Assembly (NCBI GenBank): GCA_964626905.1
Contig: CAZVHA010000001.1
Location: 449,803-513,802, forward strand
Source: an uncultured bacterium
Lineage (GTDB): Bacteria > Chlamydiota > Chlamydiia > Chlamydiales > SM23-39
Reading direction: 5' to 3'
Length of the DNA stretch: 64,000 bases
Shown here: one piece after another, positions 1-64,000 of the stretch
Position numbering within the stretch: the stretch's first letter is position 1
Layout of the letters: each line of letters begins with the position of its first letter
Made by a program: the position numbers and the translations under genes
The notes under the pieces: generated by a model
Told to the model about the DNA's origin: nothing
The model's input: the letters and a program-made list of their open reading frames with translations, nothing else
The model's database searches: none

Positions 1-434
1 AAGCGGGAAATAAAACTGGTGAGCCGCGTGAGCGGAATGCGCAAAAAACTCAAAAAACGAGAAGCTCCATAAATCCAAGGAGCGGTTAAATAGGCCACCT
101 TCTCATTGTTGGGCAAAGCGAGCGATTTGGGAAGCACCTCTCCGAAAACAAGCGTCAATGCAAGAGGCACTCCAATTTTTAAACTCCAACTCTCATACGC
201 ATCAAAGAGAGTCGATGCCGTATTTTGAATCCAAATATTTGCAAAAATGTTGAGGATCAAAATCGTGACGAGCGCTTGCCGCGGATTTTGCATCATCCGC
301 GCAATCAGATTTTGTCTCGGAGACCCTCCCGTGCGATACGCCTTCAAAGTGAGCGGCGAAAGAGAAAAAAGACCCGTCTCCGATCCAGAAAGAAATCCAG
401 AAAGAAGGATTAAAACAACGAGAAAAAAAATCAT
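1..434 (-). CDS. CNNM/DUF21 (TlyC/CorC-like) membrane protein, runs off the window edge
   Basis: Not in the ORF track. Manual translation from ATG at 434: MIFFLVVLILLSGFLSGSETGLFSLS...LVTILILN...LVFGEVLPKSLA, the DUF21 motifs. Start overlaps the upstream stop (TAATG). Confidence 0.85.
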   Translation of the reverse strand, partial: MIFFLVVLILLSGFLSGSETGLFSLSPLTLKAYRTGGSPRQNLIARMMQNPRQALVTILILNIFANIWIQNTASTLFDAYESWSLKIGVPLALTLVFGEVLPKSLALPNNEKVAYLTAPWIYGASRFLSFLRIPLTRLTSFISR

Positions 435-706
435 TACTTGAAGTGTACTTTGAGAAAGCCTTCTGGCACAACCCCTAATTCGCGAATCAAGACCATTTCG
501 ATCCAAGCAGGATCATTTTGCGAGGCGATTCTCAGCTCGAGATCCTCTTTGGCCCTCTCAGCATCCCGCTTCTCCTCCAACATCTCCTCCAACCGAGAAG
601 TCAGCTGGCACATTTCCCCCTTTTTCACAGCGGAAAAATGGAAATGGGCAAATAGAGCTAGAGAACAAAAAAGAGCCACCCACCAATTTCGCATCCAAAA
701 TGACAT
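434..706 (-). CDS. Septum formation initiator (FtsB/DivIC-like) protein
   Basis: N-terminal TM, coiled coil, then DPAWIEMVLIRELGVVPEG. Confidence 0.65.
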   Translation of the reverse strand: MSFWMRNWWVALFCSLALFAHFHFSAVKKGEMCQLTSRLEEMLEEKRDAERAKEDLELRIASQNDPAWIEMVLIRELGVVPEGFLKVHFK

Positions 707-738
707 ACGATCCCTTCTCCAGCTATATAACGGATTTC

Positions 739-1305
739 CTAAATACTTGGGTAGGTGATTTCCATCTGCTTCATATACTTGCCTTTCCGGTCTGCGTAAG
801 AGACTTCACAAGGCTCATCTGCAACAAAGAAAAGGACCTGGGCAAGCCCCTCCCCTGCGTAAATCTTTGCGGGGAGCGGCGTCGTGTTGGAGATCTCGAG
901 GGTCACAAACCCTTCCCACTCGGGCTCGAAAGGGGTCACATTGACGATGATCCCGCAGCGAGCATAGGTCGATTTGCCGATGCAAAGGGTCAAGACATTT
1001 CTCGGGATCCGAAAATATTCGACACTTCTAGCGAGCGCAAAAGAATTGGGGGGAATGATGCAGGTCGCACCTTTGATGTCGACAAAGGAGTTCTTTTGAA
1101 AATTTTTCGGATCGACAATTGTGCTGTAGACATTGGTAAACACTTTAAATTCTTCGGCGACCCGTAGGTCATAGCCGTAACTAGAAAGGCCAAAGCTGAC
1201 CCGCTTTTGCCCGTTTTCTTCGCGTATTTGGTTTCCCTCAAAGGGCTCGATCATCTTGTGTTCAAGAGCCATTTTCCGGATCCATTTGTCTGAACGGAGT
1301 GTCAT
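739..1305 (-). CDS. dcd: dCTP deaminase
   Basis: [30 protein letters not shown]; likely start MTLRSDKWI. Confidence 0.95.
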
Positions 1306-1387
1306 CTTTTTCTCGGGGGTTAAATGTTTGGGAGTCCACATTAAGCGTAGCTTTTCAAATGCTTTTCTTGCTACACTTTTCTAACGT

Positions 1388-2401
1388 ATGAGTGAAGGAT
1401 TTATCGAGTCTTCTTGGGCGCAGCCCGATGCCCCTTTTGAAAATCCGCTCCGCCCGCAATTTTTAACCGAATTTATCGGACAAGATCTCATGCGCGCGCG
1501 GCTCGAAGTGTTTATGAAAGCGGCAAAGATGCGCGGCGAAGCTCTTGGCCATCTGCTTTTTTCGGGCCCCCCTGGCCTCGGAAAGACAACGCTTGCCCAC
1601 ATCATCGCCAAAACAATGGGGACAAATCTCACCGTCACATCGGGCCCATCCATCGAAAAGCCGGGAGATCTCGCGGGCGTTTTGACCAATTTGAAAAAGG
1701 GAGATGTCCTATTCATCGATGAAATTCACCGCATGCCACGAGCTGCCGAAGAATATCTCTACTCTGCCATGGAAGATTTTTCTCTCGATCTGATGATCGA
1801 CACAGGGCCCAACGCCCGCACAGTGCAAGTGAATCTCAATCCCTTCACTTTAGTGGGCGCCACCACTCGCTCAGGGCTCTTGAGCGCCCCGATGCGCTCC
1901 CGCTTTATTATCTCTTTAAGACTCGACTATTACGAAGCGAAGATGCTGCAAAAAATCATCGCCCGCTCGGGAAAATTGCTCAAAGTCCAATTGAGCGATG
2001 AGGCCTCGTTTGAAGTGGCTAAAAGAGCGAGGGGGACACCCCGCATCGCAAATAACCTCCTTCGCTGGGTCAGAGATTTTGCCGAAGCGCAAAAATTGGA
2101 GGTGGTCGATCTGACAATTGCTCGTAAAGCGTTAGAAATGTTGGCGATTGATGAAAAAGGGTTAGATGAAATGGACAAAAAAATCCTAAGTGTTATCATT
2201 GATCATCACGAAGGGGGTCCTGTGGGCCTCAATAACTTGGCAGCTGCCTGTGGCGAAGAGTCCCACACGATTGAAGAGGTGTATGAGCCTTTCTTGATTT
2301 TACAAGGGATGATTCGGCGCACTCCCAGAGGGCGAGTCGCGACAACATCTGCCTATGAACATCTTGGCCGAAAGCCAAAAAACTTGGAGTTTTTGCAATG
2401 A
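1388..2401 (+). CDS. ruvB: Holliday junction helicase RuvB
   Basis: LRPQ, GPPGLGKTT, FIDEIHR, GATTR, RGTPRIAN, RTPRGR. Confidence 0.97.
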   Translation: MSEGFIESSWAQPDAPFENPLRPQFLTEFIGQDLMRARLEVFMKAAKMRGEALGHLLFSGPPGLGKTTLAHIIAKTMGTNLTVTSGPSIEKPGDLAGVLTNLKKGDVLFIDEIHRMPRAAEEYLYSAMEDFSLDLMIDTGPNARTVQVNLNPFTLVGATTRSGLLSAPMRSRFIISLRLDYYEAKMLQKIIARSGKLLKVQLSDEASFEVAKRARGTPRIANNLLRWVRDFAEAQKLEVVDLTIARKALEMLAIDEKGLDEMDKKILSVIIDHHEGGPVGLNNLAAACGEESHTIEEVYEPFLILQGMIRRTPRGRVATTSAYEHLGRKPKNLEFLQ

Positions 2402-3582
2402 AGATATTTACTTTAGGAGCGGCGCTCCTCTTCACTAGTTTAGGTCTTGTGGGACAAGAAGGGGAATCAAACGCATATGAGCGCATTGCCGAGCCGATGG
2501 CGCCGCGCAATATCCAAATTCTGATTGGAAAAGATGTGACGGGCGCCCTTTTAGAGGTGAAAGGCCCCTACTACATCTTCAATCCCCACGACGGATCGAG
2601 AGTCGCCTCAGGTCTTTTGGGAAAGCGGTTCATGGTACACAAACTCGAAAATGGCCTGAAATGGGGCGAAGAGTTTCCCGGCATTCACCAGATCTACATT
2701 AAACCGAGATCCTCGGATACGAGTATTTTCATCAACGGAATCCAATACTCTGGCGCCGTGGCCATTTATGGCGTGTCGGGAGTGATCAACATCGTCAACG
2801 ACATCGACATCGAATCGTTTGTCAAGTCGAGACTCACCTCTCAATTTCTCACTCCGCTAGAACCAGAGGTGATGTCTGCGCTCGCCATTCTCGCGAGGAC
2901 CGACGCCTACTACTACGCTATTCGGGCAAATCCCAGCAGCTATTGGCACGTCGATGCACAAGAGATCGACTACCAAGGATCGGCCCTCGTCGTCCACAAT
3001 TCGCCGATCGATCGGGCAGTCGAGAGCACACGCCATTTGATTCTCCTCCATGAAGAGCAGGGGAAAAACCTCCCTTTTGCGGCGACTTGGACAGAGAACA
3101 GCGCAGGAAAAACAGCCGCCTATTCGCAAATTTTCCGCAAAGAGGTTTTTGCCCCAGGAAAAGGGGTTGAAGCGCCTCTTGCCGCCCTGGTGCGCGAAGA
3201 CTCGAAATGGACCTATCAGATTGGGAGGAAAACGCTTGCGCACCTATTCAACCTCAAGCAGATCCATTCTCTCGAACTTTTCGTCGATCAAAACTCTGCC
3301 AAAGTATATGGAATGCGGATGAAGGATGAAAAAGAGAGCTTTGATCTCGACTTTTTGACCCTGCAGCAAAGGCTGGGAAGCTCTCACATCAAGAGCTCCG
3401 ACTTTACCGTGGTCTTGAAGGACGATTCGGTGATCTTTACAGGCTATGGAGCGGGACATGGCGTGGGACTTTGCCTCTATTCGGCGAGTACGCTTGCCCA
3501 AGGGGGGGCTAATGCGGTGAAGATTTTGAGCAAATTCTTCCCCCAAAGTTATCTGTATAATTTAGATGCGGTGCCGAAATAG
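2398..3582 (+). CDS. SpoIID/LytB domain protein
   Basis: Signal peptide, ALAILARTDA, GYGAGHGVGLC. Confidence 0.85.
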   Translation: MKIFTLGAALLFTSLGLVGQEGESNAYERIAEPMAPRNIQILIGKDVTGALLEVKGPYYIFNPHDGSRVASGLLGKRFMVHKLENGLKWGEEFPGIHQIYIKPRSSDTSIFINGIQYSGAVAIYGVSGVINIVNDIDIESFVKSRLTSQFLTPLEPEVMSALAILARTDAYYYAIRANPSSYWHVDAQEIDYQGSALVVHNSPIDRAVESTRHLILLHEEQGKNLPFAATWTENSAGKTAAYSQIFRKEVFAPGKGVEAPLAALVREDSKWTYQIGRKTLAHLFNLKQIHSLELFVDQNSAKVYGMRMKDEKESFDLDFLTLQQRLGSSHIKSSDFTVVLKDDSVIFTGYGAGHGVGLCLYSASTLAQGGANAVKILSKFFPQSYLYNLDAVPK

Positions 3583-3621
3583 GTGTTAAAGAATCGGCCC
3601 GAGTGCTAGAATCCCTTGTCT

Positions 3622-3717
3622 GCCGGGGACCTTATGGAATGGGTCAGTCTGAACCAGGTCAGGGCCGGAAGGCAGCAGCCTTAAGGAACCTGACCTATGC
3701 CATAAGCCATCTCCGGC
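3622..3717 (+). ncRNA. ffs: Small signal recognition particle RNA (4.5S)
   Basis: Domain IV signature CAGGTCAGG-GCC-GGAA-GGC-AGCAG inside a long hairpin closed by GCCGG/CCGGC, followed by a T-tract. Confidence 0.93.
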
Positions 3718-3726
3718 TTTTTCTTA

Positions 3727-4326
3727 TTACCCTTCAAATTTCTGTTCGTAGGCAAGGCAGACCCGTCTGAGGGCGCCTTCGGCATCGGTCCCCTCTTTTT
3801 GGGCCTTTTTGACGAGATCCCAAAGCTTTTGTCCAATGTCATCTGAAATTTTTTCTTTGAGGAGCTTTTTTTTATGCTTTTGCATCTTCGCAATTACTTT
3901 TTGAGCGCGGGCCAAAGAGGGTAAGCCGGGAGGGATATCGGAAATGGGGCTTTTTTTCCCCTCTTGCTTTTTCACCTCGTCCCAAGTACTTATCACCTCT
4001 TCTATCGAAGAAACTTTTTTTTCACCAAAGATGTGAGGGTGGCGCCGAATCAATTTTTCACTCACCTTCTCAATCGATTGCTCCAAGTTAAACCCCGCAG
4101 CCATCTCTTCGAGCCGTTTGGAAATAAAAATAAGAGTGTATAGGACGTCGCCCAGCTCCTCTAAAATTTTTTTGGGTTCTTGAAGATCAATCGCTTCGAT
4201 GAGCTCATGAGTCTCTTCAAGCAAAAAAGGCTGCAAGGAAAAAATTGTCTGTTCTCTATCCCAAGGACACCCACCAGGACCCAAGAGGCGATTCGCAATA
4301 CTCAAAAGGGAGTCTAAACTTTTCAT
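3727..4326 (-). CDS. MazG family nucleoside triphosphate pyrophosphohydrolase
   Basis: GCPWDREQT, EETHE, EELGD, KLIRRHPHIF. Confidence 0.92.
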   Translation of the reverse strand: MKSLDSLLSIANRLLGPGGCPWDREQTIFSLQPFLLEETHELIEAIDLQEPKKILEELGDVLYTLIFISKRLEEMAAGFNLEQSIEKVSEKLIRRHPHIFGEKKVSSIEEVISTWDEVKKQEGKKSPISDIPPGLPSLARAQKVIAKMQKHKKKLLKEKISDDIGQKLWDLVKKAQKEGTDAEGALRRVCLAYEQKFEG

Positions 4327-4405
4327 AAGAAAACTATATAGGGAAAATGTTTTTTTGGCGAGATACTTAAAACTGGAAATAGTGTATAATCTTTGGCGGG
4401 TTATT

Positions 4406-7400
4406 ATGGGTTTGTCAAGGAGTTCGTTCAGTTCGCTCTATTCCTCCTGCTTGGGTGGGTTCAACTCTGGCTTGAGTAAAGTGAGAGAGAGTTATCCTTC
4501 GGTCCAGAGGGTCTACACTTATTTGAATAGTTGGCGCTCTCCAAGCGAGCACCCCTCCCATATTTTGGGAAAAGTCAAAACAGCTGCCAATGAAGCCTTG
4601 ATTCAGGCGAAAGAAAAGGGGATTTCCACTGCCGATCGCGATCCCAACTACGACACTACACTCAACGAGATCATCAAGACAAACAAGAGAAATAGGATAG
4701 AGCAGCCCCCTAAGAGCGCACCGCGAGATGAAGATGAAAAGATGCGCGCCCATTGGAAAAGTCGGCAAGAAATGCGGCAAAAAGAGCTCAAAGAAAAGGT
4801 GAGCATTTTCGTCATATTCAATGAGATGCGCAATCGATGTGGCTTTATTGAAAAAGATAACTTCAAGCTTTTGAAGATGGTGAATCAGGTCAAAGAGGGA
4901 GTTTCGGTTTGGAAAGTATTTACCCAAAACTACCAACTTGGGTTTTTTCAAAAGTTATTCGCCGCCTTTGCTTATTGGTTTTACTATCAGACGTCGCTCA
5001 TCCATAATACAGTGGATGCCTACCTCAATGATTACGTCAGCCTACTCGCAGACCAATTGACGACAGATGATGACAAGAGTCGCCTTGCTTTTTTCCAAAG
5101 TTTCATTAAAAACACAAAAGAATTCCTCGATGCTGATGATAAAGTGATGCAAGCCTATGCCAACGGACAAGAGGGGCCAAAAGAAAAGCTCCAAGACGAG
5201 GCAGTGGAACGCGTTTTCGGATCCAATCTGATGGGATTGTGCGAAAAATTCACGCAGCATCAGATGAAAAAACTTCGACCAAATGTCAAGTTTTTTGAAA
5301 CCCTCCAAAACATTCCAGTGATCAAATATCTCTTCATCGCTCTGGAATACTTGATCAACCGATTCATTATCAAACGGTACATGCGCTCCATGCTCCCATT
5401 TGTACTCCACGACGGAATTAGAAAGGGGTTGAAGGAGACGGAGCCAAGTAGACTCCCCTTTAAAATCAATTTGACAAAATTCATTACGCAGCGATTGAGC
5501 GATCTTCGCTCGCACCCAAATGCAAGCCCCATTCCATACGAGCAGATTTTGTCCGCTAACGATATGAAGGAGCTCGAAGGTGCAGCAGAGCTTTTCTTAA
5601 AAGTAATCCACACCCATGGAATAAATACGGCTGATGAGTTGAAAAAGAAATTTGCAGATCTTGAAAACGAGGGTTTTTGGAATAAACTCAACCTGTATAA
5701 ACAGGCAGATAAGGAGATTCTCAAAGGGCTTGAAAAAGCGATGATCGAGGGGTGCAATCAACTGTTCGGATTTCTCAATGAAAGGGCAAAAACAGGAGAG
5801 CTGTTTGTCCAATCTTTAGAATCCATCCTCGAATTATTCTCACTCGAAGATAAGACACCAGAGACACTCGCCACTGAATACAAAAATGAATTTCATAATC
5901 TAGAAACTGTCGCCGAACCGCTCTTTAAAGAGATCGTCACCAAGGCGCTTGCCCCCCCTAATGAGCAAACAAAATTGAAAGTGGCGAATGATACAGCTGA
6001 AGATCAAACAAAACTCATCACAGAATCGATTGAAAGAATCAGCCAGCTGAACGTAAAAATGCACAATAAACTCCTCAGTTCCAAGAGCGCCCCGACAGCA
6101 CTCAATTCGATCCACGAGGAACTGATCTCTTCTTTGCGCTACATTGAAAAATTGACTCGCAGACAAGAGCTGACAGACGAGCTCTCTTCGGTCGACGCTA
6201 CCCATCGCAATGAAATTTGGAAATCGCTTGCCCCCCTCTACAATCGTCTGGATAAAGTGACCCAAGAGATGGCTCTGCTCATCCAACTGCAATACGAATA
6301 TCCCCTGCACTACTCGATCATGAAACTCTCCGAAGAGATCGATCGCCACATCATGATTCTCAAAGATCAGCTGGATGGACAATATAGAGACCTGCGCAAC
6401 CCGCAGATCCTCGCATCCATCAACAGCGCCAAAGAGTTGATGAGAGCATCTGCTTCGCTCGAAGTGGAGCAGCCCCAGATATTGAATGATTTCATTTCGA
6501 AAAGCGCAGAATCTGCTCAAGCAATTGCGAAAGAACAGCGGGCCCTTGATGCTATTTTTGCCCTTTCCCCGCCAAGGATCAAAAATGGAAAAGCAGCTGC
6601 AGGGCTACTCGATCAACTCTACGCATATCACAAAGGGTGGTTTCCCCAGTATCACTCCAAAGAGTGTTTTAAAAAGATTAAAGAACAACTCACCTCCCTT
6701 TTGCCTGAAGAGAGAAAGAAAATTGAGAGTATCATAGGTCTCACTGGGAAGACTCTTTTGGATCGACGGGAAGAGCTGAGTCGATACCTTCAAACAATTT
6801 ACGAATCGCATTCAGATACAAAAGCGAGGGCAACTCGTGAGTTCAACACCCTTTTGGACGAAACCAAATCTTACTTAAGCGAGACGGGACAAAAATATTC
6901 TGAAAAAAGGGAAGAGATTCACAGGCAAATGCTCACGAAGATCGGAACTATTTCCGAAGAAGTTACAGCGCTTCGAAAAGGGACAAATCTAAATCCCCCA
7001 ATGCTTGCCCCCTTTATTTCTAAAGAGGTGTGGTATAAGGCGTGCACAGCCGCCCCCTTTATCGGGGGGGCGATCGATGCCTCTATGGGGAATCTACCCC
7101 TCTATTCAACTCTTTTCTCGCTCGGCTCAAGCATGGCAAATCACTTATACTTCAACCCAACCCAACCCGACATCACGACAAAATCACCTGAAGCAACACT
7201 CTTCGAAAAAATGGGACGCATCGGAAAAGTAGCTTTCGGGTCTCTTGTTGCCCTCAAATATATCACTCCAGCCCTCCCCGCCCAAGTGAGCGAACCGTTG
7301 AACTGGGGCATTGCAAGTTTGGCTAGCTGGGATATCGGGAAAACAGCCTCGAATTTGGGGAGATATAAGTTCCACCGCTATGTCTTTGACACTTTGTGGG

Positions 7401-7498
7401 GCAAATTCAAGCAAGGCTATAGCTATATCTCAAGCAATCCTCACGTTTATAAGGCCCTCATGACCCGAAGTATGAAAGAGAGCTCTGAGGCGAATTAA
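4406..7498 (+). CDS. Large hypothetical helical protein (~1030 aa), candidate secreted effector
   Basis: Long ORF; TATAAT at 4385-4390; Ser-rich N-terminus; coiled-coil-like middle; hydrophobic Gly/Ala-rich C-terminal segments. Confidence 0.75.
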   Translation: MGLSRSSFSSLYSSCLGGFNSGLSKVRESYPSVQRVYTYLNSWRSPSEHPSHILGKVKTAANEALIQAKEKGISTADRDPNYDTTLNEIIKTNKRNRIEQPPKSAPRDEDEKMRAHWKSRQEMRQKELKEKVSIFVIFNEMRNRCGFIEKDNFKLLKMVNQVKEGVSVWKVFTQNYQLGFFQKLFAAFAYWFYYQTSLIHNTVDAYLNDYVSLLADQLTTDDDKSRLAFFQSFIKNTKEFLDADDKVMQAYANGQEGPKEKLQDEAVERVFGSNLMGLCEKFTQHQMKKLRPNVKFFETLQNIPVIKYLFIALEYLINRFIIKRYMRSMLPFVLHDGIRKGLKETEPSRLPFKINLTKFITQRLSDLRSHPNASPIPYEQILSANDMKELEGAAELFLKVIHTHGINTADELKKKFADLENEGFWNKLNLYKQADKEILKGLEKAMIEGCNQLFGFLNERAKTGELFVQSLESILELFSLEDKTPETLATEYKNEFHNLETVAEPLFKEIVTKALAPPNEQTKLKVANDTAEDQTKLITESIERISQLNVKMHNKLLSSKSAPTALNSIHEELISSLRYIEKLTRRQELTDELSSVDATHRNEIWKSLAPLYNRLDKVTQEMALLIQLQYEYPLHYSIMKLSEEIDRHIMILKDQLDGQYRDLRNPQILASINSAKELMRASASLEVEQPQILNDFISKSAESAQAIAKEQRALDAIFALSPPRIKNGKAAAGLLDQLYAYHKGWFPQYHSKECFKKIKEQLTSLLPEERKKIESIIGLTGKTLLDRREELSRYLQTIYESHSDTKARATREFNTLLDETKSYLSETGQKYSEKREEIHRQMLTKIGTISEEVTALRKGTNLNPPMLAPFISKEVWYKACTAAPFIGGAIDASMGNLPLYSTLFSLGSSMANHLYFNPTQPDITTKSPEATLFEKMGRIGKVAFGSLVALKYITPALPAQVSEPLNWGIASLASWDIGKTASNLGRYKFHRYVFDTLWGKFKQGYSYISSNPHVYKALMTRSMKESSEAN

Positions 7499-7968
7499 TG
7501 GAGCGCCAGTTTACTGCAACGGTCTATCTATTTCACGAAAATAGAGTGCTCTTACACAGACACAAAAAACTGGGAAAATGGCTCCCTCCCGGCGGACATC
7601 TAGAGGCCAATGAAACACCCCCCGAAGCAGCTATACGTGAAGTGAAAGAAGAGACGGGTCTCGATTTTCTTTTTCTCGAAGATGAGCATCTCAAAATCAG
7701 CGCTTATAATGGCACGAGCATTCCCCGCCCATTTCTTTGTCTTTTGGAAAATATCCCCGAATACAACGGAGTGCCCCAGCACCAGCACATCGATTTCATT
7801 TTTCTCGGGACGCCAATTGCTTTTAAAGAAGAGATCCCCGAATTTCGGTGGCTGAAATACGAAGAACTTCAGCATCTGGAACTTTTTCCCGATGTCGCTG
7901 AAGTTCTTCGCCTTTTATTAAAAGAAGACCAAATCCGCGCCTACCAGCGGCGGTGCTGTCTTTCCTGA
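7498..7968 (+). CDS. NUDIX hydrolase
   Basis: Nudix box GGHLEANETPPEAAIREVKEETGL. Confidence 0.92.
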   Translation: MERQFTATVYLFHENRVLLHRHKKLGKWLPPGGHLEANETPPEAAIREVKEETGLDFLFLEDEHLKISAYNGTSIPRPFLCLLENIPEYNGVPQHQHIDFIFLGTPIAFKEEIPEFRWLKYEELQHLELFPDVAEVLRLLLKEDQIRAYQRRCCLS

Positions 7969-8153
7969 TTTGGCTGCACCCGCTCTTGCGTATCCCAACG
8001 ATAGGGGGTTTCCTCTTGGTTATTGTAATGCTGCTGCCGGCAATTTTCCCCATCTTGGCGGCTCATATTTCCGGGACAATAACTTTGATCACAACAAGAT
8101 GAGATTGCAAACGCTGCAGCGAGTGCAATGATTGCTAAAACGATCTTTTTCAT
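7941..8153 (-). CDS. Small cysteine-containing lipoprotein
   Basis: MKK + hydrophobic core + ISSCC lipobox; GGAG RBS upstream. Confidence 0.75.
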   Translation of the reverse strand: MKKIVLAIIALAAAFAISSCCDQSYCPGNMSRQDGENCRQQHYNNQEETPYRWDTQERVQPNQERQHRRW

Positions 8154-8241
8154 ATACTTTGCTCCTTCTATACCATCACTGGCATCTATTTCTCCCTGTA
8201 ATGATTGTCTTTATTTTAATCAATAGGTATCCTCAAAGGGG

Positions 8242-9351
8242 ATGGGCTCTTTTTTTGTAGCGGCTACAGGTCAAAATGTTGGAAAGACGACCGTTTGCTT
8301 GGGCCTTGTCTCGGGGCTTCAAAAGAGATTTTCTTCGGTTGGATTTTTCAAACCTGTTGGACAAGAGTACGTTGAGCTGAAAACGGGGCTTCATGTCGAT
8401 AAAGATGTCCTTCTACTGAAAAATCACTTTCAGCTGAAAGATCCGTATGAAAAAATGAGTCCGGTCCTATTTCCAAGGGGGTTTACCCGCGATTTTCTCG
8501 ATGGGCAAATTGATCATAAACACCTCACGGCCAAAATTCTCGCATCTCATCGCGATTTGAAGATGAGTAATGAGATGACGGTGATTGAAGGGACTGGCCA
8601 TACGGGTGTCGGGTCGATTGTCGATCTCAACAATGCGCAAGTGGCGGCCCTATTGAAGGTTCCTGTTGTGCTTGTCGCCTCTGGAGGACTCGGATCGAGT
8701 TTTGACGAGCTGACGCTCAATTATATTGCCTGTGAAAAATATGGGGCGCGGGTCGCTGGGGTGATTTTGAATCGGGTTTTGGAAAAAAAGCGGGAGATGA
8801 TTCTCGAATATATTCCGAAGGCGCTCGCCCGGTGGAACGTCCCTCTATTGGGTTGTGTTCCCTATACCCCTTTTTTAAGCACTCCGACAATGTCCGACTT
8901 TGAAATTCTCTTTGAGACAGAGCTCCTAACGGGAAAAGAAAAGGCTTTTTGCCATTTTGAGCATATTCGCCTCGCTGCGGGGCCGGTGGAGGTATTTCGG
9001 ACGCAGATGTTACCCAAAGAGCTGATCATCACTCCGGCTGTGAGAGAGGATGTGATCTTGGCCACCTTGACGAAAGTGTGGGATCGGAAAATCGCAGGAG
9101 AAGAAAACGATTTGGAAATCGGTTTTATTTTAACGGGGAAAGCAGCTCCTAAAGAGGCGATTGTGGAAGAGATTCGAAAATCGGGACTCCCCATGCTCCA
9201 CGCGCCTGTGAGCAGTTTTTTCGCAATGAAGATGATCAACAGTTACACCTCCAAATTCCGCAAAGAGGACACATTGAAAATTGCAGAGGCAATCAAGGTC
9301 GTAGAAAATCACATCGACTTTGAAAAACTGCAAACAGCTCTTCAGCTCTGA
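8242..9351 (+). CDS. BioD-like/AAA_26 + DRTGG protein (standalone Pta N-terminal region family)
   Basis: TGQNVGKTT, GFFKPVG, VIEGTGH, GVILNRV. Confidence 0.8.
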   Translation: MGSFFVAATGQNVGKTTVCLGLVSGLQKRFSSVGFFKPVGQEYVELKTGLHVDKDVLLLKNHFQLKDPYEKMSPVLFPRGFTRDFLDGQIDHKHLTAKILASHRDLKMSNEMTVIEGTGHTGVGSIVDLNNAQVAALLKVPVVLVASGGLGSSFDELTLNYIACEKYGARVAGVILNRVLEKKREMILEYIPKALARWNVPLLGCVPYTPFLSTPTMSDFEILFETELLTGKEKAFCHFEHIRLAAGPVEVFRTQMLPKELIITPAVREDVILATLTKVWDRKIAGEENDLEIGFILTGKAAPKEAIVEEIRKSGLPMLHAPVSSFFAMKMINSYTSKFRKEDTLKIAEAIKVVENHIDFEKLQTALQL

Positions 9352-10327
9352 TATTCCGAACGCAAGCGCCTGTTGGACAGCTCCGTAAAATAGGGCACTG
9401 CTTTTCAAATGTTTGCCCGTAGGGGCACCCTCCTTGGAAGGAAAAATGGCGCTCGCCGATCGGCTGAAAAATTTGAGCCGATGTGGGGCCAAAAATGCTA
9501 AAAGTGGCGGTTTTTGTAGTCGCGCACAAATGGAGCGCGCTCGAGTCGACCGATATGACAAGATCGAGTTCACTCATCAAATATTGCCAAGTGGGCACGG
9601 GAAGTTTGTCCAATAAAAATGCCCTTTGTAGGGATTTGACAATGGTTTGACACTCCTTTTTTTCTTCCTCAGTTCCCCAGACGAGAAAAAAAGTGGGGCG
9701 ATAATGCGCTTCGATTTTTTTCAAAAACTGAATCCACGTGTCTGACCTAAGCTGTTTATTGGCCCAGTGAGAACCTGGGCAGATCATCATTCTTGGGGCG
9801 GGGCCAAGAGTGACTATTTTTGCAACTTTTTCTCTTTCCTCATCCGAAATCCTAAATTTTGACTTCATTTCAGTATCCGATTTCTCTCCGAATGTCCTTT
9901 CGATCAACTCCACGTAAAAGTGGCCAATATTTTGTCTTTTGGAAATGTCAAACCTGAGATTTGTCGCCAAAATATTTGGCCATTCGCGCACCGTTTTTAA
10001 ACCAAAGCCCACTTTCACCTCCCCTCTTGCAAAAAGGGTGATGAGTCCCGATTTGCAATTGCCCTGCAGATCAAAGATGAAATCGTACTTTTTTTTCCTG
10101 AGCTGTTTGAGAGCGCTCCAGAGGTTTTTCTTCTCCCGTAAATTTAAAGGAATCGCCTCAAAGACGAGCGGGTGAGCCGAGACAATGGGGGAAAAAGAGG
10201 AGTCGATCGCCCAATCGATCTCAGCGTCGGGAAATCTCATTTTGAGATCATCGAGTACGGGAAACGACTGGATAACATCTCCGAGGGAAGAGGTTTTGAC
10301 AATTAGGATCCGTTTTGCGGCACACAT
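9293..10327 (-). CDS. LPS heptosyltransferase (GT9, WaaC-like)
   Basis: ILIVKTSSLGDVI, DLQGNCKS, SVDSSALHL, FGPT. Confidence 0.85.
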   Translation of the reverse strand: MCAAKRILIVKTSSLGDVIQSFPVLDDLKMRFPDAEIDWAIDSSFSPIVSAHPLVFEAIPLNLREKKNLWSALKQLRKKKYDFIFDLQGNCKSGLITLFARGEVKVGFGLKTVREWPNILATNLRFDISKRQNIGHFYVELIERTFGEKSDTEMKSKFRISDEEREKVAKIVTLGPAPRMMICPGSHWANKQLRSDTWIQFLKKIEAHYRPTFFLVWGTEEEKKECQTIVKSLQRAFLLDKLPVPTWQYLMSELDLVISVDSSALHLCATTKTATFSIFGPTSAQIFQPIGERHFSFQGGCPYGQTFEKQCPILRSCPTGACVRNIRAEELFAVFQSRCDFLRP

Positions 10328-11136
10328 GCTTCCATATCCGGGAAAAGGGGGGCTTTGACATCGATGACTCTTCCTTTGAAGTTCAAATGGAGCCGCTCGG
10401 CGTGGAGCAAAGTCCGCACGCCAAAAAGGGAGCAGGAGTATTTTTTAGCATATTGCCGGTCGATCACGATCGGATGCCCCATTTCGGCCATATGGACCCG
10501 GATCTGATGTGTCCTTCCCGTTTGAGGGTAGACTCGGAGCAAGGAGATCTCATGGGAAGAGCGAAGTGTTTCCCACTCGGTAATAGCCAAAAACCCTTTG
10601 GGTCCCGATCCCCAGATTGTCTGCCCTTCAAAGAACCCCTTTTTCATCAAAAAACTGCGGATCTCTCCCTTCTTTTGTGTCGGGATGCCATCGACAATGG
10701 CCAAATATTCTTTGCCGATTTGCCGCTGCTCAAACATCTCAAACAAAAGGTTCTTTACCTCTAAGTTCTTCGCTAGAATGAGGGCTCCCGTCGTCTCTTT
10801 ATCGAGCCTATGGACCAAAAACCGATGGGGGCCGAAGGTCAGAAGTGCCGATTTTGGATCACAAATCCACCCTGCCGGTTTATTGACGATCTGGATCTCC
10901 TCATCTTCATAGAGAGTGTCGAAGGTCCACTTGCGGCAAATTCTATTTTCCCATCCAGGGGAGAGCTCGATCCAATCCCCTTTTTTGAGCATGCGAGAAC
11001 CAAAGCGCTCGACTTGGCCATTGACTTTGCATTGATTGGCGTCCAACACTTTGCGCAAAAATTTTCCCGAAACATCCTGAAAACGCCCCTGTAGAAAGGC
11101 GATCAGCCGCTCTCCTTGATCTGCGCGCAAATTCAC
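10303..11136 (-). CDS. RluA-family pseudouridine synthase
   Basis: VNKPAG, HRLDKETTG, TGRTHQIRVH. Confidence 0.93.
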   Translation of the reverse strand: MNLRADQGERLIAFLQGRFQDVSGKFLRKVLDANQCKVNGQVERFGSRMLKKGDWIELSPGWENRICRKWTFDTLYEDEEIQIVNKPAGWICDPKSALLTFGPHRFLVHRLDKETTGALILAKNLEVKNLLFEMFEQRQIGKEYLAIVDGIPTQKKGEIRSFLMKKGFFEGQTIWGSGPKGFLAITEWETLRSSHEISLLRVYPQTGRTHQIRVHMAEMGHPIVIDRQYAKKYSCSLFGVRTLLHAERLHLNFKGRVIDVKAPLFPDMEACVPQNGS

Positions 11137-12542
11137 AGCTGCAAGCCCTCAAGAAACTCGACCAAGAGGCGAACGCCATAGCCAGTTCCTTTGATCGGAT
11201 TGTAGTGTTTTGGTTTTGGGACATAGGCGGGTCCTGCGATATCGATATGGGCCCAAGGGATTTTTTCAGTAAACTCCTGAAGAAAAAGAGCTGCCTTGAT
11301 CGCCCCTGCTTCTCTTCCAGAAGAGTTGACGATGTCGGCAATGTCCGATTTGAGACTCTCCTTGTAATCGCCATGGACTGGCAATCGCCAGAGGAGTTCA
11401 TCTGCTTTTTCAGCTGCATCGAGAAGGGAAACGGCAAGAGGGTCATCGTTGGAAAAAAGTCCTGCGTAATCGTCTCCTAGGGCAACGACACAAGCGCCTG
11501 TCAAAGTGGCCATATCGACGATGGCACTCGGCTGTAATTGTTTTGCAGCAAAACCGATCGCATCGGCGAGAATGAGTCTCCCCTCAGCATCGGTGTTTGT
11601 GATTTCAACTGTTTTCCCCAAGTAGGAGGTGTAGACATCCCCCAATTTGTAGCTTTTCCCATCGATGCAATTTTCTGTGAGCGGCAAGAGGAGATCGACA
11701 TTCACTTTGAGTTTCAACTGCACAGCGGCCTTGAGAGTTCCCAACACAGTAGCAGCACCTCCCATATCGCATTTCATGCTCAACATGTTATCGGTGGGCT
11801 TGAGACTCAATCCCCCTGTGTCGTAAAGGACCCCTTTTCCGATCAAGACGATCTTCTTTTTTGATTTCGGGTTCCCAACATAGCTGAGATGGACGAGTTT
11901 CGGCTCCACTTCAGAACCTCGGCTCACCGCGAGAATCAGCCCCATCCCCTCTTTTTCGAGTCTTTTCTTGTCGAAAATCGTCCGTTTGATGGGGGATGGC
12001 AGCGCGTGGATTGCCTTCAAGAGCAGTTCGAGCTTTCCATCGGCATTTGCATTGATGAGATCGCGGACAAAGTGGACCCCATCGATCACCGCTTCAATTT
12101 TCTCGAGCCGTTTCGATTTTTCAATTCCGACAAAAGTGGCCCTCTCGATGAGCGGCTCCTCTTTTTGATCGGTTTTGTAGCTAAAAGAGTAGTTAGTGAG
12201 CAAGAGACCTTCTACGATCCCTTGGAAAAACTCCTGTTTTTGCTTGCATTTCGGGAATAAGAGATGGATCTGTTTTGCTTTTAGAGCTCTTGCCGCTTTG
12301 ATGGCTGCGGCAAAGCCGCGCCGCAGCGCCTCGACGCTCGCCTCTTCCTGTTTGCCAAGGCCTAGGAGCAAAATCCTTTGCCCCTGGAAATAGCGGCAAG
12401 TGGCCTCACCGCTTTTGCCCTGAAAATCGGCAACTGCCCCTCCCATTTCAATGGGGAAGAGGGCCGCCTCTTTAGGCCCTTCCCAAAAGGGAAACACCCA
12501 CAAATCGGACGGCTCAAGGCCCTTGGAAAAAGCAATTTTCAA
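11133..12542 (-). CDS. pepA: Leucyl aminopeptidase (M17)
   Basis: GKGVLYDTGGLSLK, MKCDMGGAA, NTDAEGRL. Confidence 0.95.
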   Translation of the reverse strand: MKIAFSKGLEPSDLWVFPFWEGPKEAALFPIEMGGAVADFQGKSGEATCRYFQGQRILLLGLGKQEEASVEALRRGFAAAIKAARALKAKQIHLLFPKCKQKQEFFQGIVEGLLLTNYSFSYKTDQKEEPLIERATFVGIEKSKRLEKIEAVIDGVHFVRDLINANADGKLELLLKAIHALPSPIKRTIFDKKRLEKEGMGLILAVSRGSEVEPKLVHLSYVGNPKSKKKIVLIGKGVLYDTGGLSLKPTDNMLSMKCDMGGAATVLGTLKAAVQLKLKVNVDLLLPLTENCIDGKSYKLGDVYTSYLGKTVEITNTDAEGRLILADAIGFAAKQLQPSAIVDMATLTGACVVALGDDYAGLFSNDDPLAVSLLDAAEKADELLWRLPVHGDYKESLKSDIADIVNSSGREAGAIKAALFLQEFTEKIPWAHIDIAGPAYVPKPKHYNPIKGTGYGVRLLVEFLEGLQL

Positions 12543-13030
12543 AAGGGAACCTCATCGTCAAAAGTCTCCCCTTTTCCTTGTTGGAATGCGCCCGCTTTCA
12601 CATAAGGATTCACTGGGGGCTCTCCAGAGGGGACGGCCCCAAAGGGAGGAACGGGAGCACCTGTTTGGGCTTGTGGTTCTACGCCACCACCTGCATTTGC
12701 ACTGCTGGGTTTGCCGCCGAAGGGGCTAAACTCGAGATGCACTGCTGTAATTTCCAACGAGACTTGGGGTTTGCCTTCGCGATCGGTAAAGATTTCTGGT
12801 TTGTGGACATCGCCATAGACCATGACAGCGGAGCCTTTTTTCAAAAATGAGAGCATCTTGTCGAACTGCTCTCCCCAAATGGTCACGCGCCACCAAATCG
12901 TGACATCTTCCCCCCCTTTTCCTCTTCTAGAGCGGGAGGCCACTTTCAAAGTGGTCACCTTCTTGCCACTCGAAGTGTAACGAACCTCTGGATCGGCTCC
13001 GAGATTCCCTGCGATATGGATAAAGTTCAC
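12539..13030 (-). CDS. ssb: Single-stranded DNA-binding protein
   Basis: GNLGADPE, C-terminal DDEVPF; GTG start after GGAGG. Confidence 0.95.
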   Translation of the reverse strand: MNFIHIAGNLGADPEVRYTSSGKKVTTLKVASRSRRGKGGEDVTIWWRVTIWGEQFDKMLSFLKKGSAVMVYGDVHKPEIFTDREGKPQVSLEITAVHLEFSPFGGKPSSANAGGGVEPQAQTGAPVPPFGAVPSGEPPVNPYVKAGAFQQGKGETFDDEVPF

Positions 13031-13085
13031 GTACACCTCCAATCAAATAAATAGATTTATACTCCATTATCTTAGGAGAAGACAA

Positions 13086-13928
13086 TCAGGTCAAGTGTTT
13101 TTGGAAGTAGGGAATGCGGGGGTAAAAGAGGAAAAAAAGGCCTCCGATAAAGAGGGGGATGCTGAGGATTTGTCCCATGGTCAAATGAGACGAGGAAAGG
13201 AGATAGCTCTGCTCAAGTTTCAAAAATTCAATACAGAAGCGAAACCCAAAAACGGCCACTAAAAAAAGTCCTATCACTCTTCCCGGTTTTTTTAAAAGAA
13301 AAGAGCTGAAACGCCAAAGACAGGCGAAGAGAGACAAATAGAAGAGCGCCTCGTAAATCTGCACGGGGTGCAACGGGACACTCGGGCTCCGATCTGCAGG
13401 GTGGCCAAAGATGACGCCCCAGGGCAAATCGGTGGGGGTGCCCAAGATTTCTTGATTGATAAAATTGCCGATCCGGATGCAAAAACCGGCAAAAGCAGCT
13501 GGGATCGCGACGAGATCGAGGAGCCGAACCCAGGTGAGTTCAGGAGCGCTCTTGCGGAGGCGGCCGGCAAAAAGGGCGAGCGCCAAAAGGATCCCGACGG
13601 CCCCTCCATGGCTGGCGAGCCCCCCCTCCCAGGTTCGAAAAATTCCGAGAGGATCATTCAAATAATGGCTTGGCCTTTCATAGAAGAGAAAATGGCCGAG
13701 GCGCGCGCCGATCAATGTGCCGAGGATCATGTAAAAGGTGAGCCTATCGGTGATTTTAACGGCCTCACTCCGTTTTTGGCCAAAAAAGCGGGTTAAAAGG
13801 GAAACGAGAAGGGGAAAACCGACGACAAATCCAAGGGCAAAAAAAGCTCCATACCAGAGGATGGGCCAGTCTAAAAGAGGGAGGCGAAAAATTTCCGGCT
13901 TTGGATCCCAGTAAATGACAGAAAACAT
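13086..13928 (-). CDS. lgt: Prolipoprotein diacylglyceryl transferase
   Basis: GARLG, WEGGLASHGG, RIGNFINQE, HPVQIYE. Confidence 0.95.
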   Translation of the reverse strand: MFSVIYWDPKPEIFRLPLLDWPILWYGAFFALGFVVGFPLLVSLLTRFFGQKRSEAVKITDRLTFYMILGTLIGARLGHFLFYERPSHYLNDPLGIFRTWEGGLASHGGAVGILLALALFAGRLRKSAPELTWVRLLDLVAIPAAFAGFCIRIGNFINQEILGTPTDLPWGVIFGHPADRSPSVPLHPVQIYEALFYLSLFACLWRFSSFLLKKPGRVIGLFLVAVFGFRFCIEFLKLEQSYLLSSSHLTMGQILSIPLFIGGLFFLFYPRIPYFQKHLT

Positions 13929-13975
13929 CCCCTCCATTGAAACAAAAAAAAACTATTTTGGACAGTGAAAATTTA

Positions 13976-14132
13976 GGCTTTGTTGCATTGAAGGCGGTAA
14001 AATAACCACCGAGGATACCGAAAACACCGAGGGGGAGGTTGGGGGGCCAGTTCGATCACATAGGCAACCGACTGAACCGGGACGGGCTTTTTTTTCCTTT
14101 TTTCTCGGTGTTTTCGGTGTCCTCGGTGGTTA
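13976..14132. repeat. Palindromic element family A, copy 1
   Basis: 29-bp inverted arms at 14003-14031 and 14104-14132 built of 9-bp units; preceded by GGCTTTGTTGCATT. Confidence 0.85.
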
Positions 14133-14143
14133 CTTTTCCACCC

Positions 14144-14608
14144 CTATGTCACTGGAGAGACCGCTGCAGAAGCCCGAAAATAGAGAAGAGCCCCGTTGAC
14201 GAGGGCCGAACCAATGGCCACATCGATCGTCCCACGCAAATCGATCGGAATCGGGAGGTATCGAAAGAGTAAACCCAGCATCAGCATCGCGCCGATCAAT
14301 AAATAATAGGTTGGGTGATAGACTTGCGATGGGCGAATGGGCAAGGGGAGCGAAAGAATTCTTCCAACGACACGGCGCACCGTTTTGCTGAGGACAAATC
14401 GCCCTTTAAAAAAGCCGATGAGGAGTCCAAAAGCGACGAGGATCGTCCCAGCCCGCTGCGCCGAGCCCAGTATGGGAGAGAGCGACTTAGAGATCGAAGT
14501 GGGTTGAAGGATTCCAAGCGAAATGAACCTGAGGCCTTTATAAAGGAGCATGGCGCCGAGAGCAAACCAGATAACGCCCGAAAGGAGAATCCAACCGCGG
14601 TGCTTCAT
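14144..14608 (-). CDS. Hypothetical multi-pass membrane protein
   Basis: Four hydrophobic segments; upstream promoter TCGACA-17-TATCAT. Confidence 0.8.
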   Translation of the reverse strand: MKHRGWILLSGVIWFALGAMLLYKGLRFISLGILQPTSISKSLSPILGSAQRAGTILVAFGLLIGFFKGRFVLSKTVRRVVGRILSLPLPIRPSQVYHPTYYLLIGAMLMLGLLFRYLPIPIDLRGTIDVAIGSALVNGALLYFRASAAVSPVT

Positions 14609-14689
14609 ATTTCGGACATGATAGCAAAATTTAGAACTTTTGTCGACAAAAATCATTTTCCCGATCTACAATCACCTTTTAAGAATGAA

Positions 14690-14873
14690 GAGGCAGCTGC
14701 AAAACTGCTTTGCCCGGAAAAATCGATGACTTTGAGCCACGTTACGAGTGACAGCGAAGCTGCCACGATCCATTCGACGAGGCCAACCCCTAGTGGGTTG
14801 GCTGAGGAGAATGGACGCAACGTGGCTCAAAAGGGCGATTTTAACGGGCAAATGAGTTTTGCTCAGCTGCCTC
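14690..14873. mobile_element. RPE/MITE-like palindromic element family B, copy 1
   Basis: Ends GAGGCAGCTGCAAAACT / AGTTTTGCTCAGCTGCCTC; nested stems; near-identical to 16326-16511. Confidence 0.85.
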
Positions 14874-14889
14874 TAGAGGGCCAATACTT

Positions 14890-15957
14890 ATGAATCTCTC
14901 CCTGGCATTTACTCGCATATTATTCATGATTCTCAGCATCTTTTTTATGACCGCTTACATGGTCTCAAGACCTGAAGGCCATGGTTGGATGAACATATCG
15001 ATTGGCATTGGATTGGGGCTCATTTTGGGTCTTTTATTGATCGGGTTTGGACGTCTTTTTTCCCGTTTCAATTTGCGCGCGTTTAACATTGCGATCATCG
15101 GTTTATTCGTCGGCTATTTAATGGGCCAAGCGCTTGTTTTGATCCTATCTGCCATTTTAACAATCAGCGCGGCGTCGATCCATCTTTCGCCCGATGTTTT
15201 AGAGATCGTAGAAATTGCCCTTTTTCTCTTTGGGATCTATCTCGGAACGTTGATGGCGATTCGCTCATCAGATGAGTTTTACATCAGTATCCCTTTCATC
15301 CGTTTGAGTGCTGGGGAGCAAAAGAAAAAAGAGATGCTCCTCGACCTATCGGTTTTAGCTGATGCCCGCATTCTCGACTTTGCCGCCTCAGGCATTGTCG
15401 ATCATCTGCTCGTCGTTCCCCGTTTTTTGATGAAAGAGCTCTACATGCTCTCCGAATCGCAGGATGAATCGACGAAGGGGCGAGCCAAACGCTCTTTGGA
15501 GACACTGAAAAAACTTGAGGGGCTAAAAGAGCTTGGCCTTCGATACAACGATACCGATTTCCCCGATGTAAGGGACCCAATGGCGAAAATGATCCACTTG
15601 GCGAGGCTGCTCGATGCCAACGTGATGACAGCAGATATTAGCCGTGTGCAGGTCTCCTCCCTTGAAGGGGTGCGGATCGTCAATCTCCATACCCTTTCCA
15701 ATGCTCTAAAACCGCTGATGCAAACGGGCGAACAGATCAAGATCAAAATTTTGCGCTTTGGCAAAGAGCCGCGCCAAGGAGTGGGGTATCTCGAAGATGG
15801 GACGATGGTGGTCGTCAACGGCGGAGGCGATTATTTGGGCAAGACCATCGACGCAGCAGTTGTATCTGTCAAACACACCACTTCGGGGAGAATGATTTTT
15901 TGCAATGCACCCGATGAAGAAGGGGGGCATCACCACTATGACGATGAAGGAGGATAG
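14890..15957 (+). CDS. PIN/TRAM domain membrane protein (YacL-like)
   Basis: N-terminal TMs, degenerate PIN (LLDLSVLADAR), GKEPRQGVGYLEDGTMVVV, GRMIF. Confidence 0.9.
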   Translation: MNLSLAFTRILFMILSIFFMTAYMVSRPEGHGWMNISIGIGLGLILGLLLIGFGRLFSRFNLRAFNIAIIGLFVGYLMGQALVLILSAILTISAASIHLSPDVLEIVEIALFLFGIYLGTLMAIRSSDEFYISIPFIRLSAGEQKKKEMLLDLSVLADARILDFAASGIVDHLLVVPRFLMKELYMLSESQDESTKGRAKRSLETLKKLEGLKELGLRYNDTDFPDVRDPMAKMIHLARLLDANVMTADISRVQVSSLEGVRIVNLHTLSNALKPLMQTGEQIKIKILRFGKEPRQGVGYLEDGTMVVVNGGGDYLGKTIDAAVVSVKHTTSGRMIFCNAPDEEGGHHHYDDEGG

Positions 15958-16324
15958 CATTCTCGGCCTTGGCACTGACATCATTGAAATTGCCCGGATT
16001 CAAGAGAGCATCGCAAGACATGGACAACACTTTCTCGATCGGCTATTTACCCATCAAGAACAAGAGTATTGCCTAAAGTACAAAGATGCAGCGCCCCACT
16101 TTGCGGGCAGATTCGCCGCAAAAGAGGCTGTTGCAAAGGCGCTCGGCATCGGGTTTGGGGCTAAGCTCTCTTGGCTCGACTTCGAAATTTTAGGAGATGA
16201 ATACAATAAGCCGACGGTCCATTTTACAATAGATGCCAAAGAAAGGCTGCATCAGCCAAAAATCGCCGTTTCGATCAGCCATTCGGCCACTGCAGCAACA
16301 GCGGTTGCCATCTGGTTCTCATAA
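15938..16324 (+). CDS. acpS: Holo-ACP synthase
   Basis: GLGTDIIEIAR, AGRFAAKEAVAKALG, SISH. Confidence 0.95.
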   Translation: MTMKEDSILGLGTDIIEIARIQESIARHGQHFLDRLFTHQEQEYCLKYKDAAPHFAGRFAAKEAVAKALGIGFGAKLSWLDFEILGDEYNKPTVHFTIDAKERLHQPKIAVSISHSATAATAVAIWFS

Positions 16325-16325
16325 T

Positions 16326-16511
16326 GAGGCAGCTGAGCAAAGCTGCTTTGCTAAGGAAAAATCGATGATTTTGAGCCACGTTACGAGTGGCAGCAAAGCT
16401 GCCACGATTCGTTCGACGAAGCCAACCCCTAGTGGGTTGGCTGAGGAGAATGGACGCAACGTGGTTCAAAAGGGCGATTTTAACGGGCAAATGAGTTTTG
16501 CTCAGTGCCTC
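16326..16511. mobile_element. Palindromic element family B, copy 2
   Basis: Fills the gap between convergent stop codons; ends GAGGCAGCTGAGCAAA / TTTGCTCAGTGCCTC. Confidence 0.85.
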
Positions 16512-17499
16512 ACAATGAGAATGGGAGTAGATAGCTGAAGACAAATGCGTTGACCTGCTCTGGGCACGACTTTGCCAAAACTCTCCTCTCGTAGGTGAAG
16601 CGGAGCGTCCCATAGACACCGATCCGATAGCCATAGCGGAAGCCCAAATCGATCGATTTTTGCCGAATTTTCGCATATCCATTAAAATGATTGATGGAGA
16701 CAGTGGTGTAGCGCCCATATCCGTTGATCCCGTCGGCAAAAATGGCAAATTTGTGTCGATCGTCGTAGTTGGTCTCAATCGAAAAAATGCCCCTCACCCA
16801 GGGAGAGCCCTTATTTGCGTGACCGACAGCGCCAAACCCCCAAAAACGCCACGCCCATGCGTCGGAAAAGTCAAATTCCTTCCCAAAAGCGAAATTGAGC
16901 TCTAAGTCGCAGTTGGCGTGATAGGGACAGCTGATATCGTGCAAACTATCTGTATTCGTAAATCTCGCACTGACTCCTGTGGCGAGGCTCATCTTATCGC
17001 CAATGATGTCGTCGAGCCAAAGATAGCGCGCTTGGGCTGCAAAGCTCCGAAAATTGAAGTTTTGCTTGCTCGTGTCGGCCAGTTGCAATTCAGCATCGAC
17101 GCTCCATTCAGGAGTTGGCGAAAAGTCGAGTCCGAGATAGGCGACATTCGATTGAAATGTATAGTTTAATTTGGGGACGCCCTCTTGTACTTTATCGAAA
17201 AAACTGTAAGCGTAACTTCCCAAAAAATGAAACTCCAAGCAATCGCCAAACCAGGGCTGCACTTCGAGTGCAGAACCCAAAAAAGGGAGTAAAAGCAAGA
17301 GGAGCTTCTTCAGAGTGAATTGCAAAACTCCACGGCAGCGAAAAATCGATGATTTTGAGCCACGTTGCGAGTGCCAGCAAAGCTGGCACGGTCCATTCGA
17401 CGAGGGCAACTCCTTGCGAGTTGCCTGAGGAGAATGGACGCAACGTGGCCCAAAAGGGCGATTTTTTCGCGCCGAAGAATTTTGCAATTCACTCTTCAT
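16510..17499 (-). CDS. Exported, probably outer-membrane hypothetical protein with an in-frame family-B insertion after the start
   Basis: ATG overlaps trxB TGA; signal peptide [14 protein letters not shown] follows a 62-codon insert; aromatic-rich, beta-strand-like mature part. Confidence 0.75.
17313..17494. mobile_element. Palindromic element family B, copy 3 (divergent), flanked by TTCA direct repeats
   Basis: Ends GAGTGAATTGCAAAA / TTTTGCAATTCACTC; TTCA at 17309-17312 and 17495-17498. Confidence 0.85.
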
Positions 17500-18446
17500 T
17501 CGATTCCCATGTGGCTGAGCCACCGCTCGGCATCGAGGGCAGCCATGCATCCTGTCCCTGCAGCAGTAACAGCTTGTCGGTAGGTCGGATCTTGCACATC
17601 GCCTGCGGCAAAAACCCCTTCGACCGAAGTGCGCATCGAACCGGGCTTCACTCGAATATATCCGACATCGTTCATCTCAATTTGGCCTTTCAAAAAGTCG
17701 GTATTGGGCTTATGGCCAATTGCAAAAAAAACGCCGCCCGCATCGCGCTCTTCGGTTTTCCCATTTTGGATATTTTTCAAGAGCACTTTCTGCACAATCT
17801 TATCCCCGGTGATTTTTTCGATGACGCTATTCCAAAGGATTTTGATTTTCGGGTGTTTTTGAGCCCTTTCAGCCATGATTTTGGAAGCTCTCAGCGCATC
17901 TCTTCTATGGACGATAAACACTTGGCTCCCATACTTTGTCAAAAAAGTGGCCTCTTCAACCGCGCTATCTCCTCCGCCGATGACATAAAGGGGGCGACCT
18001 CGAAAAATGGGAGCTGCGCCGTCACAAACGGCACACGCGCTCACCCCTTTTTGCCAAAATTCCCCATCGCCAGCACCTTCAATTTCGAGTTTTTTGGCAG
18101 TTGCACCCGTCGCGACGATGAGCGCTTCGCTTTCCACTTCTGTTTGCGATCCGTGAATTTTGAAGGGGCGCTTCGACAAATCGACCCACTCGACATCTTC
18201 GGTGAGAATCGTTGTTCCGAAGCGGATCGCTTGCGCTCGAAAGCGATCCATCAATTCAGGCCCCATGATCCCTTCAGGAAATCCCGGATAATTTTCGACA
18301 TCGGTCGTGGTTATCAATTGTCCGCCTGGAGGTCCCGACTGAAACCCTTCGTAAAGGAGCGGCACTAAATTGGCCCTCGCTGCGTAAATGGCAGCTGTGT
18401 GCGCAGCGGGACCAGATCCGATGATGACTAATTTTCGTTTTTCCAT
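17496..18446 (-). CDS. trxB: Thioredoxin reductase
   Basis: [35 protein letters not shown]. Confidence 0.97.
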
Positions 18447-18517
18447 GAAGATGCGCTCTTTTGTTGTTGGGGTTTATTTTGACAGATTTTCTGATTTTTT
18501 TGCGAACCTAATGGAAT

Positions 18518-18873
18518 GGGTGTAAATAAAAGCGTTGAGGCGATAGTCGGCCCTAGCTGCTCCACTCACATCCTTCAAAGAGGGATTTCCCGCTTCCAAC
18601 TTTGTGAAATAGGATCAGCACGGAGAAAAAATATAAAGAGGACGAGAGTTCACAGAGGGTTAATTATAGAGATTAGACGGGGGCTCGCCCCTGAGTTAAG
18701 GAGAGTGGAGCCAATCTCCTTAACTCAGGGGCGAGCCCCCGTCTAATCTCTAGTTGATTTATTCCTCTGTGAACTCTCGTCCTCAATTTTTATTTCTCTG
18801 TGCTGATCCTATTTCACAAAACTGGATAGGAAGGTCCAGTTCACCAACATAGGTAACACTTTCATTTACACCC
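18518..18873. mobile_element. 356-bp MITE (family C) with internal long hairpin
   Basis: TIRs GGGTGTAAATAAAAGCGTT / AACACTTTCATTTACACCC (17/19); 9-bp TSD TAATGGAAT at 18509-18517 and 18874-18882; hairpin at ~18595-18826. Confidence 0.9.
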
Positions 18874-19688
18874 TAATGGAATTCTTGAGAAAGTTCTTTG
18901 GAGCGCATCGTCGAAGCTAAAAAGACCTCTTGGAACTGCTTTGATAACTCCAGATGATCCATCGTTTTGAGTCCCGCTTCGGTCGTCCCTTTCGGAGTTG
19001 CAATTTTACTGATCAAGGTTTGGATGTCACCCGATTTTAAAACGAGTTTTCCCGCTCCCATAAATGCTTGAGCAGCGAGTTTAAGGGCATCCTCATACGA
19101 GAGTCCTTCTTTTGTTCCGGCTTTGGCGGCAGACTCGATCAGCCGAAAGACGAATGCGGGTCCGCTTCCCGCAATCGCGGAGGAAATATCCATTAGCTCT
19201 TCGGGCACTTGCATCACCTCGCCCATGCAGGAAAAGAGCATTTTTCCAAGACTCTGCAGCTCGGCGCTTGCATTCGGCCCCGGGGAGAGGAGGGTCATCC
19301 CCATGAAAACTTCGGAGGCGATATTGGGGATGGAGCGGAGCAGGGGATTTTTTAAAAATTTTCGATAGTAGGAGTGTTTGACGCCCGCCAAGATGGAAAT
19401 GATCATTTTGGAGGGGTCGAGCTGCAGCGCCTTCAAATCGAGGAGGACTTTTTCTGCTTGCTGAGGTTTGACGCAAAGCAGGAGAAGATCGCTCTTTTCG
19501 GCAAGGGTTTTGAGACTGGTCGAGGTGAGGCCAAATTTGGCCTCATTTTCGCGCATTTTGTGGGCATCTCTTTGGATGAAGTTGATCTTTGATGGGGAGA
19601 CCAATTTTGCAAGCGTAACCATCTTAAATAGAATCTGGGCCATAGACCCAAACCCGATGAAGCCCAAATGGCAATCTGACAGGTGCAT
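18873..19688 (-). CDS. proC: Pyrroline-5-carboxylate reductase
   Basis: GFIGFGSMA, CVKPQ, GSGPAFVF, TPKGTT. Confidence 0.95.
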   Translation of the reverse strand: MHLSDCHLGFIGFGSMAQILFKMVTLAKLVSPSKINFIQRDAHKMRENEAKFGLTSTSLKTLAEKSDLLLLCVKPQQAEKVLLDLKALQLDPSKMIISILAGVKHSYYRKFLKNPLLRSIPNIASEVFMGMTLLSPGPNASAELQSLGKMLFSCMGEVMQVPEELMDISSAIAGSGPAFVFRLIESAAKAGTKEGLSYEDALKLAAQAFMGAGKLVLKSGDIQTLISKIATPKGTTEAGLKTMDHLELSKQFQEVFLASTMRSKELSQEFH

Positions 19689-19716
19689 AAAGTTAAAATA
19701 GGGAAAAATCATTTAA

Positions 19717-19745
19717 TTGCCAAGTTCTGTCCCTTTCCTTACAAT
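19717..19745 (+). promoter_or_regulatory. Sigma66/sigma70-type promoter
   Basis: TTGCCA-17 bp-TACAAT upstream of 19772. Confidence 0.7.
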
Positions 19746-19771
19746 GGCGCTATAGAAAATCCGAGGGGGAA

Positions 19772-22552
19772 TTGCTCAAGTTAATTCATAGGGTATTTGG
19801 CCTTTATCAAGGGGAGGGTCCCCTTGCGATCCGCTTTGCCCGTTTGGCAGTTTTTTGGGCCTTTGGGAGCTCGTGTCTCGACACATTGAGCGATGGCCTC
19901 TTTTTGGAAAAAATTGGGGCGCAAAGTCTCCCTGGGGTCTACCTTTCGATCGCCCTTGGGATGATCGGCGTCTCCTCTTTGGTCCTCTACAGCCTAAGAT
20001 CGATGAGCCCGTACCGCATTTTGATGACTGCCCTCGCCATGGGGGTCCTCTTATGCCTTGTGGGGGCGACCCTCGTTAACGCCTCTCCCCCGATCTGGTT
20101 TTGGTATGCGATCAAGATCACCTCGCGGATGTTTTTTGCTGTGATGATCGCCTGTTCTTGGACCTTTACCGACCAGTATCACGATCTGCAAGATGCCAAG
20201 CGGATTTATTCGCTCTATAGCGCCGCCTATTTTTTAGGGACGATCATATCGGGGGTCGCGATCAATTTATTCCTCGATCGGATCGGTTTTTCAGGGCTCC
20301 TTGCTTTTTCTGCTGCATCGATTGGATTTGCGATGTGGGAGGCCAAGGGGATTGCTCACAAGGGCAAGGCGGTGCATGACGACACGGTGGAAGGGATCTT
20401 TTCAGCCAGCCGCGACTCCTTTGGATCGGTCGTGCGGCTCATCACCCGCTCGAGATTTACGATTTTGCTCCTCCTCATGAGTCTTTTTGTCCAGATCCTC
20501 ATCACGGTGACCGAATTCAACTACATGGAGTCTTTTGGAAGGTTTTTCAAAACGTCGGGCCAGGCGCTTGCACAAGGGGAAATCGCCGAATTTTTAGGAA
20601 AATGCCGAGCGATCATCTCTCTTTGCAACATCGTCTTTGGGGTCTTTTTCTATAGTCGGTTTGTGCGCAGAACGGGGATCAACAATGCCATTTTGATCAC
20701 TCCCCTCTTTTTTGCGGGGCTCTATTCGGGTTGGGTTTTTCAAGATGCGATGGGGTTTGCCATTTTGGCCCTTGTGGCCCTCGACGGGATCCTCTTTACG
20801 GTCGAAGACAATTGCTTTAACCTCCTGTCGAATGCGGTGCCGACGAAGCTGAAATCGAAAGTGAGGATCATCAACGACTCTTTCTTTGAGCCGATTGGGA
20901 TGCTCATCAGCTCGCTTCTCCTCTTTGCCATTTCCGGGGGGAGCCGCTGGCTCGGGCTTATTTTAACCCTTTTCTTCCTCATTTTGGCCCTTGCGATTCG
21001 AACCCTTTATTCCCAAGCGATCATGCTCAATTTGAAGGACAACGCTCTCCATTTTGAAAGGAGATTGAAAGGGTGGCTCGCCTCCCTTTCGAGGCGCGAT
21101 CAAAAAGAGGCCAAAAAAGATATTTTAGAGGCTCTCAGGTCCCCTTCTGAAGAGACGCAACTGCTCGGAATCGAATCGCTTTTACAGCTGGGCGACGGCC
21201 TTCCCCAAATTTTGTCGATTGCCCGCAGATTTAGCACCATCTCCAAAATCCAGTTTTTGCGCCTCTTGGAAAACTCCCCTTTTTCTCAAGAGGCGAGGGT
21301 GATTGAAATGGTCGATAGCTGGACCGATGAAAATGAGTCTCCGGAGCTCGCCAAGTGGGCCTATCTCTACCTTGCGAAAAAGGGGCTCCACCACCCCGAA
21401 AAGGCGGAAGACGATCTGGACGATCCCGATCTCTTTTTAAGGGCAGCGGCCATTTTGACGATGAAAAAATCGCTCGCCAATACGTCGATCGACTACGCCG
21501 CCCTCAACCGGACGATTGCGAGCAAGAAGCTCGATCTGCTCTTAAAATCGGAACGGGTCGATGAGATCAGCATGGGACTCGATATTTTGGCTGAAGAGAA
21601 CACCGTTGAGGCGGCGCAGCGGGCACTCCCCTTCCTCTCTCACGAGGCGATCATCGTCAAAAGGGCCTCTGCCCGCTGCATCGCCAAAATGGCAGACCGG
21701 CGCCTTTCTCGCCACGCGACGCAGCTCATTGAAGAGTGTGAAACAGCCCGAGACAATCTCGTCCGCCTCTCTATTTTGGAGGGGCTCGGGAAAATTGCCG
21801 ACTCGACGACGACGAAAGAAATTTTACTCGCAAGCGTCCATTTTCGCCCCAATGAAAGGCGCAAAACGGAAGAGATCATCGCCCAGATGGGACTCAAGAT
21901 CGTCCCCTTGCTCATCAGTTTAACCAAAGATATCGCCCTTCCCGAAAGGGCTCGGCTCCTCGCAGGAAAAATTTTAGGGAGACTCGCCCTGCCCCAATTG
22001 CAGGCAAATCTGATCGACATCCTCGACATCGAAATCGAAAGGGCCTATTTTTATTTCTACTTTGGCCATACGATCCAGCAGCAATATCCCCTTCACGATC
22101 TCGAAATGCTCCAAAGCGCCCTTTTGAGCGGCTACCAATCAGTGATCGACTTCATCATCCACCTGCTCGGGGCTGCCGGCTCTTTGGAAGACCCCGAAAT
22201 GCTCGTGAGAGCCCTCCATAGTCGCAATGAAAAAGTCCACTCCCACGCCGTTGAGAGCTTGGAAAAGACGTGCGATCTCCGGATTTTCAAGCTGATTGCC
22301 CCTCTTGTCGATGATTTACCTTTGGAGGAAAAAATGGCGGCCTGTCTGAGATGGCAAGGAGATTATCCGAAGTTGAGCCTGTTTGAGTTGCTCGGAAAAC
22401 TGGAGCAATCGCCGACCCTATTTGATCGGATTGTCGCAGTGAAACTCAAAGCTAAGCTGCAAATGCCTAACTGGCGCCAACAATTGAGAGAGCAGATGAA
22501 GCTCTCCGACGAAGCCTTTCACCAATTTGCCTACGAGTTACTAGAAACATGA
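19772..22552 (+). CDS. NTT/TLC (ADP/ATP carrier-like) MFS domain fused to HEAT repeats
   Basis: About 12 TM N-terminal half (LFLEKIGAQSLP, DLQDAKRIYSL) and a helical-repeat C-terminal half; chlamydial CT234-like position. Confidence 0.8.
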   Translation: MLKLIHRVFGLYQGEGPLAIRFARLAVFWAFGSSCLDTLSDGLFLEKIGAQSLPGVYLSIALGMIGVSSLVLYSLRSMSPYRILMTALAMGVLLCLVGATLVNASPPIWFWYAIKITSRMFFAVMIACSWTFTDQYHDLQDAKRIYSLYSAAYFLGTIISGVAINLFLDRIGFSGLLAFSAASIGFAMWEAKGIAHKGKAVHDDTVEGIFSASRDSFGSVVRLITRSRFTILLLLMSLFVQILITVTEFNYMESFGRFFKTSGQALAQGEIAEFLGKCRAIISLCNIVFGVFFYSRFVRRTGINNAILITPLFFAGLYSGWVFQDAMGFAILALVALDGILFTVEDNCFNLLSNAVPTKLKSKVRIINDSFFEPIGMLISSLLLFAISGGSRWLGLILTLFFLILALAIRTLYSQAIMLNLKDNALHFERRLKGWLASLSRRDQKEAKKDILEALRSPSEETQLLGIESLLQLGDGLPQILSIARRFSTISKIQFLRLLENSPFSQEARVIEMVDSWTDENESPELAKWAYLYLAKKGLHHPEKAEDDLDDPDLFLRAAAILTMKKSLANTSIDYAALNRTIASKKLDLLLKSERVDEISMGLDILAEENTVEAAQRALPFLSHEAIIVKRASARCIAKMADRRLSRHATQLIEECETARDNLVRLSILEGLGKIADSTTTKEILLASVHFRPNERRKTEEIIAQMGLKIVPLLISLTKDIALPERARLLAGKILGRLALPQLQANLIDILDIEIERAYFYFYFGHTIQQQYPLHDLEMLQSALLSGYQSVIDFIIHLLGAAGSLEDPEMLVRALHSRNEKVHSHAVESLEKTCDLRIFKLIAPLVDDLPLEEKMAACLRWQGDYPKLSLFELLGKLEQSPTLFDRIVAVKLKAKLQMPNWRQQLREQMKLSDEAFHQFAYELLET

Positions 22553-22986
22553 AAAGTTTGATTGAAAAAGCCTTCTTTTTAAAAAAAATGCGCCTCTTTT
22601 CAGACCTCGATCTGGAGATCCTTTTGGCGATCGCCGAAAAACTGCATGAAGATCAGTACGATAAAGAGGAGCGGGTATTCACTCCCGGCCAAGTGGCAAA
22701 CCGGATCTATTTGATCGTCACGGGGGGAGTCGAAATCTTAGATGCGCAAAGGAGACATTTGACCGATCTCGGACCCAGCGATGCGTTTGGAGATGAGTCG
22801 CTTTTCAATGAACTCCCGAGGGGCTACTTTGCCATCTGCAAAGCAGATACCCTCTTTTTGACCCTCTCGAGAAGCCACCTCCTCTCTCTCATCTCAGAGT
22901 GCCCCTCCGTTGCGGTCACCTTGCTGCAAGCCTATTCTCAGCAGCTCCCCTGCAGATATGCGCATATGGTCGGTGCTGAGCGATGA
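22549..22986 (+). CDS. Cyclic nucleotide-binding domain protein
   Basis: LFSDL, IYLIVTGGV, FGDESLFNELPRGY. Confidence 0.9.
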   Translation: MKSLIEKAFFLKKMRLFSDLDLEILLAIAEKLHEDQYDKEERVFTPGQVANRIYLIVTGGVEILDAQRRHLTDLGPSDAFGDESLFNELPRGYFAICKADTLFLTLSRSHLLSLISECPSVAVTLLQAYSQQLPCRYAHMVGAER

Positions 22987-24266
22987 AAATCCGAACGCGC
23001 ATGCTCCTTTTCCTCTTGCCAACTCTCGTCTTGAGCATCGCCCTCATCTCGACCCTGCTCGCGATCAACTGGTACAAAGAGATTGTCGAGGGGTTTCGGA
23101 CCCGCCTCAAGTCGGCCGTTGTCGCAACAGCCCTGTCGGGCGGCACGTCGAGCGAAGGGCGTGAGCAACTGCGCGATCAGCTCCAGGTCACAGCCCTCTA
23201 TTTTGTCCCGATCCACTCCCCCGAAATTGAGACCATTTCAAAAAAAATTCACATCACTCCGATCTATAAAAGCAAAGAGGGGACAAAAGTGATGACCGGT
23301 TACGCCCCCATTTTTGATCCCAACGGATATCTGATGGGACTCATGGCAGCCGATATCAATGTGAGTCTTATCGATAAAAAATTTCAGGAGAGTCTGCTCC
23401 TCATCCTCCTTTTTGCAGGCCTTACGATCGCCATCGTCGTCGTCACCTTGATTCCGCTCGCCAATAAAATCTCAAAACCGGTCCAAAGATTGAACAACTC
23501 GGCCCTCGCCATCGCGGCGGGGCAATACGGCGAATCGATCCAGGTGAGTGGCCCAAAAGAGATCGTCGAACTTGCAAACACCCTAAACACGATGAGCGAG
23601 TGCCTCCACGAAAACATCAACCGCCTCAAGGAAAATTCTCTTTTGCGTGAACGAATGTACGGCGAATACGAGTGCGCAATGCTTTTGCAACACATGATGC
23701 TCCAAAAAAATATTGACGATTGTAGATCGGATACAATTGCCGCAAAATCGATCACCTTCTTTTCCGAAAGCCCCAAGGGGCTACTGCTCGACTTCCCGAA
23801 AACGGAGAGCCCTACCCTCTTTCAGATCCAAATGATCGAGGCCGAAGAGGAGGGGTTCGAGGGGATGTACCAACTCCTCACCCAATACAAACTCTTTAAA
23901 AATAAAGAATTTCCTTTCATCGGCACCTCGTTGTCGTTCGACCAAACTACCTCCACCCTCCAAATCAAAGGGCCCCATACCCCCTTTTGCTGGTCGCTCG
24001 ACGAGAAGAAATTTTTAGAACCCACGCAAGGGGTTTTGAAGGTCGATTCAGGCGACTACCTTTTCCTCTTCAACCAAGGACTCTCTAATCTCTATAAAGG
24101 ACCCAAAGAGCTCTCAGAGCTCCTCTCCAAAGTGCTTAAGGTTTTTGCCTCTGAAGGGCTGGAGACAACAACGGCCATGCTCCAAAAAGAACTCTCCTTT
24201 GCCACCAAACGGATATCCCTAAAAGAGGATATCCACCTCCTCTGCTTTCAAATACTGAATATATAA
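22983..24266 (+). CDS. Membrane sensor with HAMP and degenerate SpoIIE/PP2C (RsbU-like) domain
   Basis: Two TMs; HAMP ISKPVQRL...EIVELANTLNTM; GDYLFLFNQGL and KEDIHLLCF resemble GD..LYTDG and DDIT. Confidence 0.7.
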   Translation: MKIRTRMLLFLLPTLVLSIALISTLLAINWYKEIVEGFRTRLKSAVVATALSGGTSSEGREQLRDQLQVTALYFVPIHSPEIETISKKIHITPIYKSKEGTKVMTGYAPIFDPNGYLMGLMAADINVSLIDKKFQESLLLILLFAGLTIAIVVVTLIPLANKISKPVQRLNNSALAIAAGQYGESIQVSGPKEIVELANTLNTMSECLHENINRLKENSLLRERMYGEYECAMLLQHMMLQKNIDDCRSDTIAAKSITFFSESPKGLLLDFPKTESPTLFQIQMIEAEEEGFEGMYQLLTQYKLFKNKEFPFIGTSLSFDQTTSTLQIKGPHTPFCWSLDEKKFLEPTQGVLKVDSGDYLFLFNQGLSNLYKGPKELSELLSKVLKVFASEGLETTTAMLQKELSFATKRISLKEDIHLLCFQILNI

Positions 24267-24349
24267 TAAATTTTTTACATACTAAAACATTTAATTAAAA
24301 TATAGAACAGTATATAATTTAGTATATTTAAAAATAAATTGAGGATAAA

Positions 24350-25177
24350 ATGAACCAAATAAATGGGCTTCGTCCGATAAATACAATTGTTTCCCATGGC
24401 CTAGTGAGGGGCGATCTGCAGGAAGTCCCTAAGTGCGGGATCTGTTTTGATACACAAAAAAAAGTGAACTGTATTGGCTCAGATCGAATTGTCTGCCACA
24501 GGGCTCCCCCTTCTGAAAGAAATCCAGAGAATATAATCTATCATCCCTTTCATAAAACCTGCTTAGGCGAGTGGCTTATAACCCCAAATAGCAAAAATAA
24601 ATGCCCAAATTGCCAAACCATTCTTAGTAACGAAAGCATTGAGCAAGAGTTGGCTCTATCCCCAATGGAAAAAGGGGTGCAGATGGCAGAAAATTTACTC
24701 AAATGGGCTGTCAGAGGGGCTTTCTATGGCGCATGGTCGTGGGCAGCCACATACACACTCATAGGCCATCAAACCGATCTAGGAGACTTTTCAAGTAATA
24801 TTATAATCTCAGCGGTGACGAGCTCAATTATATGCCCATTGATAGCAAAAAGTATTGCAGCTAACCCAGACTTTGTGGGTAAGCTTCGTTACGCCGCTAT
24901 TCCAATTGCGGCTATTTTGTGGTCCTTTCCTTCCCAGGAGACAGGAATTTCTTCCCAGGAGACAGGAATTCAAGAGACAAACATTGATGCTCGCCTTGCC
25001 TTACGAAGTCTCGTAAAAGCCGTCCCCCTAATGCTGGGTCGAAGTGGAATGGGGATGGTGATGCCAGAGCTATCCAATTTTGAACGGGAGCTTGACAACT
25101 GGTCTTGGAAAGCAGTCCCAGGCCTGGCCTTGGGCGTTGCTTCGCGTATGCTATTCAAGTGGTGGGGTTCGAGCTAA
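24350..25177 (+). CDS. RING-H2 zinc finger multi-TM protein, paralog 1
   Basis: C29xxC32...C49H50...H65xxH68xxC71xxxW75...C85xxC88, then hydrophobic segments. Confidence 0.85.
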   Translation: MNQINGLRPINTIVSHGLVRGDLQEVPKCGICFDTQKKVNCIGSDRIVCHRAPPSERNPENIIYHPFHKTCLGEWLITPNSKNKCPNCQTILSNESIEQELALSPMEKGVQMAENLLKWAVRGAFYGAWSWAATYTLIGHQTDLGDFSSNIIISAVTSSIICPLIAKSIAANPDFVGKLRYAAIPIAAILWSFPSQETGISSQETGIQETNIDARLALRSLVKAVPLMLGRSGMGMVMPELSNFERELDNWSWKAVPGLALGVASRMLFKWWGSS

Positions 25178-26327
25178 TCTCTAAGACTAAACAGTATATA
25201 ATCTTAAAAACAGATTAAGGATAAAATGAATCAAGTAAATGAGCTTCCGACAAACACAATTGTCCCCTACGACCTAGTGAGGGGCGATCTGCAGGAAGTC
25301 CCGGAGTGCGGGATCTGCCTTGATACACAAAAAAAAGTGAACTGTATTGGCTTAGATCGAATGATCTGCCACAGGGCTCCCCCTTCTGAAAGAAATCCAG
25401 GGAATACACTCTATCATTACTTTCATAAAACCTGCTTAGGCGAGTGGCTTATAACCCCACATAGCGAGAACAAATGCCCAAATTGCGAAACTGTTCTTAG
25501 TAATGAAAGCATTGAGGAGGAGTTATCGCCATCCCTAATGGAAAAAGGGGTGCGGGTGGCAGAAAATTTCCTCAGAAGGGCTGTTAGAGGGGCTTTCTAT
25601 GGCGCATGGTCTTGGGCAGCCGTATACACACTCATGGACCATCATCGAACCGATCTAGGGGACCTCCTCTTACAGGATATTATAAAGTCAGCGGTGCTGA
25701 GCTCAATTGTGTTCCCATTGTTAGGGAGGGATATTAGAGCTAACCCAGCCCTTTTTTTTAAGTCTTCTTGCGCCGCTTTTTCGATTCAGGGTAGTTTGGA
25801 ATATTACCTTTCCTCTTTCCAAGAAACAAACACTACTGCTCGCATATGCTTCCAAACTTTCCTTAGAATCCTCCCCCTAATGCTGAGTCGAGATGTAGTG
25901 GGGATGGCGATCCCAGAAATGTTCGCAACAGCCGAGCTTTTAGAACGGAAGATTGACAACTGGTCTTGGAAAGCGGTTCCAGGCCTGGCCTTGGGCGTTG
26001 CTTCGCGTATGCTATTCAAGTGGTGGGGTTCGAGCTAATCTCTAAGACTAAACAGTATATAATCTTAAAAACAGATTAAGGATAAAATGAATCAAGTAAA
26101 TGAGCTTCCGACAAACACAATTGTCCCCTACGACCTAGTGAGGGGCGATCTGCAGGAAGTCCCGGAGTGCGGGATCTGCCTTGATACACAAAAAAAAGTG
26201 AACTGTATTGGCTTAGATCGAATGATCTGCCACAGGGCTCCCCCTTCTGAAAGAAATCCAGGGAATACACTCTATCATTACTTTCATAAAACCTGCTTAG
26301 GCGAGTGGCTTATAACCCCACATAGCG
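25118..26327 (+). repeat. ~350-bp identical direct repeat (25118-25466 = 25979-26327), period 861 bp
   Basis: Covers a gene 3' end, the intergenic promoter (ACAGTATATAAT) and the next RING-coding start. Confidence 0.9.
25226..26038 (+). CDS. RING-H2 zinc finger multi-TM protein, paralog 2
   Basis: CGIC...HYFHKTCLGEWL...CPNC plus TMs. Confidence 0.85.
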   Translation: MNQVNELPTNTIVPYDLVRGDLQEVPECGICLDTQKKVNCIGLDRMICHRAPPSERNPGNTLYHYFHKTCLGEWLITPHSENKCPNCETVLSNESIEEELSPSLMEKGVRVAENFLRRAVRGAFYGAWSWAAVYTLMDHHRTDLGDLLLQDIIKSAVLSSIVFPLLGRDIRANPALFFKSSCAAFSIQGSLEYYLSSFQETNTTARICFQTFLRILPLMLSRDVVGMAIPEMFATAELLERKIDNWSWKAVPGLALGVASRMLFKWWGSS

Positions 26328-26899
26328 GGAACAAATGCCCAAATTGCGAAACGATTCTTAGTAATGAAAGCATTGCGCAGGAGTTAGCGCTATCCCCAAT
26401 GGAAAAAGGCATAGGGAAAGGGGTGCAGATGGCAGAACATTTACTTAGAAGGGCTGCTAAAGGGGCTTTCTATGGCGCATGGTCGTGGGCAGCCGTATAC
26501 ACACTCATGGGCCATCAAACCGATCTAGGAGACTTCTCAGAGAGTACTATAAGATCAACAACGATGCACTTAACTATGCTCCCATGGTTAGCGAAAGGTT
26601 TGAGAGCTCCCCCAGATCTTTCTTTTCTGCTTTGTTACGTCTCTGTTTTTCCGATTCTGGGTAGTTTGGAGTATTGGCTTAGCCTTTTCCAAAAGACAGA
26701 AAATGCTGTTCGCAACGGTATCTTACAAACTTGCTTTAGCGCCATCCCCCTAATACTGAGTCGAGATGTAATGGAGGCGATAAGACCAGAGCTATCCGAT
26801 TTAGAACAAAAGATTTACAACTGGTCTTGGAAAGCAATCCCAGGCCTGGCCTTAGGCGTTGCTTCGCGTATGCTATCCAAGTGGTGGGGTTCGAGCTAA
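26087..26899 (+). CDS. RING-H2 zinc finger multi-TM protein, paralog 3
   Basis: CGIC...HYFHKTCLGEWL...CPNC plus TMs. Confidence 0.85.
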   Translation: MNQVNELPTNTIVPYDLVRGDLQEVPECGICLDTQKKVNCIGLDRMICHRAPPSERNPGNTLYHYFHKTCLGEWLITPHSGNKCPNCETILSNESIAQELALSPMEKGIGKGVQMAEHLLRRAAKGAFYGAWSWAAVYTLMGHQTDLGDFSESTIRSTTMHLTMLPWLAKGLRAPPDLSFLLCYVSVFPILGSLEYWLSLFQKTENAVRNGILQTCFSAIPLILSRDVMEAIRPELSDLEQKIYNWSWKAIPGLALGVASRMLSKWWGSS

Positions 26900-26913
26900 C
26901 CTCATGGGACATC

Positions 26914-26944
26914 TTTTGTCCCATTAAATATGCATGGGACAAAA
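26914..26944. terminator. Hairpin closing the RING array
   Basis: TTTTGTCCCAT-9-ATGGGACAAAA; no clear U-tract. Confidence 0.4.
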
Positions 26945-27057
26945 CCCCAATTCTTTTCATCCCGAAAAACTATAACTAATAATAATTATTTTACTTCATA
27001 ATTAATCATAAATTAACTATAATGTTAAGGAAAAGGTAAATAATAGGAGATAATAAA

Positions 27058-27537
27058 ATGAATTCAATTAATTACGAAGACGTCACAAGACTATTGAAAG
27101 TAATGGACCGTTCCGTAGCAAAGGAAGCTAAAAACGCCCAAAGAGTAACCCGCCTTACCACAAAGGACAAGGAACCAAAACCATTAGATAAAATCTCTTT
27201 TATTTGTGACAATACATTAAAAGAAGAAATTATCGATAAATCAACTATACTTGAAAGGATTCTCAAGCTGTCCAATAAATATATAAAGAAATACGAAAAC
27301 AAAAACGAAGAGTTTTTAGAGCTAAAGGGGATATTGGACGACAAGCTGAAAGAACTCCGCCTCTTGCGCAACAATGAGACCCTTACTCTTGATGTTGAAG
27401 AAGAAGAAGGTTGTGCTGATAAGATCAGCAAGCGGCTGAATACGACAACAAGCACCCTCTACACGGTTGCTGTATCTATTCTCACGGTCACCGCTTTCGG
27501 TCTCGGCTACCTTGCTAATAGCCCGGCGACAAAATAG
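27058..27537 (+). CDS. Hypothetical coiled-coil protein with C-terminal TM anchor
   Basis: AT-rich ORF with TATAAT and AGGAG upstream; LYTVAVSILTVTAFGLGYLA near the C-terminus. Confidence 0.8.
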   Translation: MNSINYEDVTRLLKVMDRSVAKEAKNAQRVTRLTTKDKEPKPLDKISFICDNTLKEEIIDKSTILERILKLSNKYIKKYENKNEEFLELKGILDDKLKELRLLRNNETLTLDVEEEEGCADKISKRLNTTTSTLYTVAVSILTVTAFGLGYLANSPATK

Positions 27538-27552
27538 TCCCAAAAAAAGAGA

Positions 27553-27575
27553 GCCAGCAAAGGAATTTTGCTGGC
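27553..27575 (-). terminator. Intrinsic terminator after acpP, possibly bidirectional
   Basis: GCCAGCAAA/TTTGCTGGC stem with an adjacent A-run. Confidence 0.6.
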
Positions 27576-27585
27576 CCGATTTTCT

Positions 27586-27825
27586 TTAAGCGTTCACTTT
27601 TCTCTTTTCGATGTAGTCGACCACGTCTCCCACAGTCTTGAGTTTTTCCGCATCTTCTTCAGAGATCTCAAAACCGAAACGCTCTTCAAAAGTCATGATT
27701 AGCTCAGTCAAATCGAGAGAATCGGCATTCAGATCCTCCACAAACGACTTTTGGAGCGTTACGTCGACGACATCAACACCTAACTGTTCGACGATGATGT
27801 CAATCACTTCTTTTTGTATTGTCAT
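27586..27825 (-). CDS. acpP: Acyl carrier protein
   Basis: DLNADSLD. Confidence 0.97.
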
Positions 27826-27853
27826 AATTTCCCTTTAAGGTTTTCCAAAAAAT

Positions 27854-28609
27854 TTACATCACCATTCCGCCATCGACTGTGAGCACTTGCCCGGTCACGT
27901 ACCCGGCAAGATCACTGGCTAAAAACAGTGCAGCATGAGCGATATCGCGTGGATTGCCGATACGGCTCATCGGTATTTTCGACAAAATGGCCTCTTTCAC
28001 TGCCGGGGCAAGCAGATCGGTCATCTGGGTCTCAATGTAGCCCGGCGCAATGCAATTGACCCGAATATTTCGGCTTGCGAGCTCTTTCGCAAGCGACTTC
28101 GTAAATCCAATCATCCCCGATTTCGATGCGGCGTAATTCACCTGTCCCGCATTTCCGGTAAGTCCGATCACCGAGGTAATATTAATGATATTTCCACTGC
28201 GCGCCTTCATCATCGGGCGGCTCATCGCTTTACAAGTGTGATAGACCGACTTCAAATTGACGTCCAGGACGAGATTCCAATCCTCTTCGCTCATTCTCAT
28301 GAGCAAATTGTCCCTCGTAATCCCCGCATTATTCACCAAAATATCGATCTTCCCAAACTCTTGGATGATTTTCCCAAAGGCCTCTTCGACTTCGGCAGCC
28401 TTCGAGACGTTGGCGATAGAGGAGAGCACCTTTTGCCCCGGATCCAATCGGCACGCCTCAATCTCTTTTACAGCAAGCGCCGCCCTCTCAGCATTCGTCC
28501 CTAAAATCGCAACATCTGCCCCATGCTCTGCAAATAGACAGGCAATCGCCTTTCCAATCCCCGCAGTCCCCCCGGTAATGAGCGCCGTTTTTCCCTTAAG
28601 TAGCTGCAT
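27854..28609 (-). CDS. fabG: 3-oxoacyl-ACP reductase
   Basis: TGGTAGIG, NNAGITRD, YAASK. Confidence 0.96.
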   Translation of the reverse strand: MQLLKGKTALITGGTAGIGKAIACLFAEHGADVAILGTNAERAALAVKEIEACRLDPGQKVLSSIANVSKAAEVEEAFGKIIQEFGKIDILVNNAGITRDNLLMRMSEEDWNLVLDVNLKSVYHTCKAMSRPMMKARSGNIINITSVIGLTGNAGQVNYAASKSGMIGFTKSLAKELASRNIRVNCIAPGYIETQMTDLLAPAVKEAILSKIPMSRIGNPRDIAHAALFLASDLAGYVTGQVLTVDGGMVM

Positions 28610-29516
28610 ATACAAACTCCAAATCTTTGAGAACTTCAATCGAATGGGCAGAAGAGATTCCCATCTTTTTCCCAAGGCCTGTGAGGGTTTTTCCACACCC
28701 GATTTCTAAAAATTGATCGATGCCAGCTTCTTGCATAGCCAAAACTCCCTGCTCCCACTTCACCGGTTGGGTCACTTGGGAAATGAGAAATTTCCGCACC
28801 TCGGCCACCCCTTTGACGTATGATCCCGGCACGTTCATCACAAAACCAATAGAGCTCTCAGAGATGTTCGCCCCTTCAATAAAAGGGGTGAGCCCCTCTT
28901 GGGCGCTTCGCATTAAAGGACTATGGAAAGCTCCGCCGACGCTGAGCGGCAAAACTCGTCTTGCCCCTTTCGCCTTTAAATGCTCCATCGCCAGAGCAAT
29001 CCCCTCTTTCGTTCCCGAAATCACCGTCTGCGCTGGCGCATTGAAATTGGCCACCCACACCCCTTTTAATTCTTGCACCGCAAGGAGCACTTCTGGCGCT
29101 AGTAGGCCGAGAACTGCCGCCATTGTCCCCGGAGCTTTTTGGCACGCCTCATTCATGAGCCTCCCCCGTTCTCTCACGAGAAAAAGGGTTTTTTGAAAGG
29201 AGAGCCTTCCGGATGCGAAAAGGGCAGTATACTCCCCTAAACTTAAGCCCGAACAGACACTCGGGACAATCTCCGGCAGTTGCTGCCGAACAACCCTTAA
29301 AATCGCAACACTTGCAATAAAGATCGCGAGCTGACTGTTTTTTGTCTCTGTCAGCGTCTCTTCAGGCCCTTCAAAAATAATTTTTGAGAATTTTTCCCCG
29401 AGAAGATCATCCGCCTCTTGGAAAGTCTCTTTGGCAATGGCAAATGAGTCAAAAAAATCTTTTCCCATCCCCACCTTTTGAGCCCCTTGTCCGGGGAAAA
29501 CAAAGGCCCACTTCAT
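28596..29516 (-). CDS. fabD: Malonyl-CoA:ACP transacylase
   Basis: FPGQGAQ, GLSLGEY, GAFHS. Confidence 0.96.
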   Translation of the reverse strand: MKWAFVFPGQGAQKVGMGKDFFDSFAIAKETFQEADDLLGEKFSKIIFEGPEETLTETKNSQLAIFIASVAILRVVRQQLPEIVPSVCSGLSLGEYTALFASGRLSFQKTLFLVRERGRLMNEACQKAPGTMAAVLGLLAPEVLLAVQELKGVWVANFNAPAQTVISGTKEGIALAMEHLKAKGARRVLPLSVGGAFHSPLMRSAQEGLTPFIEGANISESSIGFVMNVPGSYVKGVAEVRKFLISQVTQPVKWEQGVLAMQEAGIDQFLEIGCGKTLTGLGKKMGISSAHSIEVLKDLEFVYAAT

Positions 29517-30505
29517 TCGGCCCCCAAAATCGCAGCGCCCCAGGTAAGCCCAGAGCCAAATCCGGTCAACATGACCTTTTCCCCTTTTTGTAGGGGGCCC
29601 CTCTTTAAGAGTTCGTCCAGAGCAATGACAACGGAAGAGGCCGAGGTATTTCCATACTTATGGACTGTTTTAAAGATCCTTTCGGGCGGCAAATGCTCAA
29701 AGCGCTTTGCGATCGCATCGATAATCCGGACATTCGCCTGATGGGGGACGAGCCAACTGATCTCTTTTTCTGTGAGTCCAGCCCCCTCAAGACAGCTTTT
29801 GCAAGCCATCTCCATCCTTCGGACGGCATGCTTAAACACCTCGTTGCCGGCCATTTGAATGAAATGTTCGCAATTGTCGATGGTTTTTTGCGATGCTGGC
29901 TTGCGCACACCGCCCGCGGGCATGATGATCAGCTCTGAAAGGTCCCCATCCGCCCCTAATTCAATGTTTTCAATGGCAAGGCCTTTCCCTTCTGAAGAGA
30001 CGACGCAGCTGGCCGCCCCATCGCCAAAAAGGACACAAGTCGAGCGGTCTTTGTAATTCGTGATGGCGGAAAGTTTTTCCGTCGTGACGAGCAAAATGTT
30101 TTTATACACCCCACTTTCAATAAAAGACTTTGCGATGGCAAGAAGGTAGAGAAAACCGGCACAGGCAGCCTGAATATCGGCTCCGGCCGCTTTTTTGGCC
30201 CCGATTGCGCTTTGGATAAGACAGGCAGTGCTCGGGAAAATATAGTCTGGGGTGATGGTCGCAACCAAGATGAAATCGATCTGATCGGGGGTCATTTTAG
30301 CATCTGCAAGGGCGAGGAGGGCCGCTTTTGCGCCCATCTGGGATGTGAACTCATCCTCTTTCGCGATGCGCCGCTCTTTCATTCCGGTACGGGTCACAAT
30401 CCACTCGTCCGAGGTGTCGACCAACTTTTCTAAATCGGCATTGGAGAGCACCCTCTCAGGCAGGTAGGAACCTGTACCTATAATTTTTGCTTTACATCTC
30501 GTCAT
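29513..30505 (-). CDS. fabH: 3-oxoacyl-ACP synthase III
   Basis: AACAGF, PHQAN, GNTSAS. Confidence 0.96.
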   Translation of the reverse strand: MTRCKAKIIGTGSYLPERVLSNADLEKLVDTSDEWIVTRTGMKERRIAKEDEFTSQMGAKAALLALADAKMTPDQIDFILVATITPDYIFPSTACLIQSAIGAKKAAGADIQAACAGFLYLLAIAKSFIESGVYKNILLVTTEKLSAITNYKDRSTCVLFGDGAASCVVSSEGKGLAIENIELGADGDLSELIIMPAGGVRKPASQKTIDNCEHFIQMAGNEVFKHAVRRMEMACKSCLEGAGLTEKEISWLVPHQANVRIIDAIAKRFEHLPPERIFKTVHKYGNTSASSVVIALDELLKRGPLQKGEKVMLTGFGSGLTWGAAILGAE

Positions 30506-30612
30506 ATATGGGAGCGAGTCTACCCGATCGCCCTTTAATTGGAAAGGGAGGACTGATAGCAAATCAAATTTTAATCATGCCTAAAATTGGCTCTCTTGAT
30601 AAATTAGTCGTT

Positions 30613-31212
30613 ATGGCGCATCGATACCCGGAAGAACTCGTCAAACTGATCGCCCACCTAAAGAAATGGCCAGGTGTGGGCACTCGCACTGCTGAGCGGT
30701 TCGCTTTTGAGCTCCTCAGGTGGGAGGAGAGCGAGCTCCGGGCACTTGGGAAAACGCTTTTCGATCTCAAAGAAAAGGTCCCTCCCTGCCCCACTTGCGG
30801 CTGTCTTTACAATGGAACATCATGCTCTTTTTGCCACCCACATCGCGATCCCACATCTCTTTGCATCCTCGCATCAGCCAAAGATGCCTTTGCAATCGAA
30901 GAGACGGGGCAGTATAAAGGTCTATATCACGTAATCGAACATCTCCTCTCGCCGCTCGACGGCAGACACTCGCACACTTTACGTCTCGATCTTCTTGAAT
31001 CGAGAATTCAGGAAAACAAAGTGAGTGAGATCATCATCGCATTTGATTCGACTCTCGAGGGAGATACAACGGCCCTCTATTTGAAAAAGCAACTCGAAAG
31101 GCCCAATCTTTTCATTTCAAGACTCGGTTGCGGCGTTCCTGTGGGAAGCAGTTTAGAAGCAATTGACGGAGGGACCTTGTCTCGCGCATTTGTGACAAGA
31201 CAAAAGATCTGA
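30613..31212 (+). CDS. recR: Recombination protein RecR
   Basis: PGVGTRTAERFAF, C4 zinc finger, Toprim EGDTTALY. Confidence 0.95.
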   Translation: MAHRYPEELVKLIAHLKKWPGVGTRTAERFAFELLRWEESELRALGKTLFDLKEKVPPCPTCGCLYNGTSCSFCHPHRDPTSLCILASAKDAFAIEETGQYKGLYHVIEHLLSPLDGRHSHTLRLDLLESRIQENKVSEIIIAFDSTLEGDTTALYLKKQLERPNLFISRLGCGVPVGSSLEAIDGGTLSRAFVTRQKI

Positions 31213-31265
31213 TTTACAGAAAATCCCCCCACTTTCTATAATCAGACGACTACGGATAACCAAAA

Positions 31266-33674
31266 ATGCAACTGTTGAGATCCTACGCACTACTCTCCAT
31301 TCTCCTCGCGAGCGCAGTAGCTCCATTTCCGATATATGGCGCTGAGGTTTATGACGAAAAGAAGGTTTGCGAAATTGAAATTCTCGTCGACTCTAAAGAT
31401 GGGACGAGTGTCGATTCGGGCCCCATTTTGTCTCGGTTAAAGACGCAAAAGGGAGACGATTTTTCCCAACTTACGTTTGACAGCGATCTCAAGGCGCTCG
31501 CCGATGAATATGATCGCGTAGAGCCCTCAATCCAACTTAAAAACGGCTGTGTCTACATCACCATTCACATTGCCCCAAAGCCGATCATCCACCAGATTCT
31601 TTGGAATGGCAATCTGCAATACAGCACATCGACCTTAAAAAAAGAGCTCGATATTCAGCCAAATACCGTGTTCAACCGACAAGAGTTCAACAAGGCTTTC
31701 AACAAACTCAAAGAGTTTTACTTTAAAAAGGGCTATTTCGAATCGCAGCTCTCCTATTATCTCCAACCGGTACCTGGAAGCAACCAAATCGACATCCACG
31801 TCGACGTGCAAGAGGGGCGCCCTGGGCACATTCTGAAGATCGTCCTCAACGGTTTCACAAAATCGGAACAGAGCGATATCGAAGAGCAAATGTATCTCAA
31901 AAAGTACAACTTTTTGCTCAGTTGGATTACCGGATCTGGGATCTATCGCGATGAGGCCTTAGAGCAAGATCGGATGACGATTCTCAACTTCTTGCACAAT
32001 AAGGGCTACGCCGATGCGCGGGTCCAAATCAATCTCATTGAAGATCCCCAAAGTGGGAAATTGATCATCGACATCAATGCCGAGCGGGGCCCCATGTACC
32101 ACTTTGGATCGGTCACTTTTGAGGGAAATACTCTCGTCTCGGACGGCGAGATCGCCAAAAAGTCGCTCATTGCTGAAGGGGGCAATTTTTCCCCTGAGAA
32201 AGTGCGCGACACATCGCAAGCGATCAAAGATCTCTACGGCCAAAAAGGGTATATCGATGCGAGCGTGCAATACGAGACCAATGTGACTGAGGACGAGCCC
32301 GTTTTCGACGTCCATTACACAATCGATGAGGGGCAACAATACAAGGTGGGGTTGATCCATATCTTTGGCAACTCGTCGACGAATAGCAATGTGATCTTGC
32401 GCGAATCGCTCCTCGTCCCTGGAGAGACGTTCGACTCTCGCAAATTGAAAGCGACACAGCAAAGGCTTGAGGGAATCGGCTATTTTAAAAGCGTCAACGT
32501 CTATGCAGTTCGATCGGCAGATGACGAGGATTTGGGGGACACTTATAGAGACGTCTATATCGAGGTAGAGGAGACGACGACGGGGAATGTGAGTCTCTTT
32601 ATGGGCTTTAGCTCTATGGATGATGTCTTTGGCGGACTCGATTTGACGGAGCGCAACTTTAACCTGCGGGGTTTGAGCAAGGCTTGGAGAGGGCAACTGT
32701 CGGCAATGCGCGGCGGCGGAGAGTTTTTCCACGTGAAGGCCACGGTGGGTAAAAAGCAGAATAACCTTTTGATCTCATGGATGAACCCCTACGTCAACGA
32801 TACCCTTTGGCGGCTCGGCGTTGAATTGAGTAGAACCTTTAGCGAACTGCAAAAACATGTCATTGTGGTCTCCTACGGTGGATCGGTCTATGCCAACTAT
32901 CCGCTCACCAATTACTGGACGGCTGGGATGCGTCAGCGCTTAAGACACTCTAAAGACGATCTCAGCCTTCACCCGCTCGGAAATTCTGCCATTGCGATCA
33001 ACTCGGTCAATGAGGCCAAGACGTCGCTGGATCAAAAGGGCCTTGTCTCTGCCTTTAGCGGGAATTTGAGCTATGACTCGACCGACAATGCGTTCAAGCC
33101 CCATCGAGGCTGGCGCTCCTACCTTGAGGCTGAGGTGGTCGGAGTTGGGGGGAATTACGATTTCTTCAAAGCGAGCTATCTCAATTCGATCTACTTCCCT
33201 ATCTGGCGCAAAGGGACACTGAAGCTGAGAGGCGATTTCAAATATATCTTTGCCTATGGCAGGACATCGAAGAAAGAGGTCCCCTATAGTGAGCGGTTCT
33301 TCCTCGGGGGTGAAACGACAGTGCGCGGCTATAAGCCGTTCCTCTTGGGACCGGCCGTTGAACTCGTCAATGACGCGGGGCAGAGCGAGCCGACCAACAC
33401 ACCCTATGGGGGCCTCTCCTCATCGCTCCTTTCTCTTGAGTACAATCAGGAGATCTTTAGGATGTTGGATATCTTTGGCTTTGTCGATGTGGGCAGCCTT
33501 GAGTTTAAAGAGATTTCCATTTCGAAGATCAGACCTACAGCGGGTGCTGGAATTCGGATTGACATTGGAAACCGGACCCCGATCATCGTCGGTTATGGTA
33601 TTCCTCTAGTCAAAAAAGACCGAAATCACCGAAAATGGCAGAAAGTCTTCTTCTCAATGGGTGGACAATTTTAA
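31266..33674 (+). CDS. bamA: Outer membrane protein assembly factor BamA
   Basis: POTRA repeats, VRGY, C-terminal F; promoter TTTACA-18-TATAAT at 31213-31242. Confidence 0.96.
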   Translation: MQLLRSYALLSILLASAVAPFPIYGAEVYDEKKVCEIEILVDSKDGTSVDSGPILSRLKTQKGDDFSQLTFDSDLKALADEYDRVEPSIQLKNGCVYITIHIAPKPIIHQILWNGNLQYSTSTLKKELDIQPNTVFNRQEFNKAFNKLKEFYFKKGYFESQLSYYLQPVPGSNQIDIHVDVQEGRPGHILKIVLNGFTKSEQSDIEEQMYLKKYNFLLSWITGSGIYRDEALEQDRMTILNFLHNKGYADARVQINLIEDPQSGKLIIDINAERGPMYHFGSVTFEGNTLVSDGEIAKKSLIAEGGNFSPEKVRDTSQAIKDLYGQKGYIDASVQYETNVTEDEPVFDVHYTIDEGQQYKVGLIHIFGNSSTNSNVILRESLLVPGETFDSRKLKATQQRLEGIGYFKSVNVYAVRSADDEDLGDTYRDVYIEVEETTTGNVSLFMGFSSMDDVFGGLDLTERNFNLRGLSKAWRGQLSAMRGGGEFFHVKATVGKKQNNLLISWMNPYVNDTLWRLGVELSRTFSELQKHVIVVSYGGSVYANYPLTNYWTAGMRQRLRHSKDDLSLHPLGNSAIAINSVNEAKTSLDQKGLVSAFSGNLSYDSTDNAFKPHRGWRSYLEAEVVGVGGNYDFFKASYLNSIYFPIWRKGTLKLRGDFKYIFAYGRTSKKEVPYSERFFLGGETTVRGYKPFLLGPAVELVNDAGQSEPTNTPYGGLSSSLLSLEYNQEIFRMLDIFGFVDVGSLEFKEISISKIRPTAGAGIRIDIGNRTPIIVGYGIPLVKKDRNHRKWQKVFFSMGGQF

Positions 33675-33691
33675 CAAAAATGTAAAGGAGC

Positions 33692-34315
33692 ATGTATATG
33701 CAAAAATTTTTCCTTATAGCTGCTGCGGCGGCGACAGTTCTGTCGGGCGCAGTGAGTGCAAGTGATCGCCATGATTCAGAACTTCCTGTGATTGGCGTGG
33801 TCAATTTTGCCAGCTGTATCACCGAATCCAAAGCGGGTAAAAAAGAGCAGGAGAATTTAGAAGTGATGCGCAAGCAGCTGACCGAGCTGGTTGAAAGCAC
33901 AGATCTGGAATTGCGAGAGATTTCGGCGAAATTTGAAGATCCCGAGTATTTGGACAGCCTTTCCCCCAAAGCGGAAGAGGAGCTGAAGACAAAATTCCAA
34001 GCGAGACAAGAAGATCTTTCCCGCTATCAAAACCAGTTTTACCAAATGATGAACCACGCGCAGATGCAGATGCTGCAAAAAATCAGCAGCAATATCGCAA
34101 AGGCATCTGAGATGGTTGCGAGTGAAAGAAAGCTCGATTACGTCATGAATAAAGAGGCCTGTTTCTACATCAGACCCGATCTCGATGTGACCCCACTTGT
34201 GATTGGAGAGATGGACAAAAACTTTGAACTCGATGAGAAAGCGAGAAAGCTCACAGACAATGTAGAGCAAGTCCAACCGCTCGATGAAACTTTGCTTGAG
34301 GATCAGGCGGGTTAA
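33692..34315 (+). CDS. skp: OmpH/Skp chaperone
   Basis: Signal peptide, IGVVNF, coiled coil; lies between bamA and lpxD. Confidence 0.9.
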   Translation: MYMQKFFLIAAAAATVLSGAVSASDRHDSELPVIGVVNFASCITESKAGKKEQENLEVMRKQLTELVESTDLELREISAKFEDPEYLDSLSPKAEEELKTKFQARQEDLSRYQNQFYQMMNHAQMQMLQKISSNIAKASEMVASERKLDYVMNKEACFYIRPDLDVTPLVIGEMDKNFELDEKARKLTDNVEQVQPLDETLLEDQAG

Positions 34316-35358
34316 TGAGCTATACGCTCGAAGAGCTGGGCGCACTCCTCGGCGCCCAATGGATCGGCGATCCAAGTAGCGTCATTTCGGGTGTCAACAC
34401 ACTTGAAGAGGCGCTCCCTCAGGACGCCTCTTTCCTTGCAAATCCCCGCTACACTGAGGCGATGAAGAAGAGCCGTGCGGGGGTCATTTGCATCTCGTTT
34501 AAGGCCGAAATTTCTGAGGGGAAAAACTATCTTCTTTCGGACGATCCTTCCCGCACATTTCAGCAAATCATCGAGCTGCTCATCCCGACGGGGAGCAGTG
34601 GATTTAGCGGCATTCATCCGAGTGCGGTGATCCACGAGAGCGCGAAAATCGGCGCCAATGTGTCGATCGGGCCACATGCAGTGATCGATCGGGACGTAAA
34701 AATTGGGGCAGGTACGCGGATTGGCCCTGGCGTCTGTATCGGCTTTGAAGTGGAGATTGGGGAAAAGTGTGAGCTCCACCCCAATTCTGTTGTCCGGGAA
34801 AGGTGCCGTTTGGGAAGCCGGGTCATATTGCAACCGGGGGCGATCATTGGCTCTTGTGGTTTTGGCTATACTCCCGATGTTTTTGGCAGGCACATCAAGT
34901 TGGAGCAGGTGGGCATCGTCATTTTGGAAGACGATGTGGAAATTGGGGCGAATACGACGATTGACCGCTCCCGATTTAAGGCGACCATTGTCCGTGAAGG
35001 GACCAAAATCGACAACCTCGTCCAAATTGCCCACAATGTAGAGGTGGGCGAACACAACATCATTGCGGCGCAAACGGGGATTGCCGGCTCGGCGAAGACC
35101 GGAAAGTACGTGATGTTGGGGGGGCAAGTGGGGGTCGTTGGACACGTCGAGCTTGAGGATCACGTCCTCATTGCGACCCGCGGCGGGGTGAGCAAGTCTT
35201 TGAAAAAGGGGAAATATCGGGGCAGTCCTGCCATTCCGATCAACGACTATCACCGTCAAGAGGTGTATGTGCGCAAGCTTGAAGAGTATACGCAAAGGCT
35301 AAAACAGCTCGAAGAAAAGCTGCAAAATTGTAATAGCTCAGTCCCCTGTGGGACCTGA
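34315..35358 (+). CDS. lpxD: UDP-3-O-acylglucosamine N-acyltransferase
   Basis: Hexapeptide repeats, GFGY, KIDNLVQIAHN. Confidence 0.96.
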   Translation: MSYTLEELGALLGAQWIGDPSSVISGVNTLEEALPQDASFLANPRYTEAMKKSRAGVICISFKAEISEGKNYLLSDDPSRTFQQIIELLIPTGSSGFSGIHPSAVIHESAKIGANVSIGPHAVIDRDVKIGAGTRIGPGVCIGFEVEIGEKCELHPNSVVRERCRLGSRVILQPGAIIGSCGFGYTPDVFGRHIKLEQVGIVILEDDVEIGANTTIDRSRFKATIVREGTKIDNLVQIAHNVEVGEHNIIAAQTGIAGSAKTGKYVMLGGQVGVVGHVELEDHVLIATRGGVSKSLKKGKYRGSPAIPINDYHRQEVYVRKLEEYTQRLKQLEEKLQNCNSSVPCGT

Positions 35359-35413
35359 ACTGTTACGCAGAATTCTCTTGTCTCTTGAGCCCTTTTCGCG
35401 GTAGACAGGGGGT

Positions 35414-36334
35414 ATGCTTGAGATCTATTTAAAAGAGCAGCGGGATAGCCCTTTCAAACAGATTGCCGAATTTCTCCCTGGCAGTTGGATCTATGCGAAG
35501 GAGGCAAACCTCGAAGATCTGACGCGGATTGCCGAAGTGACCAAGATCGAGCTCAACGACTTGAGAGATAGTTTAGATAAATATGAATTGCCCCGCGTCG
35601 AGCATATCGATGACAACGTCCTTTTTTTTCTCCGCCATCCGGCGGGCGCAGAATTGGGTCTTTACACCGATACTCTCACCTTAATTTTGACAAACACCTA
35701 CATCATTGCGATCTCGCCTCATCAAAGTGAGGTCATTGAAAATCTGATTGCGAATAACACCCATTTAGGCGCCACACAAAAACCGAAATTGATTCTCCAC
35801 ATCCTCTTAAAAATCACGCAAGATTACACCAATAGCATCAAAAGAGTCCGCGCGAGCATTTTAGGGGCAGAAGAGCCGCCCAAAATTGTCGACAGCAACG
35901 CGATTGTCGTTTTGACGAAAAACGAAGAGATTTTGAACCAATACCTCACCTCTTTAGTGCCGATGCGCAATCTTTTAGAAAAGATGGCATCGGGCAGGTT
36001 TATGAATTTTTACGAGACCGATCTCGATCTTTTGGAAGATTTGATGATTGCGATGCACCAATCGGAAGATGTTTGCGGTGTCAATATCAAAAGCATTCGG
36101 AGTTTGCGAGACTCTTATCACATCATTTTCACAAATGATGTGAATCGGACGATCAAGCTTTTGACTGCGGTCACGATCATTTTCACAATCCCTACGATCA
36201 TCGCATCTATTTATGGGATGAACGTGGGGCTCCCTTTCCAAGGCAAACCGTACGCCTTTCTCCTGATCATGGCGATCACTCTGGGCGCATCGATCATTGC
36301 CGTTTGGCTTTTTCGAAAAAATCGTTGGCTCTAA
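35414..36334 (+). CDS. CorA-family Mg2+ transporter
   Basis: YGMNV followed by a C-terminal TM. Confidence 0.9.
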   Translation: MLEIYLKEQRDSPFKQIAEFLPGSWIYAKEANLEDLTRIAEVTKIELNDLRDSLDKYELPRVEHIDDNVLFFLRHPAGAELGLYTDTLTLILTNTYIIAISPHQSEVIENLIANNTHLGATQKPKLILHILLKITQDYTNSIKRVRASILGAEEPPKIVDSNAIVVLTKNEEILNQYLTSLVPMRNLLEKMASGRFMNFYETDLDLLEDLMIAMHQSEDVCGVNIKSIRSLRDSYHIIFTNDVNRTIKLLTAVTIIFTIPTIIASIYGMNVGLPFQGKPYAFLLIMAITLGASIIAVWLFRKNRWL

Positions 36335-36382
36335 ATTTTTTCAACATCTATAATCCTTTCCCCAAAAAGCAAGAGGAAAAAG

Positions 36383-37249
36383 ATGTTTGCGAGTTTGATT
36401 TTCGGCGCTGCGGTGGTTACAGAATTTCAAGAGGCCCTTTATCCCGAATGGAGGCAGACGTTTGCGGTGGAAGAGATGATTGCGCAAGAGAAGACGAAAT
36501 TTTGGGATTTGGCTATTTTTGAAAACAAAATTTTCGGGAAAGTGATGGCCATCGATGGGATTGTGCAGATTACGGAAAAAGATGAGGGCGCCTATCATGA
36601 AATGCTGGTCCATGTTCCCCTTCTTTCCCATTCCAATCCAAAGTCCGTTTTGATCATTGGCGGCGGAGACGGCGGGATTTTACGCGAGGTTTTGAGACAT
36701 GAAAATATAGAGAGAGTCGTTCAGGTGGAAATTGACAAGACGATCATAGAGCTCTCCAAGAAGTATTTTCCCAGTGTATCCAATGGAGCGTTTGAGGATC
36801 CGAGGGCGAAAATTGTGATTCAAGATGGCGCCCATTTTGTCAAAACAAGCGAGGAGAGATTTGATGTGGTCATTGTCGATTCGAATGACCCAGAAGGTCC
36901 AGCGAAAATGCTATTCACTTCAGAATTTTATGGGGATTGCAAAAAGATTCTCCATCGAAACGGAATTTTGGTGAATCAAAACGGAGTCCCCTTTTTGCAA
37001 AAGGAGGAGCTTCATTTAACTGAAGAGAGGCGCAAACCCCATTTTAAAAACGTCACTTTTTATGTCGCATCTGTTCCAAGTTATACAGGAGGATTGATGG
37101 CGCTTGGCTGGGCATCGGATATGAAATACCGCGTTTCAGAAAAAATTCTGCAGGAGCGCTTATCGAAGATCAAAGGCAAAATGCACTACTACACACCCCA
37201 GATTCACAAGGCCTCATTTGCCCTGCCCCAGTTTATGATGGAGCGCTAA
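36383..37249 (+). CDS. speE: Polyamine aminopropyltransferase (spermidine synthase)
   Basis: DGIVQITE, YHEML, IIGGGDGG, VDSNDP. Confidence 0.93.
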   Translation: MFASLIFGAAVVTEFQEALYPEWRQTFAVEEMIAQEKTKFWDLAIFENKIFGKVMAIDGIVQITEKDEGAYHEMLVHVPLLSHSNPKSVLIIGGGDGGILREVLRHENIERVVQVEIDKTIIELSKKYFPSVSNGAFEDPRAKIVIQDGAHFVKTSEERFDVVIVDSNDPEGPAKMLFTSEFYGDCKKILHRNGILVNQNGVPFLQKEELHLTEERRKPHFKNVTFYVASVPSYTGGLMALGWASDMKYRVSEKILQERLSKIKGKMHYYTPQIHKASFALPQFMMER

Positions 37250-37373
37250 CCCTGTCGCATTAAAGGCGGTAAAATAACCACCGAGGACACCGAAAACACC
37301 GAGGCGCGGAAGCGCGCACTTTCCCCCTTTTTCTCGGTGTTTTCGGTGTCCTCGGTGGTTATTTTACCGCCTT
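37249..37373. repeat. Palindromic element family A, copy 2
   Basis: Perfect 41-bp arms at 37263-37303 and 37333-37373; loop has a GCGCG hairpin and a pyrimidine tract. Confidence 0.9.
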
Positions 37374-37381
37374 AAAAGAAA

Positions 37382-38680
37382 TCAAATGAGAAGCAAGGAA
37401 GGGTTTTCGAGGTATTTTTGGATTGTTTTGATGAATTTTGCGCTTTCAGCGCCGTCCAATACCCTGTGATCGGCAGAAAGGATTAAGCTCAGCTTCTTGC
37501 CGACAATCACCTCACCTCCTTTGACGCGGGGGCACTCTTCGATACCGCCGACGGCTAAAATGGCAGCTTGAGGAGGGTTGATGATGGCGGCAAAATCGGT
37601 CACGCCATACATTCCCATGTTGGAGATCGTGAAGGAGCCTCCCTTATACTCTTCCATTTTGAGTTTTCCAGCTCTTGCGCGTGCGGCCAGTTCTTTCATT
37701 TCGAGAGAAATTTCTCCCACATTTTTGTAATCGGCATGTCGGATGATGGGAGTGATGAGTCCCCCTTCAACGGTCACTGCAACAGAAATGTCGACCGTCT
37801 TGAATAAAATAACCGCCTGTTTTGCCGCATCGAAGCCGCTATTGGCATTTGGGTGTTCTCTTAAGGCGAGCGCGCAGGCCCGAATGACCAAATCGTTGAA
37901 GGTGATTTTCACATTTTTTGCTTTCAATTGCTCGCGCACCTGGAAAAGGGGGTCGGCATCGATCTCTTGCCTCACATAGATATGGGGGATAAAACTTTTG
38001 GCCTGTTGCAATCTTTGAGCAATCACTTTGCGCATTGGGCTCAAAGGGATCTCTTCGTAGCTGCCGGGGATCTCAGTCGGCATCTCTCTTGTTCCAAAAT
38101 GGACGCTTGTGCTCGGCTGTGCGAGATCGAGATCGCGCACTGAAATGCGCCCACCTGGGCCACTTCCTTTGACGGTTGTGAGATCGAGCCCTTTTTCTTT
38201 GGCCATTTTTTTTGCTAAAGGGGAGGCTGCAACCCGTTTTTTTGCCTCACCTGTCGGGAAGGGGAACTCATACTTTTCAAGGGGGAGTTCGGGAGTGAAT
38301 GAGGTCTGTTGCATGGGAGCTGTTCGCTCGCCTTCTGTCATTGTTTTTTTCAAGGGCAATTCTTCCTCTTTTTTTTCAGATGATTTAACTTGAACTTTGG
38401 GCAAAGTCCCCTCGGGCTGATACCCTTCGATGCTCTCATCTGCTTTTATTGTAAAAATGGCAATTGGCTGATTGACAATTGCTTGTCCGCCATTGGGAAC
38501 TAAAATTTTGCGCAAAAACCCCTCATCGAGGGCGTTGTATTCGACAGTGGCCTTGTCGGTGGCCACTTCGAGGAGAAGCTCTCCTGACTCAACGCGCTCC
38601 CCCTCATTTTTATGCCATTTCGCGATCGTCCCCTCTTCCATCGTGGGAGAGAGTTTTGGCATGGTCACTGTGAATGGCAT
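37382..38680 (-). CDS. pdhC: Pyruvate dehydrogenase E2
   Basis: Lipoyl TDKA, SNMGM, DHRVLDG. Confidence 0.96.
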   Translation of the reverse strand: MPFTVTMPKLSPTMEEGTIAKWHKNEGERVESGELLLEVATDKATVEYNALDEGFLRKILVPNGGQAIVNQPIAIFTIKADESIEGYQPEGTLPKVQVKSSEKKEEELPLKKTMTEGERTAPMQQTSFTPELPLEKYEFPFPTGEAKKRVAASPLAKKMAKEKGLDLTTVKGSGPGGRISVRDLDLAQPSTSVHFGTREMPTEIPGSYEEIPLSPMRKVIAQRLQQAKSFIPHIYVRQEIDADPLFQVREQLKAKNVKITFNDLVIRACALALREHPNANSGFDAAKQAVILFKTVDISVAVTVEGGLITPIIRHADYKNVGEISLEMKELAARARAGKLKMEEYKGGSFTISNMGMYGVTDFAAIINPPQAAILAVGGIEECPRVKGGEVIVGKKLSLILSADHRVLDGAESAKFIKTIQKYLENPSLLLI

Positions 38681-38709
38681 TCAAACACCTTGTGTATAAA
38701 AAAAACATT

Positions 38710-56613: not shown

Positions 56614-58406
56614 AGAACTCGTTTCAGTTCCTCCAATAATTTTTCAAAATGATCCAATGCAGAGTTGACCACATCGGGCTTTTTCATGTCCACTCCTGCA
56701 CCTTTCAAAAGATCGATCGGAAACTTACTCGCTCCCGAAGAGAGGAATTGGAGGTATTGGTTTTTTGCCAAATCGCTCTTCATCGACTGATCGAAAAGAG
56801 AAATCGCGGCGCTCAAACCGGTCGCATATTGGTAGACATAAAAATTGTAGTAAAAGTGGGGAATGCGGGCCCATTCGATCTCGAGCTCCGGATCGATGAC
56901 GAGATCAGGTCCATAGTAGTCCCGATTGAGCTTTCCATAATACTTTTTCAAAAGGCCCGGCGTCAAAGGAACTCCCTCTTCTGCCCACTTGTGCAATTGA
57001 AGCTCAAATTCGGCAAACATCGCCTGGCGATGGATGGTCGCTCGAATCCCCTCAATCTGGTAGTTGATTAAAAAGGCTTTTTCTTTTTCCGACTTCGCCT
57101 CTCTCTTCAAATGCCTTAGGAGGAGCTGCTCGTTGAAGGTGGAGGCCACTTCAGCGACAAAGATCGAATATTGGGAATAGATATAGGGCTGATGTAACCT
57201 GCTCAAGAGGCTGTGCATGCTGTGGCCCGCTTCATGGGCGAGCGTCAACACATCATTCAATGTGCCGTGATAGTTCATCAAAATATAGGGCATGCTGTCG
57301 TAACATCCCGAAGAATAGGCGCCCGAGCGCTTTCTCGTATTTTCATACACGTCGACCCAGCGCTCTTCTTGGAGCCCCTTTTTCAAAAGGGATTGATATT
57401 TTTCCCCGAGAGGGGCGACCGACGCAATCACCGCATCCCGCGCCTCATCATACCCCATTTTCGTCTCCACTTCCTCTACTAATGGGACGTAAAGATCGTA
57501 GGCGTGGATCTCGTCGAGTTTCATTGCCTTTTTTCGAAGCGCCACATATTGGTGCATGAGAGGGAGTCGCCCTCTCACAGAGGCGATCAAATTCTCATAG
57601 ACCGCCTTGTCGATTTGGTTGGGAAAAAGGGCCGCCTCTAAACAGCTGCCAAATTTTCTTGCGCGCGCGACGAAAAGATGGCTTTGCACTTGCCCTTGAA
57701 TCAATTCGCAAAGGGTGTTGGCGTACGCCTCATATCCTCGATGTAAATTTTCAAAAGCTGTCTTGCGCAAAACCCGATCCTTTTCCCTTAAGTAGGAGAG
57801 ATAACTTCCCGTTGTCAAAGGGAACTCTTTCCCTTGAGAATCGATCGCCGCTTTGAAGACGAGATCGGCGTTATTGAGCGCTCCAAAGGCCCGATAGGCA
57901 GTGTCGAGACTTTTGCCGCTGAGAGCCATCAGCTCCTCTTTCTCTTCCGAAAGAGTGTGAGGACGGAGGCGCCCCATTTTTTCTAAATGAAATCGATAGG
58001 GGCCCAAAGTGCTATCGGCAAGCAGCTTTTGAAATTGCTCCTCTTTCAAAGATAAAAATTCCGGCTCTATCCAAGAGGTCTCCAAACTAAATTCGTGAAT
58101 CAAAGTCGAAATGAGCCCAAAATCGCCCTTAAAATGGTCATTTCCCAAATCTTCATCGTGGCGCAAGTGAGCATAGGTGTGCAGTTTTTCGAGCCTCCTC
58201 TGCAAGTTCAGATAGGCGTCAAAAAGCCCAAGCGCTGCTTTCGGATCGTGAAGCTGCCCCTTATATTTGGCGAGCTCAGGCCACTTGGGGGCCGTCTCCC
58301 CTCCCTTGGCCCTCTTCAACTCCTCTTTCCACTGCTCGGGATTTCCATACAAAGCTTCCACATTCCACCGATCTTTGATCGGCACCTCATCTCGGAGAAC
58401 CACCAT
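56610..58406 (-). CDS. pepF: Oligoendopeptidase F
   Basis: KRSGAYS, HEAGHSMH, AEVAS, HFYYNFYVYQYA. Confidence 0.95.
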   Translation of the reverse strand: MVVLRDEVPIKDRWNVEALYGNPEQWKEELKRAKGGETAPKWPELAKYKGQLHDPKAALGLFDAYLNLQRRLEKLHTYAHLRHDEDLGNDHFKGDFGLISTLIHEFSLETSWIEPEFLSLKEEQFQKLLADSTLGPYRFHLEKMGRLRPHTLSEEKEELMALSGKSLDTAYRAFGALNNADLVFKAAIDSQGKEFPLTTGSYLSYLREKDRVLRKTAFENLHRGYEAYANTLCELIQGQVQSHLFVARARKFGSCLEAALFPNQIDKAVYENLIASVRGRLPLMHQYVALRKKAMKLDEIHAYDLYVPLVEEVETKMGYDEARDAVIASVAPLGEKYQSLLKKGLQEERWVDVYENTRKRSGAYSSGCYDSMPYILMNYHGTLNDVLTLAHEAGHSMHSLLSRLHQPYIYSQYSIFVAEVASTFNEQLLLRHLKREAKSEKEKAFLINYQIEGIRATIHRQAMFAEFELQLHKWAEEGVPLTPGLLKKYYGKLNRDYYGPDLVIDPELEIEWARIPHFYYNFYVYQYATGLSAAISLFDQSMKSDLAKNQYLQFLSSGASKFPIDLLKGAGVDMKKPDVVNSALDHFEKLLEELKRVL

Positions 58407-58477
58407 CTTTTCCTCGTTTTTTAAGTCTTTAATTTTCAGCATGTTAAAACAAAACCCTGGAACAAAAGCGGCCAAGG

Positions 58478-58504
58478 TTAGCAATCCTAATAATATTGTG
58501 CTAA
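58478..58504. promoter_or_regulatory. CIRCE (HrcA operator)
   Basis: TTAGCAATC-N9-TTGTGCTAA against consensus TTAGCACTC-N9-GAGTGCTAA, upstream of groES. Confidence 0.85.
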
Positions 58505-58510
58505 ATTGTG

Positions 58511-58539
58511 TTGCAAAAAATCTCATGGTCGGCTATATT
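58511..58539 (+). promoter_or_regulatory. groESL promoter
   Basis: TTGCAA-17 bp-TATATT. Confidence 0.7.
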
Positions 58540-58585
58540 CCTTGTTAGATTTAAGAATCTATTTACTACATAGGAGAAATAACTT

Positions 58586-61238
<2,653 letters not shown>

Positions 61239-61312
61239 ACGGCCCCACTTACTATTTTAATTTTTCCTATACAGAGATTTTCTTTTATTCACAAAGGGGA
61301 TATAATGCGATT

Positions 61313-61903
61313 ATGAAAACCCGCAGTGCAAAGTTCTATCATTGGGCGATTGACAAGGCCTCTTCGGAAAAGGCCCCCCTTTGGATTGCGCTGCTCTTTA
61401 GCCTTGAGTTGTTTCTCTTTGTTCCGCTCGATGCGGTAATGATGTTTTTTTGTCTGCAAAAGAGGAGAAACATAGTTCTTTACATTTTGATCACCACCAT
61501 TGCTTCGACCTTAAGTGGATTTCTCGGCTATTTACTGGGCCATTTTCTTTGGGATCTGGTTGGGGGATGGGTTGTGCCCCATTTGATCTCTTTTGCCTCA
61601 TTTGAGAAGATGTCGGGTCATATTCAGCATTATGAGAACTGGGCGGTATTTTTGGGCTCTTTGATCCCTTTTCCGCTCAAAATTTTGAGTGTGGTCTCTG
61701 GGGTTTTTCACTTAGGGATACCGGCGTTTATCACCTATTTGGCGACGGCGAGGCTCATTCGCTTTGCGCTGATTGGGGGTATGATGGCGATTTGGGGAGA
61801 GAGGGTGAAGCTCTTTGTCGACAAACACTTTCACAGAATTTTCATGATTTTAGGCGCCAAGATTGCGGCTGCAAGTGCACTCTTTTGGATCATAGCGAGA
61901 TAA
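61313..61903 (+). CDS. YqaA/DedA (VTT) family membrane protein
   Basis: FVPLD, STLSGFLGYLLG, PFPLKI, RLIRF. Confidence 0.85.
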   Translation: MKTRSAKFYHWAIDKASSEKAPLWIALLFSLELFLFVPLDAVMMFFCLQKRRNIVLYILITTIASTLSGFLGYLLGHFLWDLVGGWVVPHLISFASFEKMSGHIQHYENWAVFLGSLIPFPLKILSVVSGVFHLGIPAFITYLATARLIRFALIGGMMAIWGERVKLFVDKHFHRIFMILGAKIAAASALFWIIAR

Positions 61904-63466
61904 ATGGAAGAATCGATCGCTGATGCCGTTGCAAAACGGCGCACATTTGCCATTATCAGCCATCCCGATGCGGGGAAGACGACACTGACCGAAAAGCTGC
62001 TCCTCTATTCTGGGCAGATTCAGACGGCTGGCATGGTGAAGGGGCGCAAAGGGCGGAAATCGGCCACCTCAGATTGGATGGCGATGGAGCAAGAGCGGGG
62101 AATTTCGATCACCTCATCTGCGATGCAATTTTCCTACAAAAATACGATCATCAACGTTCTCGACACTCCGGGCCACGAGGACTTTTCGGAAGACACTTAT
62201 CGCACGTTGACGGCAGCCGATTGCGCCATCATGGTGATCGACGCTTCAAAAGGGGTGGAAAAGCAGACCCGAAAACTATTTGAAGTGTGCCATTTGAGAA
62301 AAATCCCGGTCCTCACCTTCATCAACAAGATGGATATGCCTGCAAGGGAACCGCTGGATCTCATGAACGAGGTAGAAAATGTCTTGCACATCCATTCATA
62401 CGCCTACAATTGGCCGATTGGGATGGGAAAAGAGTTTCGCGGGGTGATCGATCGGAATGCAAAAGAGTGCATTTTCTTCGAAAAGACCTCTATTGGCGGC
62501 GCGCAGAAAGCCAAAATGATGCGCAAACCACTCTCTGAAGGAGGGGGGCAAGTTTTGGAGGAGTTGGAGCTCCTCGATTTGGCGGGCAACGCCTTTGATC
62601 GGGACCGATTTTTGAAGGGGGAGGTGACACCCGTATTTTTCGCCTCAGCGCTCACCAATTTTGGGGTAGAGCCCTTTTTTGATGCGTTTATCGATTTGGC
62701 GCCGTCTCCTCATGCCCGGATTGCCGACCGGGCAGACGGGACAGAAATTTCGATCGATCCGATCCACACTCCCTTTAGTGGGTATGTGTTCAAATTGCAG
62801 GCGAATATGGACCGGCGCCATCGGGACAACATGGCGTTCATCCGGATCTGTTCGGGCAAATTTGAGCGGGACCTCGTGGTCAAACACCACCGCCTAAATC
62901 GAGAGATCCGGCTTTCACGCCCGCATGGGATGGTCGCAGGAGAGCGGACGACACTCGACGTTGGCTATCCGGGGGATGTGATTGGGGTGATCAATCCAGG
63001 GCTTTTTGCCATTGGCGATACGATTTCGATGATGGGGGGATTTAATTTCAAGCCGTTGCCCCAATTTCAGCCTGAAATTTTTGCAAGACTCTATCCCAAA
63101 GACGTGGGCAAGAGGAAGGCGTTTGACAAAGGAGTGATGCAGCTCACCGATGAGGGGGCAATTCAGCTCCTCCGTTCCTATGAAAGAGAGGGGGATCTGA
63201 TTTTTGCAGCCGTTGGAAAACTCCAATTTGAGGTGATGCAATACCGGCTCAAAGACGAATATGGAGTTGAGACAATTCTCACTCCCCTCCCCTTTCAATG
63301 TAGCGCGTGGATTCTCGGGGAGATCTCGAAATTTGAAAGAACATCGAGTTGCACCCTTGCCAAAGATCGCAATGAACGGCCGATGGCGCTCTTCACAACG
63401 CAGTGGGAAAAGCAATACTGTATGAAGCAAAATCCGAACTTCCAATTCATGGATGTTCTGGTGTAA
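61904..63466 (+). CDS. prfC: Peptide chain release factor 3
   Basis: RRTFAIISHPDAGKTT, DTPGHEDFSEDTYR, GKLQFEV. Confidence 0.97.
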   Translation: MEESIADAVAKRRTFAIISHPDAGKTTLTEKLLLYSGQIQTAGMVKGRKGRKSATSDWMAMEQERGISITSSAMQFSYKNTIINVLDTPGHEDFSEDTYRTLTAADCAIMVIDASKGVEKQTRKLFEVCHLRKIPVLTFINKMDMPAREPLDLMNEVENVLHIHSYAYNWPIGMGKEFRGVIDRNAKECIFFEKTSIGGAQKAKMMRKPLSEGGGQVLEELELLDLAGNAFDRDRFLKGEVTPVFFASALTNFGVEPFFDAFIDLAPSPHARIADRADGTEISIDPIHTPFSGYVFKLQANMDRRHRDNMAFIRICSGKFERDLVVKHHRLNREIRLSRPHGMVAGERTTLDVGYPGDVIGVINPGLFAIGDTISMMGGFNFKPLPQFQPEIFARLYPKDVGKRKAFDKGVMQLTDEGAIQLLRSYEREGDLIFAAVGKLQFEVMQYRLKDEYGVETILTPLPFQCSAWILGEISKFERTSSCTLAKDRNERPMALFTTQWEKQYCMKQNPNFQFMDVLV

Positions 63467-63516
63467 AAATCCCTTTTTTGATACCTTTTCCGCTCAACGA
63501 AAATAAAGGGGGATTT

Positions 63517-63822
63517 ATGAGTTTTTTTCCAAGTTGGAATGCTGTTAGTGTTAGGGAACGTTGGGATCAACTGACCACAGAGTCCGCTGTCGCTGCTGTG
63601 ATAGATAACGCTGTCAGAAAAGCCGCAGCCACTGCCCTGAAAACAAAAGATGCTGCTGCTGCGACGTTACACAAATTCACCGAAGGGTGTTCTGAGGCAG
63701 TCACTGTCTTCAGCCTAAGCCTATTTGCAGAGAGGGTTGTTGAGGAAGAGGGCCAAGGAAACGACGGAGTGCGGCCCGAAGGAGAAACCCCGGAAATGAA
63801 AGAACTAAAAAAGGAAGAGTAA
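63517..63822 (+). CDS. Hypothetical protein
   Basis: 101-aa ORF with GGGGGA RBS. Confidence 0.55.
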   Translation: MSFFPSWNAVSVRERWDQLTTESAVAAVIDNAVRKAAATALKTKDAAAATLHKFTEGCSEAVTVFSLSLFAERVVEEEGQGNDGVRPEGETPEMKELKKEE

Positions 63823-63824
63823 AC

Positions 63825-63958
63825 GGCATTGTTGCATAAATCACCGAAACCCCAACAAACTTAAGTAAATATTTTACCACCGAGCTCACCGAGAGCTCCG
63901 AGGCGCGAGAGACGCGCATTCTTCCCTTTTTCTCGGCGCGCTCGGTGTGCTCGGTGGT
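63825..63958. repeat. Palindromic element family A, copy 3 (divergent)
   Basis: GGCATTGTTGCATAAATC at 63825-63842; arms at 63876-63902 and 63932-63958; same loop layout as copy 2. Confidence 0.8.
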
Positions 63959-64000
63959 TATTAATTTTCTTACTGTCAATGACCTATATATATGCAGGAA

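Follow-up and report, generated by a model that had tools for sequence, protein, structure and literature searches.

How a gene fares when a mobile repeat lands directly behind its start codon is the question raised by a putative outer-membrane protein (OMP) gene of an uncultured chlamydial bacterium. We analysed this locus within a stretch of 64,000 nucleotides (the window, whose positions are used below unless a contig is named), together with its own genome (G000) and the genomes of relatives.

The trxB–OMP junction

All features of the junction lie on the minus strand. The thioredoxin reductase gene trxB occupies 17496..18446 in the list of open reading frames and ends with ATG GGA ATC GAA TGA, its stop codon being at 17498-17496. 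The ATG of the OMP gene (17499-17497) overlaps this stop within the string ATGAA at 17495..17499. A repeat element of 182 bp follows at 17313..17494, with the ends GAGTGAATTGCAAAA and TTTTGCAATTCACTC and the shape of a long branched hairpin. It is flanked by the 4-bp target-site duplication TGAA, whose left copy is at 17498-17495 and whose right copy is at 17309..17312, and the letters GAAGCTC come after the second TGAA. The codons of the native signal peptide are at 17269..17310. A cut is predicted after GSA and before LEVQPWFGD, this site being inferred from the conserved pattern and not computed. At present the OMP gene spans 16510..17499 and consists of the ATG, 62 inserted codons and a conserved body of 267 codons.

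An earlier reading made from the sequence only had claimed that both the frame and the ATGA overlap were kept. This was correct: the open reading frame at 16510..17550 crosses the element without a stop, and the 186-nt footprint (the element plus one TGAA) contains no stop in the OMP frame and encodes 62 residues counted from the ATG. Logan contigs from four public DNA runs were aligned to positions 16100-18000. Both junctions of the insert were spanned by contigs of two runs (X1 and X4), so an assembly artefact was rejected.

The junction could be read in 18 relatives, where trxB orthologs (70-83% identical, with a matching C-terminus MGIE) adjoin the OMP gene; a further locus (L037) ended before trxB. 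No insert was found in any of the 18. In all of them the trxB stop overlaps or abuts the ATG, and M[KR][KR]x..., a hydrophobic run and LEVQPWFGD follow, which is the kind of start that had been expected from an ortholog alignment. A run from a different study (X5) provided a 1081-nt contig about 96% identical to the window (35 differences in 837 nt and 10 in 241 nt). In this contig, position 17312 is joined to 17498 with 3 other letters between, and the minus-strand translation reads MGIE, a TAG stop and directly MKKLLLLL (ATG AAG AAG). Excising the element and one TGAA had been predicted to restore ATG AAG AAG CTC, and the X5 empty site reads accordingly. Because a strain of such high identity has an empty site, our comparison indicates that the insertion is lineage-specific and recent.

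The element and its family

BLAST against the own genome (1.72 Mb in 11 contigs) gave 18 matches, comprising 11 full-length copies and fragments. The full-length copies span 181-186 bp, a size too small for a transposase, and none is found inside. Their ends in the alignment, GAGGCAaTTGCAAAAC...GTTTTGCAAcTGCCTC, are conserved over the 11 copies. Perfect 4-bp duplications flank seven of them (TGAA, TAGA, TATT, TAAC, TTTA, TTGA and TAGG), two have an imperfect duplication and two have none. All seven perfect duplications start with T. With its inverted ends, fixed 4-bp duplication, multiple copies and filled and empty sites, the 182-bp repeat is a non-autonomous transposon (MITE), in agreement with the earlier proposal of a mobile repeat right after the start codon. 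That reading had also described its copies 1 and 2, two neighbours in the window, as lacking a clear duplication. The statement holds for copy 1 (14690..14873, minus strand), which has none, but not fully for copy 2 (16326..16511), where an imperfect duplication is present in a family whose duplications are mostly perfect.

The copy at the trxB–OMP junction has variant ends, GAGTGAAT (17480-17494) and ATTCACTC (17313-17327), compared with the consensus GAGGCAAT and A[TC]TGCCTC. Two positions are altered in both arms with pairing preserved, and these ends were found in no other copy of the assembly. The outer arms of the element are 37 nt long and 81% complementary. Its predicted RNA fold has an energy of -116.9 kcal/mol (z = -13.6), which was equalled by none of 200 shuffled sequences. 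Rfam, searched in E-value mode over 16000-18000, returned no match. A scan of 16250-17650 for promoters and terminators found nothing within the element, and the counts were at the level of shuffled sequence.

Copies in coding sequence and at gene borders

Four of the 11 copies lie in coding sequence. Each of them is exactly 182 bp long and stop-free in the frame of its host gene, and the footprint including the duplication is 186, a multiple of 3, in all four. The seven non-coding copies are 181-186 bp long, and the footprint is a multiple of 3 in only one. This distribution fits a filter by which only frame-keeping, stop-free insertions would survive in genes. A count of in-frame against out-of-frame intragenic copies had been suggested before; all four proved to be in frame, and we recast the result as one of length.

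Besides the copy at trxB–OMP, the intragenic copies concern three genes. The first (C9:34998-35179) has a mid-gene position in a sensor kinase of 541 aa with PAS, HisKA and HATPase domains. The four orthologs examined from the same genus measure 473-487 aa, against 548 aa from stop to stop in G000, and they align on either side of a 62-residue gap, the insert being absent there. The PAS profile match stops at the insert, and the rest of the histidine kinase is intact despite the 62 aa in the PAS domain. The second (C9:53084-53265) follows the eighth codon of a gene for a conserved protein of 244 aa. Orthologs of this protein start with MKPSVTFATSCWEKDWR, while the G000 protein reads MKAHSHHK, then 62 aa, then KVTFATSCWEKDWR. 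In the orientation opposite to that of the trxB–OMP copy, the family has an ATG in frame at a distance of 7 codons from its end. The third (C3:181566-181747) is located between the stop of the upstream gene and the first membrane helix of Lnt, with the same orientation and phase as the trxB–OMP copy. An ATG is found at this insertion spot in seven of the eight same-genus relatives examined and is absent in G000; in the eighth, G002, the upstream region is different. Three of the four intragenic copies are at the extreme N-terminus.

Three other copies lie at stop codons, and the stops are kept. One is at the 3' end of the OMP gene itself (16326..16511, C1:466128-466313, minus strand). It separates the T from the GA of the OMP stop codon, where the first GA of the element rebuilds TGA and the C-terminus SYLLPFSL is unaltered. 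The OMP gene is bracketed by two family copies in the same orientation. The X5 contig extends 36 nt into this 3' copy, which means that the 3' copy is older than the 5' copy. In a TamB-family gene, TGA is also rebuilt by the leading GA of the element, and in the ATP-synthase c-subunit gene, TAG is within the duplication.

The remaining four copies are intergenic. They lie upstream of an ATP/ADP translocase gene, upstream of rpsG, 5' of a TRAM-domain gene and beside tRNA-Ile. The copy 5' of the TRAM-domain gene ends 16 nt before its ATG (14890). Among the copies C2:49265-49449 and C4:168956-169136, one is 10 nt upstream of the reading frame of rpsG (ribosomal protein S7) and the other follows tRNA-Ala and tRNA-Ile at a distance of about 50 nt; both contexts are highly expressed, and transcripts from them would contain the hairpin.

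Five of the 11 insertions are at or next to a stop codon (C1:93296, C1:342957, C1:466313, C1:467296 and C3:181747). The stops touched are the trxB TGA, the c-subunit TAG, the OMP TGA and the TamB TGA, and the Lnt copy is 4 nt past the upstream stop. As an observation without statistics, this may reflect a stop-like target preference or simply survival at gene borders.

Relatives in other genomes and a candidate transposase

Outside G000, full-length versions of the element are few: among 40 relatives searched, they occur with 74-76% identity in G004 and G018, and four more genomes have matches to the ends only. An exact scan of the genome contigs with a 39-nt degenerate core pattern gave no match. 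When the 17-nt end was searched in one genome per species, at least 125 matches were obtained, against about 139 expected by chance by our own arithmetic. A partner end was found 37-1179 bp away for 37 of 87 end matches (80 loci). The 26 paired elements listed are 110-239 bp long and have the same termini and different cores, often with 4-bp duplications. Such paired ends were found in Chlamydiota, Desulfobacterales, Syntrophus, Smithellaceae, Treponema, Victivallales and Chthonomonadia. The loci L090-L167, from metagenome-assembled genomes (MAGs) of several phyla, have common termini of 16-17 nt (GAGGCAATTGCAAAAC) around unrelated cores, and Desulfobacterales contribute at least nine loci. 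This pattern suggests that one widespread transposase group spawned many MITE families.

None of the 26 paired elements from other genomes was in a mid-gene position, so in-gene insertion as a habit of the wider family was unsupported. We also rejected one locus (L109, ends 1179 bp apart) as an insertion sequence (IS). Its two open reading frames resemble, by sequence, a PIN toxin and an AbrB antitoxin and not a transposase, and its ends are taken to be two separate MITEs. As a separate observation, L108 (a chlamydial MAG) and L131 (a MAG labelled Pseudobdellovibrionaceae) have identical ORF coordinates and the same DUF155 score; they may be the same sequence binned under two names.

One end match lay 92 nt in front of open reading frames with DUF772 and DDE_Tnp_1 domains. 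A search of 250 genomes of the same order with this transposase then revealed an IS of 1575 bp, present in G147 in 12 identical copies, with the ends GAGGGAATTGCAAAAC on both sides (for example L213 760-2334, on contig C1 of G147). These ends are one letter from the MITE consensus. The duplications of the IS are also 4 bp (GAAA and ACTA in G147, TAAA in a relative), and IS copies with matching ends occur in G259, G108 and G216, the last belonging to the window's own family. The transposase of 401 aa matched PF01609 DDE_Tnp_1 with 52.3 bits (cut-off 23) and PF05598 DUF772 with 33.2 bits (cut-off 23.1). It fell below all curated NCBIfam IS-family cut-offs, the best being IS1182 (86.6 versus 270), with IS5_4 at 61.4 versus 140. 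The profile scores place it in the IS5/IS1182 superfamily only, and the G147 IS may represent an undescribed IS5/IS1182-like group. Our results suggested that the 1575-bp IS is a likely candidate partner of the 182-bp MITE. In G000 itself, no ends paired at IS distance and no transposase match were detected in an assembly that is 94.8% complete. Repeats are often missing from assemblies of this kind.

The 62-aa insert of the kinase, used as a protein query, found related peptides in predicted proteins of other organisms. Among these (P0003, P0002 and P0005) are a UvrA-like protein in which residues 4-64, at the N-terminus, correspond to the element and a protein where it precedes a lipoprotein-type signal peptide, with the called start within the element. 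In P0003, a related element lies inside an AMP-binding enzyme whose tail reads as frame-shifted. Start-site annotation is unreliable near such repeats.

Constraint on the OMP gene

Searches across the order found relatives of the OMP gene in 38 of 41 genomes, G000 included. Its body of 267 residues aligned with 15 orthologs at 54-80% identity, and the conserved C-terminus SYLLPFS[LF] is present in G000 as SYLLPFSL directly before the stop. The protein matched no family in Pfam or NCBIfam. An AlphaFold2 model built from 16 sequences was all-beta with 12 strands, at low confidence (pLDDT 56). We therefore call the product a putative outer-membrane beta-barrel, a name based on its signal peptide, strand pattern and C-terminus.

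The other 15 orthologs share one residue at 88 alignment columns, and G000 departs at none of these; the other sequences depart at 0-10 such columns. A comparison with the X5 strain gave 26 synonymous and 7 non-synonymous codon differences. One of these 7 is at a conserved column, and the conserved glycine is kept in G000. The absence of losses, the excess of synonymous changes and the retained glycine together argue that the OMP gene is not decaying, where the constraint is measured over the whole lineage and not specifically since the insertion.

These data bear on the possibility that the insertion silenced or crippled the gene, by an initiation block, RNA cleavage or export failure, and that the intact reading frame is a young pseudogene which drift has fixed in a small population of intracellular bacteria. 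A very stable hairpin beside the start codon and the recent date of the insertion would fit such a loss, and the frame-shifted tail of the AMP-binding enzyme shows, in another organism, that the family can apparently break genes. However, the gene is retained widely in the order and stands beside trxB in all the readable loci, which suggests that it matters. Also against a loss are its intact conserved residues, the assembly of the insert allele in two runs, and the stop-free copies in three other genes. We consider silencing rather improbable.

Proposed translation of the extended OMP gene

We favour a reading in which the OMP is still made by read-through from its old ATG, and give it about an even chance of being right. 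The sequence shows that the MITE cut into TGAA at the overlap of the trxB stop and the OMP start and duplicated these four letters, by which both the trxB TGA and the coupled OMP ATG were retained. The overlap and the frame were preserved together with them, with 186 stop-free nucleotides in front of the old second codon. From here on we propose that ribosomes that finish trxB would begin again at the ATG that was kept and would open the hairpin while translating the 62 extra codons. This extension has a mean hydropathy of -0.91, 11 K/R against 2 D/E, and no hydrophobic run. Being hydrophilic and basic, it would form a long, positively charged leader ahead of the native signal peptide. It would remain cytoplasmic and leave when signal peptidase cuts after GSA, and the mature protein would be the same as before. 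The insert would be tolerated through the loss of the extension with the signal peptide, a possibility that the earlier reading had raised, and not through an added function.

Several observations support read-through from the old ATG, among them the lack of decay in the OMP gene. The host appears to tolerate the family in other genes, namely the PAS kinase and the 244-aa protein, all four intragenic copies being stop-free. And the allele with the insert is the form assembled in X1 and X4. On the other side, the hairpin of -117 kcal/mol starts 4 nt past the ATG and should block fresh 30S binding, which would leave coupling to trxB as the only route to initiation. A presequence of 62 residues before a Sec signal would also be unusually long, and no partner transposase was found in the 94.8%-complete assembly. 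Moreover, each copy of the family has just one or two stop-free frames among the six. As two of the six are stop-free in the trxB–OMP copy, an open frame had by itself a chance of about 1 in 3.

This prior chance also favours a different start. An in-frame TTG lies in the right terminal repeat of the MITE (17325-17323, minus strand; 17323..17325) and is a candidate alternative start. If initiation had moved there, a near-normal signal peptide (MQFTLKK...) would be produced, and the 57 codons upstream would be open only through the youth of the insertion. The TTG is 4 codons before the old second codon and has a GGAG just upstream. An older copy of the same subfamily (CGTGGAGTTTTGCAA) immediately precedes the first membrane helix of Lnt, sharing the orientation and phase of the trxB–OMP copy, and the ATG used by the orthologs is gone there; in the opposite orientation, the family provides the in-frame ATG mentioned above. 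But the spacing between GGAG and TTG is just 2 nt, well short of the usual 5-9 nt. The TTG also lies within the 3' arm of a 20-bp basal stem and would therefore be exposed only if the stem were opened, for example by a ribosome coming from the ATG, and the upstream ATG with its coupling context is untouched. In our view a start at this TTG is clearly less likely than read-through from the ATG, but it is the main rival.

The sequence-only reading had named a downstream CTG as the alternative start (17313-17311, formed by the last base of the element and TG). This codon is exactly at the former ATG position. However, CTG is a very rare start codon in bacteria, the nearest GGAG is 14 nt off, and the codon is buried at the base of the stem. 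Its use seems very improbable, and the TTG is the better candidate.

A broader idea goes beyond read-through from the old ATG. The 182-bp lineage might be a chlamydial equivalent of the Rickettsia palindromic elements (RPEs), namely a coding-compatible MITE, with its peptide built into proteins and regulation rewired at trxB–OMP. Three features would fit: the 186-nt footprint is divisible by 3, frames without stops exist in either orientation, and the GA end rebuilds TGA. We regard this idea as tentative and possible rather than probable. If it is true, the MITE could settle in genes and at their edges, and its peptide would be part of a PAS sensor kinase. The hairpin would tie OMP synthesis strictly to ribosomes arriving from trxB, which means that regulation would be rewired as well as residues added.

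Discussion

The behaviour of the 182-bp MITE resembles that of RPEs, which are also short palindromic mobile repeats that keep the frame within genes of an obligate intracellular host. With RPEs the gene product gains an additional peptide, and the same is predicted for the MITE. The likeness is one of behaviour and not of membership, and it lies in the in-frame insertions into the kinase, the OMP and the 244-aa protein that are absent in orthologs. The MITE differs in coming from Chlamydiota; its terminal inverted repeats are clear, its duplications are of 4 bp, and an IS can be named as its candidate partner. In addition, it is intragenic in just 4 of 11 copies, mostly at the extreme N-terminus. 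To our knowledge, in-frame selfish DNA within genes is known mainly from Rickettsia, and we know of no account that made the movement mechanism of RPEs less obscure. In the sections on RPEs of a 2024 review, in-frame MITE fusions are described with RPEs as the extreme case, nearly half of the 44 RPE insertions in R. conorii are given as translational fusions within ORFs, and the original papers are cited as Ogata 2000 and 2002 (PMC10969869).

Two other comparisons are useful. A 4-bp duplication is a hallmark of the IS5 group. Like members of the IS5/IS1182 superfamily, the candidate partner IS encodes a transposase with DUF772 and DDE_Tnp_1 and makes 4-bp duplications (GAAA, ACTA and TAAA), and its ends are nearly those of the MITE; the differences are that its transposase is below the curated cut-offs and that none is found in the G000 assembly. 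Correia elements of Neisseria are small inverted-repeat hairpins at gene borders in operons, sometimes in frame, and they duplicate TA. ERIC elements are likewise small inverted-repeat elements, forming long RNA hairpins at gene borders within operons, that are sometimes in frame, according to the part of the 2024 review that deals with them (PMC10969869). The 182-bp MITE differs from ERIC and Correia elements in its ends and duplications, and no promoter- or terminator-like motif was found in the trxB–OMP copy. Full-text literature searches returned no paper on chlamydial MITEs, and the string 'Chlamyd' does not occur in the available text of the 2024 MITE review.

In conclusion, the trxB–OMP insertion does not establish a new principle, and its consequence at the protein level is a proposed one. 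In practice, gene callers will extend or misplace starts beside such elements. For the biology of the family, our results place frame-keeping insertion in an unrelated obligate intracellular lineage and tie it to a cut-and-paste family with clear ends and a candidate transposase. As the ends, the 4-bp footprint, the candidate transposase and a dated filled/empty polymorphism are now at hand, the process becomes testable.

Follow-up and report, generated by a model that had tools for sequence, protein, structure and literature searches.

Organisation of the locus

Three paralogous genes, designated here as R1, R2 and R3, lie in tandem on the forward strand of the 64,000-nucleotide stretch of chlamydial DNA that was analysed (the window). 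R1 (24350..25177, + strand) encodes a protein of 275 residues, and R2 (25226..26038, + strand) and R3 (26087..26899, + strand) encode paralogs of 270 residues each. In every product, an N-terminal RING-H2-like finger of a histidine type is followed by hydrophobic helices. The original prediction had placed three paralogs sharing one Cys/His motif here, and this was confirmed: the open reading frames are intact at the same positions and the motif is present in all three. The R2 and R3 proteins are 65-67% identical to R1 and 72% identical to each other, the repeat period of the array at the DNA level is 861-873 bp, and the 5' thirds of R2 and R3 are nearly identical (dS 0.017).

Each ATG is preceded by GTATATAAT and an AAGGA/GAGGA ribosome site. 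The R1/R2 and R2/R3 spacers, both of 48 bp, are identical and hence the GTATATAAT motif belongs to the duplicated unit. A scan for -35/-10 pairs returned a single promoter-like site upstream of an array gene, the sigma-70-like TTTACA-16-TAAAAT ahead of R1 (24274..24301, + strand; 12% GC spacer), in a region where the number of such sites (7) was not above that of shuffled sequences (6.0 +/- 2.1). The proposal that each gene has its own TATAAT box is therefore retained as far as the motif before each ATG is concerned, but a promoter-like arrangement precedes R1 only.

The array was also described as an AT-rich island. Its GC content does fall below the window mean, but only mildly (45.7% versus 48.1 +/- 2.3%, rank 36 of 246 windows); the GC3 of the array genes is 0.45-0.49 as compared to 0.52-0.64 in adjoining genes, and the spacers flanking the array have 12% and 27% GC. 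The suggested break in synteny was supported. A HAMP gene and acpP bound a conserved hypervariable slot, into which the array is inserted. Downstream of R3 lies ORF159 (27058..27537, + strand), whose product is a coiled-coil protein anchored by a single hydrophobic segment at its C-terminus. The gene corresponds in position to a fast-evolving tail-anchored ORF that occupies this slot in the majority of the genomes of the genus that were examined, and it is part of the context of the array and not a member of it. A bidirectional terminator-like hairpin (27542..27586) separates ORF159 from the convergent acpP. No tRNA genes were found between positions 15000 and 35000, no Rfam families between 23500 and 28000, and no inverted repeats flanking the array as the mark of a mobile element.

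Two technical explanations for the array were considered and dropped. In contigs from four metagenome runs of a single study, possibly the source of the genome, the middle unique to each copy was covered at flank-like depth and the shared 5' part of R2 and R3 at about twice the flank depth; no single contig piece of these runs spanned the array, and the bin 26078-26211, which is near-identical to the R2 copy, was without cover in two runs. An assembly artefact was dismissed on the basis of this contig depth over the three copies. Eukaryotic contamination was dismissed because the genes are equipped with ribosome-binding sites and are embedded in conserved synteny with chlamydiae on a contig of 586 kb.

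Sequence and predicted fold of the finger

All three proteins carry the motif C-x2-C ... C-H-(14 aa)-H-x2-H-x2-C-x3-W ... C-P-x-C, which is far above chance expectation. The finger core extends from C29 to C88 in R1 (24434..24613, + strand) and from C28 to C87 in both R2 (25307..25486, + strand) and R3 (26168..26347, + strand). A family profile built from 10 sequences (A2) gave 65 matches at E <= 1 when compared to the PDB; 59 of the 60 listed were chains of RING/U-box-type ligases or of subunits that partner them, the sole exception being the nucleoporin NUP192, which came last (E 0.4). The best matches of the profile were APC11 (1.7e-7), RNF126 (2.3e-5), AMFR (3e-5), Arkadia (1e-4) and synoviolin (2.4e-4). 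The Pfam family zf-rbx1 was matched by 10/10 family members at E <= 0.1 (best 1.2e-8). Taken singly, R1-R3 score under every Pfam RING cut-off, the best being 22.5 bits against 25 for zf-ANAPC11, and two relatives with the same histidine-type finger score 31.1 and 30.2 bits with zf-RING_2 over the full length of the model, above its cut-off of 27.3 bits.

The structure prediction that had been suggested as a check was carried out with R2, which was the source of both structure models. The AlphaFold model of the finger by itself had block-mean pLDDT values of 77-93 over residues 21-100. When this model was compared to 48,161 chains, 50/50 top rows were RING/U-box-type zinc-finger domains, and the best match was RNF4 (Z 7.1, rmsd 2.4 Å over 59 residues), where Z values of 5-7 are in the range that the search tool calls common for small domains. 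In a Foldseek search with the finger model, every row shown was a RING ligase entry with probability up to 1.0, none of them at E <= 1e-3; the full-length model likewise gave no match at E <= 1e-3. A cross-brace RING/U-box fold is thus present in the predicted model, and the original assignment to the RING type is borne out by both the family profile and the predicted fold.

The ligands depart from the expected RING-H2 arrangement. Residues C28, C31, H49, H64, H67, C70, W74, C84, P85 and C87 (R2 numbering) are invariant in the 10-sequence family and I30 is conserved in 90% of it, while seven of the eight putative zinc ligands are invariant in 46/46 sequences. All eight are present in R1, R2 and R3, giving the pattern C2H3C3. 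The prediction of RING-H2 ligands therefore stands for eight conserved Cys/His positions but not for the identity of the third, which appears from the alignment to be the invariant His of the "CH" pair (H49); the Cys that precedes it is not conserved across the family. Between H49 and H64, ligands 3 and 4, there are 14 residues (50-63 of R2) that form an inserted hairpin loop, in place of the canonical C3-x(1-3)-H4 spacing. In the model, strands 46-51 and 62-67 would place H49 facing H64 in the presumed register, so that the tight C-x-H turn may be replaced by two histidines opposed across an extended beta-hairpin with the 14-residue insertion. On a putative assignment, zinc site 1 would comprise C28, C31, H67 and C70, and zinc site 2 H49, H64, C84 and C87. 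Judged from its sequence, the finger is best described as a variant of the RING-H2 type that is atypical at ligand 3, at the hairpin between ligands 3 and 4, and at the linchpin.

E2-contact residues and the linchpin

The triad of residues through which a RING finger contacts a ubiquitin-conjugating enzyme (E2), namely Ile at C1+2, Trp at C6+4 and Pro at C7+1, is intact in R1-R3 (I30, W74 and P85 in R2). The same positions hold Ile in 34/36, Trp in 35/36 and Pro in 34/36 of the fingers of 36 relatives. As was predicted, the residue after the last Cys, the linchpin, is Q in R1, E in R2 and E in R3; it is also Q in the two nearest relatives, P0015 and P0005, and R or K in 32/36 of the wider relatives. 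A basic linchpin is typical of active E3 ligases, but is not obligatory. The Q/E/E linchpin, set against R/K in most relatives, implies that activation of the E2~Ub conjugate may be weak or lost in the trio.

These observations bear on a reading of the trio as pseudo-ligases or E2 traps, which would dock host E2s through the Ile/Trp/Pro positions without promoting ubiquitin discharge and, rather than ubiquitinating targets themselves, would sequester these enzymes at a membrane or redirect them to it. The non-basic linchpin, in the trio as well as in P0015 and P0005, and the full conservation of the E2-contact residues are what such proteins would be expected to display. However, many active RING ligases have no Arg linchpin, and the purifying selection seen on the RING third of the genes (described below) fits both readings and does not discriminate between them. 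We consider this reading to be unlikely.

In the genome that holds the array (94.8% complete), no match to the UQ_con (E2), ubiquitin, Peptidase_C48 or OTU families was found; for the E2 and ubiquitin families there was no clear signal in the control genomes either, and two of the four families had no control match at all. On these searches, any E2 partner would have to be derived from a host.

Relatives in other chlamydiae

RING fingers had been described as rare in bacteria in the original prediction. This does not apply to the phylum in question, as RING-like matches to the family profile were present in 103 of the 400 chlamydial genomes sampled. A finger with the histidine and an insertion, here of 5-21 residues, was found in 28/36 relatives, and the finger is N-terminal in 32/36 of their ORFs. 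In at least 12 relatives, the profile matches continue across the first hydrophobic helices, and the relatives are often arranged as tandem pairs. Since proteins of this kind are widespread in environmental chlamydiae, the trio is probably a set of ubiquitin-system effectors aimed at host membranes. The trio itself was not found in other genomes of the same genus, of which 13 were searched with a single protein and six with the family profile. Scans of genome contigs for the named relatives gave no confirmed relative, and the words RING, ubiquitin, U-box and F-box do not occur in a chlamydial pangenome paper (PMC8242063).

Hydrophobic helices and divergence of the copies

The model of the C-terminal 170 residues consists entirely of helices and has low confidence (pLDDT ~50-55). 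In R2, the hydrophobic helical region covers approximately residues 119-264 (25580..26017, + strand); its first helix bears a conserved RGAFYG (GxxxG) motif, its last helix a conserved WSWKAVPGLALGVASR motif, and its middle is fast-evolving. Moderately hydrophobic helix pairs occur at ~119-137/147-165 and 203-221/246-264. A search of the ESM Atlas with the C-terminal 171 residues returned no usable match.

The proteins were predicted to be membrane-anchored, for which the evidence is divided. By the Wimley-White octanol scale, four to five segments of each copy score as favourable, but a Kyte-Doolittle 19-residue mean of 1.6 is reached by only one helix each in R1 and R2 and by none in R3 (maximum 1.55). 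Among the relatives, 24/36 ORFs have a segment with a Kyte-Doolittle mean of at least 1.6 and 17/36 one of at least 2.0; in one relative pair (G016), a strongly hydrophobic two-lobed segment reaches a mean of up to 2.96. The hydrophobicity of R1-R3 is below that of the relatives. Membrane anchoring of R1-R3 is plausible on the sequence and the model, but not strongly indicated, and the C-terminal part may alternatively form a soluble helical bundle.

The copies do not diverge evenly along their length. Over the RING third, dN/dS was 0.46 when R1 was compared with R2 or R3, as against 1.4-1.8 over the helical middle (Fisher p = 0.23, 0.026 and 0.041, uncorrected) and approximately 1 over the entire genes (0.95-1.31). 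The excess over 1 in the helical middle is marginally significant and relaxed constraint could contribute to it. Conservation of both the RING third and the C-terminal helix holds among the paralogs and extends to metagenomic relatives that are 23-40% identical.

The whole-gene ratio near 1, the rapid divergence of the middle, the hydrophobicity below that of the relatives and the failure to find the array in the other genus genomes searched would all agree with recent duplicates that are drifting to loss, that is, a neutral by-product of tandem duplication whose helical part has no maintained function. Against this, all three reading frames are unbroken and their start contexts conserved, the RING third is constrained, the C-terminal helix is conserved both among the paralogs and in the metagenomic relatives, and every copy retains the eight putative ligands. 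Drift to loss is accordingly regarded as very improbable.

R1-R3 lack a Sec signal peptide and have the zinc finger N-terminal to the hydrophobic helices. This layout is also that of zinc-binding membrane regulators, and could suit an inner-membrane protein internal to the bacterium, with a cytoplasmic zinc finger unrelated to ubiquitin and serving as a regulatory or anti-sigma-like module or as an adaptor; secretion of the trio, moreover, is something that we infer. Such a protein would not readily account for the significant sequence and fold matches, which are all to ubiquitin-ligase RING/U-box domains, nor for the residues conserved beyond the zinc ligands, which are exactly the E2-contact positions. 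Species-specific, duplicated and fast-evolving genes in a hypervariable slot are also unlike housekeeping regulators, and no sigma factor gene adjoins the array. We hold a bacterial-internal role to be quite unlikely. The narrower candidate of an anti-sigma-type zinc module was dropped on the E2-contact identity of the conserved non-ligand residues and the lack of an adjacent sigma gene. As a separate observation, a search of the curated bacterial families of NCBIfam with R1-R3 and ORF159 gave no meaningful match, which bears neither way on the question of an internal protein.

Comparison with known systems

The best sequence matches of the finger are eukaryotic RING-H2 proteins (APC11/RBX1, RNF126, AMFR/gp78, synoviolin/HRD1 and Arkadia), with which the trio has in common the Ile/Trp/Pro E2 contacts as well as H-x2-H-x2-C-x3-W ... 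C-P-x-C; over the stretch WL-x-TP-x-S...CPxC, it is very similar to yeast APC11. The trio differs from them in having a His and a 14-residue hairpin in place of the C-x-H turn and an acidic or neutral linchpin. In gp78 and HRD1, the membrane spans are N-terminal to the finger, whereas this order is reversed in the trio.

The topology had been likened to that of the MARCH proteins and the viral K3/K5 ligases. The likeness can be kept as an analogy of topology, in which an N-terminal finger is followed by membrane helices (putative ones in the trio), but it does not extend to the finger itself. MARCH and K3/K5 have C4HC3 fingers, the RINGv scores of the trio are 13.2-15.6 bits against a cut-off of 21.6, K3 (1vyx) was matched at E 0.39, the top 50 matches by fold include neither MARCH nor K3, and the finger of the trio is RING-H2-like. 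In MARCH and K3/K5, the choice of substrate is made by the membrane-embedded part, and by analogy the fast-evolving helical middle of the trio would fit such a role.

The Inc proteins of chlamydiae resemble the trio and its relatives in being small, lineage-specific, often tandemly duplicated and free of a Sec signal, and possibly also in having paired hydrophobic helices. Inc domains are typically more hydrophobic than R1-R3. To our knowledge, no RING-finger Inc protein has been described, and none was found in the literature searched.

Among bacterial proteins, SNE_A08700 and SNE_A08690 of Simkania negevensis appear, in the part of Horner et al. 2025 (PMC12591485) available to us, as uncharacterised RING-like candidates with "a big insertion after the 3rd Zn ligand". 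Compared by description only, the trio finger is SNE_A08700-like, with its 14-residue insertion after H49 and a finger that occupies residues 28-87 of 270. According to the same part of that paper, these Simkania genes are, like the trio, neighbouring paralogs with relatives in other Chlamydiia and poor scores against standard RING profiles; SNE_A08700 is reported there with "eight canonical ligands", whereas ligand 3 of the trio is a His. Neither hydrophobic helices at the C-terminus nor the breadth of distribution of the family is mentioned in that part. The characterised chlamydial RING E3 is SneRING (SNE_A12920), which, from the portions of PMC12591485 and PMC13720258 at hand, is active with UbcH5b/UBE2T and partly membrane-associated. 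As far as these portions describe it, SneRING is similar to the trio in being a small chlamydial protein with an N-terminal Zn-type RING and atypical ligands, but unlike the trio it has NxxC/His substitutions, lacks an insertion and bears an alpha/beta domain at the C-terminus, with hydrophobic helices absent. The authors' description in the available part of PMC12591485 would make it a different family. Zinc-type bacterial RING ligases are a very recent arrival in the literature: SnRING, described as "the latest addition", is the only one listed in the available part of a 2026 review (PMC13720258).

Proposed role of the trio

We regard it as evenly balanced whether the trio are host-directed, membrane-anchored RING ligase effectors, a reading in which we infer secretion, membrane insertion and ligase activity. 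Export would most likely occur via the chlamydial type III system; the genome holds one SctV/FlhA-type export-gate gene. The proteins would then insert in the inclusion membrane or a host membrane, where the C-terminal four to five hydrophobic helices would serve as the anchor and the finger would point toward the host cytosol. The N-terminal RING-type finger would bind a host E2 and bring E2~ubiquitin to nearby membrane proteins, and the fast-diverging helical middle may select the target or the membrane, as the membrane spans of MARCH and K3/K5 do.

A broader proposal, which we advance tentatively and think somewhat more doubtful, is that the trio is the tip of a large and undescribed chlamydial class. 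Its members would be Inc-like ligases with a "histidine-hairpin" RING (C2H3C3) that recruit host E2s in inclusion or host membranes, with the membrane part engaged in an arms race over targets. With such a class, bacteria would have their own equivalent of the viral K3/K5 and host MARCH ligases, and its members would be the first membrane-integrated bacterial RING E3s.

If the proteins are active, environmental chlamydiae would be wide users of membrane-anchored RING ligases and the RING family would gain a new zinc-ligand geometry. The natural variants, which include R/K versus Q/E linchpins, hairpins of 5-21 residues and divergent membrane parts, would then offer a means to probe E2 activation and substrate choice. 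The family also marks a hypervariable locus, and with it a candidate effector class that standard domain scans miss.

Organisation and divergence of the tandem array

R1, R2 and R3, three tandem paralogous RING-finger genes, belong to a widespread chlamydial family in which a His-type RING finger (His as candidate ligand 3 and an insertion before ligand 4) is combined with predicted membrane helices, and within it they make up a divergent, species-specific subfamily. The genes are intact ORFs on the forward strand at 24350-25177, 25226-26038 and 26087-26899, encoding 275, 270 and 270 residues, exactly where the original prediction had placed three tandem paralogs. R2 and R3 share 67% and 65% protein identity with R1 and 72% with each other, and DNA comparison of the copies gave an array period of 861-873 bp. 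Between-copy DNA identity is 82-98% in the 5' third and over the final ~180 bp, except for the R1/R2 tail (68%), and 68-77% in the middle. The 48-bp spacers 5' of R2 and R3 are identical and contain GTATATAAT and an AAGGA ribosome site; the same elements occur in the spacer upstream of R1 (12% GC). It is therefore literally true that each gene has its own TATAAT, but the motif precedes each copy because it lies in the duplicated unit and does not amount to three promoters: a -35/-10 match is confined to R1, and promoter-like sites showed no excess over shuffled sequences (7 versus 6.0 ± 2.1). Two identical 64-aa antisense ORFs (25215-25409 and 26076-26270, reverse strand) run across the 5' end of R2 and of R3 and most likely reflect the near-identical duplicated DNA rather than real genes.

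Four groundwater-metagenome runs of one study, from which the assembly may derive, supplied contigs that match the unique middle of each copy at ≥ 99% identity and at flank-like depth, with no piece among them bridging the whole array. In one of these runs the depth was 52-63 over the unique middles versus 53-54 in the flank, and about twice that (112-113) over the 5' part shared by R2 and R3.

Comparison of R1 with R2 or R3 gave a dN/dS of 0.46 over the RING third. R2 and R3 barely differ in this third (dS 0.017), a sign of either gene conversion or a very recent duplication. The helical middle has dS values of 0.20-0.25 and dN/dS of 1.43, 1.76 and 1.81, a nonsynonymous excess that is marginal (Fisher p = 0.23, 0.026 and 0.041, uncorrected). 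Decay after duplication is an improbable reading of these three intact copies.

A RING finger with histidine as candidate third ligand

The motif C-x2-C-x16-C-H-x14-H-x2-H-x2-C-x3-W-x9-C-P-x-C was found in R1, R2 and R3. Searched singly against the Pfam RING models, all three proteins fell under the cut-off, the best being zf-ANAPC11 (22.5 bits versus 25). Exhaustive comparison of a profile with 1.84 billion representative proteins returned 10 matches at E ≤ 1e-3, namely one protein of the window itself, seven full-length relatives, one canonical RING protein and one repetitive 734-aa protein that is probably spurious. A word-indexed search contributed two further relatives, giving nine in total, all from metagenome assemblies and in unnamed clusters of 1-2 sequences.

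In the 10-sequence alignment of this family, C28, C31, H49, H64, H67, C70, W74, C84, P85 and C87 (R2 numbering) are invariant and I30 is conserved at 90%, while the Cys preceding H49 is not conserved. The invariant Cys and His residues thus leave exactly eight candidate ligands, and the finger is predicted from the alignment to be of a C2H3C3 pattern, with His instead of Cys as candidate zinc ligand 3. Compared with the PDB, the family profile gave 65 matches at E ≤ 1; among the 60 listed, 59 were chains of RING/U-box-type ligases or of their partner subunits, the exception being the nucleoporin NUP192 in last place (E 0.4). The E-values were 1.7e-7 for APC11, 2.3e-5 for RNF126 and 3e-5 for AMFR, and zf-rbx1 was matched by all 10 family members at E ≤ 0.1.

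A RING-only AlphaFold model (46 sequences) had block-mean pLDDT values of 77-93 over residues 21-100, and the best 50 rows of a structural search of 48,161 chains were all RING/U-box-type domains. The best match was RNF4 (rmsd 2.4 Å over 59 residues), with a Z of 7.1; values below 8 are common according to the tool's own warning, so the fold evidence counts jointly with the sequence evidence and not by itself. With Foldseek, all matches listed for this model were RING ligase entries and none reached E ≤ 1e-3. Residues 46-51 and 62-67 form a beta-hairpin in the model. Given a regular hairpin register, H49 would lie opposite H64, and the 14-residue insertion would lengthen the central RING hairpin, with two histidines standing in for the C-x-H turn.

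In well-studied RINGs, the E2 is contacted by an Ile lying between cysteines 1 and 2, a Trp four positions beyond ligand 6 and a Pro that follows ligand 7; all three are present in R1, R2 and R3. The linchpin, the residue after the last Cys, is Q, E and E in R1, R2 and R3, as originally reported, rather than R. A Q/E linchpin is common to R1-R3 and their two nearest relatives and not to the wider family, in keeping with a clade acting as a weak ligase or an E2 trap, to which we assign a low though appreciable probability.

The helical part and predicted function

The C-terminal ~170 residues are helical throughout in the model, at low confidence (pLDDT about 50-55). On the Kyte-Doolittle scale, R1 and R2 each have one segment with a mean ≥ 1.6 and R3 has none (maxima 1.91, 1.61 and 1.55). 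On the Wimley-White octanol scale, four or five 19-residue segments per copy are favourable; those of R2 are near 119-137, 147-165, 203-221 and 246-264. The first helix, RGAFYGAWSWAA, with a GxxxG motif, and the last, WSWKAVPGLALGVASR, are conserved across the metagenomic relatives. The octanol-favourable segments and conserved helices make membrane insertion plausible, and we regard it as fairly probable. The original observation is thus confirmed, and its interpretation as secreted, membrane-anchored ligases stands in part and needs correction: the RING finger and its E2-contact residues are there and the helices are modelled, but the wording on the membrane was too strong.

Searches of the organism's own genome for E2 and ubiquitin families gave no match, and control genomes gave no clear signal; an E2 partner would thus have to be the host's. 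The leading reading, that R1-R3 are exported, membrane-anchored RING-type ligases, has, in our estimate, about an even chance of being right. The E2-binding finger would then be displayed to the host cytosol, and the diverging helical part would choose the membrane or the targets. A purely bacterial role is unlikely and ranks, together with post-duplication decay, below the ligase and E2-trap readings.

Genomic context

The genome comprises 1.72 Mb in 11 contigs, is 94.8% complete and has one SctV/FlhA-type export gate. A 926-aa protein encoded at 19772-22552 (forward strand) matches the TLC ATP/ADP-transporter family (22.7 bits versus a 21-bit cut-off) and carries C-terminal HEAT repeats; its gene is conserved ahead of the cNMP and HAMP genes in same-genus loci reaching that far. 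The transporter gene and the gate are consistent with chlamydial identity.

Full-length members of the family turned up in no other same-genus genome searched: R2 had no full-length match in any of 13, and four of six sampled gave weaker, RING-only matches to the family profile. The HAMP-domain gene is present in all 13, directly preceded by the cNMP-binding gene wherever the fetched DNA extends that far. In the eight same-genus loci where the retrieved flank reaches acpP, one or two unrelated short ORFs come after the HAMP gene, and then, on the opposite strand, acpP and fabG; no RING gene occupies the slot. BLAST similarity among 13 slot ORFs links only two pairs, and seven end in a hydrophobic anchor preceded by a coiled-coil-like body. 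The gene after the array, ORF159 (27058-27537, forward strand), has the same build, a coiled-coil body with a single C-terminal hydrophobic anchor. Most of the same-genus genomes examined have an ORF of similar build but different sequence in this slot, and together with ORF159 these may be a fast-evolving candidate family of tail-anchored effectors. Since the slot ORFs are mostly unlike one another and those eight loci have no RING gene there, the HAMP-acpP locus is a hypervariable slot, with the RING array inserted between the HAMP gene and a resident tail-anchored gene; the proposed break in cNMP gene-acpP synteny is borne out. The array, described as an AT-rich island, has an overall GC only mildly below that of the window (45.7% versus 48.1 ± 2.3%); its GC3 (0.45-0.49) is clearly lower than in its neighbours (0.52-0.64). 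Searches at the array for a tRNA gene, an Rfam family or inverted repeats on its flanks that would mark a mobile element found none.

In one same-genus genome (G007) the slot holds two short ORFs of 114 and 93 aa (locus L045, about 495-1130, reverse strand), which we take to resemble a HigA/HigB-type antitoxin-toxin pair. Elsewhere in the window, a 206-aa ORF (46184-46804, forward strand) combines an acidic N-terminus with a long, paired hydrophobic stretch; it has an Inc-like look and sits in the lowest-GC part (about 40% GC near 44751).

Distribution among chlamydiae

Of 400 genomes drawn from across the phylum, at least 103 have RING-like matches to the family profile, as do at least 86 of 334 high-quality genomes and at least 68 of 212 genera; these are floor values as one genome was unscored. 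The relatives' loci returned for the best matches yielded 36 RING ORFs, of which 28 have His with 5-21 inserted residues at ligands 3/4, seven a canonical C-x-H and one Cys with an insertion, the share of His-type fingers being biased upward because the loci were those scoring best with a profile made from that type. The E2-contact Ile, Trp and Pro are present in 34, 35 and 34 of these ORFs, the linchpin is R or K in 32, and the finger is N-terminal in 32. Segments with a Kyte-Doolittle mean ≥ 1.6 occur in 24 of the 36 (≥ 2.0 in 17), and several of the ORFs form tandem pairs. Two His-type relatives exceed the Pfam zf-RING_2 cut-off over the full model, and in at least 12 profile matches the alignment to the window family continues through the first hydrophobic helices.

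This widespread family is essentially undescribed: our literature searches brought up no account of a chlamydial RING family that is His-type or membrane-anchored. Domman et al. 2014 (PMC4209131), with the profiles they applied, report chlamydial RING/U-box domains only from one Neochlamydia family, NEX1b, and SnRING is the only zinc-type RING effector listed in a 2026 review (PMC13720258). Horner et al. 2025 (PMC12591485), who characterised SneRING, name the neighbouring genes SNE_A08700 and SNE_A08690 as uncharacterised candidates; by this published description, both resemble the R1-R3 family in every comparable feature and are candidate members of it.

The clearest 'Inc-like RING' architecture seen here is a tandem pair of 188 and 176 aa in genome G016 (locus L006, 1192-1758 and 1894-2424, both on the reverse strand). 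Each protein combines a RING of the His-plus-insertion kind with a linker rich in Ser/Pro and a two-lobed segment of strong hydrophobicity (Kyte-Doolittle mean up to 2.96). The organism's own genome encodes a fourth RING protein outside the window (L054 1288-1788, reverse strand, corresponding to G000:C1 about 388287-388787), of 166 aa, with a canonical C-x-H RING-H2 finger, an Arg linchpin and a zf-RING_2 score of 49 bits. Beyond the finger this protein continues for about 90 unassigned residues, and close to its gene there is a short helix-turn-helix-like ORF.
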